Shown here piece by piece: positions 1 through 64,000 of a stretch of 64,000 bases of DNA. Both the position numbers and the translations under genes were made by a program. The stretch is from an uncultured Pseudomonadota bacterium. Lineage in GTDB: Bacteria; Desulfobacterota; Binatia; Binatales; Binataceae. The notes under the pieces were generated by a model. That model was given only the letters and a program-made list of their open reading frames with translations. It did no database searches and was not told the DNA's origin. The stretch covers positions 67,575 to 131,574 of the forward strand of contig CAWGQB010000020.1 in NCBI GenBank assembly GCA_963824565.1, read 5' to 3'. How positions within the stretch are numbered: the stretch's first letter is position 1; every line of letters starts with the position of its first letter.

Positions 1-6
1 AAACCG

Positions 7-425
7 TTAACCCTGATTTGCTGGACGAAACATTGGCAAGGTCACTTCATCATCAAGCTTCTCAAACGATACCTTTACCGGCATTCCGCATTTGATTTCA
101 TGCGGGCTGATTCCAATCACATTGGAAAGCATCTTGGCGCCTTCCTTAAGCTTGACCATCGCCACTGCATAAGGCACCTGGGTGGCGAATGCCGGGATGG
201 TAGACCCGATGCATGACGATGAAACTATAGACCTCGCCCTCCCCGCTTACCGGGGTCCAGGAAGCCTCACGCGACAGGCAGTTGGAACACATCCGGCGCG
301 GTGGAAACCGTAAGCGTCCCGCAACTGTCGCACTTTTGCACGACCAGTTGTCCCTGCTTGCTGGCTTCAAAAAATGGCTGTAACTCTGGTGTTATTTGCG
401 GTATCGGTCTTATTACTTCTGCCAT
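7..425 (-). CDS. Zn-ribbon/OB-fold protein (DUF35, ChsH2 C-terminal-like); frameshifted in this assembly
   Basis: Stitched across frames: MAEVIRPIPQITPELQPFFEASKQGQLVVQKCDSCG..RFPPRRMCSNC...GEGEVYSFIVMHR...VPYAVAMVKLKEG...; CxxC..CxxC ribbon plus OB-fold; downstream of the thiolase-like gene. Confidence 0.8.
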
Positions 426-520
426 CTGGCATATCTCCCGACCCGATCACGCCGCTCGTTTGAACCCTCTTCCGCCAGCGGCACGCCAGGTCAAATACTG
501 ATGTTGATGTGAAGCGTCTC

Positions 521-1689
521 TTATGGCGCGGTGCCGAGAACCAGGGTGGAGTGGGTCGACAGGATGCCACCGTTGCCGGAAACCAGACACAGGTCGTGCT
601 TGGGAACCTGACGCTTTCCGCCTTCACCGCGCACCTGGATGACGCCCTCCGACAGCGGCGTCATGCCCCACATATAGTACGAACTTAGTTGACCGCCGCC
701 GGTATTTACCGGAATCGAGCCACCAGGGCCAATCCGGCCGTCGGCTACAAAAGGGCCGCCTTCGCCCTTGGCACAAAAGCCATAGTCTTCCAGGGTCACC
801 AGCACCGTGATGGTATAGCAATCATAAAACTCGGCTACATTGATGTCCTTCAAATTCGACCCCGGCCATCTTGAACGCGACCTGCTTGGCCATCGGAGCG
901 CCCGACGCCAGGGTGTCGACCGGATCGCCGCCGGGATGGCCTTGGCCCATGCCCAGGATGTAGACCGGCGGCTTTTTCATATCGCGGGCGCGGTCGGCGG
1001 CGGTGACGATCACGCATACGGCGCCGTTGCTAACCAGGCAACAGTCAAAAAGATGCAACGGCTCGGCGACCCATCGCGAGTTATGGTAATCTTCGATTGT
1101 CAATGGCACGTCGTGGAACTCGGCGATGGGATTAAGGTTCGCCCACTTCCGTTCGGCCAGTGCAATCGCGCCAAGTTGATCGTGGGTGGTGCCGTAAATA
1201 TACATATGACGCTGCGCGACCATCGCGTAGCCGGAATTGGCGCCGAACAGTCCATAGGAGGCATCCAGACCCGCGAGCAAAGCCATACGCGGCGCCACCG
1301 CCGCCACCTTTCGCGTTGGGTTTGGGCGGCTTCAAGGGAGCGTCGGCGAAAATGCAAGCCACGGTGTTTGCCAGTCCCGCATCGATCGCCATCGCGGCAT
1401 GCATCACGATACCGGCCGCGCTGGCGCCGCCAAGGTTGGTGGTTGCGGTCAACCGGATGTCCTTGATCCCCATGACCTGTTGCACGGTGTACGAGGCCAT
1501 CAGATCGCTGCCCCAGGTTAGGCCAGGATTGACCAGAATGCCGTCCAGGTCAGAGCGGCTCAGTCCCGCGTCTTTCAAGGCCAATTCAATCGCCTCGACG
1601 GCGAAACCTACGGCATTCGGATGGTCGAAGTTCTTGCCCATCCTGGTGATACCCAAGCCAGCGATAGCGGTCTTTCCCCGCAGACTCAT
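521..1689 (-). CDS. Thiolase-family protein (SCP2/Ltp2-type, probable aldolase); two frameshifts
   Basis: MSLRGKTAIAGLG start; DCCLVSNGA, AEFYDCYT and NTGGGQLS motifs spread over ORFs 1132-1854, 822-1307 and 521-853; no catalytic Cys at the LGGASAA position. Confidence 0.85.
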
Positions 1690-2040
1690 GGCGTTCCTCC
1701 TGCGTCGACAGTTCAAGGCCAAGTCATAATCGACGGCAGGATCATAGTCCAACCCGGCGCCAACGGCAAAAATTAACAGCCGGCGTGACAGGCGTGGCGT
1801 GAGCCCGCGCCGCCGCATCCGCGCCATTGCGACTTGCGGGCACCTGTGGCACATGTTCCCTTCTGTCCTGATACTTCGTAGAATATTGCCACAATTGCCG
1901 ATGGATTCCCGAATTAGACAGTGTTCCGGCCGTTGCCGGAACGTTAATATGAATATGCCGGTGCGCTATGGGCGGCCGGCTGGCCGGGTAAATTGCGGTC
2001 AAATGCCGCTTAAGCTTAATCTGTTGAAAGAGGTTTCTAA

Positions 2041-3322
2041 ATGGCGCAGCCGCTGACATTTCAGGCATTGCCAAGCCGCGAGTACGTTCTATCCAGCGCG
2101 GAAAACTTCGTCCTCTATGTTCTCCTAGAGGCGATTGCTCAAGGCGGCGCGGGAGCGCGTCTGCCGCTTAATCTGGGCGTCGTGCTGGATCGCTCCGGCT
2201 CGATGTACGACGAGCGCCGGCTCGAATTTGTGATCGAGGCGGTCAAATTCCTGATCGACAATCTCAGTCCCGAGGACAAAGTCACTATCGTCGCCTTCGC
2301 CGACAAGGCGCAGGTGCTGACCTCCGGCGCCGCGAGCGATAGGGCCGGCGCCAAGCGTGCCATCGATGACATCGACCTGTTGGAGATCGGCGGGGGCACG
2401 CAGATGGCGCTGGGGATGCGCGCCGCTATCGATGAGGTCCGGAAGAATCTCACGCCGCAACGGCTCAACCGCGTGCTGGTGCTGACCGACGGCCAAACCT
2501 ACGAGGAGATGGCCTGCGTGGATCTCATCCGTCAGAACCCCGACATCCAGTTCTCCGCCATGGGCGTGGGCGTGGAGTTCAACGAGAAGCTGCTGATGCG
2601 GATTTCGCAGGACTCCGGCGGCAAATATCACTTCATTGGCGATTCCACCGAGATCCCCTCGATTTTCGAGGACGAATTGACGGGTCTGCGCGCGGTCGCA
2701 ATCCGCAATGGCCGCATCGATCTGGTGCTGTCGCAGGGCGTGCAAATCCGCGAAGGCTTCCGGGCCAGCCCGGAGATCTACGCCCTGGGTGAGCCGCTGG
2801 TTGGAGAAGACCGCAAAATCAGCTATCAGATCGGCGACCTCGAAGCGGGCGTTCCGGCTTCCGTGTTGATCACCCTGGTGCTGCCGCCGCGCAAGGCAGG
2901 AGCGGTGCGCATCGCACAAACCAGCTTCCATTACCAGATTCCGGGTTCAGCCGAGCAATCGGTCGGGCTTGACGTGACCGTCGACTACACCCTGGATCGG
3001 ACCCTGACCAGCAAAGTCAACGGCCGGGTGATGAATCTGGTCGACCAGGTGTCGATCGCCAAGCTGCAAAACAAGGCGGAAGAGGAGCTCAAAGCGGGTA
3101 ACGTCGATCGCGCCACCCGTCTGCTGACCAACGCCATTCAGGGCACGCAACGGCTGGGTAACATCAAGGCTACCCAAGCTTTGAGCGGCCTGATGGACCA
3201 GATTCAGCAGACCCAAAACCTCGGCAGCAAGGCCGCGAAGACCCAGACTGCTCAACGCGCAGGCGGTGGTGCGCAAGACTCAGATGCTCGACCCGGATAT
3301 GTTGAAAGAGATAAAGGAATGA
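2041..3322 (+). CDS. von Willebrand factor A domain protein with Ig-like and helical C-terminal region
   Basis: Intact MIDAS: DRSGSM, GGT, LTDG. A probable +1 indel near 3244 gives the end ...KTRLLNAQAVVRKTQMLDPDMLKEIKE* (TGA 3320-3322). Confidence 0.85.
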
Positions 3323-3397
3323 ACCATATCCTAAACCACCGCAAGGGCGACCGCGCGCAGCGGGCCGCCAACCAGAGGCGAGAGGTTAAGAGGCAAG

Positions 3398-4075
3398 ATG
3401 ATTAAGTGCAACGAATGCGGCTACGAAAACATGGACGGGCTAGACTACTGCGATAGCTGCGGGATCAAGCTTAATCAGGGGGCTGCGTCCCCCGAAGCGG
3501 CTCCTGCCGCTGCACCAGACGCGCCGACCGGTGCTATTGGCGCTCCTCCCAATCCTCCCGAATCAGGCCCGGCGCAGGCCTCTGCGGGGGTTGAACCGCA
3601 GGTCGCGCCAGAGCCGGCCGCGCCGCGAGAGCCAGCCTTTGTCCAGGAGGCCGTCATCCAACCCGCGCCGTCGCCGCGGCTCCAGAACCGCCCGCAGCAG
3701 CCACTCCGCAGCCTGCCGCGGCCATGCCCCCTGCTTTCAAAGCCAAGCTGAAAATCGTGCGAGGCGGGCGTCAGGGACAGGAATTTCCGCTGGAGGGAGG
3801 CAACAACCTGGTCGGTCGATGGGACCCCGAGACCGGATCATTTCCGGAGGTCGATCTCGAAGCCGACGATCCTGAAGCCAAGATCTCGCGCAAGCATGCG
3901 TTGATCCGGATCGACGGTCAGCAAGATCACCGTCGAAGATATCGGCAGCCTTAACGGTACCTACGTAAATCGCCAGCCGCGGCTGGCCCCGGGCGCCCCG
4001 CATGACCTTAAGGACGGAGACGAGATTATCATCGGCAAAACGTTCTTCAAGGTGGTGATCGAGCCGGTTTCCTGA
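3398..4075 (+). CDS. Double Zn-ribbon - Pro/Ala linker - FHA domain protein; frameshifted
   Basis: CNECG..CDSCG at the N-terminus; FHA motifs GR, ISRKH and [11 protein letters not shown] across three frames; stop TGA 4073-4075. Confidence 0.85.
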
Positions 4076-4148
4076 AGCGTTGGTGAGTAGCGGGAGCAGT
4101 TTACAGTTTTTGGACGACTCCCGTGGCAGTGTCAGCAGGATATTTCAG

Positions 4149-5686
4149 ATGAAAACCGGCGATCCGCTTCCGACCGGCCATGAACTCGACGGCCGATATC
4201 GAGTCGGCAAAATCATCGGGGTCGGCGGCATGGGACGGGTTTACATGGCCAACGATACGCGTCTGGCCAACCGTCCGGTCGCGGTCAAAGAGATGTTGGT
4301 CGGGGAGGGGCTTCACGAGCAAAAGGCAGTAGAGGATTTCGCCCGCGAGGCACGAGTTCTGGCCCCGCTCTCCCATCCTGGCATTCCCAATCTGATCGAC
4401 TATTTCGCCGAGCGCGGCCGCCATTACCTGGTGATGGAATACATCGCGGGCGGCGACCTGCAGGGATGGCTGGACGAGCGCGGCGCGGGCGCACGCGTGC
4501 CCGAGCAACAGGTGATGCGCTGGGCGCGCGAGATCCTTGACGTGTTGTGCTTCCTCCACGTCCAGAACCCACCGATTGTTTATCGCGACCTCAAGCCCGG
4601 AAACATCATGATCGATCAGCACGGGCGCGCGATGATCATCGATTTCGGCATCGCGCGCTTTCTCCCGCCCGGCGGACGCGGAACCCAGATCGGTTCGGTC
4701 GGTTATGCCCCGCCGGAGCAATACCTGGGCAAGCTGGAGCCGAGGTCGGATCTCTACTCACTGGGCGCCACAATGCACCATCTGCTGACCGGGCGCGACC
4801 CTCAGCTTGAACCCCCGTTCAGCTTTCCGCCGGTACGGCAACTTGCGCCCGAGGTCTCGGCGGAGGTCGAGCGCGTCGTGATGTGGGCCTTGGAACGCGA
4901 CGCGGAGAAGCGGCCGCAATCAGCCGTGGCGATGCTCCAGGCGCTGCCGCGCGCGGCGACTGAGGGCGACCCCTGGATTGCGCAGAACTCGGGGGGCGAA
5001 CCAGCGGCCTCATCACTGTCGATGATGCGGACCCAAGTGCTGACCAAACCTGGCCCGGCACCGACGGCGCAGAATACACTTCGAATCCACTCGACCAGCG
5101 CGCGCGCCAGCCCCGGTTACTTCGGGCATTTCACCCACCGCGAAGACCGCGGACTTAAGGGGCAAGCGTCAAATCCGCCGCCACCCCCAGGCCGGTCCCA
5201 CGGCCCGCGCCGCCACCGGTGCGAGTTACGCCGCCATCGGCACCGGTCCCAGCGCGTCCCATTGTCCAAGCTCGGTCCGCAGCGCCGGTAGCAAGCCCCT
5301 CGCGACCCGCAAGCCCTGCGCCGCGCAACGGAGCGGCCCCGGTTGCGGCCGCAGTCAGCGCCACCGAGCAGGCCAGCCTGGTCTCCAAGACTGAGGCGAT
5401 GCGCTTCGGTATCCGGGCTGTTAAAATGACGATTGGACGCCATCTCGAACCGGCTGACCAAATCGATATTGACCTGGGTGTGCTCAAAATCGGCGGCGAC
5501 CGTGTGTCCCGCCGTCATGCCGAAATCATCAAACGCGGTGAGGATTATTTCATTCGCGACCTCGGCAGCCTCAACGGCACGTTCATTCTCGGTCAGGGAC
5601 GGCTCGGCCGCGACCAACTCTACAAATTGCGCGACCGCGATCAGGTGGTAATCGGCGGCACCACATTGGAGTTCCGAAGAGGCTGA
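4149..5686 (+). CDS. Hanks-type Ser/Thr protein kinase with C-terminal FHA domain; frameshift in the linker
   Basis: GVGGMG, VAVKE, YRDLKPGN, DFG, APPE. ORF 5219-5686 has FHA motifs IGR, VSRRH and SLNGT; the Pro-rich linker runs across the frame change. Confidence 0.85.
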
Positions 5687-5691
5687 AAAGC

Positions 5692-7851
5692 ATGATCACG
5701 TGTCCGGATTGCGGGCAGAAGTCTCCCGACGAAGCGCGATTTTGCGAACAGTGCGGGCGCGGCTTGCACGATGCGCCGCCGCCGGCCGCAGCACTGCCGC
5801 CGCTCGCCGTCGGCAGCCAATTGCAGGGCCGTTTCAAGCTGGTCGAGGTGATTAGCCAGAACTCGCAGGAAAATCGCTATCGCGCGGTTGCCTTGGACGA
5901 CGAGGCGAAGCGGTTCGTGCTCCGCGAACGACTGGCACCGGTTCCTGAGCAAGAGGAGGCGGCAGCGGAGAGGAACGACGCCGCGGCGGCTTCAGAAGAG
6001 AACCCGGCGGGTCCCTTGGCGAAGACCCGTGACCTCGCGCCGCTTGCGCGCGCAGCATTGGCGCACCACGAGGCGAGCACAGATGCGACCGCCGCCGATA
6101 CTGGAGAGCCGGATGGCGGTTCATTTCAAGAGCTGCAGGCTGAGTCCGCGCAGACGCCGCATGCGGCGCAAGATGCGCCTCCTCAGCCCGAAGCTCAATC
6201 AGTCGGCGAAGCCCAAACGGTCGGCGAAGCCCAATCGATTAATGGTCATCTGCAAGCGGATGAAGCGCAACTCTCGGTCGCGGCGGCGTCTGAAGCGGGC
6301 GACGAGACTCAGGCGGCAGAAGCCGATGAAGGGGCATTGGGAAACGGCGACGCCGAAACCCCGTCTGCGCCGCCACGATCCGACTTGGGCGAGATATTCG
6401 AGCGGGTCCTGGCGCTTTCGCGTACGATCGGCCATCCGGCATACTTTCCCGCCCAGGATGGCTTTGCCGAAGACGGTCGCGTCTATTTGGTCTACGCCGA
6501 CGAGCTGCTTAAGCCGTTTACCTCCAAAAGGCGGGGTTCGATCGAGATGCCCGAGCATGAAGCCCTAAGCGTCGCGATCCAAATCTGCCAGGCGGTTTCG
6601 TATCTGCATAACCGCGGCATGCGGGTTAACGATATCTGCCCCGCCTCGCTCGCCTACGGCGCCGACGGACGAATCAAGCTGACCAGCCTCGACTACATCA
6701 GCAACGACAACGAGTTGCAGTCTGATCCGATCCTTAACGACGGCTACACCGCGCCCGAGATCTATCGCGGCAAGAGCGTGGATAAGCGGGCCGATGTCTT
6801 TTCGATCGGCTGCCTGCTGTATACCTGTCTGACCGGCGAACGAATCGAATGTGAGACCTGGCGCGAGGAGGCCACCCCGATCCGGTTCTATCCGCCACAC
6901 GTAATTTCCCCTGACCTGGAGCGGGTGCTGCGCGGGGCCCTGGGCTTCAAGCCGGTCGCCCGCTGGCCGGGCGCCGAACAGTTCAAGGCCGAACTGCTCA
7001 AGCTGAACTCGCGCCTTGAGATCCGTTCGAGCTGTCTGACCGACGTGGGAATCGTGCGCGAGGCCAACGAAGACTCAATAATGGCGCTGGAGTTTATGCA
7101 GGATTCCCAGATCGCGCCCGGACGCCATTATCTTTATGTTGTATCCGACGGGATGGGTGGTGCGGAAGCGGGAGAAACCGCCAGCGCGATTGCCGTCGAA
7201 ACGATACAGGATTATGTTGAGCAAGGGGTTTCTAAACTCAGTGTTAGCCCTCATGCTCAAACCGCTGGCGCACCGGAAACCTCGGCGGCCGTCAATGCCG
7301 CGCCTGGTCAGTCTGCTGGTACACTTGAGCAGATCCTTCAAGCCGCCTTGGAAGAAGCCAACCGCAAAATCGTCGAGCACCAAGTGGACCATCCGGAACG
7401 TCGCGGCATGGGAGCAACAGCTGTGGGTGCGTTGATTGCGCCGCCGGACGCCGTCGTTGCCTGGGTGGGAGACAGCCGTGCCTACTTGCTGGAAGGCGGA
7501 CGGCTGCGCCTACTGACCAAAGATCATTCATTGGTGCAGCGATTGGTCGAGGTCGGACAGATTACCGCCGAAGAAGCGCGCAACCACGAGCACAAGAACG
7601 TGATTACGCGCTCGCTGGGTGCCCGCACCAATGGTCCGGCCGGAGCTGAAGTATTGAAGCTGAGGCTCAAGCGCGGCGATCGCCTGATGCTTTGTAGTGA
7701 TGGATTAATCGCTCATGTGGAGGATTCCGCGATTGCGGAGATCCTGGCCCGCCGGGAGGATCCGGCCGAGGCGGGCCGCGAATTGGTGGTGGCGGCCAAT
7801 GCCGGTGGTGGAACCGATAACATCTCTGTGATTGTCATAGACGCCCAATAG
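5692..7851 (+). CDS. Zn-ribbon - degenerate kinase - PP2C/PPM Ser/Thr phosphatase fusion
   Basis: CPDC..CEQC; kinase C-lobe GYTAPE and ADVFSIG but with VNDICPAS and no DFG; intact PP2C motifs REANED, SDGMGG, GDSRAY, TRSLG, CSDGL, DNIS. Confidence 0.9.
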   Translation: MITCPDCGQKSPDEARFCEQCGRGLHDAPPPAAALPPLAVGSQLQGRFKLVEVISQNSQENRYRAVALDDEAKRFVLRERLAPVPEQEEAAAERNDAAAASEENPAGPLAKTRDLAPLARAALAHHEASTDATAADTGEPDGGSFQELQAESAQTPHAAQDAPPQPEAQSVGEAQTVGEAQSINGHLQADEAQLSVAAASEAGDETQAAEADEGALGNGDAETPSAPPRSDLGEIFERVLALSRTIGHPAYFPAQDGFAEDGRVYLVYADELLKPFTSKRRGSIEMPEHEALSVAIQICQAVSYLHNRGMRVNDICPASLAYGADGRIKLTSLDYISNDNELQSDPILNDGYTAPEIYRGKSVDKRADVFSIGCLLYTCLTGERIECETWREEATPIRFYPPHVISPDLERVLRGALGFKPVARWPGAEQFKAELLKLNSRLEIRSSCLTDVGIVREANEDSIMALEFMQDSQIAPGRHYLYVVSDGMGGAEAGETASAIAVETIQDYVEQGVSKLSVSPHAQTAGAPETSAAVNAAPGQSAGTLEQILQAALEEANRKIVEHQVDHPERRGMGATAVGALIAPPDAVVAWVGDSRAYLLEGGRLRLLTKDHSLVQRLVEVGQITAEEARNHEHKNVITRSLGARTNGPAGAEVLKLRLKRGDRLMLCSDGLIAHVEDSAIAEILARREDPAEAGRELVVAANAGGGTDNISVIVIDAQ
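6190..6237 (+). repeat. 18-bp in-frame tandem repeat (~2.7 copies; EAQSVG EAQTVG EAQS)
   Basis: gaagctcaatcagtcggc gaagcccaaacggtcggc gaagcccaatcg inside the acidic linker. Confidence 0.7.
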
Positions 7852-7854
7852 CCC

Positions 7855-10215
7855 ATGGCCAATCCCGCACAGGACGGAGCCGATACCGGACCATTACCGG
7901 GCGGGACCCTGCTCCAGAATCGCTATCTGATACAAAAGCTGATCGGCGGAGGCGGCATGGGAGTGGTCTACCTGGCGCAGGACCAGCGCCTGGCCAACCG
8001 CTCGTGCGCGCTCAAAGAGATGGTCGATCATTTCATCGACCCCCAGCAGCGCCGCGAGGCCAACGAATATTTCGCCCGCGAAGCCGACACCCTGGCCCAA
8101 CTGCGCCATCCCGCGATCCCCGGGATCAGCGACCGCTTCGACCATGCCAATCGCCATTACCTGGTGATGGAATACGTCGAGGGTCGTAACCTCGAGGAGG
8201 AAATGGCTGCGCTCGGCCATCCGCTGGACGAGGGACTGGCCATCGATATTGCCCGGCAGTTGTGCGAGGTGCTCTCCTATCTGCACAACTTCACACCGCC
8301 GATCGTTTACCGCGACATGAAGCCCTCCAACGTGATGCTCACGCCCAAGGGCAAAGTGATGCTGATCGATTTCGGCATCGCGCGCCTGTTCAAGGTGGCG
8401 AGCAAAGGCACTATGATCGGCACGCTGGGCTTCGCGCCGCCCGAACAGTACCAGGGGCTGGTCGATCCGCGCAGCGACATCTACTCGCTGGGAGCAACGC
8501 TCCACTACGTCCTGACCGGCCGCGACCCCGAGAAGTTTCCGCCCTTCAGCTTCCCGCCCGTCGGCTCGTTGCGCGCCGACCTTTCTCAAAACCTCGCCGG
8601 AGCAATCGACCGGGCGCTGAGCTACACCCCCGAAGGCAGGCCGCAAACCGTCAACGAATTCCGGGACATGATGCTCTATGGGACGGGCCTGACCACGGCT
8701 CCGCTCAGTGTCAACCCCAAGAGCGGAACGGCGGATCTGAGTCAGGTCACCGTGCTGATCGCGCCACCGGCACGCAAGCCGCGAAGCGGATTGCGCCGGG
8801 CGATGGGATTTCTGATCTTCACGCTGTTCCTCGGCTCGTTGGCCTTCGGTGCGACGTACATCTACTCCAATCCGGAACTGCAAACCCAGCTTGGGATCAA
8901 GGCCCTGATTGATGGGCTGCCATGGAAACATCAGGAACTGGTCGATAAGGCGCGCGAGCATCCGCTGGAGTTTCAACGGGTAACGCTGCAGCTCTCGACG
9001 CGCGAAGGCAGTCCGCTCTCCGCGCCGAAGGCCAGGTTCCTCAATACCGAATTGTCCGGCAACCCTTATCTGGCTTGGGTGGCGAGCTTTAAGAACAGCT
9101 TGGCGGGTCTGGAAGGAAGTAGCGAAAAGGTGGTGGCGAAATTCTTTGACCCTAACGGTCTGCAAATTGCCTCCAGCGACAGCTCACGTTTTATCGGACC
9201 GGCATCGAAACAGGTCGACTTCAGCGGCGTGGCGTTGATCCCCAATTTGAGCGACCATCCGCTTGGCAATTATAGGGTGGAACTGTTCTCAGGCGACCAG
9301 CAACTGGCCGCGCAACAGTTCTCCGTGGACCAGGATGTCACCGCCGAACTCAAGGAAAAGGCGGAGAAGGAGGCGGAGGCGGCCCGCGCGCTGGCGGCCG
9401 AGGAGGAACGCAAGGCTGCAGTCGAGAAGCTGGCTAAGATTGAAGAATTTCGGCGCCGTCCGCTCCAACTGCTCTCGATCGAATTTCAGAACACGACTAA
9501 AAGCGGGACCCCGATCTCCGGCGCCACCCAGACCTTCGACGCGGCCAAGGTGTTGTTCGTGGGTTGGCAGGTCAATTTCAAAAACCGTCTGTTCGGCCTC
9601 GATATGAACCAATATCGGGTCGATGCCGCCTACATCGCTCCTGATGGGCATACCTTGGGCAGCGTCGATGATTATCGGATGGTCTCCGATAAAGCGAAAA
9701 CCGCTGTCTTCACTGGCAGAATCGGCAATTCTTCGGGCAATGCCTTCCTGCCTGGCCTGTACGCCGTGAACTTCTACCTCAACGGGCAGTACCTGGCCCA
9801 GCGCAGATTCCGCGTCGTGTCGGTTACCGCCAGCCTCAATCCCAGCATCGGACTGCCTCCTGCCTCCTCTTCCACTTCTTCGGGACTGATGGGGGCGGCG
9901 CTACCCAACCTGGATAGTCCAACCGTGGCCAGTGGCAGAATCGACGGCTTGGCCGGTAAAGACAATGTGCCGATGGAGATCAGGCTGCGCCCGCAGCCCA
10001 ATGGGTTTCTCCATGGCGAACTGGTGATTCATGAGCCCGGCTATGGACTTACTCCGATCGACGGTTTCGTTCGCGGAAGTCACATTGAATTTCAGGTCCC
10101 CTATGGCAGCAGAGTCCTGTATTTCGAGGGCCAGCGCCGCCGTGAGCAAATGAGCGGCAGCTTCCAGTCGGAGCCTGCCGGTGAACGAGGGAATTGGAGC
10201 GCGCGGGTGGACTGA
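7855..10215 (+). CDS. Transmembrane Ser/Thr kinase with two repeated beta-rich extracytoplasmic domains
   Basis: GGGGMG, ALKE, YRDMKPSN, DFG, APPE; TM helix AMGFLIFTLFLGSLAFGATYIY; two ~120-aa internal repeats separated by an E/A/K-rich coiled coil. Confidence 0.9.
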   Translation: MANPAQDGADTGPLPGGTLLQNRYLIQKLIGGGGMGVVYLAQDQRLANRSCALKEMVDHFIDPQQRREANEYFAREADTLAQLRHPAIPGISDRFDHANRHYLVMEYVEGRNLEEEMAALGHPLDEGLAIDIARQLCEVLSYLHNFTPPIVYRDMKPSNVMLTPKGKVMLIDFGIARLFKVASKGTMIGTLGFAPPEQYQGLVDPRSDIYSLGATLHYVLTGRDPEKFPPFSFPPVGSLRADLSQNLAGAIDRALSYTPEGRPQTVNEFRDMMLYGTGLTTAPLSVNPKSGTADLSQVTVLIAPPARKPRSGLRRAMGFLIFTLFLGSLAFGATYIYSNPELQTQLGIKALIDGLPWKHQELVDKAREHPLEFQRVTLQLSTREGSPLSAPKARFLNTELSGNPYLAWVASFKNSLAGLEGSSEKVVAKFFDPNGLQIASSDSSRFIGPASKQVDFSGVALIPNLSDHPLGNYRVELFSGDQQLAAQQFSVDQDVTAELKEKAEKEAEAARALAAEEERKAAVEKLAKIEEFRRRPLQLLSIEFQNTTKSGTPISGATQTFDAAKVLFVGWQVNFKNRLFGLDMNQYRVDAAYIAPDGHTLGSVDDYRMVSDKAKTAVFTGRIGNSSGNAFLPGLYAVNFYLNGQYLAQRRFRVVSVTASLNPSIGLPPASSSTSSGLMGAALPNLDSPTVASGRIDGLAGKDNVPMEIRLRPQPNGFLHGELVIHEPGYGLTPIDGFVRGSHIEFQVPYGSRVLYFEGQRRREQMSGSFQSEPAGERGNWSARVD

Positions 10216-10307
10216 ACCCTTGCCGTTTCTCCGGCGCTTGGTCATCCTGAACTGGAAATGGAGCGGGAGCGCGGTGCGCTGACCGATTGCCCCGATTTTT
10301 CTCGACG

Positions 10308-11180
10308 ATGGCGATTAACGTATCACGCGAAAAGCTGCTCTTTTATGCTGTCGCGGGTGGCCTGGGCGGGCTGGCCGCATGGGCCGCCGCCGAACCCTTC
10401 CTCGGTATCCGCCAGGTCTACGTCCGGGACGCGTTACTGGGTGCTCTTATCGGCTTGTTCATCGGCGCATTCCTGGCCTCAATCGAGGCGCTGAGCGTGG
10501 GCCAATGGCGTCAGGCGTTACGTGGAGTCCAGGCCGGCGGATTGATCGGTGCGATTGGCGGCGCGGTCGGCTTGCTGGTTGGTGAGATTGGCTTCGACAT
10601 CCTTGGTGGACTCTATGGCCGGGTCGTCGGATGGGCGATCCTCGGCATCGCGGTCGGCTTGGGTATCGGCACGGCGGCACGCTCGGGTGCCCGCCAGCGC
10701 AACGGCGCCTTGGGAGGCATCGTGGGCGGCGCTTTGGGCGGCTTCGTCTACTGGGCCCTGACTCTGGCGTTTCCCCAGGCTTTCGGACGTGCGATTGCGA
10801 TCATAGTACTCGGCGCATTGATCGGATTCTTCATCGGACTGGTGACCGAGCTACTCAAGCGCGGATCGCTGATGGTGGTGCGCAGCGGCAGCCGCAACGC
10901 CCGCGAGGGGCGGGAATTCGCACTGGCCAAACCGGTTACGGTAATCGGGCGGGCGGAAGAGAGCGACGTCGGTCTTTTTGGCGATCAGTCGGTGCTGCCC
11001 CAGCACGCGATACTCCGCCGGGAGGGTAAGAGTTTTTACGTCAGCACCACCGCCGGCGGCGCGGTCAGCGTTAACCGGACTCCGGTCAATGGACGCCAAC
11101 TGCTCAAAAACGGCGATCGTATCGAAGTTGGCGGAACCCTGTTTCTGTTCCGCGAGCGAAACCAGACCCCGGGGAGCTAG
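10308..11180 (+). CDS. Multi-pass Gly-rich membrane protein with C-terminal (degenerate) FHA domain
   Basis: About 6 GxxxG-rich hydrophobic helices, then VIGRAEESDVGLFGD..QHAIL..LKNGDRIEVGG. Confidence 0.85.
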   Translation: MAINVSREKLLFYAVAGGLGGLAAWAAAEPFLGIRQVYVRDALLGALIGLFIGAFLASIEALSVGQWRQALRGVQAGGLIGAIGGAVGLLVGEIGFDILGGLYGRVVGWAILGIAVGLGIGTAARSGARQRNGALGGIVGGALGGFVYWALTLAFPQAFGRAIAIIVLGALIGFFIGLVTELLKRGSLMVVRSGSRNAREGREFALAKPVTVIGRAEESDVGLFGDQSVLPQHAILRREGKSFYVSTTAGGAVSVNRTPVNGRQLLKNGDRIEVGGTLFLFRERNQTPGS

Positions 11181-11335
11181 CAGGCCGTCGAAAACAAGAC
11201 TTTCACCATCTGCCCCAGCGCTCTTGACAAAAGAGCCGAACATTTTCAGGCAAAGCGTTGAAAGCAGCATTAATCCCAAGAGACTTGGACCGGTCTGTGT
11301 CGGCATTCCTGCCCAGCGGGTGCACGCCTCAATGC

Positions 11336-12067
11336 ATGGGCAGTTTCGGACGCCTGTTGGCAATCGGCGCTATCGTTAGCCTTCTGGCGGGCTGCTCCAC
11401 GGTAGATACCACCTCCAATCTTGCGCCAGCCTCGAATCAGACTTTGGAATTCTACCCGGGGCTGGTAAAAGGCTTTGAACACACTTATCCGTCCCGCCAT
11501 CTGATCGTGCTGGCGGTCACGGATGCTTGCGAAACCAAGAATCAAGGCTCCAGCGGCGATGGCCAGCAGATTGGAACGACGGTGGACACGCGGGGTGAGA
11601 CGATCCAGAACCTTTACACCACCGGCCTGGCTGGCATCGTTCAGAACGCACTCGTGCAGGCCGCGCAGGAGGCCGGCATGACCTCAATCGCTTCAAGCCA
11701 GTCGCGGTACGCGGCGCGACCGGTCGACGCCGATTACGTGCTGGAAAGCAAGGTGGTGAAATGCTGGGTAAAGAAGCAGCGTGTCGTTGACAACGAGAAA
11801 AACGGCAGTTGGCAGACGCAAGCGGAATTCGCAATCGACGCGACAATTTACAAGCCGCCTTTTCAGGTGCCGTTCTGGCAAGGTGACAGCAGCGAAACTT
11901 ACAGTGACCCCCCCGACAATCCCGGCATGATGTCAGAGGATCAGGCCAGCATCTATGATCAGCCAGGCGAGGTCCTGTCGGTGGCCTTTACGCGTAGTGT
12001 CGAGGGCATCTTCAAGCGCGGCAATCTGCATTCCTTGATTGTCCAGGACCACGTGCTGCGCCGCTGA
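11336..12067 (+). CDS. Lipoprotein of unknown function
   Basis: MGSFGRLLAIGAIVSLLAG-C lipobox. Confidence 0.75.
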   Translation: MGSFGRLLAIGAIVSLLAGCSTVDTTSNLAPASNQTLEFYPGLVKGFEHTYPSRHLIVLAVTDACETKNQGSSGDGQQIGTTVDTRGETIQNLYTTGLAGIVQNALVQAAQEAGMTSIASSQSRYAARPVDADYVLESKVVKCWVKKQRVVDNEKNGSWQTQAEFAIDATIYKPPFQVPFWQGDSSETYSDPPDNPGMMSEDQASIYDQPGEVLSVAFTRSVEGIFKRGNLHSLIVQDHVLRR

Positions 12068-12148
12068 GCGGAACGCCGGAAAACCCGCGCCATAGGCCAA
12101 GGCCGGGCACGCCCTTCCGCCCGTCATTTGATACCACCTTTGGGTTGA

Positions 12149-13468
12149 TCAGGTCGCCGCGGCCGGGTTCTTGGGTGCGGATGCGCCCCGCACTGCCGCT
12201 TCCAGAAATGGCCGCGCCTGTGCGGTTATGTCGAGGGTTGGATCGAGTTTTTTGCCCAGACCTTCGACCACCACGAAGGAGATATTGAGTACGGTGAAGC
12301 GCCCGTCCATGCGCATCCGGTAGCGGCGGAAAATGTCGAAGAAGGAACCAATCGCCGACGCCATCTCGATTTCGCCCAGCGGCCGATTGGTATAGCGGCG
12401 CAAGTATTCGATCATCTCCGATTCATAAGTTGCGTAGTCGATCGGGCCCAGCCGCTGGCACAACTCGTACATGTGCCGGGCCAGTTCCCGGCCCATTCCG
12501 TTGGCCATGTAGTACATGGTCTGTGCGAACATCAGCCGATCCGTGGGCGTCAACTCGGTGATCAGCCCAAGGTCGAACAGGGCGATACGGTTACCGGGGA
12601 GAAAGCGGAGGTTACCGGGATGCAAGTCGGCGTGGACGAAGCCATCAATGAACGTCATCTTGCAAAAGACCTTGATGCCGAGCGCGGCCACCTGGCGCGG
12701 ATCGATTCCTGCCGCTTCAAGGCCGGTCTCGCGGACGCCTTCGAGCAAATCCATCGTGAGTACGCGCTCACTGCACAGCCGCTCGACGAGGCCCGGAAAG
12801 ACCACGTCGGGTTCGTTCTTGAAGTTGTCGCGGAAGCGGATGTTGTTGATGGCCTCGATGCGAAAATCGAGTTGCTTGTTTACCGCCGTACAGAACTGAT
12901 GCACGGCTGATACTGGTGAGAGCACGTGCAGGGTTGGAATCTCGCGCAACAAATGGGCAAAGCCCAGCGCGATCGATTGGTCGAGCTGGGCCCAAGCCGC
13001 GATTGCCGGACGGCGCACTTTTACCGCGACCCGCTGGCCTCCCGCAGCGATGCGGGCGCGATGGACCTGCGCGACCGAAGCCGCCGCCAGCGGATGGACC
13101 TCGAACTCGCTGAAGAGCCTTTCCAGGGGTGCCCCAAAGTCCTCTTCGATGATCCGGCGGACCTGTTCATAGGGAAATGGCCGGACCTCTTCCTGCAGCT
13201 TCACCAGTTGCTCGATGATTTCGGGCGGCACCAGGTCTGGCCGCGTGCTAGCCACCTGGCCAAGCTTGATAAAGGTGGCTCCGAGCCGTTCCAGCGCGAT
13301 GCGCAGCGCGCGGCCGCCGGCCGTGAGCGCGACCCTGCGGTCAAGCCGGCGCGAACGGATTGCTTCGACACCCAGGATACCGGCAAAGGCGACCGCCGCG
13401 TAGGTCCCCCAAGTCAGCATCTGCGCCGTCCGAACGACGATCTGGAGCGCTCCAACCAGACGTTTCAT
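12149..13468 (-). CDS. ABC1/UbiB (AarF) family atypical kinase
   Basis: FIKLGQ, AAASVAQVH, VAVKV, HADLHPGN and DLG motifs. Confidence 0.9.
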   Translation of the reverse strand: MKRLVGALQIVVRTAQMLTWGTYAAVAFAGILGVEAIRSRRLDRRVALTAGGRALRIALERLGATFIKLGQVASTRPDLVPPEIIEQLVKLQEEVRPFPYEQVRRIIEEDFGAPLERLFSEFEVHPLAAASVAQVHRARIAAGGQRVAVKVRRPAIAAWAQLDQSIALGFAHLLREIPTLHVLSPVSAVHQFCTAVNKQLDFRIEAINNIRFRDNFKNEPDVVFPGLVERLCSERVLTMDLLEGVRETGLEAAGIDPRQVAALGIKVFCKMTFIDGFVHADLHPGNLRFLPGNRIALFDLGLITELTPTDRLMFAQTMYYMANGMGRELARHMYELCQRLGPIDYATYESEMIEYLRRYTNRPLGEIEMASAIGSFFDIFRRYRMRMDGRFTVLNISFVVVEGLGKKLDPTLDITAQARPFLEAAVRGASAPKNPAAAT

Positions 13469-13568
13469 CTACTCTTCCGTTGCCTTGGCGGATGTTTTAG
13501 CATTCCGCGGCGATACCTGGTTATTGTGGCCCATTGAGCTTTAGACCGTACATACACAGAGGTTGGTC

Positions 13569-14363
13569 ATGGATTACAGCGAATATCGACATCTTACATT
13601 CAAACAGCATGACGACGGAGTCCTCCTGGTGACTCTGAACCGGCCCGAAGTCCTTAATGCCACCAACGCGCGGATGCATTGGGAACTGTCCCAGGTGTGG
13701 AAGGATATCGACCGGGACAGCCAAGCCAAGGTCGTCCTCGTTACCGGCGCCGGGCGGGCGTTTTCAGTCGGCGGTGACAACTCGATGCTGGCAGAGACGC
13801 TGGGAAACGCGGAGAAAATCGCCGGGCTGTGGCGGGAAGCGGGCGATATCGTCTACAATATGATCAACCTGGACAAGCCGATTATCTCCGCGATTAACGG
13901 GCCCGCCTTCGGCGCCGGATTGGCGGTGGCGCTGGTCGCCGATATCAGTATCGTGGCGGACAACGTCCGTTTCACCGACGGTCATGTGATCCTGGGCGTC
14001 GCGGCGGGCGATCATGCGGTGATCATCTGGCCGCTGCTTTGCGGGATGGCCAAGGCCAAGTACTACCTGCTGACCGGGGAGTTGCTCGACGGCAAGGAGG
14101 CGGAGCGCATCGGCTTGGTCAGCTTGTGCGTGGCACCGGAACAGCTAATGGGTAAGGCACTCGAGACGGCTCACAAGCTGGCGGCCGGTCCGCAACAGGC
14201 GCTGCGCTGGACCAAGCGATCGCTCAACAACTGGTTACGGATGGCTGGTCCCAGCTTCGACACGTCACTGGCCCTGGAGATGCTTGGATTCTTTTCCGCC
14301 GATGTCAAAGAGGGCAACGCCGCGCTCAAGGAGAAGCGGGCGCCCCATTTCACCACACGGTGA
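13569..14363 (+). CDS. Enoyl-CoA hydratase/isomerase (crotonase) family protein
   Basis: LNRPEVLNA, RAFSVGGD, INGPAFGAG, DGHVILGVAAGDH. Confidence 0.9.
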   Translation: MDYSEYRHLTFKQHDDGVLLVTLNRPEVLNATNARMHWELSQVWKDIDRDSQAKVVLVTGAGRAFSVGGDNSMLAETLGNAEKIAGLWREAGDIVYNMINLDKPIISAINGPAFGAGLAVALVADISIVADNVRFTDGHVILGVAAGDHAVIIWPLLCGMAKAKYYLLTGELLDGKEAERIGLVSLCVAPEQLMGKALETAHKLAAGPQQALRWTKRSLNNWLRMAGPSFDTSLALEMLGFFSADVKEGNAALKEKRAPHFTTR

Positions 14364-14481
14364 TTTTGCGCTCGGGCCAAGCCGGTGCAGATTGCCACAC
14401 AAAAAGGATTATTGCCGCACAACTGCTTTTTTGCGATACTCAGCCGATTGAATCTGGACCTTGAGGGAGGAACCGGGAACC

Positions 14482-14838
14482 ATGAACAAGATCAAGGTGG
14501 TGGTTGGTGGATTGGCGCTGGCGGCGATGGTGGGGGCGATGCTGCCCGTGTCGACCGCGTACGCCAGGCACAAAGTCGACTGCTCGAAGGTGATGGATGA
14601 TATAAACGGCGGCAAGAGCGTCAAGGAAACGGCGGCGGATTTGCACATTTCCAGGTCCAGCGTCCGACGCTGCGTAAAGAAGGCCAAGGCTGAAGGCGCC
14701 ACGGCTGCTCCGGCAGAGAGTGGCGGTGGCGGTGGGTCAATGGCCGCTCCGGCAGAGAGTGGCGGTGGGTCAATGGCCGCTCCAGCGGCTGCTCCCGCTC
14801 CGGCTGCTCCAGCTCCGATGGGAAGTCCGGCTCACTAG
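14482..14838 (+). CDS. Small secreted protein with Cys-flanked HTH-like core and Ala/Pro/Gly tail
   Basis: Sec signal peptide ending AYA; VDC...GKSVKETAADLHISRSSVRRC; RBS GAGGGAGG upstream; terminator downstream. Confidence 0.75.
   Translation: MNKIKVVVGGLALAAMVGAMLPVSTAYARHKVDCSKVMDDINGGKSVKETAADLHISRSSVRRCVKKAKAEGATAAPAESGGGGGSMAAPAESGGGSMAAPAAAPAPAAPAPMGSPAH
14703..14785 (+). repeat. Imperfect tandem repeat encoding AAPAESGG(GG)GSM x2
   Basis: gctccggcagagagtggcggt...gggtcaatggcc occurs twice. Confidence 0.7.
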
Positions 14839-14856
14839 AGACGGGCGAAACCATTT

Positions 14857-14895
14857 GGCCCGCCGGCGTGCCTGCGCATCCGGCGGGTCTTTTTC
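14857..14895 (+). terminator. Rho-independent terminator
   Basis: ggcccgccgg...ccggcgggtc stem followed by a T-run. Confidence 0.7.
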
Positions 14896-15060
14896 AACCA
14901 TGGCCGAATTTCCTCCTTTCGTTGGCTAGCTGGAGGAGCCGGCCCTGCGGTTGGGTCGCATTTTTGTGTCCGGAAGGGTAAAAAAGCAGGCGAGGGTGAA
15001 ATTCTGCCAGACCGTATCGGTCGACTAGTCCCCGTTTCCACCGCTTCACAAGCAATTGAT

Positions 15061-15363
15061 ATGCCCCCCGAGAACAAATGTGAGCTCTGCGAGCTCCGTG
15101 ATTACACCCAGCGATATTGTCAATTCGTCCATCCGTTCAAGTTCACGATTCTGGACTGTGATTCGTGCGATACCCCGATGGCGGTCCTGGGGGACCACCG
15201 CAAGGAGGCGACCGAGGCCGAAAAAGCCTTGATGATCGACGTGCTATCGGCGGTCGCGCGCGCCAGGTGGGGGGCGGATAAATTCTTTATCGACGACGTC
15301 ATGCGGCAAATTCCCGACCATTGCCACGTCCACGCAAGGCGCCGGCGCTGGATGATCGACTGA
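15061..15363 (+). CDS. Small Zn-binding HIT-like protein
   Basis: CELC, CDSC and C-terminal HCHVH (HxHxH) motif. Confidence 0.65.
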   Translation: MPPENKCELCELRDYTQRYCQFVHPFKFTILDCDSCDTPMAVLGDHRKEATEAEKALMIDVLSAVARARWGADKFFIDDVMRQIPDHCHVHARRRRWMID

Positions 15364-15464
15364 GCGCGAAACCATCTTCTCTTAGCTACCATACTAAAAA
15401 ACTCTTCTTTTCGTTTTGAGCTATCCACGGGGTTTGTGGTATATGCGTTCGCTAGCATTTATTT

Positions 15465-15527
15465 GGCGCTAAATTACGGTAATAGCGCCGGTTGGGGCGC
15501 TGGGGATCGGGCGCCCCGCTAGGGAGG
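15465..15527 (+). promoter_or_regulatory. Structured 5' leader of the cold-shock gene
   Basis: Hairpins ggcgcta/tagcgcc (15465-15489) and ggggcgc/gcgcccc (15494-15517) directly upstream of RBS AGGGAGG. Confidence 0.4.
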
Positions 15528-15537
15528 TCGGTCGGCT

Positions 15538-15741
15538 ATGGCAAACGGTACGGTGAAATGGTTCAGCCCGAAGAAAGGCTACGGCTTTATCACCATGGAG
15601 GATGGCCAGGACGTATTCGTGCACTACAGCGCGATATCGGGTAACGGTTTCCGCTCGCTCGAGGAGGGTGACCGGGTGGCCTTCGAGGTAACCCAGGGCC
15701 CCAAGGGATTACAGGCGGCCAACGTGTCGCGTGACGGATAA
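15538..15741 (+). CDS. cspA: Cold-shock protein (CspA family)
   Basis: GTVKWF..KGYGFI (RNP1), DVFVHYS (RNP2), [10 protein letters not shown]. Confidence 0.95.
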
Positions 15742-16199
15742 TTGATAAGTAATGAGCCACTCGGATACTTCCGCTCGAAACAGTTTTGTTCCCGCCAACG
15801 TGGAGTACCACCGGCAAGGATTTTCACCGATGCTTCCTTGATCACTTGATCCTTGATTTTTTACCGCGATGCCGCGGTTGTGAAGGCAACTGCGGGCGTT
15901 ACCGGCAAGCTGGCGTGGCCGCTCCTTGCGGCACAACCGCAGCTTCGGCCTTGTGGTAACTCGCCGGGCAGTCCGTCCTTCTTCCCGAGCAAACTTGTCA
16001 ATAATCGGCACGCCACGGTTGCGTCCGCTTAATCTATGGCACTATTGCGAGCGCCTTTGGCCGGGGAAGATACTACCGCGCGTCCGCCGTTGGTCTTTCA
16101 ACGAGATTCAAGCTTCGCGCCGACGGTCCTTTCCTCGCGCGCTTAAGCTTGACAATAGTGACAATGGTGTGAGCAACGAAAAGAACGGAGGTCGCGTTT

Positions 16200-16415
16200 A
16201 TGCAGCGAAATGTCAAGAACCGCTCAGGTCAGCTACTCGGCTGGCTTAGGGATGACAAGAGCAGCGAATTTGCTTATGACCGCCGCGGTAAGCTGTTGGG
16301 TTGGTACAACAAGAAAACCGATCAGACCCACGACTCCAAGGGCCGACTACTCACGACCTCAGGCGACGTAACCAGCGGGCTGATTTTCGGCAGCGGCGAA
16401 GACGATACCGACTAA
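16200..16415 (+). CDS. Small beta-hairpin repeat protein (beta-flower-like)
   Basis: Three repeats NRSGQLLGW / DRRGKLLGW / DSKGRLL; RBS GGAGG upstream. Confidence 0.6.
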   Translation: MQRNVKNRSGQLLGWLRDDKSSEFAYDRRGKLLGWYNKKTDQTHDSKGRLLTTSGDVTSGLIFGSGEDDTD

Positions 16416-16433
16416 GAGCTAACGTCCCGCGAA

Positions 16434-16925
16434 TCACGCGTCGGGCGCCACCGAAGCGGGGTCGGGCGCGTTCTGCTGCCAGGTCTCGGTCAGCTTCCAG
16501 ATCCGGATCTTCCAGCCCTGCGGAGTTCGGAGCATCGTGTTGGTGTAATAGCCGCCCAGGCCCCACACCGATTTTTCGTCTTTGCAGTCCGGGGGAAAGT
16601 GGCGCGCCTGCAAGTAGGCCAGGCAGACCGCTCGATCGCCGTCGATCTCGATGTGATATGGCGAAATCATATGCTGCGTGACCGCGAACTGACTGACGAT
16701 TCGCTCGATCGACGCGAGCCACTGGTCTCCGCTCATCGCAATCAGCTTGCCGCCGCCGTACGGAGTGCCGGCGAGATCAATTTCCATCTCGTCGGCAAAG
16801 CATGAGCGCAAAGCGGGCCAGTCGCGGCTGTCGATACTCATGCCGTAGCGATACATCAACTCGCTAATCGCCCTGCGATCTTCCAGGGTCTGTAACTGTT
16901 GGGTTTGCAACTGTTGGTCAGACAT
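16434..16925 (-). CDS. SnoaL-like / NTF2-like protein (scytalone dehydratase/BaiE-like)
   Basis: EDRRAISELMYRY..IDSRDW, TQHMI, GGYY..GWKI. Confidence 0.85.
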   Translation of the reverse strand: MSDQQLQTQQLQTLEDRRAISELMYRYGMSIDSRDWPALRSCFADEMEIDLAGTPYGGGKLIAMSGDQWLASIERIVSQFAVTQHMISPYHIEIDGDRAVCLAYLQARHFPPDCKDEKSVWGLGGYYTNTMLRTPQGWKIRIWKLTETWQQNAPDPASVAPDA

Positions 16926-16972
16926 GTTTCTGCGCGCACTCCTTTCTGCTCCGCGGCGGTCGCGCGAATCAA

Positions 16973-17431
16973 TTACTTCGCATCAGTCAGCGTTTCCCAG
17001 GTTCCGACCAGCTTCCATTTACGGATCTTCCAACCGTCAGCGGTTCTGACCACGTCGTTATTGTAGTACCCGCCCACGTCAAAAATCGCATGGCCGCCCT
17101 TGCCGTCCGGGATGAAGTGGCGCGCAAGCACGTAGACGGTACAAGCTGCCCTGTCACCGCTCACTTCGATCCGATGGTTGGACATCGAATGCTGCGTGAC
17201 GGAGTACTGCGCCAGTCCGCGGCTGATGACGTCTATCCAGCGCTCCGCGGTGGTATTCACCGGGATACCGAGCTCCGCTTTCAGCCCGATCATTTCGGCT
17301 CCAATTTCGTCCGTGAACAGGGTGCGCAGGGTGGTCCAGTCCTTTGAATCCACTGCGATCGCGTAACGATGCATCAGATCCATTATCTGCGCGCGGTTCC
17401 ACAGTGCTTCGAGCTTTTCCGAATCGGTCAT
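16973..17431 (-). CDS. SnoaL-like / NTF2-like protein, paralog of its neighbour
   Basis: RYAIAVDSKDW, TQHSMSN, GGYY..DGWKI. Confidence 0.85.
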   Translation of the reverse strand: MTDSEKLEALWNRAQIMDLMHRYAIAVDSKDWTTLRTLFTDEIGAEMIGLKAELGIPVNTTAERWIDVISRGLAQYSVTQHSMSNHRIEVSGDRAACTVYVLARHFIPDGKGGHAIFDVGGYYNNDVVRTADGWKIRKWKLVGTWETLTDAK

Positions 17432-17532
17432 CGCGGTTGTCCTCCCACGCCGGTTGGAATCCGGCGCCACAATAACGTGTCCTGGGCGCCGCCACCAGAA
17501 TGGGGCGAACAGGCCCGCGGAAATTGGTAATC

Positions 17533-18735
17533 CTAAGCCTGAGCGGGTTGCAGCACGCGCGGGCTCTTAACCAGCATCGTAAGCACGATACCCAGCAATG
17601 CGGTGAGAGCCGCTGCCTTTATCGAGGTCGTGTAACTGCCGGTGAGATCGAAGGCGCGTCCCGCCAGTAACGGACCGGCTGCGTAGCCGAGGCTGCCGGC
17701 GCTGTTTATGATCCCATTGAGCACGCCGAAACGCTCAAGGCCCAGGACCTGGCCCTGCAACACCGGGGTGATGAGGGGCGGGCCAAAGCCAAGCAGCGCC
17801 ACCCCGGCCATGAAGACTACCAGGACCCATACATGCGCCGCGTAAAGCAAAAGCACGAGCGTCAAAGCGATGGCGGCAAAACTCACCACCATCGCGACTC
17901 GAGCACCGATCCGGTCCACTAGCACGCCGGATAAGCCGCGCCCGAAAAACGATGCTCCCAGCATCATGCCCCACAGCGTGGAAGCCACACTGGGGCGGTA
18001 TCCCAGACCGATCAGGTAAGGCACGCCGTGGACGATCGGAACGCTCATCACGACCGCATACACAAAGTAGGCGCCCGCTATCATCAGGAAGGCCCTGAGA
18101 TAAATCCTGGCGTGCCGGATTTCTGTCGCGGGCTCCAATCGCGATGGTTGCCCAGCGGACTTCTCGGGGCTGCTTTCTATCATAAGAAGTACGACCGGCA
18201 CCAAAATCGCCAGCGTCACGATTGCCAGCACGACGTAACCGGCGCGCCATCCGTACCTCGGGACCACGTTGCCGGCGGTCAGGTTGCCAAGCATCTCGCC
18301 GACCGCGAAGCCCGAAAAGACGATACCCATCGCGGTGCCACGCCGCGCGTCGAACCATCGCGAAATTATCAGCGCGCCGGGCACGATGCTGCTGGCCGCG
18401 TTGGCGAGTCCGATCACGGCATAGGCCGCTAGCATCTGTGGCAACGAATTTGCGCGGCTGGCCGCCAACAACGCGAAGCCGAGCACGATCACACCGCAGA
18501 ACATCACGCGCTTGGCGTCAACTCGATCGATAATCAAACCAACCAGCGGCATCGCCGCGGCCGAGGAGAGCTGGAGCGCGGTCGCAATCAGCGAGACCTG
18601 GGTGCGGCTCCAGCCGAACTGTTTGCTAAGCGGCAGCAGGAACACCCCTAAGGTGTCGAAGCTCGAGGCGATCGTCACGGCCATGACGATGAACAGGCCC
18701 ACTACTATCAGTGTGGCTTTGTTGTTGTGTGACAT
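17533..18735 (-). CDS. MFS transporter (OFA/MCT-like)
   Basis: About 12 hydrophobic helices; GLIIDRVDAKRV and GVLVDRIGAR motif A; start placed at MSHNNK. Confidence 0.9.
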   Translation of the reverse strand: MSHNNKATLIVVGLFIVMAVTIASSFDTLGVFLLPLSKQFGWSRTQVSLIATALQLSSAAAMPLVGLIIDRVDAKRVMFCGVIVLGFALLAASRANSLPQMLAAYAVIGLANAASSIVPGALIISRWFDARRGTAMGIVFSGFAVGEMLGNLTAGNVVPRYGWRAGYVVLAIVTLAILVPVVLLMIESSPEKSAGQPSRLEPATEIRHARIYLRAFLMIAGAYFVYAVVMSVPIVHGVPYLIGLGYRPSVASTLWGMMLGASFFGRGLSGVLVDRIGARVAMVVSFAAIALTLVLLLYAAHVWVLVVFMAGVALLGFGPPLITPVLQGQVLGLERFGVLNGIINSAGSLGYAAGPLLAGRAFDLTGSYTTSIKAAALTALLGIVLTMLVKSPRVLQPAQA

Positions 18736-18764
18736 CTGTATAGTGCGAGGTTTACTACCTCGTT

Positions 18765-21389
18765 TCAGGCGCCCTTGCCGGGGTGCGCTGAATGCATTGC
18801 CGCTTCCAGGGCGGGCAGCGCGGCCTCCAGCGTCATGGGATCGGCCAGCGCCCCGATAAATGGGTCGCGGCGCAGCTTCGCCATCCGCGGGGGCATCGTC
18901 TTGATATTGAATTTGGCCGGGTCGAGGTTCGGCTTCAATTCTTTCCAATCGAGCGGCGCGGAAACCGGGGCGCCTTCGATCGGCCGCACCGAGAATGGCG
19001 CAGCGATGGTCTTGCCGTGTCCCAGTTGCAGGTAGTCGATATACACCTTGCCCGCGCGCGTGCGCGGATTGCGGTTGATCGTGGCGAGGTCAGGAATTCT
19101 GCTCACGACCAGGCGGGCCACCAGTTCCGAAAACATGCGGGCCTGCTCGTAAGTATATTTCGGCTCCAGGCCGACCATCACGTGAAGTCCCGCCTGGCCA
19201 GAGGTTTTCAGATACGGGCGCAGGCCCACCTCACGCAACGCGCCGGCGGTTTCCTCCGCTACCGCAACCGCGTTGCGGGTGGTGCTGCCCTTGGGATCGA
19301 TATCGAACAGCAGCCAGTCGGGATTTTCCAGGTGGGGCAGGCGCGATGACCAGATGTGAATCGTGATGGCGGCCAGATTGGCCATGTAGGCCAGCGCGTC
19401 CGCGCTATCCAGGACGAAATATGAGATATCGCGCTGGGAGTCGTGGGAATAGATTTTCTCGGTGCGCAGCCACGGCGGCGCAAATCCGGGCGCATCCTTC
19501 TGATAGAAGCTTTTCCCGTCAATCCCGTCGGGATACCGGGTGAGCATCACCGGGCGGTCCTTGAGATAAGGCAGCATCCAATCGGATATCGAAACGTAAT
19601 ATTCGATCAGATCACCCTTGGTATATCCCTGCGCGCGCCAGAAGACCTTTTCCGGATTGGTTAGCGCGACTCGACGTTGTGCACCGTCGGCGTCCGCCGC
19701 CGCCTGCTGGATCGCACCACCGGGCTCGGCAAGCAAGGAAGCGCCGGGCGGCGGCGCGGAATCTTCACCCCGCGGCCCTTTATAGACGCATTCGTGCGGG
19801 TCGAAATCCGGGACCAACCGCAGAAAACTCGGATGGCGGATGCCGCCCTGGTTGGTCCAATCCGCAAAGCGCACCTCGCAAACCAGTTCGGGCTCACAGA
19901 AATGGGCCGCGCGAGGCAGGGCCGGTTCATCGGCCTTGGGGCGGCGGAACGGCGAGTTATTCCGGCTGCGCTCGCGCATCAGATGATGTATATGCTTAAG
20001 CTTGTCGTAATCGAAGCCGGTACCAACTTTGTCGGTAAAGCGAAGGCTGCCGTCGTTCTCATACTGGCCCAGCATCAGCGCCCCGAAGAAGCTGCGGCTG
20101 CCGGCGGGATCGGTATAACCGCCGATCACAAACTTGCCCGTCTGTGGGCATTTGATTTTCATCCAATCCGGGGTGCGCCGTCCGCGATACGGCGACGCGC
20201 GCAGTTTGGCCATGATTCCTTCCAGGCCGGCGCCGGCGACCGCGTCGTAAAAGTCACGCCCGCGGCCTACGATATGTTCGCAATAGCGCAACGGTCCCTC
20301 GCCCTTGATCAACCGGGCGAGAAATTCCTTGCGCTGCTCCAGCGGCAGATCGCGCAGGTCAAACTCACCGAAGGCCAGCAAATCGAAGACGAAATGAATA
20401 ACCGGGACGGCAAGGCTCATGCGCGCGATGTCGCGGCGGTCGCTCAGATGCATCCGCCGTTGAAGGAGCTGAAAATTGGGCCGGGCATTATCGTCCAGCG
20501 CCACGATCTCGCCGTCGATCACGAAACGCTTGAAGGGCAGCGCGCGCAGGGCCAACGCGACTTCCGGATACTGGCCGGTTATGTCCGTGCCGCGCCGGGC
20601 GAAGAGCCGGACATCGTCATTCTCGCGCACGGCCAACGCGCGCACGCCGTCATACTTGATTTCGAACAGCCATTGATCGCCGTCCACCGGCTCATAACTC
20701 AACTTGGCGAACGTCAGCGGGAAGCCGCGCGGGTCCAACGGGACGCTGATGCGCGGCAGCTTGAGCCGGGCAAGTTCGGCAGCGGCCGCTTCGCCCGCGG
20801 CCGACGCCTCGTACATCTCCTCGACCGCCAGACCCGAAAGGACCGAGCGCGGATGCATCTCGAGCACGTCATCTTCGCTGGCGTACTCGTCGCGTTTCTT
20901 GATCAGCAGCCATTGTTGCTTATCGCCGGCGGCGGACTTGGTTCCGCGGCCGGTGCGGACCAGGGTGTACGCGCCTCGCAGTTTGAACCCGCGCATCATC
21001 AGGTCGAGTTTTCCCGCGCGCACCGCGGCGGCGACATCGTCTTTGGGATCGAGCGCAGTGTACACTCCGCGGTCCCAGACGATAACCGCCCCCGCGCCAT
21101 AGTTGCCCTCTGGAATTACGCCTTCAAAGTCCCCGTATTCCAGCGGATGGTCCTCGACCAGCACTGCAAGGTGTTTGTCAGCCGGGTTCAAGGAAGGGCC
21201 CTTGGGTACGGCCCATGATCGCAGCACTCCCTCCATTTCGAGTCGAAAATCGTAATGCAACCGCGTAGCGTCGTGCTTTTGGACCACGAATACCCCGCCG
21301 CTCTGACTGGCCCCGCCCCGCGGCTGCCCGCCGAAAGGTTCGGGGGTGCGTTCGGGGTCGCGCTTGGTACGGTAATGTTCCAGTGGCAT
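18765..21389 (-). CDS. ligD: NHEJ DNA ligase D (phosphoesterase-ligase-polymerase)
   Basis: QKHDATRLHYDFRLE (PE), EIKYDG (ligase), RYPDGI, FDIDP and KTSG (primase-polymerase). Confidence 0.95.
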   Translation of the reverse strand: MPLEHYRTKRDPERTPEPFGGQPRGGASQSGGVFVVQKHDATRLHYDFRLEMEGVLRSWAVPKGPSLNPADKHLAVLVEDHPLEYGDFEGVIPEGNYGAGAVIVWDRGVYTALDPKDDVAAAVRAGKLDLMMRGFKLRGAYTLVRTGRGTKSAAGDKQQWLLIKKRDEYASEDDVLEMHPRSVLSGLAVEEMYEASAAGEAAAAELARLKLPRISVPLDPRGFPLTFAKLSYEPVDGDQWLFEIKYDGVRALAVRENDDVRLFARRGTDITGQYPEVALALRALPFKRFVIDGEIVALDDNARPNFQLLQRRMHLSDRRDIARMSLAVPVIHFVFDLLAFGEFDLRDLPLEQRKEFLARLIKGEGPLRYCEHIVGRGRDFYDAVAGAGLEGIMAKLRASPYRGRRTPDWMKIKCPQTGKFVIGGYTDPAGSRSFFGALMLGQYENDGSLRFTDKVGTGFDYDKLKHIHHLMRERSRNNSPFRRPKADEPALPRAAHFCEPELVCEVRFADWTNQGGIRHPSFLRLVPDFDPHECVYKGPRGEDSAPPPGASLLAEPGGAIQQAAADADGAQRRVALTNPEKVFWRAQGYTKGDLIEYYVSISDWMLPYLKDRPVMLTRYPDGIDGKSFYQKDAPGFAPPWLRTEKIYSHDSQRDISYFVLDSADALAYMANLAAITIHIWSSRLPHLENPDWLLFDIDPKGSTTRNAVAVAEETAGALREVGLRPYLKTSGQAGLHVMVGLEPKYTYEQARMFSELVARLVVSRIPDLATINRNPRTRAGKVYIDYLQLGHGKTIAAPFSVRPIEGAPVSAPLDWKELKPNLDPAKFNIKTMPPRMAKLRRDPFIGALADPMTLEAALPALEAAMHSAHPGKGA

Positions 21390-21459
21390 AGGAATTGCCT
21401 TGTTTTCCAGTCAGGCTAGATTATACGATTTCGCTGGGTGAGTTACCCGGAGGGCCTGT

Positions 21460-22356
21460 ATGCCATCACGATCTATTTCCACGGGTGTGATCTCTTTTGG
21501 ATTGGTCTCAATTCCAGTGCGCTTGTTCACCGCCACCAGCCCCAAATCCATCAGTTTTAATCTGCTTCACGCCAAGGACAATAGCCGCATCCAGCAGAAG
21601 ATCTATTGCCCGGTGGACGACAAGATTATCGAACGCGACGAACTGGTGCGCGGATACGAAATCTCCAAGGGCCGGTACGTAACTTTTACCGATGAGGAGC
21701 TCAAGAGCCTCGAGGCGCAGGGCGACCACTCAATCGAAATCAACGAGTTCATTCCGTTGAAAGAAGTCGACCCCATTTATTTCGAAAATTCCTATTATGT
21801 GGGCTGCGAGCCGGCGTCGGCGAAAGCCTACCGTTTGCTGGCTGACGCAATGGCTCAATCCTCACGTGTTGCTCTGGCCACATATACGATGCGCGGCAAG
21901 GAGCATCTGGTCCTGATCCGCCCCCATGAGAAGGGGCTGATGATGCATACGATGTATTACGCCGACGAAATCCGTTCAGAAACTGATATCGATCAAGGCA
22001 CCAACGTGGAGGCCAAGCCCGCCGAGTTGGAACTCGCGAAGCGCCTGATCGAAGACCTGACGCAAAAGAAGTTCGAACCGGAAAAGTACCACGACAACTA
22101 TCGCGAACGGGTGATCGAGGCGGCCCAGCGCAAACTGGAAGGCCAGGAAGTCACCGAAGCTCCAGTAGAAGAGCGCAAGGGCCAGGTGATCGACCTGATG
22201 GCCGCGCTCAAGGCGTCATTGGAAAAACGCGGAGCCGCGTCGGAGAAGAAAACGGCCGTCGCGGAAGAAGATGCCGCCGAGCCCAAAGCGGCCAGGGCTC
22301 ACGCGCGCTCCGCCGCCCCACGCGCCGAACGCAAGCGCGCGGGTGGCAAGAAGTAG
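21460..22356 (+). CDS. ku: NHEJ DNA end-binding protein Ku
   Basis: ISFGLVSIPVRL, DPIYFENSYY, VIDLMAALKASL, basic C-terminal tail; divergent from ligD. Confidence 0.95.
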   Translation: MPSRSISTGVISFGLVSIPVRLFTATSPKSISFNLLHAKDNSRIQQKIYCPVDDKIIERDELVRGYEISKGRYVTFTDEELKSLEAQGDHSIEINEFIPLKEVDPIYFENSYYVGCEPASAKAYRLLADAMAQSSRVALATYTMRGKEHLVLIRPHEKGLMMHTMYYADEIRSETDIDQGTNVEAKPAELELAKRLIEDLTQKKFEPEKYHDNYRERVIEAAQRKLEGQEVTEAPVEERKGQVIDLMAALKASLEKRGAASEKKTAVAEEDAAEPKAARAHARSAAPRAERKRAGGKK

Positions 22357-22361
22357 GCAAA

Positions 22362-24668
22362 TCAGTCCGTGTCGGCCTCTGCGGCGGGTTCCAGGATCAT
22401 TTCCTGCTGCGCGGTTTCCGACGGCGGCATCAGCGCCGCCGCGTCGAACAGGCCCGGACGATCAATATAGGGTTTGAACTTGGTATAAAGCTCGTCGAGC
22501 TTCGCCTGGTAGTATTCGACGTTCTCGTCGGGGTTGGCGGGGTCGTGTTCCGACACCATCCGGGCCGCCGCATTCACCTTGACCTTGAGCCCCTTGCCGC
22601 TGACGTAATACGAAATCTGGTCGCCGCTGTTGTAGGGCCGCGATGCTTTTAACGCCAGTTCGTAGGCCGCCGCCACATTGCGCCGTTTGCCGCTGATCTT
22701 CTGGCGGTAAACTTCGAGCGAATCCTGCAGGGTATCGGTCTTCATCAGCTCGCGAATTGGAAGCTGATGGGCGGCGATCCGGCGTTTGTAAGTCTCCAGC
22801 AACTCCGCGATAGCGCCGCGCCGATCTTCGAGCATCAGCCGGAACATGTCTTCCATGAAGCGGCGCTGGAAGCGCTCGAGTCCGCGCGACTTGAGTCCCG
22901 AACCGCGAATCGTCAGCTCGCCGGTATCGTCGATCAGCACATAGTTCTTCATCTTGTAGCTGAACATCGCCGGATAACGTCCGTCGATTTCGAGCTTGAT
23001 ACCCTCGGGCAGGGCGCCGGCAATGCTATCGAGCAGTGCCTCCTGAGCGGGCTCATCGGGAAATCCGGGCGCCACGAAGTAGATGCCGTCGGTGTCCACC
23101 TCGATAACCTGCGCTCCACGCCCCTCCAGCTCCGCCATCGCGCGCTGGATCAGCTCGCGCCCGCGCCGCGTCACCCCTTCGGCCTGCGAGTAATCGTTGA
23201 AGTGGCCCATTGAGAAGCCCAGATAGCCGTAAAACGAATTGACCAGGATCTTGAAGGTCTGCTGCAGCGCTTCCATGTAGCGGCGCTCCGGGCCTTGCAG
23301 CTCGCGCACGGCGGCCTTGGCCTGAACCCTGAAGTGGCGCAGCTCGGTCAGCATTTTCAGAAAGATTCCCAAATGGTCGGAGATGGGACCGAGCCCGAAC
23401 TGCAACATCAAAGACGGATACAGCGAGGTGACGTCGCAATGCGCCACCTGATGCGCCACGCCCAGCCGTCGCACCTCGGTGTAGCCGCCCGCAAACGCGA
23501 TCGGCGGGCCGGGCAGCGGCACGCTATGACCCTGCGCCAGATAGGCGCGCAGTAAAATGGAGTCGATCTTGGTCGCGTTCCCACGCATAATCACGTTTTG
23601 ATACGAATAGGGAAAGATCTGCGCCTGCACGAAGTAGCTGAGCGAGAGCATGTCCGCGAGCTTCGATACCTGGCGCGCGTTGTCCAAAGTCGCGTCGCGC
23701 AAGGTTGCCGGGTCGTTTGCAGCTAGATCGCCGACGCGTTCGGGCTCGATATAGACCCGTGCGGGATGAACGAGCTTTAAGTGCCGCTCGATTTCCTCCA
23801 GTCCGAAGCCCTCCAGTTCGCGGCTGGCGATGTCGTAGTGCTGGGCCAGTATCCACGTATCGACCAGGCTGCGCCCATACACATCGAAGCGGCGGTAGGC
23901 TATCGTCCGCTCGGCGATTTGCATGCGCGAGGAGCGCGCCTTCATCACGCTGCCGTCGCGTCCAAGCTTCAGGGCTACGCTATGGCGCCGGGCGCGCGCC
24001 TGAATGTAATCAAGACCGAAGCGGAACAGGTTGTGGCCTTCGACAACGTCGGGGTCGCGCTCGCGGACAATGGCGACGAGTTGCTCGAGCATCGCCTTCT
24101 CGTCCATCTCGGAAGCCAGCAGAACCCGTTCGAAACCGGTGGAGTCGGTGATTGCGATAGCCGCGATCCGATCGCCGTCGCGCGCGCCGGAGGGAAACTC
24201 AAAGCCTGGACTGATGCAGGCCTGGACGTCGATTTGCATCCGCTGGAGATGGCCGAACTCCATACCCACGAAAAACGTCATCCCGGCCAGCATCAGGAAC
24301 TGCTCGACCGCATCGGTGAGCACGAAGTACGGATTCTCGGCTCCGCCCGACGCGGCCTTGCGCAGATGACGTTTGGCGGCTTCCAGCGCGGCCACCGTAT
24401 CGAACGCCGCCAGATAGCGGAAGGTGAAATCGCCGTCCAATTGGTCGATCGAGTGCGGCGCGCCGAAACCCGACAGCAGCGAGCGATCGCCCAGCAGAAT
24501 GAAGAATTTCGCGGCTCGCTTCTCGCGCGTCAGTCGCCCATCGACGCGCCGAAAAATCTCGGCCTTTTGCGGTCCAATCTCAACCGCGACAATGCCCGGC
24601 TGCTCCGTAGTCCCAAACAGCAACCGGTTGCGATAAAACTGCGCCGCAATTTCCTGGTAACGATCCAT
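22362..24668 (-). CDS. polB: Family B DNA polymerase (Pol II-like) with degenerate 3'-5' exonuclease motifs
   Basis: DVTSLYPS, K..NSFYGY and VDTDG intact; Exo motifs read DVQ, NLFRFG and DATLDN. Confidence 0.85.
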   Translation of the reverse strand: MDRYQEIAAQFYRNRLLFGTTEQPGIVAVEIGPQKAEIFRRVDGRLTREKRAAKFFILLGDRSLLSGFGAPHSIDQLDGDFTFRYLAAFDTVAALEAAKRHLRKAASGGAENPYFVLTDAVEQFLMLAGMTFFVGMEFGHLQRMQIDVQACISPGFEFPSGARDGDRIAAIAITDSTGFERVLLASEMDEKAMLEQLVAIVRERDPDVVEGHNLFRFGLDYIQARARRHSVALKLGRDGSVMKARSSRMQIAERTIAYRRFDVYGRSLVDTWILAQHYDIASRELEGFGLEEIERHLKLVHPARVYIEPERVGDLAANDPATLRDATLDNARQVSKLADMLSLSYFVQAQIFPYSYQNVIMRGNATKIDSILLRAYLAQGHSVPLPGPPIAFAGGYTEVRRLGVAHQVAHCDVTSLYPSLMLQFGLGPISDHLGIFLKMLTELRHFRVQAKAAVRELQGPERRYMEALQQTFKILVNSFYGYLGFSMGHFNDYSQAEGVTRRGRELIQRAMAELEGRGAQVIEVDTDGIYFVAPGFPDEPAQEALLDSIAGALPEGIKLEIDGRYPAMFSYKMKNYVLIDDTGELTIRGSGLKSRGLERFQRRFMEDMFRLMLEDRRGAIAELLETYKRRIAAHQLPIRELMKTDTLQDSLEVYRQKISGKRRNVAAAYELALKASRPYNSGDQISYYVSGKGLKVKVNAAARMVSEHDPANPDENVEYYQAKLDELYTKFKPYIDRPGLFDAAALMPPSETAQQEMILEPAAEADTD

Positions 24669-24752
24669 CGATTGCGATTGTGTACGCGGTCCGGCGCCTT
24701 ACTCAAGAGCGCTGGGCAGAGGCGACCAAGGCGGGGCCTCGCGACCGTTTTG

Positions 24753-24870
24753 CTATGTGGTACGGTAGACCACATAGGGAGATTCTGTGACAAGGGCGTC
24801 GGAGTCCGATATCGCCGCCCAGTTGATTCGGTACGGCGAGAGCGTACCCGTTCCGTAGGTTCCCTACGAA
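24753..24870. other. Cluster of short inverted repeats upstream of polB
   Basis: ctatgtggt-N7-accacatag (perfect 9 bp), gggcg..cgccc, ggtacg-N7-cgtacc, cgtagg-ttc-cctacg. Confidence 0.45.
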
Positions 24871-24898
24871 GAAATCGCGCTGCCGATTGCGATTTGAC

Positions 24899-25516
24899 CT
24901 AAGCGGCCGGAATTTTCAGGCCGCGCTGGACTGCGGGGCGGGCGGCGATTTCGTCGCGCCATCGTTTCAGGTTGGGCATGTTGTCCAGGTTGATGTTGAA
25001 GAAGCCCAAAATCGCGACCCAGGGGAAGGTTGCTATGTCGGCGATTGAATATTCTTCCGCGAGATACTCGGCCTCGCCCAGGCGTTGGTCCAGCACTCCC
25101 GCCAGGCGAATGGTTTCGTCGGTATAGCGCGTGATGCCTTGCTGATTGTCGGCGGCGTTGCGCTTGAACCATCCGAGTTGGCCGAACATCGGTCCGACGC
25201 CCGCCATCTGGAACATCAGCCATTCGATCGCTTCCATCCGCCGTACCGGGTCGCGCGGCAGCAGCTTGCCCGACTTCTCGGCCAGGTAAATCATGATTGC
25301 GCCCGACTCGAAGATCTTAAGCGGTTTGCCGCCGGGTCCCTCAGTATGGACGATTGCAGGGATGCGGCCGTTGGGATTGATGGCGAGAAACTCAGGCGTC
25401 TTCTGATCGTTCTTGGCCAGGTTTATCGCATGTACGTTGTACGGGATTTCGATCTCCTCGAGCATGATCGAAACCTTTTGGCCGTTGGGTGTTCCCCAAG
25501 TGTAAAGCTCTATCAT
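24899..25516 (-). CDS. Glutathione S-transferase, Nu class (YfcG/YghU-like)
   Basis: MIELYTWGTPNG, INPNGRIPAI, FESGAI, SIADIA. Confidence 0.9.
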   Translation of the reverse strand: MIELYTWGTPNGQKVSIMLEEIEIPYNVHAINLAKNDQKTPEFLAINPNGRIPAIVHTEGPGGKPLKIFESGAIMIYLAEKSGKLLPRDPVRRMEAIEWLMFQMAGVGPMFGQLGWFKRNAADNQQGITRYTDETIRLAGVLDQRLGEAEYLAEEYSIADIATFPWVAILGFFNINLDNMPNLKRWRDEIAARPAVQRGLKIPAA

Positions 25517-25720
25517 GATGTACTCCCTACTCGGTCGCAGAATTGGGCGTCGCTCTAAAATCCGTGGCCAGACTATCACCGTGCTCGCCTCTACCACCAG
25601 TCTCAACGCGCGAATCCGAAATCAACCGAAAAACCTGATGCTGGATTCTCCCGGAACATGGCGCTAGGGTCGCTCGCGGGGGGCCGTTCATAAAGTGACT
25701 TGGCGATGGAGGTTTACGCG

Positions 25721-27227
25721 ATGGGACTGCGACCACCCGGCCGCGACGACTTGATCGAGCTTGCGCGGCTTAACCATTTTGAACTTTCCGAAGAAGAACT
25801 GACCAATATTCTGCCCCTCATGGGCCCGATGTTTCACGGCTTCGACGACATCGACGCGATGCCGCAACCGGTGCGTCCGCTTAAGTTTTACGATCGCGAT
25901 CCGGGCGCGCGGCCGGCGCCCAAGGACGACCCGCTAAACGCTATCCTGCGCCGATGCTCGATTAAGGGCGCCAAGTCGGGCCGGCTCGCCGGCAAGCGCG
26001 TCGGGGTCAAGGACTGCGTGCTGGTCGCGGGCGTGCCGATGAGCTGCGGCTCGTTGCTGCTCGACGGCTATATTCCGGACCGCGATGCGCCCATCGTAAC
26101 CCGCATGCTGGAGGCTGGAGCCGAGATCGTCGCCAAGCTCAACATGGATAACATGGCATTTTCGGGCAGCGGCGACAGCAGCGCCTTCGGCCCGGTACTC
26201 AATCCGCATAACCCCGAGCATCTGTCCGGCGGCTCTTCAGGCGGATCCGGCGCCGCGCTCTATTACGACGATATCGACCTTACCATCGGCGGCGACCAGG
26301 GCGGCTCCATTCGCATCCCGGCTTCGTTCTGTGGAGTCGTGGGCCTTAAACCCACCCATGGCCTGGTGCCTTACACCGACATCATCGGAATCGATCCGAC
26401 TATCGATCACATCGGGCCGATGGCGCGCAGCGTGGAGGACGTGGCCACGCTGCTCGAAGTGATTGCCGACCCCATTCCGGGCGATCCGAATCGGAGCCGA
26501 ACTCCTTACACCGAATCGCTCACCAGGCCGGTCGGAGGGCTCAGGATCGGGGTGTTACGAGAGGGCTTCGGATGGGAAGCGTCCGAAGCCGATGTTGACG
26601 AGGCGGTGCGGCGCGCGGTCGACGCGTTGGCCAAGCTGGGCGCGCAGGTGGAAGAGGTATCGATTCCGATTCATCGCCGATCCACGCGTTTCCTGTCCGC
26701 GATCACCGCCGAGGGATTGGCGGCGTTGGTATCGCGCAACGGGATGGTTCATCATGCGCAGGGTCCTTACAATCCTCACCTGGCTCAAGCCTTCGGCGAG
26801 GCGCTGCGGCTGCGCGGCGCAGACATGCCACCGCCGCTCAAGATGAGTTTGTTGGTGGGCACGTACCTCAACCGTCGCTACATGGGACGAATCTACGGCA
26901 AGGGACAGAACCTGCGCGGCTTTCCTGCGCGCACAGTATGACGAAGTGCTCAAGCGGGTCGACATTATCGCGATGCCCACCACTCCGGCCAAGGCTCCGC
27001 AAAATGCCCCCAAGCTCGACGCCCATGCGCGGATGATGCGAGGCTGGCACGTCGCCAATAACACCGCCGCTTTCGATGTCACGGGGCATCCCTCGCTGAG
27101 CATCCCCTGCGCGAAATCCAAGGGCCTGCCGGTAGGGCTGATGCTAACCGGCAGGCATTTCGATGACGCAACGCTGCTGCGCGCGGCTCATGCGTATGGG
27201 CAGAATGTTCCCTGGGAGAAGGCCTGA
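25721..27227 (+). CDS. Amidase-signature family amidase (copy 1); frameshift near 26925
   Basis: VKD, GGSSGGS, GDQGGSIRIP; C-terminus lies in ORF 26946-27227. Confidence 0.9.
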
Positions 27228-27268
27228 AGCTCCCGCTGCGTTGAATTAGAAGTCCAGGAGTATAGCTG

Positions 27269-28776
27269 ATGGGAATGCGACCGCCCGGGCGCGACGATCT
27301 GGTCAAGCTCGCCGCGCTTAATCACTTTGAACTTTCCGAAGACGACCTGAACCATCTGGTGCCGATGATGGCGCCGATGTTCCAGCAGTTGGATCAACTC
27401 GACCGGTTGCCGGAACCCGGCCAACCGCGCAAGTACAGCAATCGCGATCCGGGCCGGCGTCCGCCGCGCAACGAGGACCCCCTCAACGCCATTCTGCGGC
27501 GATGCTCGGTCAAGGGCGCCAAGGCGGGCAAGCTCGCCGGCAAACGCGTCGGGGTCAAGGATTGCGTGCTGGTGGCGGGAGTGCCGATGACCTGCGGTTC
27601 GCTGATGTTAGACGGATATATCCCCGACCGCGATGCCACTATCGTCACCCGGATGCTCGATGCCGGGGCCGAGATCGTGGCCAAACTCAACATGGACAAC
27701 ATGGCGTTTTCTGGCACCGGCGCCACCAGCGCATTTGGGCCGGTGCTCAATCCGCATAACCCCGAGCATCTGTCCGGCGGCTCTTCGGGCGGTTCGGGCG
27801 CCGCGCTTTATTATGATGATATCGACCTGACGATTGGCTGCGACCAGGGCGGCTCGATCCGCATCCCGTCGTCATTTTGCGGGACTGTGGGCCTCAAACC
27901 CACACACGGCCTGGTGCCCTATACCGACATTATCGGGATGGACCCGACGATCGACCACGCCGGACCGATGGCGCGCAAGGTCGCGGATGTGGCGCTGTTG
28001 CTCGACGTGATTGCCGACCCGCTTCCAGGCTCTCGCCGAGGTGGCGCCGGCGTCTACACCAGCCAGTTGGAAAAAGGTGCTGCGGGACTCAAGATCGGCA
28101 TTGTGCGCGAGGGCTTCGGATGGGTAGGCTCCGAGGCCGAGGTCGACAGCGCTGTGCAGCCGCGCGCTGGATGCGTTGGCGAAGCTGGGCGCTCAGGTCG
28201 AGGAGATCTCGATTCCGATCCATCGCGAGGCCCTGTTCTTCGCGACCGGAGTGATGGCGGAAGGCCTGGCGGCGCTATTTGCGACCAACGGCATGGTCCA
28301 TCATGTCAAAGGAGCCTATAACGGCCATCTTGCGCAAGCCTTCGGCGAGGGTCTGCGGATGCGCGGGTCCGACCTGCCTCCGTTGCTCAAGTTGATGCTG
28401 CTGATGGGAACCTACCTCAACCGCCGCTATCTCGGACGGGTATATGCCAAGGCGCAGAATGCGCGTGGGTTCCTGCGCGAACAGTACGACGCTGCGCTGC
28501 TCCGTGTGGACATCCTGGCAATGCCGACCACGCCCACCACGGCCCATCGGCACGAGCCGGCCTTCAACGCCTACTCGGAGATGATGCGGGGGTTCGCCAC
28601 TGGCAACAACACCATGGTCTTTGACGTAACGGGGCATCCGTCGCTCAGCGTTCCGTGCGCGAAGTCCAATGGCCTGCCGGTTGGCCTGATGCTTACCGGG
28701 CGGCATTTTGAAGACGCGACGCTGCTGCGCGCCGCCTATGCGTACGAGCAGAGAGTACCCTTGGGAGCAGGCCTGA
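27269..28776 (+). CDS. Amidase-signature family amidase (copy 2); frameshifts near 28160 and 28762
   Basis: Same motifs; the end RVPWEQA* parallels copy 1 VPWEKA*. Confidence 0.9.
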
Positions 28777-28910
28777 ACGCTGGGGCCATCGGCGTTTCCC
28801 GGCGGATGCGGAATTATGCGTCAATACGGCACGTAGGCTCTTGGTCGAGAATCGACAACACAGTAAGTTGGCGATCGTAAGTGTAATCCTGACCGAGGAA
28901 GGGCTGCTCC

Positions 28911-30248
28911 ATGGCAAAGGATACCCTCACCGTCACCGACAACCGCACCGGCAAGAGTTACGAGATCGCGATCGAGAACGAAACGATTCGCGCCGCGGAT
29001 TTGCGCCAGATAAAGGCCTCGCCCGATGACTTCGGTCTGATGTCTTACGATCCGGCTTTTACCAACACCGCCTCGTGCAAAAGCAAAATCACCTATATCG
29101 ACGGTGACGTGGGCATCCTCCGCTACCGCGGCTATCCGATTGAGGAGCTGGCCGAGCATAGCAATTACCTGGAGACCGCGTACCTTATCGTCAAGGGCGA
29201 ACTGCCCGACCCCAAGCACTTCGAGATGTGGGAGCATAACATCAAAGTGCACACGATGGTGCACGAGAACATCAAAAAATTTATGGAGGGATTTCGCTAC
29301 GACGCCCATCCGATGGGGATGCTGCTGGGCACGGTCGGAGCGCTTTCCACGTTTTACCCCGAAGCCTCCAACATCCATGATATGGAAGTGCGGCGGCTGC
29401 AGACCCGCCGCCTCATCGGCAAAATGCCGACTCTGGCAGCCTGGGCGTACCGGCTCACCCGCGGGTTGCCGTATGTTTATCCCAACAATGAACTGAGCTA
29501 CACCGGTAACTTTTTGTCGATGCTATTCCGCATGACCGAGTCCGAGTACAAGCCTAATCCGATACTGGAGCGGACGCTGGATGTGCTGTTCATTCTCCAT
29601 GCGGACCATGAGCAGAATTGCTCGACCAATGCGATGCGATCGGTGGGAAGCTCGCAGGTTGATCCCTATTCCGCCACCGCGGCGGCGATCGCCGCGCTAT
29701 ATGGGCCGCTGCATGGCGGTGCCAATGAAGCCGTGGTGCGGATGCTGGAGCAGATCAGGTCGGTCAAGAACGTTCCCGAGGCGGTAAAGAGGTTCAAGGC
29801 CGGCGAAGGACGCCTGATGGGGTTCGGTCATCGGGTGTACAAGAATTACGATCCGCGCGCGAAGATCCTCAAGGAGATGGCCTATAAAGTCTTCGAAGTA
29901 ACCGGCGCCAATCCGTTGATCGAAATCGCGCTGGAACTGGAGCGAATCGCCCTGCAGGACGATTATTTCGTCAGCCGCAAGCTATACCCCAACGTCGACT
30001 TCTATTCCGGCATAATCTACCAGGCCATGGGCTTCCCGACTGAAATGTTTCCGGTCCTGTTTGCCATCCCACGCACCTCAGGATGGCTGTCGCAATGGGC
30101 CGAAATGGTAAGGGACCCGGAACAGAAAATCGCCCGTCCACGCCAGGTGTATTTGGGCGAGGCCAAGCGCTCATGGATTCCGATTGCTGAACGGCCCAGA
30201 CCCGCCAATCGCGAGGAAGCGGTCGATACTTCGATTAGTTATAAGTGA
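28911..30248 (+). CDS. gltA: Citrate synthase
   Basis: HADHEQNCST, GPLHGGANE, GFGHRVYKNYDPR, YPNVDFYSG. Confidence 0.97.
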   Translation: MAKDTLTVTDNRTGKSYEIAIENETIRAADLRQIKASPDDFGLMSYDPAFTNTASCKSKITYIDGDVGILRYRGYPIEELAEHSNYLETAYLIVKGELPDPKHFEMWEHNIKVHTMVHENIKKFMEGFRYDAHPMGMLLGTVGALSTFYPEASNIHDMEVRRLQTRRLIGKMPTLAAWAYRLTRGLPYVYPNNELSYTGNFLSMLFRMTESEYKPNPILERTLDVLFILHADHEQNCSTNAMRSVGSSQVDPYSATAAAIAALYGPLHGGANEAVVRMLEQIRSVKNVPEAVKRFKAGEGRLMGFGHRVYKNYDPRAKILKEMAYKVFEVTGANPLIEIALELERIALQDDYFVSRKLYPNVDFYSGIIYQAMGFPTEMFPVLFAIPRTSGWLSQWAEMVRDPEQKIARPRQVYLGEAKRSWIPIAERPRPANREEAVDTSISYK

Positions 30249-30273
30249 CTGACGCCTCGTTGGCGTCAGTTTA
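30248..30273. terminator. Hairpin terminator between convergent gltA and ilvD
   Basis: actgacgcc-tcgtt-ggcgtcagt followed by tt. Confidence 0.6.
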
Positions 30274-30277
30274 GATC

Positions 30278-31951
30278 CTAATCCGTTACCGCACCGAGGC
30301 TGGCCGACGAAACCTGGGCGGCGTACTTGGCCAGTACTCCGCGAGTGTAGCGGGACGCAGGTTGACGCCACGCATCGCGCCGGCGCTGGAATTCGTCGTC
30401 GGCAATGTTGAGCTGCAGGATCCGCTTATGGGCGTCGATTGTTATCGAGTCGCCCTCCTTAATCAGTGCGATTGGACCGCCGACCTGGGCTTCCGGGGCC
30501 ACATGTCCGACGACCATTCCATAGGTCCCGCCGGAGAAGCGGCCGTCGGTAATCAGCCCCACCGAATCGCCCAGGCCCTTGCCGATTATGGCCGAGGTCG
30601 GTGACAGCATCTCGCGCATGCCGGGGCCGCCCTTCGGCCCTTCGAAGCGGATAACGACCACGTCACCGGCCTTGATGCGATCGGACAAGATCGCACCCAA
30701 GGCTGCTTCCTCGGTCTCAAATACCCGCGCCGGACCGGTCATTACCGGGGTCTTAAGGCCGCTAATCTTCGCCACGCAACCGTCAGGAGCCAGATTGCCT
30801 CTTAAGATCGCAAGGTGTCCTTCCGGGTAAACCGGTTCCTCCCACGGATGAATGACGTCCTGATCCTTGCGCGGCGCCGACGGCACGTCCTTGAGCACCT
30901 CGGCGACTGTACGCCCGGTTATCGTCATCGCGTCGCCGTGCAGCACCCCGTGCTCGAGCAGAATTTTCATCACCTGCGGGATGCCGCCTGCGCGATGGAG
31001 GTCGGTGGCGACGTACTTACCCGTCGGCTTGAGGTCGCACAGTACCGGGACCTTTTTGCGGATCTCCTCGAAGTCGTCCAGCTTCAGCGGCACCTCGGTG
31101 GCGTGCGCAATTGCCAGCAAATGGAGAATAACGTTGGTCGACCCACCGATCGCCATCGCGACCGCGATTGCGTTCTCGAACGCCTTGCGGGTCAGGATCT
31201 GGCGGGGCAGCAGTTGGCGCTCGATGGCCGCCACCAGCACTTTGCCCGATTCGGCGGCGCTTTCGGCCTTTTCCTGGTCTTCGGCAGCCATGGTCGACGA
31301 GTACATCAGGCTCATGCCCATCGCCTCGAAGACCGAGGACATGGTGTTGGCGGTGAACATTCCGCCACACGAACCGGCGCCGGGGCAGGCGCGCCGCTCG
31401 ACTTCCATCAGCTCCGCTTCGGTAATCTTGCCGGCGCTGTACTGACCCACCGCCTCGAAGGCGCTGACGATAGTCAGGTCGCGCCCCGCGTAATGGCCGG
31501 GCTTGATGGTGCCGCCATAGACGAAAATGCCGGGGATATTTATGCGCGCCATCGCGATCAGCGCACCCGGCATGTTCTTGTCGCACCCGCCGACCGCGAC
31601 CACTCCGTCCATCGACTCGCCGTTACAGGCGGTCTCGATTGAATCAGCAATGACTTCACGCGATACCAGCGAATACTTCATCCCCTCGGTACCCATCGCG
31701 ATACCGTCGCTGACGGTCACCGTGCCGAATACCTGGGGCATCGCACCCGCGGCACGCACCGCCGCCTGCACCCGCTCGGCGAGCAAACCCAGCCCTACGT
31801 TGCACGGGGTGAGATTGCTGTAACCGTTGGCGACGCCGACGATCGGCTTGTTGAAGTCACGGTCGCCAAAACCGACCGCGCGCAGCATCGCGCGATTAGG
31901 GGAGCGTTGAACGCCTTGGGTAACTATTCCGCTTCTCAAATGCTCGGCCAT
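30278..31951 (-). CDS. ilvD: Dihydroxy-acid dehydratase
   Basis: [36 protein letters not shown]. Confidence 0.97.
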
Positions 31952-32094
31952 AACAGCTTTATAGCGCAGGACCATGGGAGCGTCCAATTGGATTTTCAGG
32001 ACGGTTGCGGCTGATGACGCCAGAAACGCCTTGGGGCCCGATCTCTCCTTCTATAACGTTTGACATTAAACGCCTGGCCCTAAAGGATAGTAAG

Positions 32095-32373
32095 TTGATC
32101 AGGAGCTACCGCTCACGCAACGCTGAACGACTCTACAGACGCCAAACGGTTAGGCGGTTCGGCGCCATCGAGCGAGTTGCTCGAAGAAAGTTGAGGGAAC
32201 TGAATGCCGCGACTTCCCTACAGGACCTGGCTATCACACCCGGTAATCGGCTTGAGGCGCTGCGTGGCGATCGCAAAGGCCAGTATAGTATTCGGATAAA
32301 CAATCAGTGGCGCATCTGCTTCGTATGGCGCGATGACGACGCCTACGAAGTTGAGATTGTTGATTATCATTGA
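32095..32373 (+). CDS. higB: HigB (RelE/ParE-like, plasmid maintenance killer type) toxin
   Basis: TTG start; PGNRLEALRGDRKGQYSIRINNQWRICFVW..EIVDYH. Confidence 0.9.
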   Translation: MIRSYRSRNAERLYRRQTVRRFGAIERVARRKLRELNAATSLQDLAITPGNRLEALRGDRKGQYSIRINNQWRICFVWRDDDAYEVEIVDYH

Positions 32374-32403
32374 GGGAAAAGTGGACAGAATCTGGCTGCA
32401 GCA

Positions 32404-32724
32404 GTGAAAAAGTTATCTCCCATACATCCCGGCGAAATGCTGCGCGAGGACTTCATGAAACCATTGAACCTTAGCGCAAACCGCCTGGCTACGGATATCC
32501 GCGTATCGGTTACCCGAATCTCCGAAATATTGCGGGGCCGGCGTGCTATTACCACCGACACCGCGCTCAGGCTCGCTCGCTATTTCGGGACGTCCTCGCA
32601 GTTCTGGCTGAATCTGCAGCGCGATTACGAACTTGAAGTAGCCGAAGACGGTTTATTGCAGAGGATCGAGCACGACGTTCGCCCGCTGCAAAGATCTGGA
32701 GAGAAGCGGGCCACGGCCAGCTGA
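32404..32724 (+). CDS. higA: HigA antitoxin (Xre HTH)
   Basis: PIHPGEMLREDF, ITTDTALRLARYFGTSSQFWLNLQ. Confidence 0.92.
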   Translation: MKKLSPIHPGEMLREDFMKPLNLSANRLATDIRVSVTRISEILRGRRAITTDTALRLARYFGTSSQFWLNLQRDYELEVAEDGLLQRIEHDVRPLQRSGEKRATAS

Positions 32725-32812
32725 TCAAAGGCCAGGCGTTCCTGAGCGTCAGCGCGATCGCATTCCACTTGACGCGCCGCCAGCTAGATAATGTGGCCCG
32801 GACGGGCTCTTC

Positions 32813-33325
32813 TCAAGAAGGTTCCGGGCGCCGATGTTGTGTCATTATGAAGCGGCCTTCAATTTTGGCATTTTCATGAACGATCACGGCCGGTGCGGTC
32901 AGGTTTCCGGACAGCATCCCTGAGGGGCCAACCTCTATCCGCTTGCTGGCGGTTATATCGGCGATCACTCTGCCCGCGACCACTACGTAGGGTGCCTGGA
33001 TAGGACCTATTACGGTAGCTCCAGCCGCGACGGTAATCGTGCCAGTGCTGATGATTTGAGCGCCCACGTGGCACTCAATCCGCACATGTCCTTCGAAATG
33101 TAATCTGCCGTTGAAATTGGAGTGCCTCAATACGCAGCACTCTCCCTCGCTACTGAGGGACAAATCGTTAACCGGTTGGGTTTGCCGGATTTCGGCGTTC
33201 TCAGTTTCACTCGGTGAGGATTCGACCGTTGGAATCGTTTCCGACGGTTGATTCGCATGCTCCTGAAACTCCAAATTTTCCGTCACCTCGCCATTTCCAA
33301 GCTCCATCACCGCACCTCCTCCCAC
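32813..33325 (-). CDS. Bactofilin (polymer-forming cytoskeletal protein) with acidic N-terminal extension
   Basis: FNGRLHFEGHVRIE..GRVIADITASKRIEV..GNLTAPAVIVHENAKIEG beta-helix pattern; start uncertain. Confidence 0.75.
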   Translation of the reverse strand: MGGGAVMELGNGEVTENLEFQEHANQPSETIPTVESSPSETENAEIRQTQPVNDLSLSSEGECCVLRHSNFNGRLHFEGHVRIECHVGAQIISTGTITVAAGATVIGPIQAPYVVVAGRVIADITASKRIEVGPSGMLSGNLTAPAVIVHENAKIEGRFIMTQHRRPEPS

Positions 33326-33520
33326 AACATCGCTTTCAACAACTCATCCGTGATCACCCGTTAATCGGATCTTCGCGGATACAACCACGCTTCGAGTTAC
33401 AGCTTCCTACCGAGTATGGTGCCTCTTATTCCTAGCCTTTGGCTATGATTTGCTAAGGGCTACATGGCGGATTTTTCGAGATTCGCCATTGGCTGATCAA
33501 AGATTTGGCGTCCCTGAACT

Positions 33521-34222
33521 TCAGCGTGACCGTTTTCCACTCGCCGGCGGCGGAGTCGCGGCGGCGGGCAGGATGATTCGCGTGCTTTGCCACAGGTACC
33601 AGGACGCCACCGTGCGAAACGGTCGCCATCGCTCGCCCAGTTCCTCCAGTTCGCGCTTTGACGGCAGGTTCGCAAGTCCATAGAGCTGGCGCGCTGCGCT
33701 GCGCAATCCGAGGTCATCGAGCGCCAGCACATCGGGCCGGCCCAGGTTGAACATCAGAAACATCTCCGCGGTCCAGCGTCCGATACCTTTGACACGCGTT
33801 AGATCCGCAATGATCTCGTCGTCCGACATCCGGCTGAAGCGATGGAAGTTCAGCGACTTGTTCGCGACGTGTTGGGCCAAATCCCGCAGATACACAATCT
33901 TCTGGCGCGACAGACCGGCCTTGCGCAAATCCTCGTCAGGGCGCGCCAACAACTGCGCCGGCGTAGGGAAGCTCCTTCCGGGAAACAGCGCCACCACACG
34001 CCCATAGATGGCCGTGGCCGCGCTGCCGGCCAATTGCTGAAACATGATCGCGCGCGCCAGCGCCTGAAAGCGCCGCCGGCTGACCCGAATCTGAAATGGC
34101 CCGACCTCCTTGATGATCCCGGCCATCACCGGATCGGACCGCTTGAGATGGCGAATCGCCGCCGGCGCATATGGATGCAAGGACTGCGGCTTCTTCAATC
34201 GCGCGACTGCCATGCCGGTCAT
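33521..34222 (-). CDS. alkA: DNA-3-methyladenine glycosylase (AlkA/HhH-GPD family)
   Basis: QQLAGSAA, LTRVKGIGRWTAEM, DDLG, WRPFRTVASWYLW. Confidence 0.88.
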   Translation of the reverse strand: MTGMAVARLKKPQSLHPYAPAAIRHLKRSDPVMAGIIKEVGPFQIRVSRRRFQALARAIMFQQLAGSAATAIYGRVVALFPGRSFPTPAQLLARPDEDLRKAGLSRQKIVYLRDLAQHVANKSLNFHRFSRMSDDEIIADLTRVKGIGRWTAEMFLMFNLGRPDVLALDDLGLRSAARQLYGLANLPSKRELEELGERWRPFRTVASWYLWQSTRIILPAAATPPPASGKRSR

Positions 34223-35107
34223 TTAGGGCGAGGCTGCCTCGGGTGCAACCTTCTCGGGTACAACCTCGACACTGACGGCGATGGTCTGCTCGCCTCCTCC
34301 CAGCGCGACGCCTTTGACCGGGCTCACGTCGGAGTAGTCACGGCCCCAGGCAATCGTCACGTGACCGCCCGAGGGCATCACGTTGTTGGTCGGGTCGATA
34401 TCGAGCCATCCGAAACCGTGACAGAACACCGATACCCAGGCATGAGAGGCCTCCACACCAACCGAATTGCTGCCGCTGCGCAGATAACCGCTGACATAGC
34501 GAGCCGGCAGTCGCAGCGATCGCAAACCGGCGATCATGATGTGGGCGAAGTCCTGGCACACACCGCGGCGGGAACTAAGCACGGCATCGACCGCGGTCTT
34601 GACGGTGGTGGCGCACTGGTCATATTTGAACTCACGATTGATACGACGGCACAAATCAATGACGGCTTCGAGCAGCGGCCGGCCGGCGCCAAAACTCGGC
34701 GCGGCGTAGGCGGCGAACGCGGGGCCGATTGCGATTCGCGGCGATTCGAAGATGAACTGTAGAGCCTCGAAAGTATCCGCCGCCTCATGGCGGACCACGG
34801 TGTCACGCACCTGCTCCCATGACGGCGTCAGGCCCGGATGGATAGGCTCCGCAGCCTCCAGGTCAACCACGCTGGTCGAGATGATCGAGAGGTTCTGATG
34901 GGGCTCGTCGATGGCGAAATACGTGACCTCGTTACCGAAGTAGTCTTTGCGGGCCGCGCACGCGTCAGGCCCAGGGTGAATTATCAATTCATGGCTTACG
35001 ACGCGCTGGTGCGCGGTTGTGCGGGGCGCCAGATAGACCTCGCTGTGGCACAGCGAGGCCGGCTGGCTATACTTGTAAGTGGTGGTATGAGTTGCGCGGA
35101 GCATCAT
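34223..35107 (-). CDS. Transglutaminase-like protein (Bact_transglu_N + TGase core)
   Basis: GVCQDFAH, ARYVSGY, SHAW, DPTN, GRDYSDV. Confidence 0.92.
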   Translation of the reverse strand: MMLRATHTTTYKYSQPASLCHSEVYLAPRTTAHQRVVSHELIIHPGPDACAARKDYFGNEVTYFAIDEPHQNLSIISTSVVDLEAAEPIHPGLTPSWEQVRDTVVRHEAADTFEALQFIFESPRIAIGPAFAAYAAPSFGAGRPLLEAVIDLCRRINREFKYDQCATTVKTAVDAVLSSRRGVCQDFAHIMIAGLRSLRLPARYVSGYLRSGSNSVGVEASHAWVSVFCHGFGWLDIDPTNNVMPSGGHVTIAWGRDYSDVSPVKGVALGGGEQTIAVSVEVVPEKVAPEAASP

Positions 35108-35140
35108 TGATTACATTCGCGAGGGGGTGCGGTAGGGCGA

Positions 35141-37679
35141 CTAGGGCGCCGACATTTGCCGGGTCGGAATGGCGCGATTGAAATAAGCGCGCGTCAGTGT
35201 TTCGGAAAGCACGCGCAGCTCGTGGGCCAGACTGTTGAGCAACTCCTCCAGATTTTTCCAGTGCCCATCGCCGTTGGTGCTGACCAGGTCAGTAACGTCG
35301 GCGAGTTGTACGGCGGTTAGCAGCCTGACCGCGATATGCGCTTCGGTGGGACGGCGAATCAGCGAACGGCTGTCGGGCAGCTGATCGATGTGCTCGCGCA
35401 GACGCGCGAGTTGAAACGCTACCGAGCGCGGATTGGCCTCATCGAGTAGCAGCAGATCGAGCGCCAGGTCCCCCTGCAGCGCAGTGAGGTATCGGGAACG
35501 ATAGGTAAGTGAGCTATCGGCAATTTCCAGCAGTACCTCGAGTTGTCCGCTTTCCTTTACCGGCTCAAAGCCCAAGCCATGGCGCAGCAGCTCGACCATC
35601 TGAACCGCGCGCTCCAGGCGCCGTCCAATATCCAGAAAACGCCAGCCATGGCCCCGCGTCATGCTCTCCATTACCATGCCGCCGAACGCCGATAGCGTCA
35701 TGATCGCGTTGTCGAGCAGGTTTAGGGCGCCGACCATCCGCAGCGGCTCAGGCGGAGGCGAAACCGAAAACTGTTCGGCAAAGTGATTGAGGATCCGCCA
35801 CGCGTCCGCGGAGATGCGATCCCGCAACAGCCAGGCGAGCCGGCGTACATGATGCAGATTCCACGACAGACTGCCGTGCTCAGCCAAATCGTAGATCATG
35901 GCGAGCAATTCGCGCTCCAACAGCGCTGCTTGATCGGCGGCTTCCGGTATTTCGGAGCCGATGTACCCGAGGGCAAACATAACCCGCAGCCCGGCGTTGA
36001 GCCCCGCGGCCCTGGCGGGGTCGGCGTCCTGATTGATGCGCGGTAGCAGCGCCCGTGCGATGCGCACCGCCAACTCGACGCGTTCAACATACCGTCCCAG
36101 CCAGAACAGGTTCTCGGCCACCCGGCTGGGCAGATCGAAGGTGGCCCGGCTTACTTCCACCGGCACCGACGCCGTCGGCAGCAGGCTGAATTGCGGCGTC
36201 GGCCCGTCGGCCAGTACCCAGGTATCCTTGCTTCCGCCGCCGCGCTGCATCGAGACCACCAACGAGTCGAGCGACGACGTTACCCGCGTCAAACCACCCG
36301 GCATTACCGCATAGGAGTCGCCAGAGGCGACCGCGTAAACGCGCAGCACCAGATGGCGCGGCTGAGCGCGTCCGTCATCCCAGACCGGAACGGTGGATAA
36401 CTGCACCTGCTCCTGGGCCACGTAATCGCCCGGTGCCGCGCGCATTTTGGCGATCAGTTCCTCCCGTTGCGCGGCGCTAAGACGGGCGCCGAAAATGGGC
36501 TGATTGCGATGGGTGGGAAAGGTCGGCTTGATCACGAGGTGCGCCAGACGCTCAATAACCTCGGCGAACGGTTTCTCCTGACCGCACCACCAGGTAGCGA
36601 CCGTCGGGATTTTCAATTCTTCGCCCAGGACGTGGCGGCACAGGCCGGGAAGAAAAGCGGCCGGAGCGGCGGATTCGAGCAGCCCGGATCCGAGCGCGTT
36701 GGTAACCGCGACCTTGCCGGCGCGAACCGCCTCGACCAGGCCCGGAACCCCCAGCATCGAGTCCCCTCGCAGTTCCAGTGGGTCGCAGAAGTCGTCGTCC
36801 TGGCGGCGTACGATCACGTCAACCGGCAACAGACCGCCCAGCGTCTTCAGGAAGCAGCCCTCGTCGCGCACTGTCAGGTCGCCGCCCTCGACCAGCGTCA
36901 GGCCCAGATAGCGCGCCAGGAAGGCATGCTCGAAGTAGGTCTCGTTATACGGTCCGGGGGTTAGCAATACGATGCGGGGATTCTCGCGCGGCAGCAGGTT
37001 GCGCAGCGTTTCCCGGTAACTCTGAAAGAAGGCCGCCAGTCGGCGGACATGCGCGGCTTGAAAAACATCGCGCAGCACACGCGAAGAGACCAGCCGGTTT
37101 TCCAATCGCATAACCGGCGCCCGACGGTGACTGGGTGCGATCCGCGATTACCCACCATCCGCCGTCGGGGGACCGCGCGAGATCGGCGGCGTAAACGTGG
37201 AGACGGATCCCGGCCGGCACCTGCACTCCCCAGCAGGGCCGCAAAAAGCCAGGATGACGGAAGATCAGGTCGGGTGGCAACAGGCCGTCGCGGAGCAAAC
37301 GCTGCGGTCCGTAAAGGTCGGCCAGAATTCGATTGAGCACGGTTGCCCGCTGCCGGACTGCAGCCTCAATCGCGGCCCATTCACGATGGTCCAGGACCAT
37401 TGGGACCGGATCGAGCGGCCATGGCCGGTCGGTACTTTCGGGATCGCCATAAACGTTGTAGGTGATGCCGTGCTCATGAATCAGGCGGCGCCCCTCCTGC
37501 CACCGGCTGGCAATACCCGCCGGTCCGATCGCCAGCACCGAATCGGCCAGACTGCGCCATTGAGGCCGGATAGTGCCGTCCGGCGCGACGAACTCGTCAT
37601 AGAACGTCGGATTGGGCCGGTAGCGCCAAACTGCGGTAAGATCCTGCTCCAGTGGTTGCGTAGCTTGCTGTTGTTCCAT
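35141..37679 (-). CDS. Circularly permuted ATP-grasp type 2 fused to alpha-E domain; frameshift near 37110
   Basis: DRTQSPSGAGYA|LENR, TYFEHAFLARYLG, GGGSKDTWV, LFWLGRYVER, GRRLERA. Confidence 0.9.
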
Positions 37680-37775
37680 CCCAACCCGCACCAATTCGAC
37701 TGCGCCGATCTCAACTATTGTTGCATATCGCGTAGGGGTCTTGCATGCCGGCCGGCGGCGTCCCCGCCTTTCGCG

Positions 37776-37930
37776 TCACAGGGACAACACCAGCCGCAGC
37801 CCATCTTCGACTCGCGGATGCGCGCCGGCGGAATTCTACCCACCCGATCGATGAGGAAGTTCTTGTTCAAGGCCACCAGTTGAGAGAGGTTGATAACAGA
37901 ATCCTTGGAAAGCTGGCTCTCGTGCCTCAA
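37776..37930 (-). pseudogene. C-terminal remnant of a MazF/PemK toxin
   Basis: ESQLSKDSVINLSQLVALNKNFLIDRVGRIPPARIRE|VEDGLRLVLSL*; the N-terminal half and a partner antitoxin are absent. Confidence 0.65.
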
Positions 37931-37977
37931 GCCGGTTCGATGATGCACAAGCTGTGCGCCTGATGGAGCTTTGCCCG

Positions 37978-40900
37978 CTATAGCCCGGAGGAGGCGGCGG
38001 TTTCGATAGGGCGGCGCAGATCGAGCGTCATCGGGAATTGCGGATTGGATTCCACGGGCGGAATCGTCATTTGGCCCGGGGTATGGCCGAACGGGAAAAA
38101 GCGCGCGGCGCGGCGCGCCTCGGCCTCGTTGGCGTTGACCGGAAACGTGTCATAGCTGCGGCCACCCGGATGCGAGACATGGTAGGTGCATCCACCCACC
38201 GACCGTCCGGCCCAGGTATCGACGATATCGAACACCAACGGCGTATGGATGGGAATTGTCGGATGCAGGCATGAAGGTGGCTGCCACGCGCGGTAACGCA
38301 CCCCGGCGACAAATTCGCCTTGGGTACCGGTGAAATGCAGCGGGAGCCGCCGGCCATTGCAGGTCACGATATAGCGCTCGCCGGTCAGACCGCCAACCTT
38401 GACCTGGATCCGTTCGACCGAGGAATCGACGTAGCGCGCGGTGCCACCCGCGCCGGGTTCTTCGCCGAGCACGTACCACGGTTCGGTAGCCTGGCGGATT
38501 TCCACTTCGATACCCATATGATTGATGTGGCCAAAAACCGGGTAGCGGAACTCGAAATGCGGCGCGAACCATGCGGTTTCAGCGGATAGCCCGCGCGATT
38601 GAGATCGTCGATTACGCCGGCGAAGTCGCGCGCCGCGAAATGCGGCAGCATGAATTGATCGTGGAGTTGAGTGCCCCAATGGATCGGTTTGCGCGTAAAC
38701 GGTTCGCGCCAAAACCATGCCACCAGCGCGCGCACCAGCAACTGCTGCGTCAGGCTCATCCGCGCATGCGGCGGCATCTCGAAGCCGCGCAATTCCAGCA
38801 GCCCCAGGCGGCCAGTGGCCGAATCCGGCGAGTAGAGCTTGTCGATACAGAACTCGGCCCGATGGGTATTGCCGGTTACGTCGACCAGGATGTGGCGGAA
38901 GATCCGGTCCACCAGCCACGGCGGACAATAGCCTTCGCCGGGATTGGGAATCTGGCCAAAGGCGATCTCCAACTCGTAGATGCTGTCCTGGCGGGTCTCA
39001 TCGACACGCGGCGCCTGGCTGGTGGGCCCGATGAACAGGCCCGAAAACATGTACGACAGCGAGGGGTGATTGAGCCAGTAGCCGAGGATGCTGCGCAGCA
39101 GATCGGGACGGCGCAAAAAAGGACTGTCCGCTGCGGTCGGGCCGCCCAACGCGAAATGGTTACCGCCGCCAGTGCCGCTATGGCGCCCGTCGAGCATGAA
39201 CTTCTCGGTGCCCAGCCGGCATTGCCGCGCGTCTTCGTACAGCGCGGTGGTGCTCGCGACCAGTTCAGACCAGCTATGAGCGGGATTTACGTTGACCTCG
39301 ATAACCCCGGGATCGGGAGTGATCTTGATCTGGCCGATACGCGGATCGGAAGGCGGGGTGTAGCCCTCGATTACGACCGGCAAGCTCAGATGCGCCGCCG
39401 TGTCCTCGATTGCGGCCAGCAAATCAACGAAGTCCTCGATCGACTCAAGCGGTGGTATGAACACGTGCAACCGCCCCTCGCGCGGTTCCACACAAAGGGC
39501 GGTGCGAACTATCCAGGGCGCGGACTCGCCCGACTGCGGGTTTGCGGTCATGTCCGTGGTCGCGCTCGCTCTGAAGGATCGGATCCAACGGAGACATGCG
39601 TGGCGGCACCGGCAGGGTGCCCCGATTGGCCATCGGATCGACGGCGGCATTCATTGGCGCTTCCGACGGTGAAACCCAAGGCAGGCTGACCAGCGGCAAC
39701 CGCAAACCGACCGGCGAATCGCCTGGGACCACGAACAGATGTTGTCCGCGTAGCATCCACATCCCGGTTTGCCACTCGGGCCCGTTGCGGCCCCATCCGC
39801 GCTGCAGCGGCAACACGTAGCCGACGGGGACGTTCAGACCGCGCTCGAATACGCGGCGCAATCGCTCGCGTTCGATCGGGTCTTCAAGGTGGTTGTCGAC
39901 GGGATCCACGTTGATCGGCAATTGACGTTCGCGCTGTAAATAATAGACCGGATCCTCGAAGGCAGGGTTGGAATATTCCGGGTCGACGCCGAGGCGGCGC
40001 GCCAAAGTTACGCTAAAACGTTGCGCCTCCAGCGCACCGAAGCTGTAGCTCTGGTCCGCACGCGCCAGCAACGACCGGTCATGCCACAGCGCCACCCCAT
40101 CCGTGCGCCAGTAACAAGTCAACGCCCAGCGGGGCAATTGTTCCCCGGGATACCATTTGCCCAGCCCATAATGGAGCAAGCCTCCGGGGGCGAGCCGGTC
40201 GCGCAACCGGTCGAGCAGAAGTTCCGCCAACAGGCGCTTTTCCGATCCCAGTGCGGCGGTGCTCCATTCCTCGCCGTCCATATTGTCGATCGACACGAAA
40301 GTCGGCTCGCCGCCCATGGTCAGGCGGATATCGCCGCGCTGTATTTCCTCGTCCACCTGATGGCCCAACGCCTCGATCTGCTGCCATTGCTCAGACGTGT
40401 AGGGCAACGTGACGCGGGGGTCCTCATGAATCCGCGTCACCGACATCTCGTGGACAAACTGGACTTCGCAGGGATCGACGCCGCCTGAAATCGGCGCGGC
40501 TGAGGAGGGCTCGGGGGTGGCAGCCAGCGGAATATGGCCCTCGCCCGCGAACAAGCCTGAAGTTGCGTCGAGGCCGATCCAACCGGCGCCAGGCAGATAA
40601 ACCTCGGCCCAGGCGTGAAGATCAGTAAAGTCCTTTTCGGGTCCAGGTGGGCCGTCCAACGATTTGACGTCGGGTTTGAGCTGGATCAGATAGCCGGAGA
40701 CAAAGCGCGCAGCCAGTCCCAAATGACGCAGGATTTGCACCAGCAGCCATGCGCTGTCGCGGCATGACCCGCTGGCCAGAGTCAGGGTCTCCTCGCAAGT
40801 CTGTATCCCCGGCTCCATCCGGATGAGATAGCTGATTTCGCCTGCCAAGCGCTGGTTGAGTCCGACCAGAAAATCCACCGTACGCAACGGCGTGAGGTCG

Positions 40901-41301
40901 ACGCTTCGCACCCAGGCCGCAAGTCGCGGACCGGCGGTCTCGCGTTCGAGATAAGGGGTCAGCTCCTTGAGCAGGGCAGCGTCATAGGTGAACGGGAATT
41001 TATCCGCGTACGGCTCAAGAAAGAAGTCGAACGGGTTGATGACCGTCATTTCGGCCACCAGGTCCACTTCCACGCGGAAATGGCGCACCGGCGTCTGAAA
41101 GACTACGCGGGCGAGATAATTGCTCTGCGGGTCCTGTTGCCAATTGATGAAATGGTCGCGCGGTTCGATCTTCAGGGAAAAAGCGCTGATCGGAGTCCGG
41201 CAATGAGGTGCGGGCCGCAGGCGTACAACCTGGGGCGACAGGTTAACCAGGCGGTCATAGCGATAGGTGGTTTGATGGTGAAGAGCGACATGAATCGGCA
41301 T
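37978..41301 (-). CDS. Transglutaminase + DUF2126 (putative amidoligase) large protein; frameshifts near 39530 and 38580
   Basis: [75 protein letters not shown]. Confidence 0.9.
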
Positions 41302-41782
41302 AGTGTTCTGTGTCTGCGCTAACTGAAATACCTCGCCGTCAAGCGCAAGCCGCCATTCCACCCCACACTCATCCGAACCAGCGCCAGGCGAACACCCAAT
41401 CTTATCCGCGCTTGCCTAGCAAGAATAGATCCGAAAGCCGCGCCGATCGGTCGCGCTCTCGCACTGCTTCTGCCCTCGTTGATACATAGGATATTCGAAG
41501 CTCGCCGGTGGCCGCCGCCCCAAAATCCAAATCCTATTTCCTATCCTGTGGACAATCAGTGCGCATGTGCACAAGAGACACGCGCAGATCCTGTCGCTCA
41601 TGGGAAAAGCATGTTTTGATTATGCTCAACGCGTGTGCAGGCTTGGAGTAGTCGCCTCAAATTCCAAATGAGTGTTCGGTCTTGCGGAGCAAATCCGCCA
41701 AACCGGACGATAGCTGTAATCCTGGTAGATAGTGAATTCAACGTGGCGCGTTCTGATCATTGCGCGCCCGAGAGGTCTTCGG

Positions 41783-42045
41783 TGTTTTTTCTCCCTTGCT
41801 CAAAATGCGGGCGGCGCGGCCGCGTCTGCTCGTTGATCGTCATGCGCTTCAAGTCCCATTGCGACCATTGCGGCCATGCCGCCGCCTGCCATGAGGCCAG
41901 GCGTTGGTGCGCGTCGTGCATCATCCTGATGGTGACCGCGGCCCTGTTGGCCGGCTCATTGGCCCTGTTCGGAAATCTGGGCCTGGCCCGGACCGCGCCA
42001 AGCGATGGCGCGGCTCGATCTACCCTCACTACCACAAAAGAATAG
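41783..42045 (+). CDS. Possible small Cys-rich membrane protein
   Basis: CSKC..CDHC..C..C followed by a hydrophobic stretch (IILMVTAALLAGSLALFG); start uncertain. Confidence 0.3.
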
Positions 42046-42548
42046 CACAGGCTGGCTGGAAAGCCGGTCCAATACCGTCAGACGCGAATAGCCCCTCCGG
42101 GCGGTCAAGGCAAAAATTCGGCGCGCGATTTGCTCCGCAAGGAGCAACCGATGAGATGCAGGCGAGCCGGCAAATATTCTCGCATGCCAATCGCCTTCTG
42201 CGCCAATGCATTGGGGTGACTGTAAGCCTCCGCAAGCCCTCGCCCTCTGCTTGTTCTGCGGGGGTGTTGGGCCACGGCAATCAGCCTGCCATGGGCGCCC
42301 TCACCTGAATATCGCCGACTCGGCCAACATCCTTGCGCAATGGCTGCGCGAAGCGCACCTGCGGCAGATAGTAGCGTGCGGCGCCCTCCGCCACCCTGGG
42401 CGAGAGTTGAAGGATTTATTCATTGAGCAGAAAGAGACTCCCCGAAGGAGCGGAAATTCTCCCCACCGCTATAGATCCCCATGCGCCAGATTGCCCTTAA
42501 CGGCGCCACCCAATCGGCAGAAACATTTATCCCGGCTGATGTATTCGC

Positions 42549-42564
42549 TGGCATGCCATTCGCT
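42549..42564 (+). promoter_or_regulatory. Candidate sigma54 (-24/-12) promoter
   Basis: TGGCAT-N5-TCGCT (GG-N10-GC) about 80 bp upstream of the sensor kinase gene. Confidence 0.3.
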
Positions 42565-42641
42565 TTACCAGCCCACGGAGTCTCAGTTTGGAAGTAGCCG
42601 CCATTTCCGGTCTGACGCGATTTAGGGCTAGAATGCCCGAA

Positions 42642-44107
42642 ATGAAGGTCGGAACGCGTCTGGCGCTTGGTCTGCTCGCGGCTCTTACTCCGGTGGTCGG
42701 GGTGTACACCTACACCCGCGTCCGTTCATCTACCCGAATTTTTGAACAGGATCTCAAACGGGACACCAGAGCCACGGAACTGGCGCTGAATACCGCTATC
42801 CAATTCGATATCCAGCGATCGGAATGGAGCGACATCGGAAACATCTTGCGCATCATCGCAGACCAAGGGGTAGCCGTTGCGGTGTTGGATAAGAAAGGAG
42901 ACCTGCGCTTCTCGCTTCGCGATTTTCCAATCAAATTGCCGTCGGCAGCGCAAGTCCGAAAGGACGTAGGCGCGACGGGTAGCAGCGAATTCACCCAAAC
43001 CGCGAACGGACGCTACTGGTTTTGCCGCATCGCACCCTTGGGACGCGTGCCCTCAGCCGGCTACTTGCTGGTCGCTCAGGACTGGACCGAGGTCCGCGAG
43101 GACCTCTATCGCCGGACCTTAGGGGCGGTCACTGCGGGTGCCGTGGTCAGTGCTTCTGACCACGATTCTGATTCCCTTGGTGGCGAGAAAGTACGTTTCG
43201 CTTCCGCTCAAGGAGCTTTCCCGCCGCGTCAGCAGCTTTTCCAGCGGCGATGAGCCGGAGCGGGAAGTGGCCGGCGACGAGGTAACATTGATTACCGAGG
43301 AGTTCCGCAAGCTCGCGCGCGAGCTGAGCGTGGCGCGCCGGCGCCTGCTCGATGAAAGCGAACGTAAAATTGAACTTGAGCGCCGCCTGCGCCATTCGGA
43401 CAAGCTGGCAACCATCGGCACCCTCGCATCCGGCCTGGCACACGAAATCGGCACGCCGCTGGGTGTCATTCGAGGCCGTGCGGAACATTTGCTGCGCAGC
43501 AATCCGGATCCGCGCAAGCTGAACCAGGGACTTGAAATCATCATCAACCAGATCGATCGGATCACCCGCATTGTCCGGATGTTGCTGGATTTCGGCCGCC
43601 GCCGTGAACCGATAAGGTTAACCACTGACGTGCGCGCGATCGTGCAACGCACTCTGCATCTGCTCGAAACCGAGGCCGAACGCCGTAACATCAGACTGGT
43701 CAGCGACTTGGGTGCGGCGCCGTTGCTGGCCGATTGTGACGCCGACCAACTCCAGCAGGTATTCGTCAATCTAGGCATGAACGCCTTGGATGCGATGGCG
43801 GAAAATGGCGGCATCCTGCGGGTCACTGCGGAACACCGCCTGACCGAGGTCGGCGAGCAGGTGCGTCTGTGCTTTGAAGACGATGGACCCGGGGTGGAGG
43901 AACAGCTCCGGGAGCGGGTGTTCGATCCGTTCTTTCACTACCAAGGAGCCCGGTAAGGGTACTGGAATGGGCTTGGCCGTGAGCCAGTCGATCGTCCGCG
44001 ACCACGATGGCGAAATTACCTTGGAGCCGGGAATTCGAGGAGCACGGTTCGTGGTCGCTCTGGCCGCCTCGCATCGGCACACTTTCCAAATCGCCGCGAG
44101 CGCCTGA
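42642..44107 (+). CDS. Membrane sensor histidine kinase; frameshifts near 43155 and 43935
   Basis: Two TM helices; [25 protein letters not shown](F)TTK..GTGMGL. Confidence 0.9.
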
Positions 44108-44109
44108 TT

Positions 44110-45478
44110 ATGGAAACTGAGCGTAGCACCATCCTGGTTGTCGACGACGATCGGGAAATGGCCAACATACTGGTCGAAATCCTGAGCACGGCGGGCTATC
44201 GGGCGATTGCCGCCAACTCGGGAGCAGACGCCCTTGCGACGGTGCGGCGCGAACATCCCGACCTGGTGATTTCCGACTTGCGCATGGTCGGCTTGAGCGG
44301 CCATCAGCTTCAGGCTGAAATCAAACGCGTGGCGCCCAACTTGCCAGTCGTGATCATCACCGCATTCGGTTCGATTCAGACCGCGGTGGAGTCGATGAAG
44401 CTGGGGGCGTTTGACTACATCACCAAACCATTCAGCAACGACGAGCTGCTGCTGGTGGTGACGCGCGCCTTGGAAGATAGCAGCCTGCGTCAGGAGATCA
44501 AGCGATTGCGCGGGGAACTCGCCCATAGCTATGGCCTGGAGAATATCATTGCCGCCAGCCAGAAAATGACCGAGGTGCTGGAAATCGTGGGTCAAATTGC
44601 GGACAGCGCCGCCAGCGTTCTGCTCACCGGCGAAAGCGGCACCGGCAAGGAGCTGATCGCGCGCGCGCTGCATTTCCGCAGCCGGCGCCAGCAAGGGCCG
44701 TTTGTGCCGGTCAATTGCGCCGCGATTCCCGACAACCTGTTGGAAAGCGAGTTGTTCGGTCACGTCAAGGGAGCCTTTACCGACGCGCGCCAGAGCAAGA
44801 CCGGGCTGTTTCAATCCGCGCGCGGAGGCACCCTGTTCCTCGATGAAATCGGCGAGATGCCGCTGTTGCTGCAGGCCAAGCTGCTACGCGTCATCGAAGA
44901 CAAGCGCGTGCGTCCGGTCGGCGCTACCGAAGAGACCCCGGTAGACGTCAGGATCGTGTCGGCGACCAATTCGGACCTTGAAGCCGCGATGGCGACGGCG
45001 GGAAAATTCCGCGTCGACCTCTATTATCGCCTAGCCACGGTCACCCTGGTGCTGCCGCCGCTGCGCGAACGCGTCGAGGATATCGTGCCGCTGATCAAGC
45101 ATTTCCTCGCTCGCGCCAGCGCCGAAGCCGGCCGGCCCATTCCCGAGATAGACCCTGAGGCAATCACGAGCTTGACGCATTACCAATGGCCGGGGAATAT
45201 CCGCGAGCTGCAAAACGCGATTTCGCGCGCCGTGATCCTGTGCCGCAATAATCGCATCACGCGCGGCGACCTGCCGGCCAAGATTGCCGGCGACGAATCG
45301 GTCGCCAGCTTCGGTCGATGAAGCGGTCAACCGGCGCCTTACTATCGATCAGCTCGAACGCGAGTACGCCCGCGCGGTATTGGCGTCCGTGGGTGGCAAC
45401 AAGAGTGAGGCCGCGATGGTTCTGGGGATTGATCGCAAGACCCTGTATCGCAAGCTCGGCGAGCCGGATTCAAACTGA
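44110..45478 (+). CDS. Sigma54-dependent response regulator (NtrC/AtoC family); frameshift near 45312
   Basis: Receiver VVDDD..DLRM; [22 protein letters not shown]; Fis [15 protein letters not shown]. Confidence 0.92.
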
Positions 45479-45756
45479 CTCGAATCCGGAGTCAGTGCAA
45501 GTCGTCCGGGAATAGTGTGCGAAGCTTGATGGCGCCCGCGTCGCTGACCCAGGCCAGCGATCGCGCCGCGAATCGAAACGGCTGCGCGCTTGCAGGTTTG
45601 CTTCTTCTGAGTGCAACCGGTGCCCACCAAGAGCGCAGCAAACAGGCATCCGCCGATCCCAGAGTTGACACATGATGGGCCGGGCCGCTGTGTTTAATTT
45701 CCAGACAACAGTGAGAGGCGGGTCGAGTTGACGCAGCGGCAGCTAGCGAATCCCTG

Positions 45757-46332
45757 CTAGCCTTGCATCAAGAGGGCTTCATCCGCCGCCAGCGTAGCGT
45801 ATACTTCGCGATCGATCGCGCGATAACGTTCCAACGCCTGGTCCGCGCGTTCCGGTTTGCCCTGTTCGCGAGCGAATTCGCGCATCTGGCGCTCGATCCA
45901 TGACAGATGCCAGGTCTCGTCCTCGGTGACGGCTTTAAGCACTTCCAAGGTCTCCGAGTCCACATTGGGCAGAGCGGCATGCTGCATGTAGCGCGAGCGA
46001 GCCCGCTCCTCGACCACTACCGTGAGCGCCAGCAGATCGATGATGTCCTTGGGCACGCCGGTCCTCAAGCCTAGCCGGCGCTGATAGCCGTCATCGATCA
46101 TGACCGGCGCCCCGCCGAGATCTGCGATTCGCTTGGTCCACAACCAGGCATGGCGCGTTTCATCGGCCAGATGGCGCGACATTTTCAGTTGCGCTTCGGC
46201 ATCCTTTATGTGGTGCAGCAAATTGAAAAGCAGTCGTGCGCCGCGCAGTTCAGCATCGCGATAAAAGCTGAAAATCATCACCTGCTTGTCGGTCGCCGAC
46301 ATCTCGCTGAAGTTCAAATTCATTTCTTGCAT
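45757..46332 (-). CDS. Ferritin-like (diiron-carboxylate) protein
   Basis: E..DETRH..EE..DETWH ligand pattern. Confidence 0.75.
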   Translation of the reverse strand: MQEMNLNFSEMSATDKQVMIFSFYRDAELRGARLLFNLLHHIKDAEAQLKMSRHLADETRHAWLWTKRIADLGGAPVMIDDGYQRRLGLRTGVPKDIIDLLALTVVVEERARSRYMQHAALPNVDSETLEVLKAVTEDETWHLSWIERQMREFAREQGKPERADQALERYRAIDREVYATLAADEALLMQG

Positions 46333-46590
46333 CTCTCCCTGCCCCATCCCATTCATGCAACCTCGGGTACCAGATTACAGCAATGAACGCCTCTCGGCGA
46401 GATCTTCGACCGTCTGGCGGAAGCACGGATCCTGATAATGCGTTTAAGTATGCGATCCGAGCATACCGGTCAATGACTTGACCTGGACACGTAAACCCTC
46501 TGCCAACAAACCCGGCAAGCTGCCAGAGACTCTGCACAATTGATAGAGTGCCGTTATAAGGATAATAAGGATGGTGGCGAAAGGGGGATT

Positions 46591-47733
46591 ATGCCAATCA
46601 GTTCGGATGCTTATTGGCTTGCTCTAAGACGTGTGCACGGCGTCGGCGCGCGAGTGGCGCGGATGCTGCTTGAGAAGCTGGGCGAGCCGCGCCACATCTT
46701 CGAAGCCAGCGAAGAGGATCTCGTCGGGGCTGGAGTTTTTCGGCCAACTGCGAAAAATATCGCGCAGTTCGCACAATTCGAACCGCTGGAACGGGAGCTG
46801 TGCGAGATGGCACGTCTGGACGCGAGCCTCGTCAGATGGAACGACGCCAATTACCCCGCGGCTTTGCGCGAGATTCCCGATCCTCCCCCATTTCTGTACC
46901 TGCGCGGTACGATGCCCGCGGACGAACGCAATTGCGTGGCGATTGTTGGAGCGCGGGCCGCGAGCGACGCCGGGCGCCATATGGCGCGCCGGCTGGGTTT
47001 GGAACTTGCCGCCAAGGGCATTACCGTGGTTAGCGGGCTGGCGCGCGGAATCGATGGCGAAGCGCACCATGGCGCCTTGGAGGGAAACGGCCGGACGATT
47101 GCGGTGTTGGGCTGCGGCATTGATATAATCTATCCCTCTGAGCATCGTCAGCTCGCCGAGTCGTTAGTCGCCCGCAACGGCGCCCTGCTTAGCGAGTTGC
47201 CGCTCGGCAGCGCACCGGTACCGGAGAATTTCCCGGTCCGTAATCGTTTGATCGCGGGCTTGAGCCTGGGGGTCGTGGTAGTGGAAGCGGCAGAGAAAAG
47301 CGGCTCGCTGATCACCGCCCGGCTCGCGTTGGAGCATAATCGCCAGGTGTTCGCGGTACCGGGAAGTCCGTTGACAGGTAAGTCGCGGGGCAGCAATCGC
47401 CTGCTCAAGGAGGGTGCGAGATTGGTCGAGTGCGTCGAGGACGTGATTGAGGAACTCGCTCCACAACTGGCTCATTCCGCGTCGCGCCCGATGGCTGCGG
47501 CAGCGGACGTCAAGCGGCGGTCAGAAAAAGCGTCGCTTCCGGGCAGCTTCAAGGAAAACCAATTCCGGACCGTGATCGAACATTTGAGCCCCGTTGAGAA
47601 GACTCATATCGACGCTATTGTGGAAAGCTGCGGATTGAATGCGCAAACTGTACTGGGCGTCTTACTTGAATTGGAGTTAACGGGCGTTGTGGTGCAGCAT
47701 CCCGGCAAGCTATTCTCTCTGGCACAAATCTAG
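46591..47733 (+). CDS. dprA: DNA-processing protein DprA/Smf
   Basis: VSGLARGID, FPVRNRLIAG, VEAAEKSGSLITA, C-terminal winged helix. Confidence 0.95.
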   Translation: MPISSDAYWLALRRVHGVGARVARMLLEKLGEPRHIFEASEEDLVGAGVFRPTAKNIAQFAQFEPLERELCEMARLDASLVRWNDANYPAALREIPDPPPFLYLRGTMPADERNCVAIVGARAASDAGRHMARRLGLELAAKGITVVSGLARGIDGEAHHGALEGNGRTIAVLGCGIDIIYPSEHRQLAESLVARNGALLSELPLGSAPVPENFPVRNRLIAGLSLGVVVVEAAEKSGSLITARLALEHNRQVFAVPGSPLTGKSRGSNRLLKEGARLVECVEDVIEELAPQLAHSASRPMAAAADVKRRSEKASLPGSFKENQFRTVIEHLSPVEKTHIDAIVESCGLNAQTVLGVLLELELTGVVVQHPGKLFSLAQI

Positions 47734-47822
47734 CATGATTATATTGGAGTTGATGTGGCGCGATCCTCTGTGTGTGCGGAGGATGGCCATTGCCGGGTTC
47801 GTAATACAGGATCGCAATAGAC

Positions 47823-50162
47823 GTGGCTAAAAATCTTCTCATTGTTGAATCGCCCGCCAAAGCGAAAACGATCAAACGCTATCTGGGTTCAGCTTATCAG
47901 GTGGCGCCTTCGGTCGGACACGTGATGGATCTGCCCAAGAGCAAATTGGGCGTGGATGTTGAACACGATTTCCTGCCCGAATACGAGATCATAAAGGGCA
48001 AGAACAAGGTCATCGACGGGATCAAGAAGGCGGCAAAGGAAAGCGAGAATATCTATCTCGCGACCGACCCTGACCGCGAGGGAGAGGCGATTGCATGGCA
48101 TGTTGCCGAGCAGATCGGCAGCAATCACCCCAATCTCTATCGGGTGCTACTTCACGAAATCACCCCAACCGCTGTAAGGGCGGCGCTCGCCCAGCCCTCC
48201 AAACTCAACCGTAACCTCTATGAGGCGCAGCAGGCGCGCCGGGTGCTGGACCGTCTGGTCGGTTACCAAATCAGTCCCTTGCTGTGGGAGAAGGTCAGGC
48301 GTGGGATCAGCGCGGGACGGGTGCAGTCAGTCTCTCTGAGAATTATTGTCGAGCGCGAGCGCTTGCGCGAGGCGTTCCGCGCCGAGGAATACTGGACCCT
48401 GGACGCCAAGCTTGCGGGGCAAAATCCCCCGCCCTTTACGGCCCGCTTGTTCACCCACGCCGGACAGCGGGTGGACAATAAAAACTACAAACTGGCCAAG
48501 TCCGAGGTGGATTCGATTCTGGCGGTCTTGCAGGGCCCCGCGGCCCCGCCGTTTAAGGTCAGCAAGATCGAGCGCAAGGAAGTCCGCCGCAGCCCGGCGC
48601 CGCCCTTCATCACTTCGCGTCTGCAGCAGGAAGCGGCGCGCCGGCTGTATTTCTCGCCCTCCCGGACGATGAAGATCGCGCAGAAACTTTACGAAGGCGT
48701 GGAGATCGGCGATCACGGCGCGGTCGGCCTTATCACTTATATGCGCACCGACTCGGTGCGGGTTTCGGATGACGCGCTCAACGAGGTTCGGGGTTACATC
48801 GAGCAGCGCTACGGGAAGCAATACGTCCCCGAAAAGCCCAACTACTACCGATCGGCAAAATCCGCCCAGGAGGCGCATGAGGCGATACGCCCTACTTCGG
48901 TGGGCCGCGATCCCGAATCACTGTCGCGTTATCTCGCCAAGGATGAACTGGCGCTGTACACGCTGATCTTCAACCGCTTCGTTTCAAGCCAGATGCCGCC
49001 CGCCGTGTTCGACCGCACCACGGTCGATATCATGGCCGGCGACGAACAGTTCCGCGCCACCGGCCAGGTGATGAAGTTCGACGGCTTCATCCGGGTCTAC
49101 CTCGAAGGCGTCGACGAGCCCGCCGACGACGATGATCAGCCGCAGTTGCCACAATTGACCGAGGACGAGATCCTGCGCCTGCTTGAATTCAGACCCGAGC
49201 AGCATTTCACCCAGCCGCCGCCCCGGTTCAGCCAGGCCACCCTGATCAAGGAGTTGGAGGAAAACGGGATCGGCCGGCCGTCGACATACGCCTCCATCAT
49301 GTCCAGTATTCTCAACCGTGAGTATGTGGACGAAGACGAGAACAAGCGCCTGCGCCCGACCTCGCTGGGCCGCATCGTAATCGATCTGCTGGTCGCGGCC
49401 TTCCCCGATATCGTCGAGGTCGGGTTCACCGCGCACATGGAGGAACAACTCGACCAGGTCGAAGAGGGCAAGGAAAACTGGGTCAAGACGCTCAAGCGCT
49501 TCTACACGCCATTCAAAAAACGTCTGGGCGAGGCGCGCAAGAAGATGCCCATGGTCAAGGGCAAAGGCGTTCCGACCGATCTGATATGCGAACTCGACGG
49601 CGGCGCGATGGTAATCAAGTGGGGCCGCAACGGCGAGTTCCTCGCCTGCTCCAACTATCCCGATTGCGGAAACACCAAGGAGTTCAACCGCGACGACCAG
49701 GGCAATATCACGATCCGGGAACCGGCGCCCGCGCCAGCGAGCGATCAGGTTTGCGACAAATGCGGCAAGCCGATGGTGCGCCGGCGCTCGCGCTTCGGGG
49801 AATTCCTGGGCTGCTCGGGCTATCCCGAATGCAACGGGATCAAGAAATTGCAGAGCGAGCCGGTCAAGACCGGAGTAGCATGTCCCGACTGCCACGAGGG
49901 CGAGGTCTTGGAACGGCGCAGCCGGCGCGGCAAGCTGTTTTACGGATGCAACCGCTATCCGAAATGTACCTTCGCGAGTTGGAACAAGGTCGTGGGGCAA
50001 CCGTGTCCGAAATGTGGCTCACCTTACCTGGTAGAGAAGACCACCAAGCGCGCCGGGACCACATGGTCGTGTCCCAAAGAGGAATGCGATTACGTGGTGG
50101 CGGCGGCGCCCGCCGCCCCGCCCGACGGTGCGGCCGCGTCGCCACCGTTGCCGAGTGCCTGA
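47823..50162 (+). CDS. topA: DNA topoisomerase I
   Basis: [36 protein letters not shown]-terminal Zn ribbons. Confidence 0.97.
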
Positions 50163-50400
50163 GCGGCATGCTCGCGTGCCGGGGATTGCGTCCCGTCGGG
50201 ATGGCTTTTCCAGGTGTCAGGTTAAGCAGACAGGCGGTAAAACCCTGTCAGGGCGGCCTGTGAAGGCTGGAATCCGAATTGCGCGCTCTTTTTGCTCCCT
50301 CCCTGCGGACGTGTTCGCGCGCGAATCGAGAGACGCTGAAAAATCGCGACCGGGTCGGGATTCTGATACACTTCAAACCAGATTTCTGAATTTGACTTCT

Positions 50401-51743
50401 ATGAACGAACCGACCGTTAACGTCATCGGTGCCGGACTGGCGGGAAGCGAAGCGGCATTTCAGCTTGCGCGCCGCGGCGTACGCACGCGGCTGTATGAGA
50501 TGCGGCCGGTGAAAATGACCGCGGCGCATCGTACCGGGATGTTTGCCGAACTGGTGTGCTCCAACTCGCTGCGCAACGCGTCGCTCGAGACAGCGGTGGG
50601 CGTGCTGAAAGAAGAGATGCGCCGGCTGGGCTCGTTGGTGATGGCGGCGGCGGCCGTCGCTGCGGTTCCGGCGGGAGCCGCGCTCGCCGTGGATCGTGAC
50701 CGGTTCTCGGCGGCGATCACCGCGGCGATCGAGCATGAACCGATGGTCGAGATCGTGCACGAGGAAGTTACGTCGATTCCGCAGGGACCGGCGATCATCG
50801 CCACTGGCCCGCTGACCGCATCCGCGCTCGCCACCGCGATCAGCGATCAGATCGGTTCGCGATACTTGTATTTTTACGATGCCATCGCGCCGATCGTGAC
50901 CGCCGACTCAATCGACTTGAGCGTGGCGTTCAGGGCGTCGCGCTATGGCAAAGGCGGCGATGACTACATCAACTGCCCGATGACCGAGGACCAGTACACC
51001 AACTTCGTGCAGGCGGTGGTTGAGGCGGAAAAGGTGCCGGCTCATCCTTTTGAAAAGGCGATCTACTTCGAAGGATGCATGCCGATCGAGGAGATGGCGC
51101 GGCGCGGACCCAAGACCCTGGCCTTCGGCCCGATGCGTCCGGTGGGGTTGGCCGATCCGCGCACCGGACAGCGGTCAGCCGCGGTGGTGCAGTTGCGCCA
51201 GGACGACCATGAAGCTCGCCTCTACAATATGGTTGGTTTCCAGACCAAGATGACCTACCCGGAGCAGCGGCGGGTGCTGCGGATGATTCCCGGGCTTCAG
51301 AAAGCGGAATTCGTGCGCCTCGGGTCTCTGCATCGCAACACATTCATCGACTCGCCACGCCTTCTGAACCCGGCGTTCAATCTGCGCGCGCGTCCTGATA
51401 TATTCGTGGCCGGCCAGATGATCGGCGTGGAGGGCTACGTCGAGTCGGCGGCGGCCGGCCTGCTGGCCGCAATCAATCTCGCTCGCATGGTGCGCGGCGG
51501 CCGAACCGATCACACCGCCGCCGGAGACTGCCCTGGGCTCGCTGGTCGCGTACATTACCGACGCCGGCCGCAAGGATTTCCAACCCATGAACGCGAATTT
51601 CGGCCTGATGCCGGAACTTGGGAATCGCAGCCGCGGACGGGTGAAAAAAATTGAGCTGGCCACCCGCGCCTTGGCCGCGATCGACGGCTGGATCCGACAA
51701 CATCAGCTTGCGATCGAACCACCGCGCCACCGCGGCGGCTTGA
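50401..51743 (+). CDS. trmFO: Folate/FAD-dependent tRNA m5U54 methyltransferase; frameshift near 51500, end approximate
   Basis: [43 protein letters not shown] in the shifted frame. Confidence 0.92.
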
Positions 51744-51766
51744 GAGACTGGCGATGACGGACAGCG

Positions 51767-52703
51767 ATGCTCGCGCCGGCCACCACCGTGGCGGCTCTCG
51801 ATGTGGGATCCAACACCGTGCTGATGCTGGTGGCGGAACTGAGTAGCGCGGGCGTTCGCCCCCTCGCCGACTTGCTCAGAATCACCCGGCTTGGCCGCGG
51901 CGTTGATCGCACCGGCATGCTCGATCCGGCGTCGGCCGCCGGCACACTGGACGCTATCGCGGAGTTCACGGAAAAGGCGCGCGCATTGGGAGCGCAAAAG
52001 ATTCTTACCGCGGCGACCGCCGCGCTACGCGACGCGCACAACGGCGCGGAGTTCATCGGGCAGGTGCGCGCAGCGCACCGGCGTCGATCTCGAAATCATT
52101 TCCGGTCAAACGGAGGCGCAGTTGAACTTTCTCGCCGCCACCCGCGGCTTGAAGATCGACCCGGCGCAATCGATGCTGATCGTCGATATCGGCGGCGGGT
52201 CCACCGAACTGATCCGCTGCGAGGGAGGCGCCGACCCCGCGATGGTCAGTCTGCAAATCGGATCGGTCCGGCTGACGGAGCGGTTCATCAGTCACGATCC
52301 GCCCACCAACGCGGAGCAAGGGCAGGTCTATGACGAGGTCAAAGAGCAACTCGCGCCGCTAGGATGGGACAGCTTTCGCCCTACCAACTTGGTCGGCGTT
52401 GCGGGTACGGTTACCAGCGTGTGCGCGGTGGCGCTGGGGCTTAAGACTTACGACCATTCCATAGTGCACGGGCGCCGGCTTTCACAGGCAGAAGTTCAGG
52501 AAACCGCGAGGCAGTTTTTCGGTCTTACCACGGAGCAGCGCAAGCGGTTGCCCGGAATGATGGAGGGACGCGCCGACGTGATCGCCGCCGGCGCCGCAAT
52601 CCTCGATTGCGTCACGCAATTCTTCAACGCCGCCAGCGTGATCGTCAGCGACCAAGGCGTGCGCTGGGGCTTGATGTATCGTGAGCTGGAGCAGTTGCGT
52701 TGA
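51767..52703 (+). CDS. ppx: Ppx/GppA family exopolyphosphatase (short form); frameshift near 52070
   Basis: ALDVGSNT, ATAALRDA, DIGGGSTE, GRADVIAAG. Confidence 0.88.
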
Positions 52704-52814
52704 GCGCGGTGGCTCGGCCGTGGGCGGCTTGACGTCGGGATGCGAAACGACTAGCTCAAGTCCCATCAGCCCAGCGGGAATTGGCTGCGGCGATTCCAGG
52801 CGAAGGAGTGCACC

Positions 52815-53396
52815 ATGGCGGAGCTCGATTTACAGTCTCAAGGCCTTACGAACTATAAAGGGCGTTTGCTGAATCATGTCGAGCTGGTCTACTGGCCCGG
52901 CGAACGTCATCTGGCGGGCAAACTTTTCACCGCATTGGGCTGCACCGTAATCGACAGCGGCGCCACCCACCTGTACATCGCCGTTGGCACCCCGGACAAA
53001 TATGGACTCAATAATTCATTATACGCCTCTGAAGTCACCCAGGAGCAATTGCAGCTCGAAGAGCAGTTAAGGCAAGCGCTACATGGCGAATCGCCGCTGG
53101 CAGCTGCATATGCCGGTTATGACGACAAATTCCGCCGCCATCCGCAACTGACATCCCACTTCGGGTTGCGCTTCCCTTCGTTCGCAAAGCTCGAGGAAAC
53201 GCTTGCACAACTGGAAAACAACCTCGACCCCGAATTGGTTGGCCGCGTCCAGATCAAAGGCGTCTTTCGCCCGGGTGCTCCCGGCTCCTACACCGACCTG
53301 GTAATGCAGGCGTTTATCAAGACCGATATCGCCGCCAGCGGACTGCTTACTTTCGGCCAACACATCGAGCTCCAAGCGCAGCGTCCGATGGACTGA
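52815..53396 (+). CDS. Hypothetical protein, possibly VOC/glyoxalase-like
   Basis: RBS AGGAG; NHVEL..SHFGLRF..IELQ pattern. Confidence 0.6.
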   Translation: MAELDLQSQGLTNYKGRLLNHVELVYWPGERHLAGKLFTALGCTVIDSGATHLYIAVGTPDKYGLNNSLYASEVTQEQLQLEEQLRQALHGESPLAAAYAGYDDKFRRHPQLTSHFGLRFPSFAKLEETLAQLENNLDPELVGRVQIKGVFRPGAPGSYTDLVMQAFIKTDIAASGLLTFGQHIELQAQRPMD

Positions 53397-53421
53397 TCGG
53401 ATTTCAGGCGGCGTTCTTAGA

Positions 53422-54093
53422 TCAGGCTTTCACCGATATCTTGGCGATTGCCGTGCGCACCGCGTCGATCATCATTTCAATCGGCATACTGGGCGCGCTC
53501 AGATGGCGCATCGCCTGGCGCGTGTCATAGGGCAGATGGATGAAGCCGCAGGGCAGCGTCGGACGCCGCCGCAATTCATGCAACGCCGCGTACATCACCG
53601 CGTTACAGATAAACGCGCCAGCGCTCAGCGAGAGCGCGGCAGGAATCCGCCGGCGCTTAAGCGCTTGCACGATCTGCCGCAGCGGAAGGCGCGCGAAATA
53701 GGCGTCGGGACCATCGCGGACGACCGGTTCGTCGGTTTTGCGCCGCCGCGCGTTGTCGGAATGCGGACCGTCGAGCAGATTAATAGCGATGCGCTCGAGT
53801 GTGATCACGGTCCGCCCTCCCGCCTGCCCGAGCCCCAATACCGCAGCAGGCTGGACGCGTGCGATCACGCGGGTCATCAAGCGCTCGGCCTTTTCATAGA
53901 CCACAGGAAGCTCCAGCGCTTTGACCCGCAGCCCCCCGATTAGCTCCCCATCGAGGGCGCGCGCGACCTCCCGCGACGGGTTGCGCCGTTCGCCAGCAAA
54001 CGGTTCGAAACCGCTCAGCAATATCACCGCTTCGCGCGCACCGTTATTCCGTTTGCCGGCGGAACGCGGCGCGCTGCGCTTCGCGGCTATCAA
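53422..54093 (-). CDS. pcp: Pyroglutamyl-peptidase I (C15)
   Basis: LLSGFEPF..NPS, LERIAIN, SAGAFICN, GFIHLP; start uncertain. Confidence 0.92.
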   Translation of the reverse strand: MIAAKRSAPRSAGKRNNGAREAVILLSGFEPFAGERRNPSREVARALDGELIGGLRVKALELPVVYEKAERLMTRVIARVQPAAVLGLGQAGGRTVITLERIAINLLDGPHSDNARRRKTDEPVVRDGPDAYFARLPLRQIVQALKRRRIPAALSLSAGAFICNAVMYAALHELRRRPTLPCGFIHLPYDTRQAMRHLSAPSMPIEMMIDAVRTAIAKISVKA

Positions 54094-54899
54094 GGCCGGC
54101 GCGGTGTTTCGATTGGCAGCTCTTCGCGATTGCCCCATTCGCCCCACGAGCCGAGATAGTTGCTCGGCTTATTAAAGCCGGCCAGTCGCAACGCGTAATA
54201 AGTGTGCGCCGCGCGGTAGCCGCCCTGGCAGTAGGTAATTATCTCCTCGTCGGGAGAAAACCCGAGTTGCTCGAAGATCGCCTTGAGCTCAGACCCGGAT
54301 TTGAATCTGCCGGTCTCGTCCAGGTTGAGCGCCCAGTCTCGATTGATCGCTCCCGGAATCGCGCCGCCGCGCCGCGCCCGCACGTTTTCGCCGTAATATT
54401 CCGCCTCGCTGCGGACATCGAAGATGCGCGAGCCCGCGCGCCCGAGCCTGTCGGCCACCTGTTCGTAGGTGGCGAGAATTTCCTGGCGGACCGCTGACTT
54501 GAAAGGGTAAGGCGTCACCGGGTCGGCGATGGTGGTCAGGCGTCGGGCCGCGAGTCCCTTCAAGCCGGCGTCCAGAATCTTGACCGCGGGATGGCCCAGG
54601 TACTCCAGGATCCATGCACCCCGCGCCGCTCGCATCCCTGAGTTATCCTCGTAAAAGACCACGGTCTCGCGGCCGGTGATGCCCAGCGCCGAGAAGATCC
54701 ATTCCGATTGGGCGGTGAATTCGCCGATCGCCTTGGGGCTGGTGTCGTAATAATGGAAGGGAAATGGATCGAGATGCCGCGCCCGCTCCAGATGTCCGGA
54801 CCAGAATTCGCGCGGTGGCCGCGTATCGATCAGCACGACGCCGTCATTGTTGGCATTACGCTCAAGCCAGGCCGCATCGACCAGAAATTGGTTGTCCAT
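54090..54899 (-). CDS. Two-domain rhodanese / sulfurtransferase
   Basis: IDTRP, DVRS..EY, YCQGGYRA, YLGSWGEW. Confidence 0.9.
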   Translation of the reverse strand: MDNQFLVDAAWLERNANNDGVVLIDTRPPREFWSGHLERARHLDPFPFHYYDTSPKAIGEFTAQSEWIFSALGITGRETVVFYEDNSGMRAARGAWILEYLGHPAVKILDAGLKGLAARRLTTIADPVTPYPFKSAVRQEILATYEQVADRLGRAGSRIFDVRSEAEYYGENVRARRGGAIPGAINRDWALNLDETGRFKSGSELKAIFEQLGFSPDEEIITYCQGGYRAAHTYYALRLAGFNKPSNYLGSWGEWGNREELPIETPRRP

Positions 54900-54931
54900 A
54901 GTGCTCGCCCAATCCAAGCCGCGAAATCTTC

Positions 54932-55693
54932 CTATTTTTCCTCAGTGGCCGGAAAAATGTCGCGCCAGATTTCCGGATCCTCGACCAGGCGCGCCAAAGC
55001 GTCGCCCTCCGGGGCGCCCTTGTCCCACGAGTCAAAGTGCAGCAAGCGGCGCGGTGACAAGCGCTCAGCCCAGCCGGCTTTCTCCAGAACCGGACGCGCG
55101 GGGAATGAATCGACATAGCCAATGCACAGATAGGCGACAGGAATGATTTGCCTCGGGATGCCGAAAATCGTTCGCAGCGACTCGTTGCGCACGATGCTGA
55201 CCCATCCGACCCCTAGTCCCTCGGCGCGTGCGGCGAGCCACAGGTTTTCGACCGCGAGGCAGGTGGAATAGATCTCGACCTCTTCGATCGCGGTCTTGCC
55301 CAGCACTCCCGGTCCGAACCGATCCGGCTCGCAGGTCACGATCAGGTTCAGTGGCGACTCGATGATGCCCTCGAGCTTGAGCGACAGGAACTTCTCGCGC
55401 CGTTTGCCGGTGAACTGCGCCGCATTGCGCAAGCGTTCCTGTTCGAAAACGCGCTTGACCTCCCGCCGGGGCTCCAGGTCCCGCACGATGATGAAATCCC
55501 ACGGCTGAGTGAAGCCCACGCTGGCCGCATGATGGGCCGCCACCAACACCCGCGCCAGAACTTCTTCCGGTATCGGATCGGGCCGAAACTCGCGCATGTC
55601 GCGTCGCCTGAAAATGGTCTCGTAGAGCCCACGCCGGATTTCCAGCGGGAGGCTGTTGGAATCGTCGATATCTGACTTCGGCTTGGATTCCAT
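54932..55693 (-). CDS. bluB: 5,6-dimethylbenzimidazole synthase
   Basis: RRDMREF, ASVGFTQPW, LKLEGI, NLWLAARAEGLGVGWVS. Confidence 0.88.
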   Translation of the reverse strand: MESKPKSDIDDSNSLPLEIRRGLYETIFRRRDMREFRPDPIPEEVLARVLVAAHHAASVGFTQPWDFIIVRDLEPRREVKRVFEQERLRNAAQFTGKRREKFLSLKLEGIIESPLNLIVTCEPDRFGPGVLGKTAIEEVEIYSTCLAVENLWLAARAEGLGVGWVSIVRNESLRTIFGIPRQIIPVAYLCIGYVDSFPARPVLEKAGWAERLSPRRLLHFDSWDKGAPEGDALARLVEDPEIWRDIFPATEEK

Positions 55694-55926
55694 CGTATTA
55701 ATAATAAATACCGCCGAGCCCCGCGGTCCGGCGAATTTTCCTATCGGCCATAGTAGTTTTTGGTCTGCCCTCGTGCCAGCTACATTGAAAAAGCCACAGA
55801 GCGGCATGAATCGTACGTGACCGAGCAGGCGCGAACCAAGGGCCGCCGCGTCCTTCGAGAATTTCGTGATATTGTCCGTCCGTTGTTGGGACACTGCTCG
55901 TACGCCTCGCGCGAAGGAGTCCCGCC

Positions 55927-56743
55927 CTATTCCGCGAAAAACGCCAAAACCCGGACTTCGATGCTTTCCCGAGCCGGCGCGTCCGGCGGTGCCGATGGAT
56001 CCGTGAAGGCGGCATGGGCGGTGAAGCGCGCCCGGCCGTCTTCAGCCGAATCGAAGCACTTGATTAGCAATACCTCGTCGGTCTGCATTCGCGCAAAGTA
56101 GAACCAGCGGTGGCTGTCGCTGTGGGCAACCATGAAAACCTCATGCTTCAGTTCCGCCGGGACAAGGTCCTTAGCCTCGATACTTCGTGCGTCGCACACC
56201 GCGAGCGGAGTGCTCAGCACTGGGCCTTGAATCGGGCGCCATACATTAAATTCGGCGAAGCGGCCCTTAAGGCGCTGCTCGGCCTCGGCCGGGTCCAGCG
56301 ATTCACGCACCATTTGCGGCCCGGATTTGGGTGTGTAGTCATTGTGCACCGCTGTCACGGGTTCGCGAACTCCGGCCTCTCCACGTCTGGCTCTGGTCGT
56401 GCATCGCACATCGTGCGCGAACACTACTGCTTTTGCGGCACCGGTGACCCGTTTGATCAGCGTTTCCACCTCCGGGTAATACGAATGCACGCACTTCATC
56501 CGGATCATAGAAATTCGCCACCGCAGTCGGCTCTTTCAACAAAACGAATCCCTGTTTGTCCAGGGAGAGCTGATCGGCAATCGGCCGCGCGTCGTAAATC
56601 GCCGTAGTATAGAATGCGGACCGCCCGGGCCAGTCCGATGTACTAGGCTGCGGCCGCAGACCCGAATCATGGTCCCTGGCTACCAGATAAACCAGCGGAG
56701 CCTCGACCTGGTGGAGGTTTTCTAAAGAATCGATACTATCCAT
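55927..56743 (-). CDS. CmcJ/NvfI (AsaB-like) family oxidoreductase; frameshifted
   Basis: LSLDKQGF, VHNDYT, NVWRPI..PLAVCDA, HAAF, RESIEVR. Confidence 0.8.
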
Positions 56744-56771
56744 TCCGTAACACGACTTGCGATCCAAGCCG

Positions 56772-57599
56772 CTAATCCCTTCGTATGCCGGTCATTATAA
56801 TCAGGCGCGAATCTGACTGAAGAGGCCTGCCGCGATAGTCGCCACACGTCGACTCGACTTCGAATCCGGAATGGATGAAAAGCAGCTTCAGCTCACGCGG
56901 AAAGAAAACGTGGCTGGTGAAATCATCGATATAGCTTTCGATCGCTCGCCCGTGCCGGTATTTTTCGTACATGAACCGGATCTGTGCGCGCTGCTCATGA
57001 CTTAGATACTGAGTCGTTTTCTTCCTAATCAGGCGCGTACCGTCGGTTTCATCGTAGTTATCAACGTCGACTTCCAACGGCGTGCGCGGCAGGACGCTGA
57101 ACGAATCGGCAAACGCGGCCATATTGGGCATTGTAACCTCGACGACGAATCTGCCACCCGAGACAAGGTTACGATGCGCCGTTTTCCACACCGCGATTTG
57201 ATCTTCGAGGCTCAGCACATGACTTATCGAAGAGCATGGAATCACGATCAGGTCGAACCTGGTGTCGGCGGCCCACGTTCGCATATCGCCCTGGACGAAA
57301 TCCAACCGCTTCTGAGCGTCGGATGGAAGATCCAGCCGATACTCTTGAGCCTTGCTCAGCATCTCGGGCTGGCTATCGAGGCCGACGACATCAAAGTCCA
57401 GCCGGCTCGCGGTCTCGGCGAGCGGAACGGTTATTCGTCCAGTTCCGCAGCCCAGCTCAAGGACTCTCTTCGGACGCAGCCTACGAACCAGCGAGATATA
57501 GAAGCCGATATCCTCGTCGTCGCCAAGATGCTCGCGGTCGTATTCTTCGGGATGTCGGTAAAGCTCGCTCATGCGCTGGGTTTGCTTTCTTTTTCCCAT
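56772..57599 (-). CDS. Class I SAM-dependent methyltransferase
   Basis: VLELGCGTGR, GDMR, GGRFVV. Confidence 0.88.
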   Translation of the reverse strand: MGKRKQTQRMSELYRHPEEYDREHLGDDEDIGFYISLVRRLRPKRVLELGCGTGRITVPLAETASRLDFDVVGLDSQPEMLSKAQEYRLDLPSDAQKRLDFVQGDMRTWAADTRFDLIVIPCSSISHVLSLEDQIAVWKTAHRNLVSGGRFVVEVTMPNMAAFADSFSVLPRTPLEVDVDNYDETDGTRLIRKKTTQYLSHEQRAQIRFMYEKYRHGRAIESYIDDFTSHVFFPRELKLLFIHSGFEVESTCGDYRGRPLQSDSRLIIMTGIRRD

Positions 57600-57743
57600 G
57601 GCAGACGATGCATTTTGCGACTGGTCCTGCGGGCGTCTGCGTAGGTTGCAATTCAATTAAAGCACGACCGGCGCTCAAGTGCATGAAGATCGTTGGATTG
57701 CAAAAAACCACTTAGTCGTCGGCTTTTCTGGAACGGCTAATTC

Positions 57744-58823
57744 CTACCTTGCCGACTTGCCAATGGCTTGTGCTATCGAGCTATGGCCGTCGCTGCGCAT
57801 CAGGTCCAGCAACCCATGCTTGATTGCCGACGGTAGTCCCGGGCCTTCATAAATCAGTCCGGTGTATAGTTCGACCAGGCTCGCGCCGGCAGCACAGATG
57901 GCCATACGCGTCGTCGGCGCTGGCTACTCCGCCAACTCCGATAATCGGGAGCTGGCCTTCGGTATGGCGATAAACATCGCGGATTACCGCGCGTGAGCGC
58001 GCCTTTAACGGCCGACCGCTTAGACCGCCAGGATGATCGCTGCGCACGCCCACTTCTTCGCGCGCAATCGTGGTGTTGGTCGCGACGATTCCGTCCAAGC
58101 TGCAGTTCCATCACAGTGCGGCAAATTTCGCGGAGCTGAATGGCATCCAGGTCCGGAGCGATCTTGACCAGCAACGGCGGTCGATTCGCGACTAGCGCGA
58201 GCGCGCTCGGGAAACGCGCGCGTGATTAGTGTTCGCAAATGATCCGGAGCCTGCCATTCGCGCAGCCCCGGAGTGTTGGGCGAGCTGACATTGACCACGA
58301 TGAAGTCGGCCATCGGACCAAGCAGCGCGGCGGCCGCCGCGATATCGTCGGCCACGCGCTCGGGCGGTGTTTCCTTGTTCGGACCGATGTTGACGCCGAG
58401 CCGCAATCGCAGCCCGCGCGGGTGCAGGCGCGTCAGACGCTCCGCCGCAGTCTGTATCCCCAGGCTAGGAAACCCCAGCCGGTTGATTAACGCCCGATGC
58501 TCAGGGAGGCGCCATAGACGTGGCCGCGGGTTGCCCGGCTGCGGCCTCGGCGTGATAGTGCCGACCTCCACGAAGCCAAAGCCCATCATCTGCCAGACCG
58601 CCACCCCGGCAACATCCTTATCCAGCCCGGCCGCTAATCCGACCGGATTGGAAAAATGCATCCCCCACAGATCCTGCCCCAGCGCTTCATCGTCGGCCGG
58701 GGCGCTGATTGGTGGAACTCCCGCGAGCAGCGTTAGAACCATCCGGTGGGCGGTTTCGGGGTCAAGCGTGAAGAACAGTCGCCGCAGCACGCGCTGCCAG
58801 AGCAGGTCGATCAATGGGGCCAT
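57744..58823 (-). CDS. pyrD: Quinone-dependent dihydroorotate dehydrogenase (class 2); several frameshifts
   Basis: [57 protein letters not shown]. Confidence 0.9.
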
Positions 58824-58981
58824 CGGGTCTGCATCGTCGCAGCCCGGCGCATACGCGGCAAGGCCCTGCTCTTGTGGACATCCCCGCGCGGCCCGGTATC
58901 AGAGGCGATCCGGCGTCGATATAATCCGCGCCGTTGGGATATAATCAAGGCAGGGAGTTTCAGGTGAGCAGTCAGGCGGTG

Positions 58982-59791
58982 ATGGCGGTCAAGTTGATCG
59001 ATTACGCGGCGATGCCGCTGGAAAAGCTCTATGCGGCTTTCCGGACCTGTTATTCCTCGGACACACCGATCGAAATTTGGGAGAAGATCCGGACCGAGAA
59101 GATTGGCCACGACAAGATCCGCCAGTTCATTGGCGAGCGCCTCAAGACCGGGCACGCGTCGCCGCTGGAGCAGGTGGTTTTCTGGTTCGGGATCAGCAAC
59201 GTCTCGCGATCGCTGTCGCATCAATTTGTCCGGCATCGCATCGGTATCAGCTTCGAGCAGCAGAGCCAGCGCTACGTGAAGTTCAAGGAGGACAAGCTTT
59301 CCTACGTTATCCCGGAATCATGGAACCGCGCCGGTCTGGGAGACGATTACGCGGAACTGACCGCAAAGATCTCCGCTCTGTACGCGCGCGCGCTGGCCGC
59401 CGGGGTCCCGGCCGAGGACGCGCGCTTCGTGCTGCCCAATGCCGCGCCGACCAATTTCCACGTGATGGTGAACTTCGCCGAGATGCTCCACATTTGCGAC
59501 CTGCGTTTGTGCGTGCGGGCGCAGTGGGAAATCCGGCGGATGGTCGCGCTGATGCGCTCCGAGATCAAAAAGGTGCTGCCCGAAGTCGCCGTCTACCTGC
59601 AGCCCAAATGCGGCGAGAACCGGATGGGCTACTGCGACGAATCCCTGGAGGATTGGCGCAAGTGCCCGCTGGGCAAGGTCAGACCGCACAAGAACGTGCT
59701 GTTCGAGCTGTACAATTTGTATGGCAGCCAGAAGGTTCGAGCCCTGTCGGAAAACGAGTATCACGCGGTCGAGGAAAAGGAACTGCTCTGA
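58982..59791 (+). CDS. thyX: FAD-dependent thymidylate synthase
   Basis: GHASPLEQ, SRSLSHQFVRHR..SQRY, EDARFVLP, AQWEIR. Confidence 0.92.
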   Translation: MAVKLIDYAAMPLEKLYAAFRTCYSSDTPIEIWEKIRTEKIGHDKIRQFIGERLKTGHASPLEQVVFWFGISNVSRSLSHQFVRHRIGISFEQQSQRYVKFKEDKLSYVIPESWNRAGLGDDYAELTAKISALYARALAAGVPAEDARFVLPNAAPTNFHVMVNFAEMLHICDLRLCVRAQWEIRRMVALMRSEIKKVLPEVAVYLQPKCGENRMGYCDESLEDWRKCPLGKVRPHKNVLFELYNLYGSQKVRALSENEYHAVEEKELL

Positions 59792-59819
59792 GGCATCCGA
59801 CGGCGGACGCTGAGATGAA

Positions 59820-60245
59820 ATGGCCTCGAATTCAAATGACTCGTCCGCGGCTGTTCCGCCGGAATTGAAGGACGCGATCCGAACCTTCAACCGCGGCGAT
59901 TACTTCGCCGCCAGCGAGCAGTTCGAGGTCCTGGGCCACACGGCCGATGAGTCGCTCAAGGACGTGATCGGAGCGCTGCATCGCGTCGCCGCGGGACTGC
60001 ATCTGCGCTTCTCGCGCGGTGGGCGTCAGTCCACCATCAACCTGCTCTCCCACGCGATGATGTCGCTGGATGAGTTGCGTCCCGCACGCGCCGGAATCGA
60101 CCTTGAGCGGTTGTACAATGAGCTCTCGGCATTCACCGACGATCTGCGCACCAGCTCCAAAGAGTTTGAAGCCGGATCGTTCAAATACAAGGCGCGCCTG
60201 TTCCTGGAGCGTCGCCGCGCCCCCAGAATCATAATGATCGACTGA
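59820..60245 (+). CDS. DUF309-like helical protein
   Basis: FNRGDYFAASEQFE...AAGLH...GIDLERL resembles the DUF309 pattern. Confidence 0.6.
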   Translation: MASNSNDSSAAVPPELKDAIRTFNRGDYFAASEQFEVLGHTADESLKDVIGALHRVAAGLHLRFSRGGRQSTINLLSHAMMSLDELRPARAGIDLERLYNELSAFTDDLRTSSKEFEAGSFKYKARLFLERRRAPRIIMID

Positions 60246-60273
60246 CGTTCCCGGTCGCGCGAGTCGGCCAGCA

Positions 60274-60873
60274 ATGGCAGTTTCACGAAAATCCACTCAG
60301 ACGCGGCTGGCGGCATTGCAAACCTCAATGCTTGGTTGTTCCCGATGCGCGGCGTTGGTGCGATGCCGCACGCGCGTGGTGCCAGGTGCGGGAGCGGTTG
60401 GCGCGGCGGTTGCGTTCGTGGGTATCGCGCCCGGACGTTTGGGCGGCGACCGCACGGGAGTACCGTTCAGTGGCGACCGCTCGGGCAATCTGCTGCGCGA
60501 GATGATTGCCGAATCCGGGTTGCATGACGTCTTCATCACCAACCTGGTGCGCTGTAATCCGCGCGATCCGCAAGGACGCAACCGCGACCCCGACGCGGAT
60601 GAAATCGCCAACTGCCGCGGGCATCTGGAAGCCGAACTGGCGCTGGTCAGGCCCAAGGTTGTGGCGTGCCTGGGGCGGATGGCCTGGGTCCATCTGGCCG
60701 GCAAGCAGGCCGTCTTCGATCCCGAGCACGGCGGGCCGATCGAGGCGGATCGTTGGCTTTTGTATCCGATGTACCATCCGGCCTACGTCAATCGCGGCGC
60801 CTATCCCATACGCCGCTACGCGCGCGACTTCAGGCGCCTTCGACTCGCGATACACCGCCTGTCGCCGTCGTAA
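60274..60873 (+). CDS. Uracil-DNA glycosylase, Fe-S type (family 5/UdgB-like)
   Basis: CSRC, GIAPGRLGGDRTGVPFSGDRSG, TNLVRC, MYHPA. Confidence 0.85.
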   Translation: MAVSRKSTQTRLAALQTSMLGCSRCAALVRCRTRVVPGAGAVGAAVAFVGIAPGRLGGDRTGVPFSGDRSGNLLREMIAESGLHDVFITNLVRCNPRDPQGRNRDPDADEIANCRGHLEAELALVRPKVVACLGRMAWVHLAGKQAVFDPEHGGPIEADRWLLYPMYHPAYVNRGAYPIRRYARDFRRLRLAIHRLSPS

Positions 60874-60997
60874 TCCTGCCACTGGCCGCGAGTCGCCTTA
60901 CATTGATATAAAAGGTTCAGTCCGAAGTGCGCGCCTACTGCGGGACGGCGCGACCGGAGAACGTAAACCCGGAGCATTCAAACAGGGACCAATCGAT

Positions 60998-62164
60998 ATG
61001 GCTGACAGTGTTGAGATTCAGGGACAAATCGATCCGCGCTTCGAGCGCGTCAAGGAAGCCTTCGCGGAAAACTTCGCCACCAAAGGCGAGGTCGGTGCCG
61101 CCGTGGCGATTACCCTGGACAACCGTCCAGTGGTGGATATCTGGGGTGGTAATTCCGACCGCGCCCGCACCAAACCCTGGACCCGCGACACGCTGGTGAA
61201 CGTCTGGTCAACCACTAAGGGACCGGCCGCGATGTGCCTGCATCGGTTGGCCGAACAGGGCCGGCTCGACCTCGACGCTCCGGTTTCCCGCTACTGGCCC
61301 GAGTTCGCGCAGGCGGGCAAGGAGAAGGTGCCCGTGACCTTTCTGCTCAACCACAAAGCCGGGCTGCCGGCGATCAAGGCCAAGATCCCCGGTGAGATGT
61401 TCTATGATTGGGACGCGATGACTGCCGCGCTGGCGGCGCATACACCATGGTGGGAGCCGGGCACCAGGCACGGCTACCACGCTTTCACTTATGGATTCCT
61501 GATCGGCGAGGTGTTGCGGCGCATCACCGGAAGGAGCATAGGCACCTACTTCCGCGAGGAATTCGCACAGCCACTCGATATCGATTTCCACATCGGACTG
61601 GCCGCGGAGCACGACGCCCGGGTCGCGCAAATGATCGGCGCGGATCCTCCGCCTCCGGGGGAACGCAATCTTTTCACCGAAGCATTCAAGGATCCTGAGT
61701 CGGTCAGTTCCAAGACGCTAGCCAATCCGGCCACTCTGATGCAGGTCAAGACCATCAATACCCGCGAATGGCGCGGTGCGGAAATCCCCGCCGCCAACGG
61801 CCATTCCACGGCGCGGGCGTTGGCACGGCTTTATGGCGCATTGGCCTGCGGCGGAGAAGTCGACGGCGTGCATGTACTCTCGAGCGAAAGCATCGAGCGC
61901 TGTCATATCGAGACAGCGAACGGTCAGGATGCGGTGCTGCTGCGTCCAACGCGCTTCAGCCTCGGCTTTATGCTGCCGATGCCGGAGATGGCCCACGCGC
62001 GCCATCCGCGTAACTTCGGTCACGCAGGCGCTGGCGGCTCGCTGTCCTACGCCGACCCCGATGCGCGCATCGGCTTTTCCTACGTGATGAACAAGATGCG
62101 CAATGACATGATGCTCGATTCGCGCGCTGCCGCGCTAATCGAGGCCATGTACGCGTCGCTTTAA
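60998..62164 (+). CDS. Serine hydrolase, class C beta-lactamase-like esterase
   Basis: STTK (SxxK), LLNHKAG, GYHA, FGHAGAGG; start placed at MADSVE. Confidence 0.9.
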   Translation: MADSVEIQGQIDPRFERVKEAFAENFATKGEVGAAVAITLDNRPVVDIWGGNSDRARTKPWTRDTLVNVWSTTKGPAAMCLHRLAEQGRLDLDAPVSRYWPEFAQAGKEKVPVTFLLNHKAGLPAIKAKIPGEMFYDWDAMTAALAAHTPWWEPGTRHGYHAFTYGFLIGEVLRRITGRSIGTYFREEFAQPLDIDFHIGLAAEHDARVAQMIGADPPPPGERNLFTEAFKDPESVSSKTLANPATLMQVKTINTREWRGAEIPAANGHSTARALARLYGALACGGEVDGVHVLSSESIERCHIETANGQDAVLLRPTRFSLGFMLPMPEMAHARHPRNFGHAGAGGSLSYADPDARIGFSYVMNKMRNDMMLDSRAAALIEAMYASL

Positions 62165-62169
62165 TTTTT

Positions 62170-62424
62170 ATGAAAGAAATTGCGATATCGAAGTTCAAGG
62201 CGAATTGCCTGGGAGTGCTTGAACGCGTTCGTAGGACCGGCAAACCGGTGCAGGTGACAAAGTTCGGAAAACCGGTGGCACAGATTGTTCCACCTCCCGA
62301 GCTCAAACGTTCCAAGCGCTGGGTCGGGAGTATGGCGGGCACCGTGCAGATTCTCGGTGATATCGTGGCTCCAGCCGTGGATGAGAGTGATTGGGAAGTA
62401 CTCATCGAAGCGAAAGAACACTAG
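62170..62424 (+). CDS. Phd/YefM-family antitoxin (orphan)
   Basis: ISKFKANCLGVLERV..VTKFGKPVAQIVP. Confidence 0.85.
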   Translation: MKEIAISKFKANCLGVLERVRRTGKPVQVTKFGKPVAQIVPPPELKRSKRWVGSMAGTVQILGDIVAPAVDESDWEVLIEAKEH

Positions 62425-62527
62425 ATCCTGGTGAGCAGGTAACTTCCTACAGGCATCTGTCTGTGCAACCACAAGAGCCCGTCTCCCGATTGACTTCAGA
62501 CGCCCTGCTCGCGATGCTCGATCGCAG

Positions 62528-63409
62528 GTGAAGATCACTCAGGACTTTGTCGCGCAGGGGCTGCGGCGCGCGCACTATGTCACCAACGAGCGGGTGGAGA
62601 CGGCGCTTTATCTTGCCCTGGCCCTGGAAAAACCGATCCTGATCGAAGGACCGGCGGGCTCGGGCAAGACCGAAATCGCCAAGGTGCTGGCCGAGATGCT
62701 CGGGACCGAGCTGGTTCGGCTGCAATGCTATGAAGGCCTCGACGAGGCGCGCGCGCTGTATGAATGGAATTACCAGAAGCAGCTTTTGCGGTTGCAGGCC
62801 GACGAGCAGCAGGGGCTGGGCTGGGACCAACTTTCCCAGCACATCTTCTCGCGCGAATATCTGCTCGAGCGCCCGCTGCTCAAGGCGATTTCCTCGCCCC
62901 GCAAAGTTGTTCTGCTGATCGACGAGATCGACAAGGCGGATGAGGAGTTCGAGGCCTTCCTGCTCGAACTGCTTTCGGACTTCCAGATCAGCATTCCGGA
63001 ACTGGGTACCATCCAGGCGCAGGAGCGGCCCGCCGTGGTGCTGACGTCCAACCGCGCGCGCGAACTGTCAGAAGCGCTGCGCCGCCGATGTCTGCATCTG
63101 TTCATCGACTTCCCCGGAATCGAGCAGGAGCGGCGAATCCTGGAACTGAAGATTCCCGGGCTGGACGCGAACATGGCCGCCGCGGCGGCGCGCTTCGTCA
63201 ATTCGCTGCGCAAGCTCGATCTAGCCAAGCAGCCTTCCGTCGCCGAGACGCTCGACTGGGTCCGCGCGCTGGTTCAACTGGGTGTTAAAGAAATCGACCA
63301 GCCGGCGGTCCGCACCACGCTGGGTCTGCTGCTCAAACACGAGGGCGACCGGGCCCTGGTTGAGAGCAAGACCGCCGCGATCATCCCACGCACGCGCCAG
63401 GCTCACTGA
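62528..63409 (+). CDS. MoxR-family AAA+ ATPase (CoxD-like)
   Basis: EGPAGSGKT, LQCYEGLD, LIDEIDK, LSEALRRRC. Confidence 0.92.
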   Translation: MKITQDFVAQGLRRAHYVTNERVETALYLALALEKPILIEGPAGSGKTEIAKVLAEMLGTELVRLQCYEGLDEARALYEWNYQKQLLRLQADEQQGLGWDQLSQHIFSREYLLERPLLKAISSPRKVVLLIDEIDKADEEFEAFLLELLSDFQISIPELGTIQAQERPAVVLTSNRARELSEALRRRCLHLFIDFPGIEQERRILELKIPGLDANMAAAAARFVNSLRKLDLAKQPSVAETLDWVRALVQLGVKEIDQPAVRTTLGLLLKHEGDRALVESKTAAIIPRTRQAH

Positions 63410-64000
63410 TGCGAGAGGCGCTGCTCGGATTCATCGCCCGTCTGCGCGAGGCGGGAGTGCGAATCTCGGTGGCGGAATCGATCGACGCCGCCCACGCGAT
63501 GCCTGCGGCCGGCCTGGAGCGCGTGCGGCTGCGCGAAGCGCTGGCAGCCACCCTGGTCAAGGACGAAGCCGATCGGCCGACCTTCGATCGCGAATTCGAT
63601 CTTTACTTCCGCGCGGGGCATCAGAGCCGAAATGCGCCGCAGCGCGGCCAGAGCTGGCAAGGGATGGTGGGAGCACATGGACGTCCTTCGGAGGGCGGAA
63701 CGATCGCGTCGGTCCGAAAACTCGACACACCGCCGCGGGCCGGACAAAAGAGCGTCAAGCCCTCTTCACAATCCGAAGCCACGCAGAAGTCCACCGCGCG
63801 GCAACAGGAACGCGAAGCCGACGTGGACGGCGACACCGCGGAGAACTCCGGACAGGACCAAAATGGCGGCACCGCAGCGGTGAGGAACCGCGAAGCCGAA
63901 ACCAAACCATTCAGCGCGTATACCGAGCTCGATTACGAGCAGGCGCTCAAGATGCTGGTGCCGCTGCGGCGCCGCTTCCGGGTGCGGATGGGACGACGCT
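63409..64000 (+). CDS. CoxE-like vWA protein, N-terminal part (runs off the window)
   Basis: TGATG overlap with MoxR; MREALLGFIARLREAGVRISVAESIDA..LREALAATLVK; frame open to the window end. Confidence 0.8.
   Translation, partial: MREALLGFIARLREAGVRISVAESIDAAHAMPAAGLERVRLREALAATLVKDEADRPTFDREFDLYFRAGHQSRNAPQRGQSWQGMVGAHGRPSEGGTIASVRKLDTPPRAGQKSVKPSSQSEATQKSTARQQEREADVDGDTAENSGQDQNGGTAAVRNREAETKPFSAYTELDYEQALKMLVPLRRRFRVRMGRR

Follow-up and report, generated by a model that had tools for sequence, protein, structure and literature searches.

What would a bacterium do with two Hanks kinases, a PP2C phosphatase, FHA proteins and a vWA protein encoded side by side? This is the question raised by six genes, followed by a lipoprotein gene, in the MAG of an uncultured soil bacterium of Candidatus Binataceae. 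In the first-pass annotation of this stretch of DNA (64,000 nucleotides, hereafter the window), the genes were taken for a self-contained phospho-threonine circuit, uncharacterised and active in envelope sensing or defence. The circuit itself stands, complete with writers, readers and an eraser as well as a receptor kinase and a membrane component. The label "uncharacterised" does not, since the core formed by the vWA and zinc-ribbon FHA (ZnR-FHA) proteins is homologous in both sequence and fold to ArnB and ArnA, and also matches the DRA0331-0334 operon of Deinococcus and FraH-type genes of cyanobacteria. We consider it likely that the locus represents a core, operon-encoded bacterial phospho-threonine switch of the ArnA/ArnB type. 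The cluster extends a known kind of system; it is neither a new kind nor phage defence.

Gene layout and conservation

The six genes and the lipoprotein gene are genuine and share one strand (Table 1). The layout proposed initially holds as to positions, strand and, after frame correction, intergenic gaps (3 to ~92 bp), but the interruption of three of the genes had been missed. The listed kinase-FHA ORF starts at TTG 4080, the likely start being ATG 4149; the lipoprotein likely starts at ATG 11336.

Table 1. Genes of the cluster, in positions of the window
Gene product	ORF	Strand	Basis
vWA protein (ArnB-like, putative hub)	2041-3405	+	Pfam VWA_2/VWA_3
ZnR-FHA (ArnA/FraH-like, putative reader)	3398-4075	+	Pfam FHA and weak DZR, both on G004 orthologue
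Kinase-FHA	4149-5686	+	Pkinase (Pfam, E 7e-41) on one piece, FHA (Pfam, E 4e-15) on the other
ZnR-pseudokinase-PP2C (putative eraser)	5692-7851	+	Pfam, NCBIfam
TM receptor Hanks kinase	7855-10215	+	Pfam, hydropathy, model
Six-TM FHA-like protein	10287-11180	+	Pfam Yop-YscD_cpl E 9e-11, FHA E 2e-8
Lipoprotein	11258-12067	+	Lipobox LLAGC

The genes had been thought to form a conserved unit, and a synteny check across 80 Binataceae loci bears this out, with gene order retained in nearly all of them. Counting only Binataceae loci with enough flank, ZnR-FHA adjoins vWA in 76/76, kinase-FHA is present in 74/74, pseudokinase-PP2C in 71/71 and the TM kinase in 67/68, while the six-TM FHA and lipoprotein genes occupy their position in 58 of 66 loci and are missing in the other 8. 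The cluster occurs in 24/24 genomes of the family at 71-95% identity (a tally given for the vWA gene and including the unpublished genome G022); among 16 further genomes of the class, one has it. Its flanks vary by genus: alpha-2-macroglobulin is found in G004 and an ABC1 kinase at the present locus. No mobile or defence genes flank the cluster, no T6SS or other secretion genes adjoin it, and neither rodA nor pbpA lies alongside.

This distribution bears directly on the possibility of anti-phage defence of the TerY-P kind, in which a vWA protein is encoded together with a PP2C and a Ser/Thr (Hanks) kinase. The same domain triad is present here, and the kinases score high on the PADLOC kinase models PD-T4-6, MAD6 and MkoA. 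However, these matches are confined to the generic kinase domain, and PADLOC returns nothing for the vWA (E <= 0.01), ZnR, FHA, six-TM FHA or lipoprotein components. The vWA protein reaches 23.8-26.5 bits with the Pfam vWA-TerF-like family (PF10138), below the cut-off of 29.4; it has an ArnB-type sandwich and bundle within its ~427 residues, and FHA readers are integral to the present system. Moreover, presence in all 24 family genomes, at such identity and in fixed order, looks like that of a core gene set and not of a patchy defence island, and the flanks hold no mobile or defence genes. We therefore regard a defence role as highly improbable, contrary to one half of the original suggestion. 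Our comparison also bears out that the genes do not correspond one by one to those of a TerY-P or T6SS module.

Frame disruptions in the present assembly

Four frame disruptions, all of them 1-base frameshifts, fall within three adjacent genes: vWA, ZnR-FHA and kinase-FHA. The vWA gene has a surplus base near 3244, after which the conserved frame stops at 3320-3322, the tail of the corrected frame being ...RKTQMLDPDMLKEIKE. The ZnR-FHA gene is one base short after 3675 and has one base too many at 3918, with frame segments of 3398 to ~3675, ~3676-3917 and 3919-4075; as assembled, the zinc ribbon lies in 3398-3751 and the FHA domain is split across two more frame segments, to 4075. In kinase-FHA, tblastn mapping places a single shift within 5195-5291, between a kinase piece (4080/4149-5291) and an FHA piece in a different frame (5219-5686).

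Six relatives inspected gene by gene have single intact ORFs of these three genes where present, kinase-FHA being missing from one of them, L015 (G039). Intact ZnR-FHA orthologues are 192-234 aa long; kinase-FHA is one ORF of 501-583 aa in relatives, and that of G004 holds both the kinase and the FHA domain. Logan contigs of soil runs, taken at a likeness of at least 92%, cover 3675 and 3918 but neither 3244 nor 5195-5291. A G is added after 3675 in all three runs covering that site (X1, X3 and X4), and the contig of X1, the sole run covering 3918, has one base fewer there. Because relatives are intact and near-identical short-read contigs from soil populations repair both ZnR-FHA shifts, the frameshifts likely stem from assembly error.

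The four disruptions in three neighbouring genes, together with the two sites lacking read cover, could also be read as real mutations in a decaying pseudogene array. We find this unlikely. One-base indels relative to G004 occur outside the cluster too (193, 315, 854, 1273, 1708 and 1722), and an upstream thiolase-like gene is likewise split. Similar frame changes appear in several MFD-series MAGs, which fits error-prone assembly; from their large contigs, we infer that these MAGs are long-read assemblies. The ZnR-FHA frame is restored by the contigs of three soil runs, and outside the breaks residues are 80-95% identical to those of G004.

The vWA protein and its zinc-ribbon FHA neighbour

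The structural model of the vWA protein (pLDDT 91, pTM 0.87) has a vWA domain (43-217), strands of a split sandwich on either side of it (5-33 and 219-317) and helices (328-413) that form a Thr-rich C-terminal bundle, for which Pfam lists no family. The MIDAS is intact, with D50, S52, S54, T120 and D150 invariant both in an alignment of 7 sequences (A1) and in one of 40 diverse homologues (A3). In Foldseek searches, the model aligns with chains A and B of the ArnAB crystal structure 8s05 over 421-426 columns (TMq 0.69-0.70, TMt 0.76-0.77), with the bacterial structure 4fx5 (TMq 0.74) and with the ArnB paralogue 5a8j (TMq 0.62). The A3 family profile finds the same relatives in the PDB: 4fx5 at E 4.8e-37 and ArnB at E 3e-35, the latter over two stretches, the helical bundle included. 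In ArnB, threonine within the bundle is phosphorylated and bound by the FHA domain of ArnA, and the ArnA zinc finger binds both sandwich and bundle (PMC12852372 and PMC6509490). In the present family, T378, T391, T401 and T413 are invariant among 78 vWA orthologues; in the wide family, T359 almost never varies. HMM alignment places T378 and T391 on the ArnB phosphosites with a precision of ~2 positions. In relatives, the tail contains repeated KTxx[ILM] motifs.

The ZnR-FHA protein is built from a zinc ribbon (CxxC-x10-CxxC) joined through a Pro/Ala-rich linker to an FHA domain of canonical type (GR, SRKH, NG); C4, C7, C18, C21, R136, S159, R160, H162 and N181 are invariant in its alignment (A5), and its profile matches ArnA (5a8i) at E 1.8e-16. 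Such zinc ribbons are fused to FHA (30 loci), PP2C (15 loci) and kinase domains (6 loci as ZnR-kinase and 4 as kinase-ZnR, two sets that may overlap).

Homologues of the vWA protein reach far beyond Binataceae, the wide family comprising 681 cluster representatives at E <= 1e-30. Full-length members are found in Deinococcus, cyanobacteria and many metagenomic loci, flanked by genes for ZnR-FHA, PP2C and kinases. Across 48 metagenomic loci, an FHA gene lies at most 2.5 kb downstream in 22/28 and a PP2C gene directly upstream in 18/34, compared with 2/11 and 1/18 for weak vWA matches. Records of Deinococcus and Trichormus combine vWA, ZnR-FHA and a long PP2C, Deinococcus also having an STK; three of the nine plasmid records with at least 80% coverage were inspected.

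Kinases and the pseudokinase-PP2C

Kinase-FHA is a cytoplasmic Hanks kinase with active-site motifs; a Pro/Ala linker connects it with an FHA domain that is likewise canonical. The TM kinase has a cytoplasmic kinase domain and, by hydropathy, one TM helix at about residues 316-334. Its periplasmic part is predicted to comprise two Ig-like β-sandwiches, connected via a 40-residue helix, and an eight-stranded avidin-like barrel; this model (pLDDT 85) upholds the repeated ectodomain noticed initially. Foldseek relates the ectodomain to RbmA, MG domains and transglutaminase domains, and VIA-align relates residues 351-449 to shwanavidin (Z 11.7) and the ectodomain to the carbohydrate-binding sandwiches of GH2 and Wzt (Z 10-11). 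It is plausible that this kinase senses the envelope.

The third protein of this group begins with a zinc ribbon of the same CxxC-x10-CxxC spacing as that of ZnR-FHA. The following domain had been called a pseudokinase, and an alignment of 65 sequences confirms the call: the Gly loop and the conserved β3 Lys are lacking, VNDICPAS replaces HRDLKxxN and LDY replaces DFG. The domain also contains a long acidic insert bearing a conserved NPxGPxAKTRDL. The metal-binding motifs of the PP2C domain are intact, and the NCBIfam model for Stp1-type PP2C scores 227.9 bits, under its cut-off of 230.

The actinobacterial FhaA/FhaB-PstP-PknA/PknB set has a similar inventory, with two kinases, a single PP2C and a pair of FHA proteins of which one sits in the membrane, and there is weak NCBIfam similarity to FhaB/FipA and PknB-type kinases. 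On this view, the locus might control growth and division, the vWA protein being an accessory. Yet the scores stay far below the cut-offs (20-42 against 125 bits for FhaB, NF049868; 189-212 against 450 for PknB_PASTA, NF033483), PASTA repeats are lacking as are neighbouring rodA and pbpA, and the vWA protein is the best-conserved and most widespread member instead of an accessory. Such a controller seems distinctly improbable to us.

The membrane component

The six-TM protein is glycine-rich, with six hydrophobic segments, an invariant GSRNAREGRE-type motif after the last TM helix and a C-terminal cytoplasmic FHA-like domain. Three FHA proteins had been counted at this locus. Those of ZnR-FHA and kinase-FHA are canonical, but that of the six-TM protein is degenerate: 51 of the 58 orthologues have Leu in place of the SxxH Ser that would contact pThr. 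As the pThr-binding Ser is lacking, the tie between this protein and the switch is solely one of gene position. Its N-terminal TM domain also adjoins distant vWA homologues, at loci L107, L128, L129, L152 and L153. In Binataceae, the lipoprotein gene accompanies that of the six-TM FHA protein. Its product has no match in Pfam, NCBIfam or PADLOC, and in the ESM Atlas it is found only in Binatota clusters, with LptE/Lipoprotein_16 as weak leads.

Kinase/PP2C/FHA modules gate T6SS, and the FHA domain of the six-TM protein best matches Yop-YscD_cpl. Both points would suit post-translational control of a secretion apparatus or surface machine, be it of the PpkA/PppA/Fha1-T6SS or YscD type, or of a type IV pilus-like apparatus in the manner of ArnAB. 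We nevertheless judge this quite unlikely, because no secretion genes adjoin the cluster, the flanking genes differ between genera, a search of the host's own genome (84% complete) for the T6SS sheath family VipB (PF05943) gave no match and the TagH model (TIGR03354) yields 38 bits, short of its cut-off of 120. A role in defence or T6SS is unsupported.

A model of the switch

The ArnA/ArnB-type switch, which we prefer, can be outlined from the observed folds, motifs, homology, conserved synteny and wide spread of the core, the phosphorylated residues and binding partners being taken by analogy from ArnAB. The ArnB-like vWA protein would act as a hub. Two Hanks kinases, one soluble and equipped with its own FHA domain, the other a membrane receptor with a putative Ig-like/avidin-like periplasmic sensor, would phosphorylate conserved threonines in the C-terminal bundle of the hub. 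The zinc ribbon of the reader might give it a loose grip on the hub, and its FHA domain a tight one after threonine phosphorylation. ZnR-pseudokinase-PP2C would reset the switch and may use its own zinc ribbon to dock where that of the reader does. The six-TM FHA-like protein and the lipoprotein would link the module to the envelope. Most likely, the output would be a change, at the membrane, in how the MIDAS-bearing hub assembles or binds its clients, which would make it a housekeeping signal for the envelope or membrane organisation rather than for immunity. On the best reading, kinase-FHA, ZnR-pseudokinase-PP2C, the receptor kinase, the six-TM degenerate FHA protein and the lipoprotein are Binataceae additions.

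Comparison with known systems

One likeness is that to the eukaryotic Sec23/Sec24 core, which likewise combines a zinc finger, a vWA-like trunk, a split β-barrel and a helical domain. Foldseek matches the vWA model to Sec23/Sec24 at E 1e-12 to 1e-11 (TMq 0.43-0.53), a parallel also noted by those who solved the ArnAB structure. The likeness is one of fold only: here, the zinc ribbon resides on a separate protein and there is no gelsolin domain.

Cyanobacterial FraH has the architecture of the reader, namely a zinc ribbon, a Pro-rich linker and an FHA domain. FraH pull-downs recover a kinase and a phosphatase together with Thr-phosphorylated Alr4359 (PMC9035410). Anabaena fraH, unlike the gene discussed here, has been studied as a stand-alone gene affecting heterocyst membrane reorganisation. 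By tblastn, records of Trichormus (25% identity), Tolypothrix and Microchaete contain a vWA homologue, and in the one record inspected, Trichormus plasmid B, it is directly followed by ZnR-FHA and PP2C genes.

Another counterpart is DRA0331-DRA0334 of Deinococcus radiodurans, where a full-length vWA homologue (28% identity by tblastn, and 28-29% in Deinococcus, with 95% of the query aligned) is followed by an STK, a protein with ZnR and FHA and a long PP2C. The latter aligns with residues 286-717 of the putative eraser (30% identity, E 4e-32), and its pre-PP2C region aligns with the C-lobe of our pseudokinase. That region is described as a KI-FHA domain in the preprint 10.64898/2026.01.23.701218, whereas Pfam finds no FHA there. 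The same preprint reports Mn-dependent phosphatase activity and antagonism between FHA and phosphatase on kinases; its tests leave out the vWA protein. The Deinococcus operon differs in having four genes in another order and one kinase with C-terminal TM helices, and it is without the kinase-FHA fusion, receptor ectodomain, six-TM FHA protein and lipoprotein.

The system that best accounts for the core is ArnA/ArnB of Sulfolobus acidocaldarius (8s05, 5a8i, 5a8j). There too, the ZnR-FHA and vWA genes are adjacent. ArnB shares the tripartite fold, with the vWA domain inserted in a β-sandwich and a Thr-rich helical bundle behind it, as well as the MIDAS; ArnA shares the CxxC-x10-CxxC cysteines of the zinc ribbon; and control by Hanks-type kinases and a Ser/Thr phosphatase would be common to both systems. 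Sequence identity between ArnB and the present vWA protein is only ~19%. ArnAB represses the archaellum, whereas there is no archaellum to regulate here. The present system is bacterial, encodes kinases and phosphatase within the operon, and has the kinase-FHA fusion, receptor kinase, six-TM FHA protein and lipoprotein as extra parts. Its phosphatase belongs to the PPM/PP2C family, while that of Sulfolobus is a PPP-family PP2A. Given this PP2C and the bacterial host, the locus is better regarded as a bacterial variant of the ArnAB switch than as a member of the arn network itself.

Conservation and gene order in Binataceae

The gene cluster at window positions 2041-12067 forms a genuine operon that is strongly conserved. 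ORF listing and Pfam place its seven genes in one orientation, as summarized in the table together with neighboring genes.

Genes of the cluster and of its flanks in the window
Feature	Place	Window coordinates	Strand	Basis
Thiolase-like gene, apparently split between frames	upstream of cluster	1132-1854	-	
vWA protein	first gene		+	ORF listing, Pfam
Zinc-ribbon (ZnR) protein, FHA domain after it	second gene		+	
Hanks kinase, then FHA domain	third gene		+	
ZnR-kinase-like-PP2C protein, 719 aa		5692-7851	+	
Kinase, 786 aa, one TM helix, long C-terminal part	fifth gene		+	
297-aa protein, six hydrophobic segments, FHA-like domain	sixth gene		+	
Protein with lipobox LLAGC	seventh gene		+	
ABC1/UbiB-type atypical kinase	downstream of cluster	12149-13468	-	Pfam E 2e-58
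Enoyl-CoA hydratase	downstream of cluster	13563-14363	+	Pfam E 2e-49

The best 80 loci belong to Candidatus Binataceae, Binatus and Binatia MAGs from soil, peat and sediment, and gene order was counted in those with enough flank. The synteny that the first-pass annotation had put forward for checking is kept: the vWA gene is followed by the ZnR-FHA gene in 76/76 loci, the kinase-FHA gene in 74/74 and the PP2C protein gene in 71/71, while the TM kinase gene is found in 67/68 and the six-TM FHA and lipoprotein genes in 58/66. One of the eight exceptions, G010, has its six-TM FHA gene ~9 kb further along. Close matches to the vWA protein (71-95% identity) are present in 24/24 family genomes, a tally that takes in the unpublished G022 and three genomes in which the gene is split over contig ends. 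Outside the family, a match (59% identity) was found in 1/16 other genomes of the class, G039. This only non-family genome with the cluster has neither the kinase-FHA nor the lipoprotein gene, and after its six-TM FHA gene comes one for a 537-aa fusion of vWA and FHA domains (L015:9528-11141; Pfam VWA_4 and FHA). More distant vWA matches in the class (G025, G035, G037) have no adjoining kinase, FHA or PP2C genes.

On the downstream side, the place of the two genes listed for the window is taken in G004, the closest relative, by an alpha-2-macroglobulin gene of >1420 aa, so the flanks are not conserved. Fixed gene order combined with differing flanks means that the cluster is self-contained and core to the lineage. 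A promoter/terminator scan returned fewer sites than shuffled controls did.

This distribution bears directly on the suggestion, made from sequence alone, that the cluster might be a defence system, here considered as one of the TerY-P kind. The core is present throughout the family rather than patchy, PADLOC matches none of its vWA, FHA and lipoprotein sequences, and the Pfam TerF-like score of the vWA protein is under the cut-off. All three observations argue against defence, and domain content alone is no ground for counting such clusters as TerY-P-like immunity. Control of a T6SS is the other function that such a gene set might be given. As already remarked in the first-pass annotation, T6SS genes are absent near the cluster; in addition, VipB was not found in the organism's own genome (84% complete) and the TagH score is under the cut-off.

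Reading frames

The description of the genes as a co-oriented set stands, but frame breaks in three of them had been overlooked. Three-frame translation revealed that the ZnR-FHA gene is broken into three frame segments, that the Hanks kinase and its FHA domain lie in separate frames and that the vWA ORF as assembled carries a foreign tail. In a DNA alignment with G004 (82% nucleotide identity), single-base differences lie at ~3244, 3654-3702 and 3918, with a further one inside a Pro/Ala-coding linker (5078-5274); the frame switches were located by tblastn with the intact G004 proteins as queries. Once the frame is corrected, the vWA protein stops at 3322 with the C-terminus ...RKTQMLDPDMLKEIKE.

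Assembly error is the probable cause of these frameshifts, as several lines of evidence indicate. First, in six relatives inspected gene by gene, the vWA (427-461 aa) and ZnR-FHA (192-234 aa) genes are single unbroken ORFs where present, and kinase-FHA is a single intact ORF (501-583 aa) in the five relatives that have it. Second, we compared Logan contigs from four soil-metagenome runs of two studies with window 3000-5700. An extra G after 3675 occurs in 3/3 runs covering that site and one base fewer at 3918 in the 1/1 run with cover there; together, the two changes regain a single ZnR-FHA frame. This read-contig evidence is confined to 3675 and 3918, sites 3244 and 5195-5291 having no read cover, and the contigs, being 92-99% alike, stem from this population or a sister one and possibly from another strain. 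Third, single-base indels relative to G004 are common outside the cluster as well; those at 193, 315, 854, 1273, 1708 and 1722, within window 1-2040, together with the apparently split thiolase-like gene there, suggest that indel errors are general in the window's assembly. Finally, several MFD-series MAGs have comparable frame changes.

ArnB-like and ArnA-like proteins, the proposed hub and reader

Sequence and structure agree that the vWA protein is ArnB-like. Its structure, predicted with an alignment of 40 diverse homologues (pLDDT 91, pTM 0.87), has N-terminal and post-vWA strands forming one sandwich round the vWA domain, with a helical bundle next. The top Foldseek matches are 4fx5, a vWA protein of Catenulispora (TMq 0.74), 8s05, the ArnAB complex of Sulfolobus (TMq 0.69-0.70, TMt 0.76-0.77, 421-426 columns), and the ArnB paralogue 5a8j, with ITIH1, integrin beta and Sec23/24 far behind. 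At the sequence level, the family profile matches 4fx5 (E 4.8e-37) and, in two stretches including the bundle with its ATxxL motif, ArnB (E 3e-35). The ZnR-FHA profile matches ArnA (E 1.8e-16), and the CxxC-x10-CxxC spacing is common to ArnA and the Binataceae proteins.

In the available sections of two papers (PMC12852372, PMC6509490), ArnB is described as a split sandwich that houses a vWA domain, plus a "regulatory helical bundle". According to these sections, ArnC/ArnD phosphorylate T343 and T353 (peptide RMELIETTRR) and PP2A removes the phosphate; the phosphorylated bundle is bound by the ArnA FHA domain, and the ArnA zinc finger (C21, C24, C35, C38) binds sandwich and bundle when unphosphorylated. 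In the bundle of the Binataceae vWA proteins, T378, T391, T401 and T413 are invariant and T359 is near-universal. By HMM alignment, which is approximate here, T378 and T391 would fall within ~2 positions of the two ArnB phosphosites. Complex prediction for the vWA protein and ZnR-FHA, run without controls, scored 0.08 and 0.12, below the mark of 0.32, and speaks neither for nor against binding.

Kinases, phosphatase and membrane components

Both full kinases retain the Gly loop, β3 Lys, catalytic Asp and DFG. The kinase-like domain of the PP2C protein, examined in 65 orthologues, has neither Gly loop nor β3 Lys and reads VNDICPAS at the catalytic and LDY at the Mg-binding motif; the PP2C motifs are intact, in line with its initial description as a pseudokinase-PP2C. 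A long acidic insert in the pseudokinase, otherwise unconserved, contains a conserved NPxGPxAKTRDL (residues 103-115 of the PP2C protein), which could be a candidate FHA docking site, with Thr followed by Leu at +3. Of three FHA proteins initially counted, two (ZnR-FHA and kinase-FHA) have a canonical domain with GR, SRxH and NG, but in the six-TM protein Leu replaces the pThr-binding Ser in 51/58 orthologues. A second, more distant six-TM FHA paralogue (37% identity, open frames 429-465 aa) is present in Binataceae genomes away from the cluster (G010:C1:667340-668254, G017:C26:491409-491972).

Kinase, phosphatase and FHA proteins might also be taken for an analogue of actinobacterial PknB/PstP/FhaA-B. 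This is countered by equivalog scores that are all far under the cut-offs and by the absence of cell-wall genes near the cluster.

The ectodomain of the TM kinase was correctly described as repeated: the model (pLDDT 85) has an eight-stranded barrel and two β-sandwiches with a 40-residue helix between them. The sandwiches are akin to RbmA FnIII, macroglobulin domains and the sugar-binding sandwiches of GH2 enzymes and Wzt, and the barrel is akin to avidins (Z 11.7, rmsd 2.0, 90 residues aligned). These folds are common ones and indicate no ligand. A WD40-like ectodomain was treated as spurious, the profile search against the PDB having given short stretches alone, none passing. In the ESM Atlas, the lipoprotein has relatives in Binatota only and the six-TM part in own-lineage clusters only, plus weak leads for each.

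The module in other bacteria

With the vWA profile, 681 cluster representatives reach E <= 1e-30, and many have 410-430 aa and match end to end; the few named ones are from Armatimonadota and Anaerolineae. Annotated records contain full-length homologues in Deinococcus (4) and Trichormus/Tolypothrix/Microchaete (5), and neighboring genes were examined in three of these nine. In D. radiodurans and Deinococcus sp. QL22 we found vWA, STK, ZnR/FHA and long PP2C genes, and on Trichormus plasmid B vWA, ZnR-FHA and PP2C. The D. radiodurans PP2C protein aligns to residues 286-717 of the window's protein, pseudokinase C-lobe included. The gene set corresponds to DRA0331-0334, whose FHA protein is called a FraH orthologue in the available part of a 2026 preprint (10.64898/2026.01.23.701218). 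Just upstream of its vWA/ZnR-FHA/PP2C trio, the Trichormus variabilis locus (L103, 1-13078 of the 35.8-kb plasmid B) has three vWA genes, an ARC6/PARC6-family gene and a serine hydrolase.

For metagenomes, we scanned with a narrower alignment, the one used for modeling being too diverse, and with HMMs from our own alignments. Excluding two Binataceae-like loci, 48 loci had a near-full-length family match. An FHA domain lies <=2.5 kb downstream of the vWA gene in 22/28 loci with enough flank, and a PP2C domain ends <400 bp upstream in 18/34; among 13 loci with >=4 kb on both sides, nine have a kinase and eight have kinase, FHA and PP2C. For 25 weaker vWA matches in the same scan, the FHA, PP2C and last (>=4 kb flanks) counts were 2/11, 1/18 and 0/4. 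Counted per ORF, the zinc ribbon is fused with FHA in 30 loci, with PP2C in 15 and with a kinase in six (ZnR-kinase) and four (kinase-ZnR), sets that may overlap. The six-TM domain recurs beside distant vWA homologues (L107, L128, L129, L152, L153). Distant reader homologues at metagenomic loci (L135, L114, L119, L123) have two to six zinc ribbons before FHA, and around a single vWA gene some loci have two kinase genes and two or three genes for PP2C.

A further possible member comes from Anabaena. The available part of PMC9035410 reports that FraH binds Alr4359, a "hypothetical" protein with pT362 and pT410, and is recovered together with a kinase and a phosphatase. Within the literature searched, one paper alone mentions alr4359. 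The pT positions and the C-terminal KT motif, deduced from printed primers, would fit the vWA family. The primer-deduced termini were not found among 277, then 397 proteins; a search with the Trichormus homologue gave proteins of 433-643 aa only, nearly all of 442-467 aa.

Proposed mechanism

With folds, motifs, homology and gene linkage in hand, ArnAB offers a template for how the cluster might work. By analogy, the kinases would phosphorylate the bundle threonines of the hub, the reader would shift from loose ZnR-mediated to tight FHA-mediated binding, and PP2C would undo the switch. Since the ribbon turns up on reader, eraser and writer alike, we infer that it may be a shared docking tag for the hub. 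Of the parts added in Binataceae, the fusion of kinase and FHA domain hints at priming or feedback and the receptor kinase at an extracytoplasmic cue; the six-TM protein and lipoprotein suggest action at a membrane.

Conservation of the whole operon, kinases and phosphatase included, suggests that a single pThr switch, organized round an ArnB-fold hub, is widespread. In its most far-reaching form, a reading that we consider unlikely as a whole, the hub and its zinc-ribbon-tagged reader, eraser and writer would be one ancient, prokaryote-wide module joining ArnAB, FraH, Deinococcus DRA0331-0334 and the Binataceae operon. The CxxC-x10-CxxC ribbon would be an address tag, with FHA adaptor, PP2C and kinase competing for one hub groove. 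In Binataceae, the module would be wired to a periplasmic glycan/small-ligand sensor and a six-TM partner. Given the Sec23/24-like fold and the role of FraH in intracellular membranes, the module might remodel membranes or select cargo rather than control transcription.

Relation to known systems

These proposals open predictions about the target threonines and about the zinc ribbon as a docking element common to reader, eraser and sometimes writer. They also offer a starting point for functional work on a core signalling system in Binataceae, an uncultured lineage abundant in soils. A full-text search, with most subscription journals outside its scope, found no literature describing the Binataceae cluster or tying ArnAB, FraH and the Deinococcus operon together; a preprint alludes to the archaeal design. 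In the available parts of the sources, the three are treated separately: ArnA/ArnB as an archaeal motility regulator (PMC12852372, PMC6509490), FraH as a cyanobacterial filament and membrane factor (PMC9035410) and DRA0331-0334 as a Deinococcus stress operon (preprint 10.64898/2026.01.23.701218). Given the matches to ArnB and ArnA, the system can no longer be called uncharacterised, as it was at first: the operon is a bacterial, expanded form of an already known switch type, and hence not categorically new.
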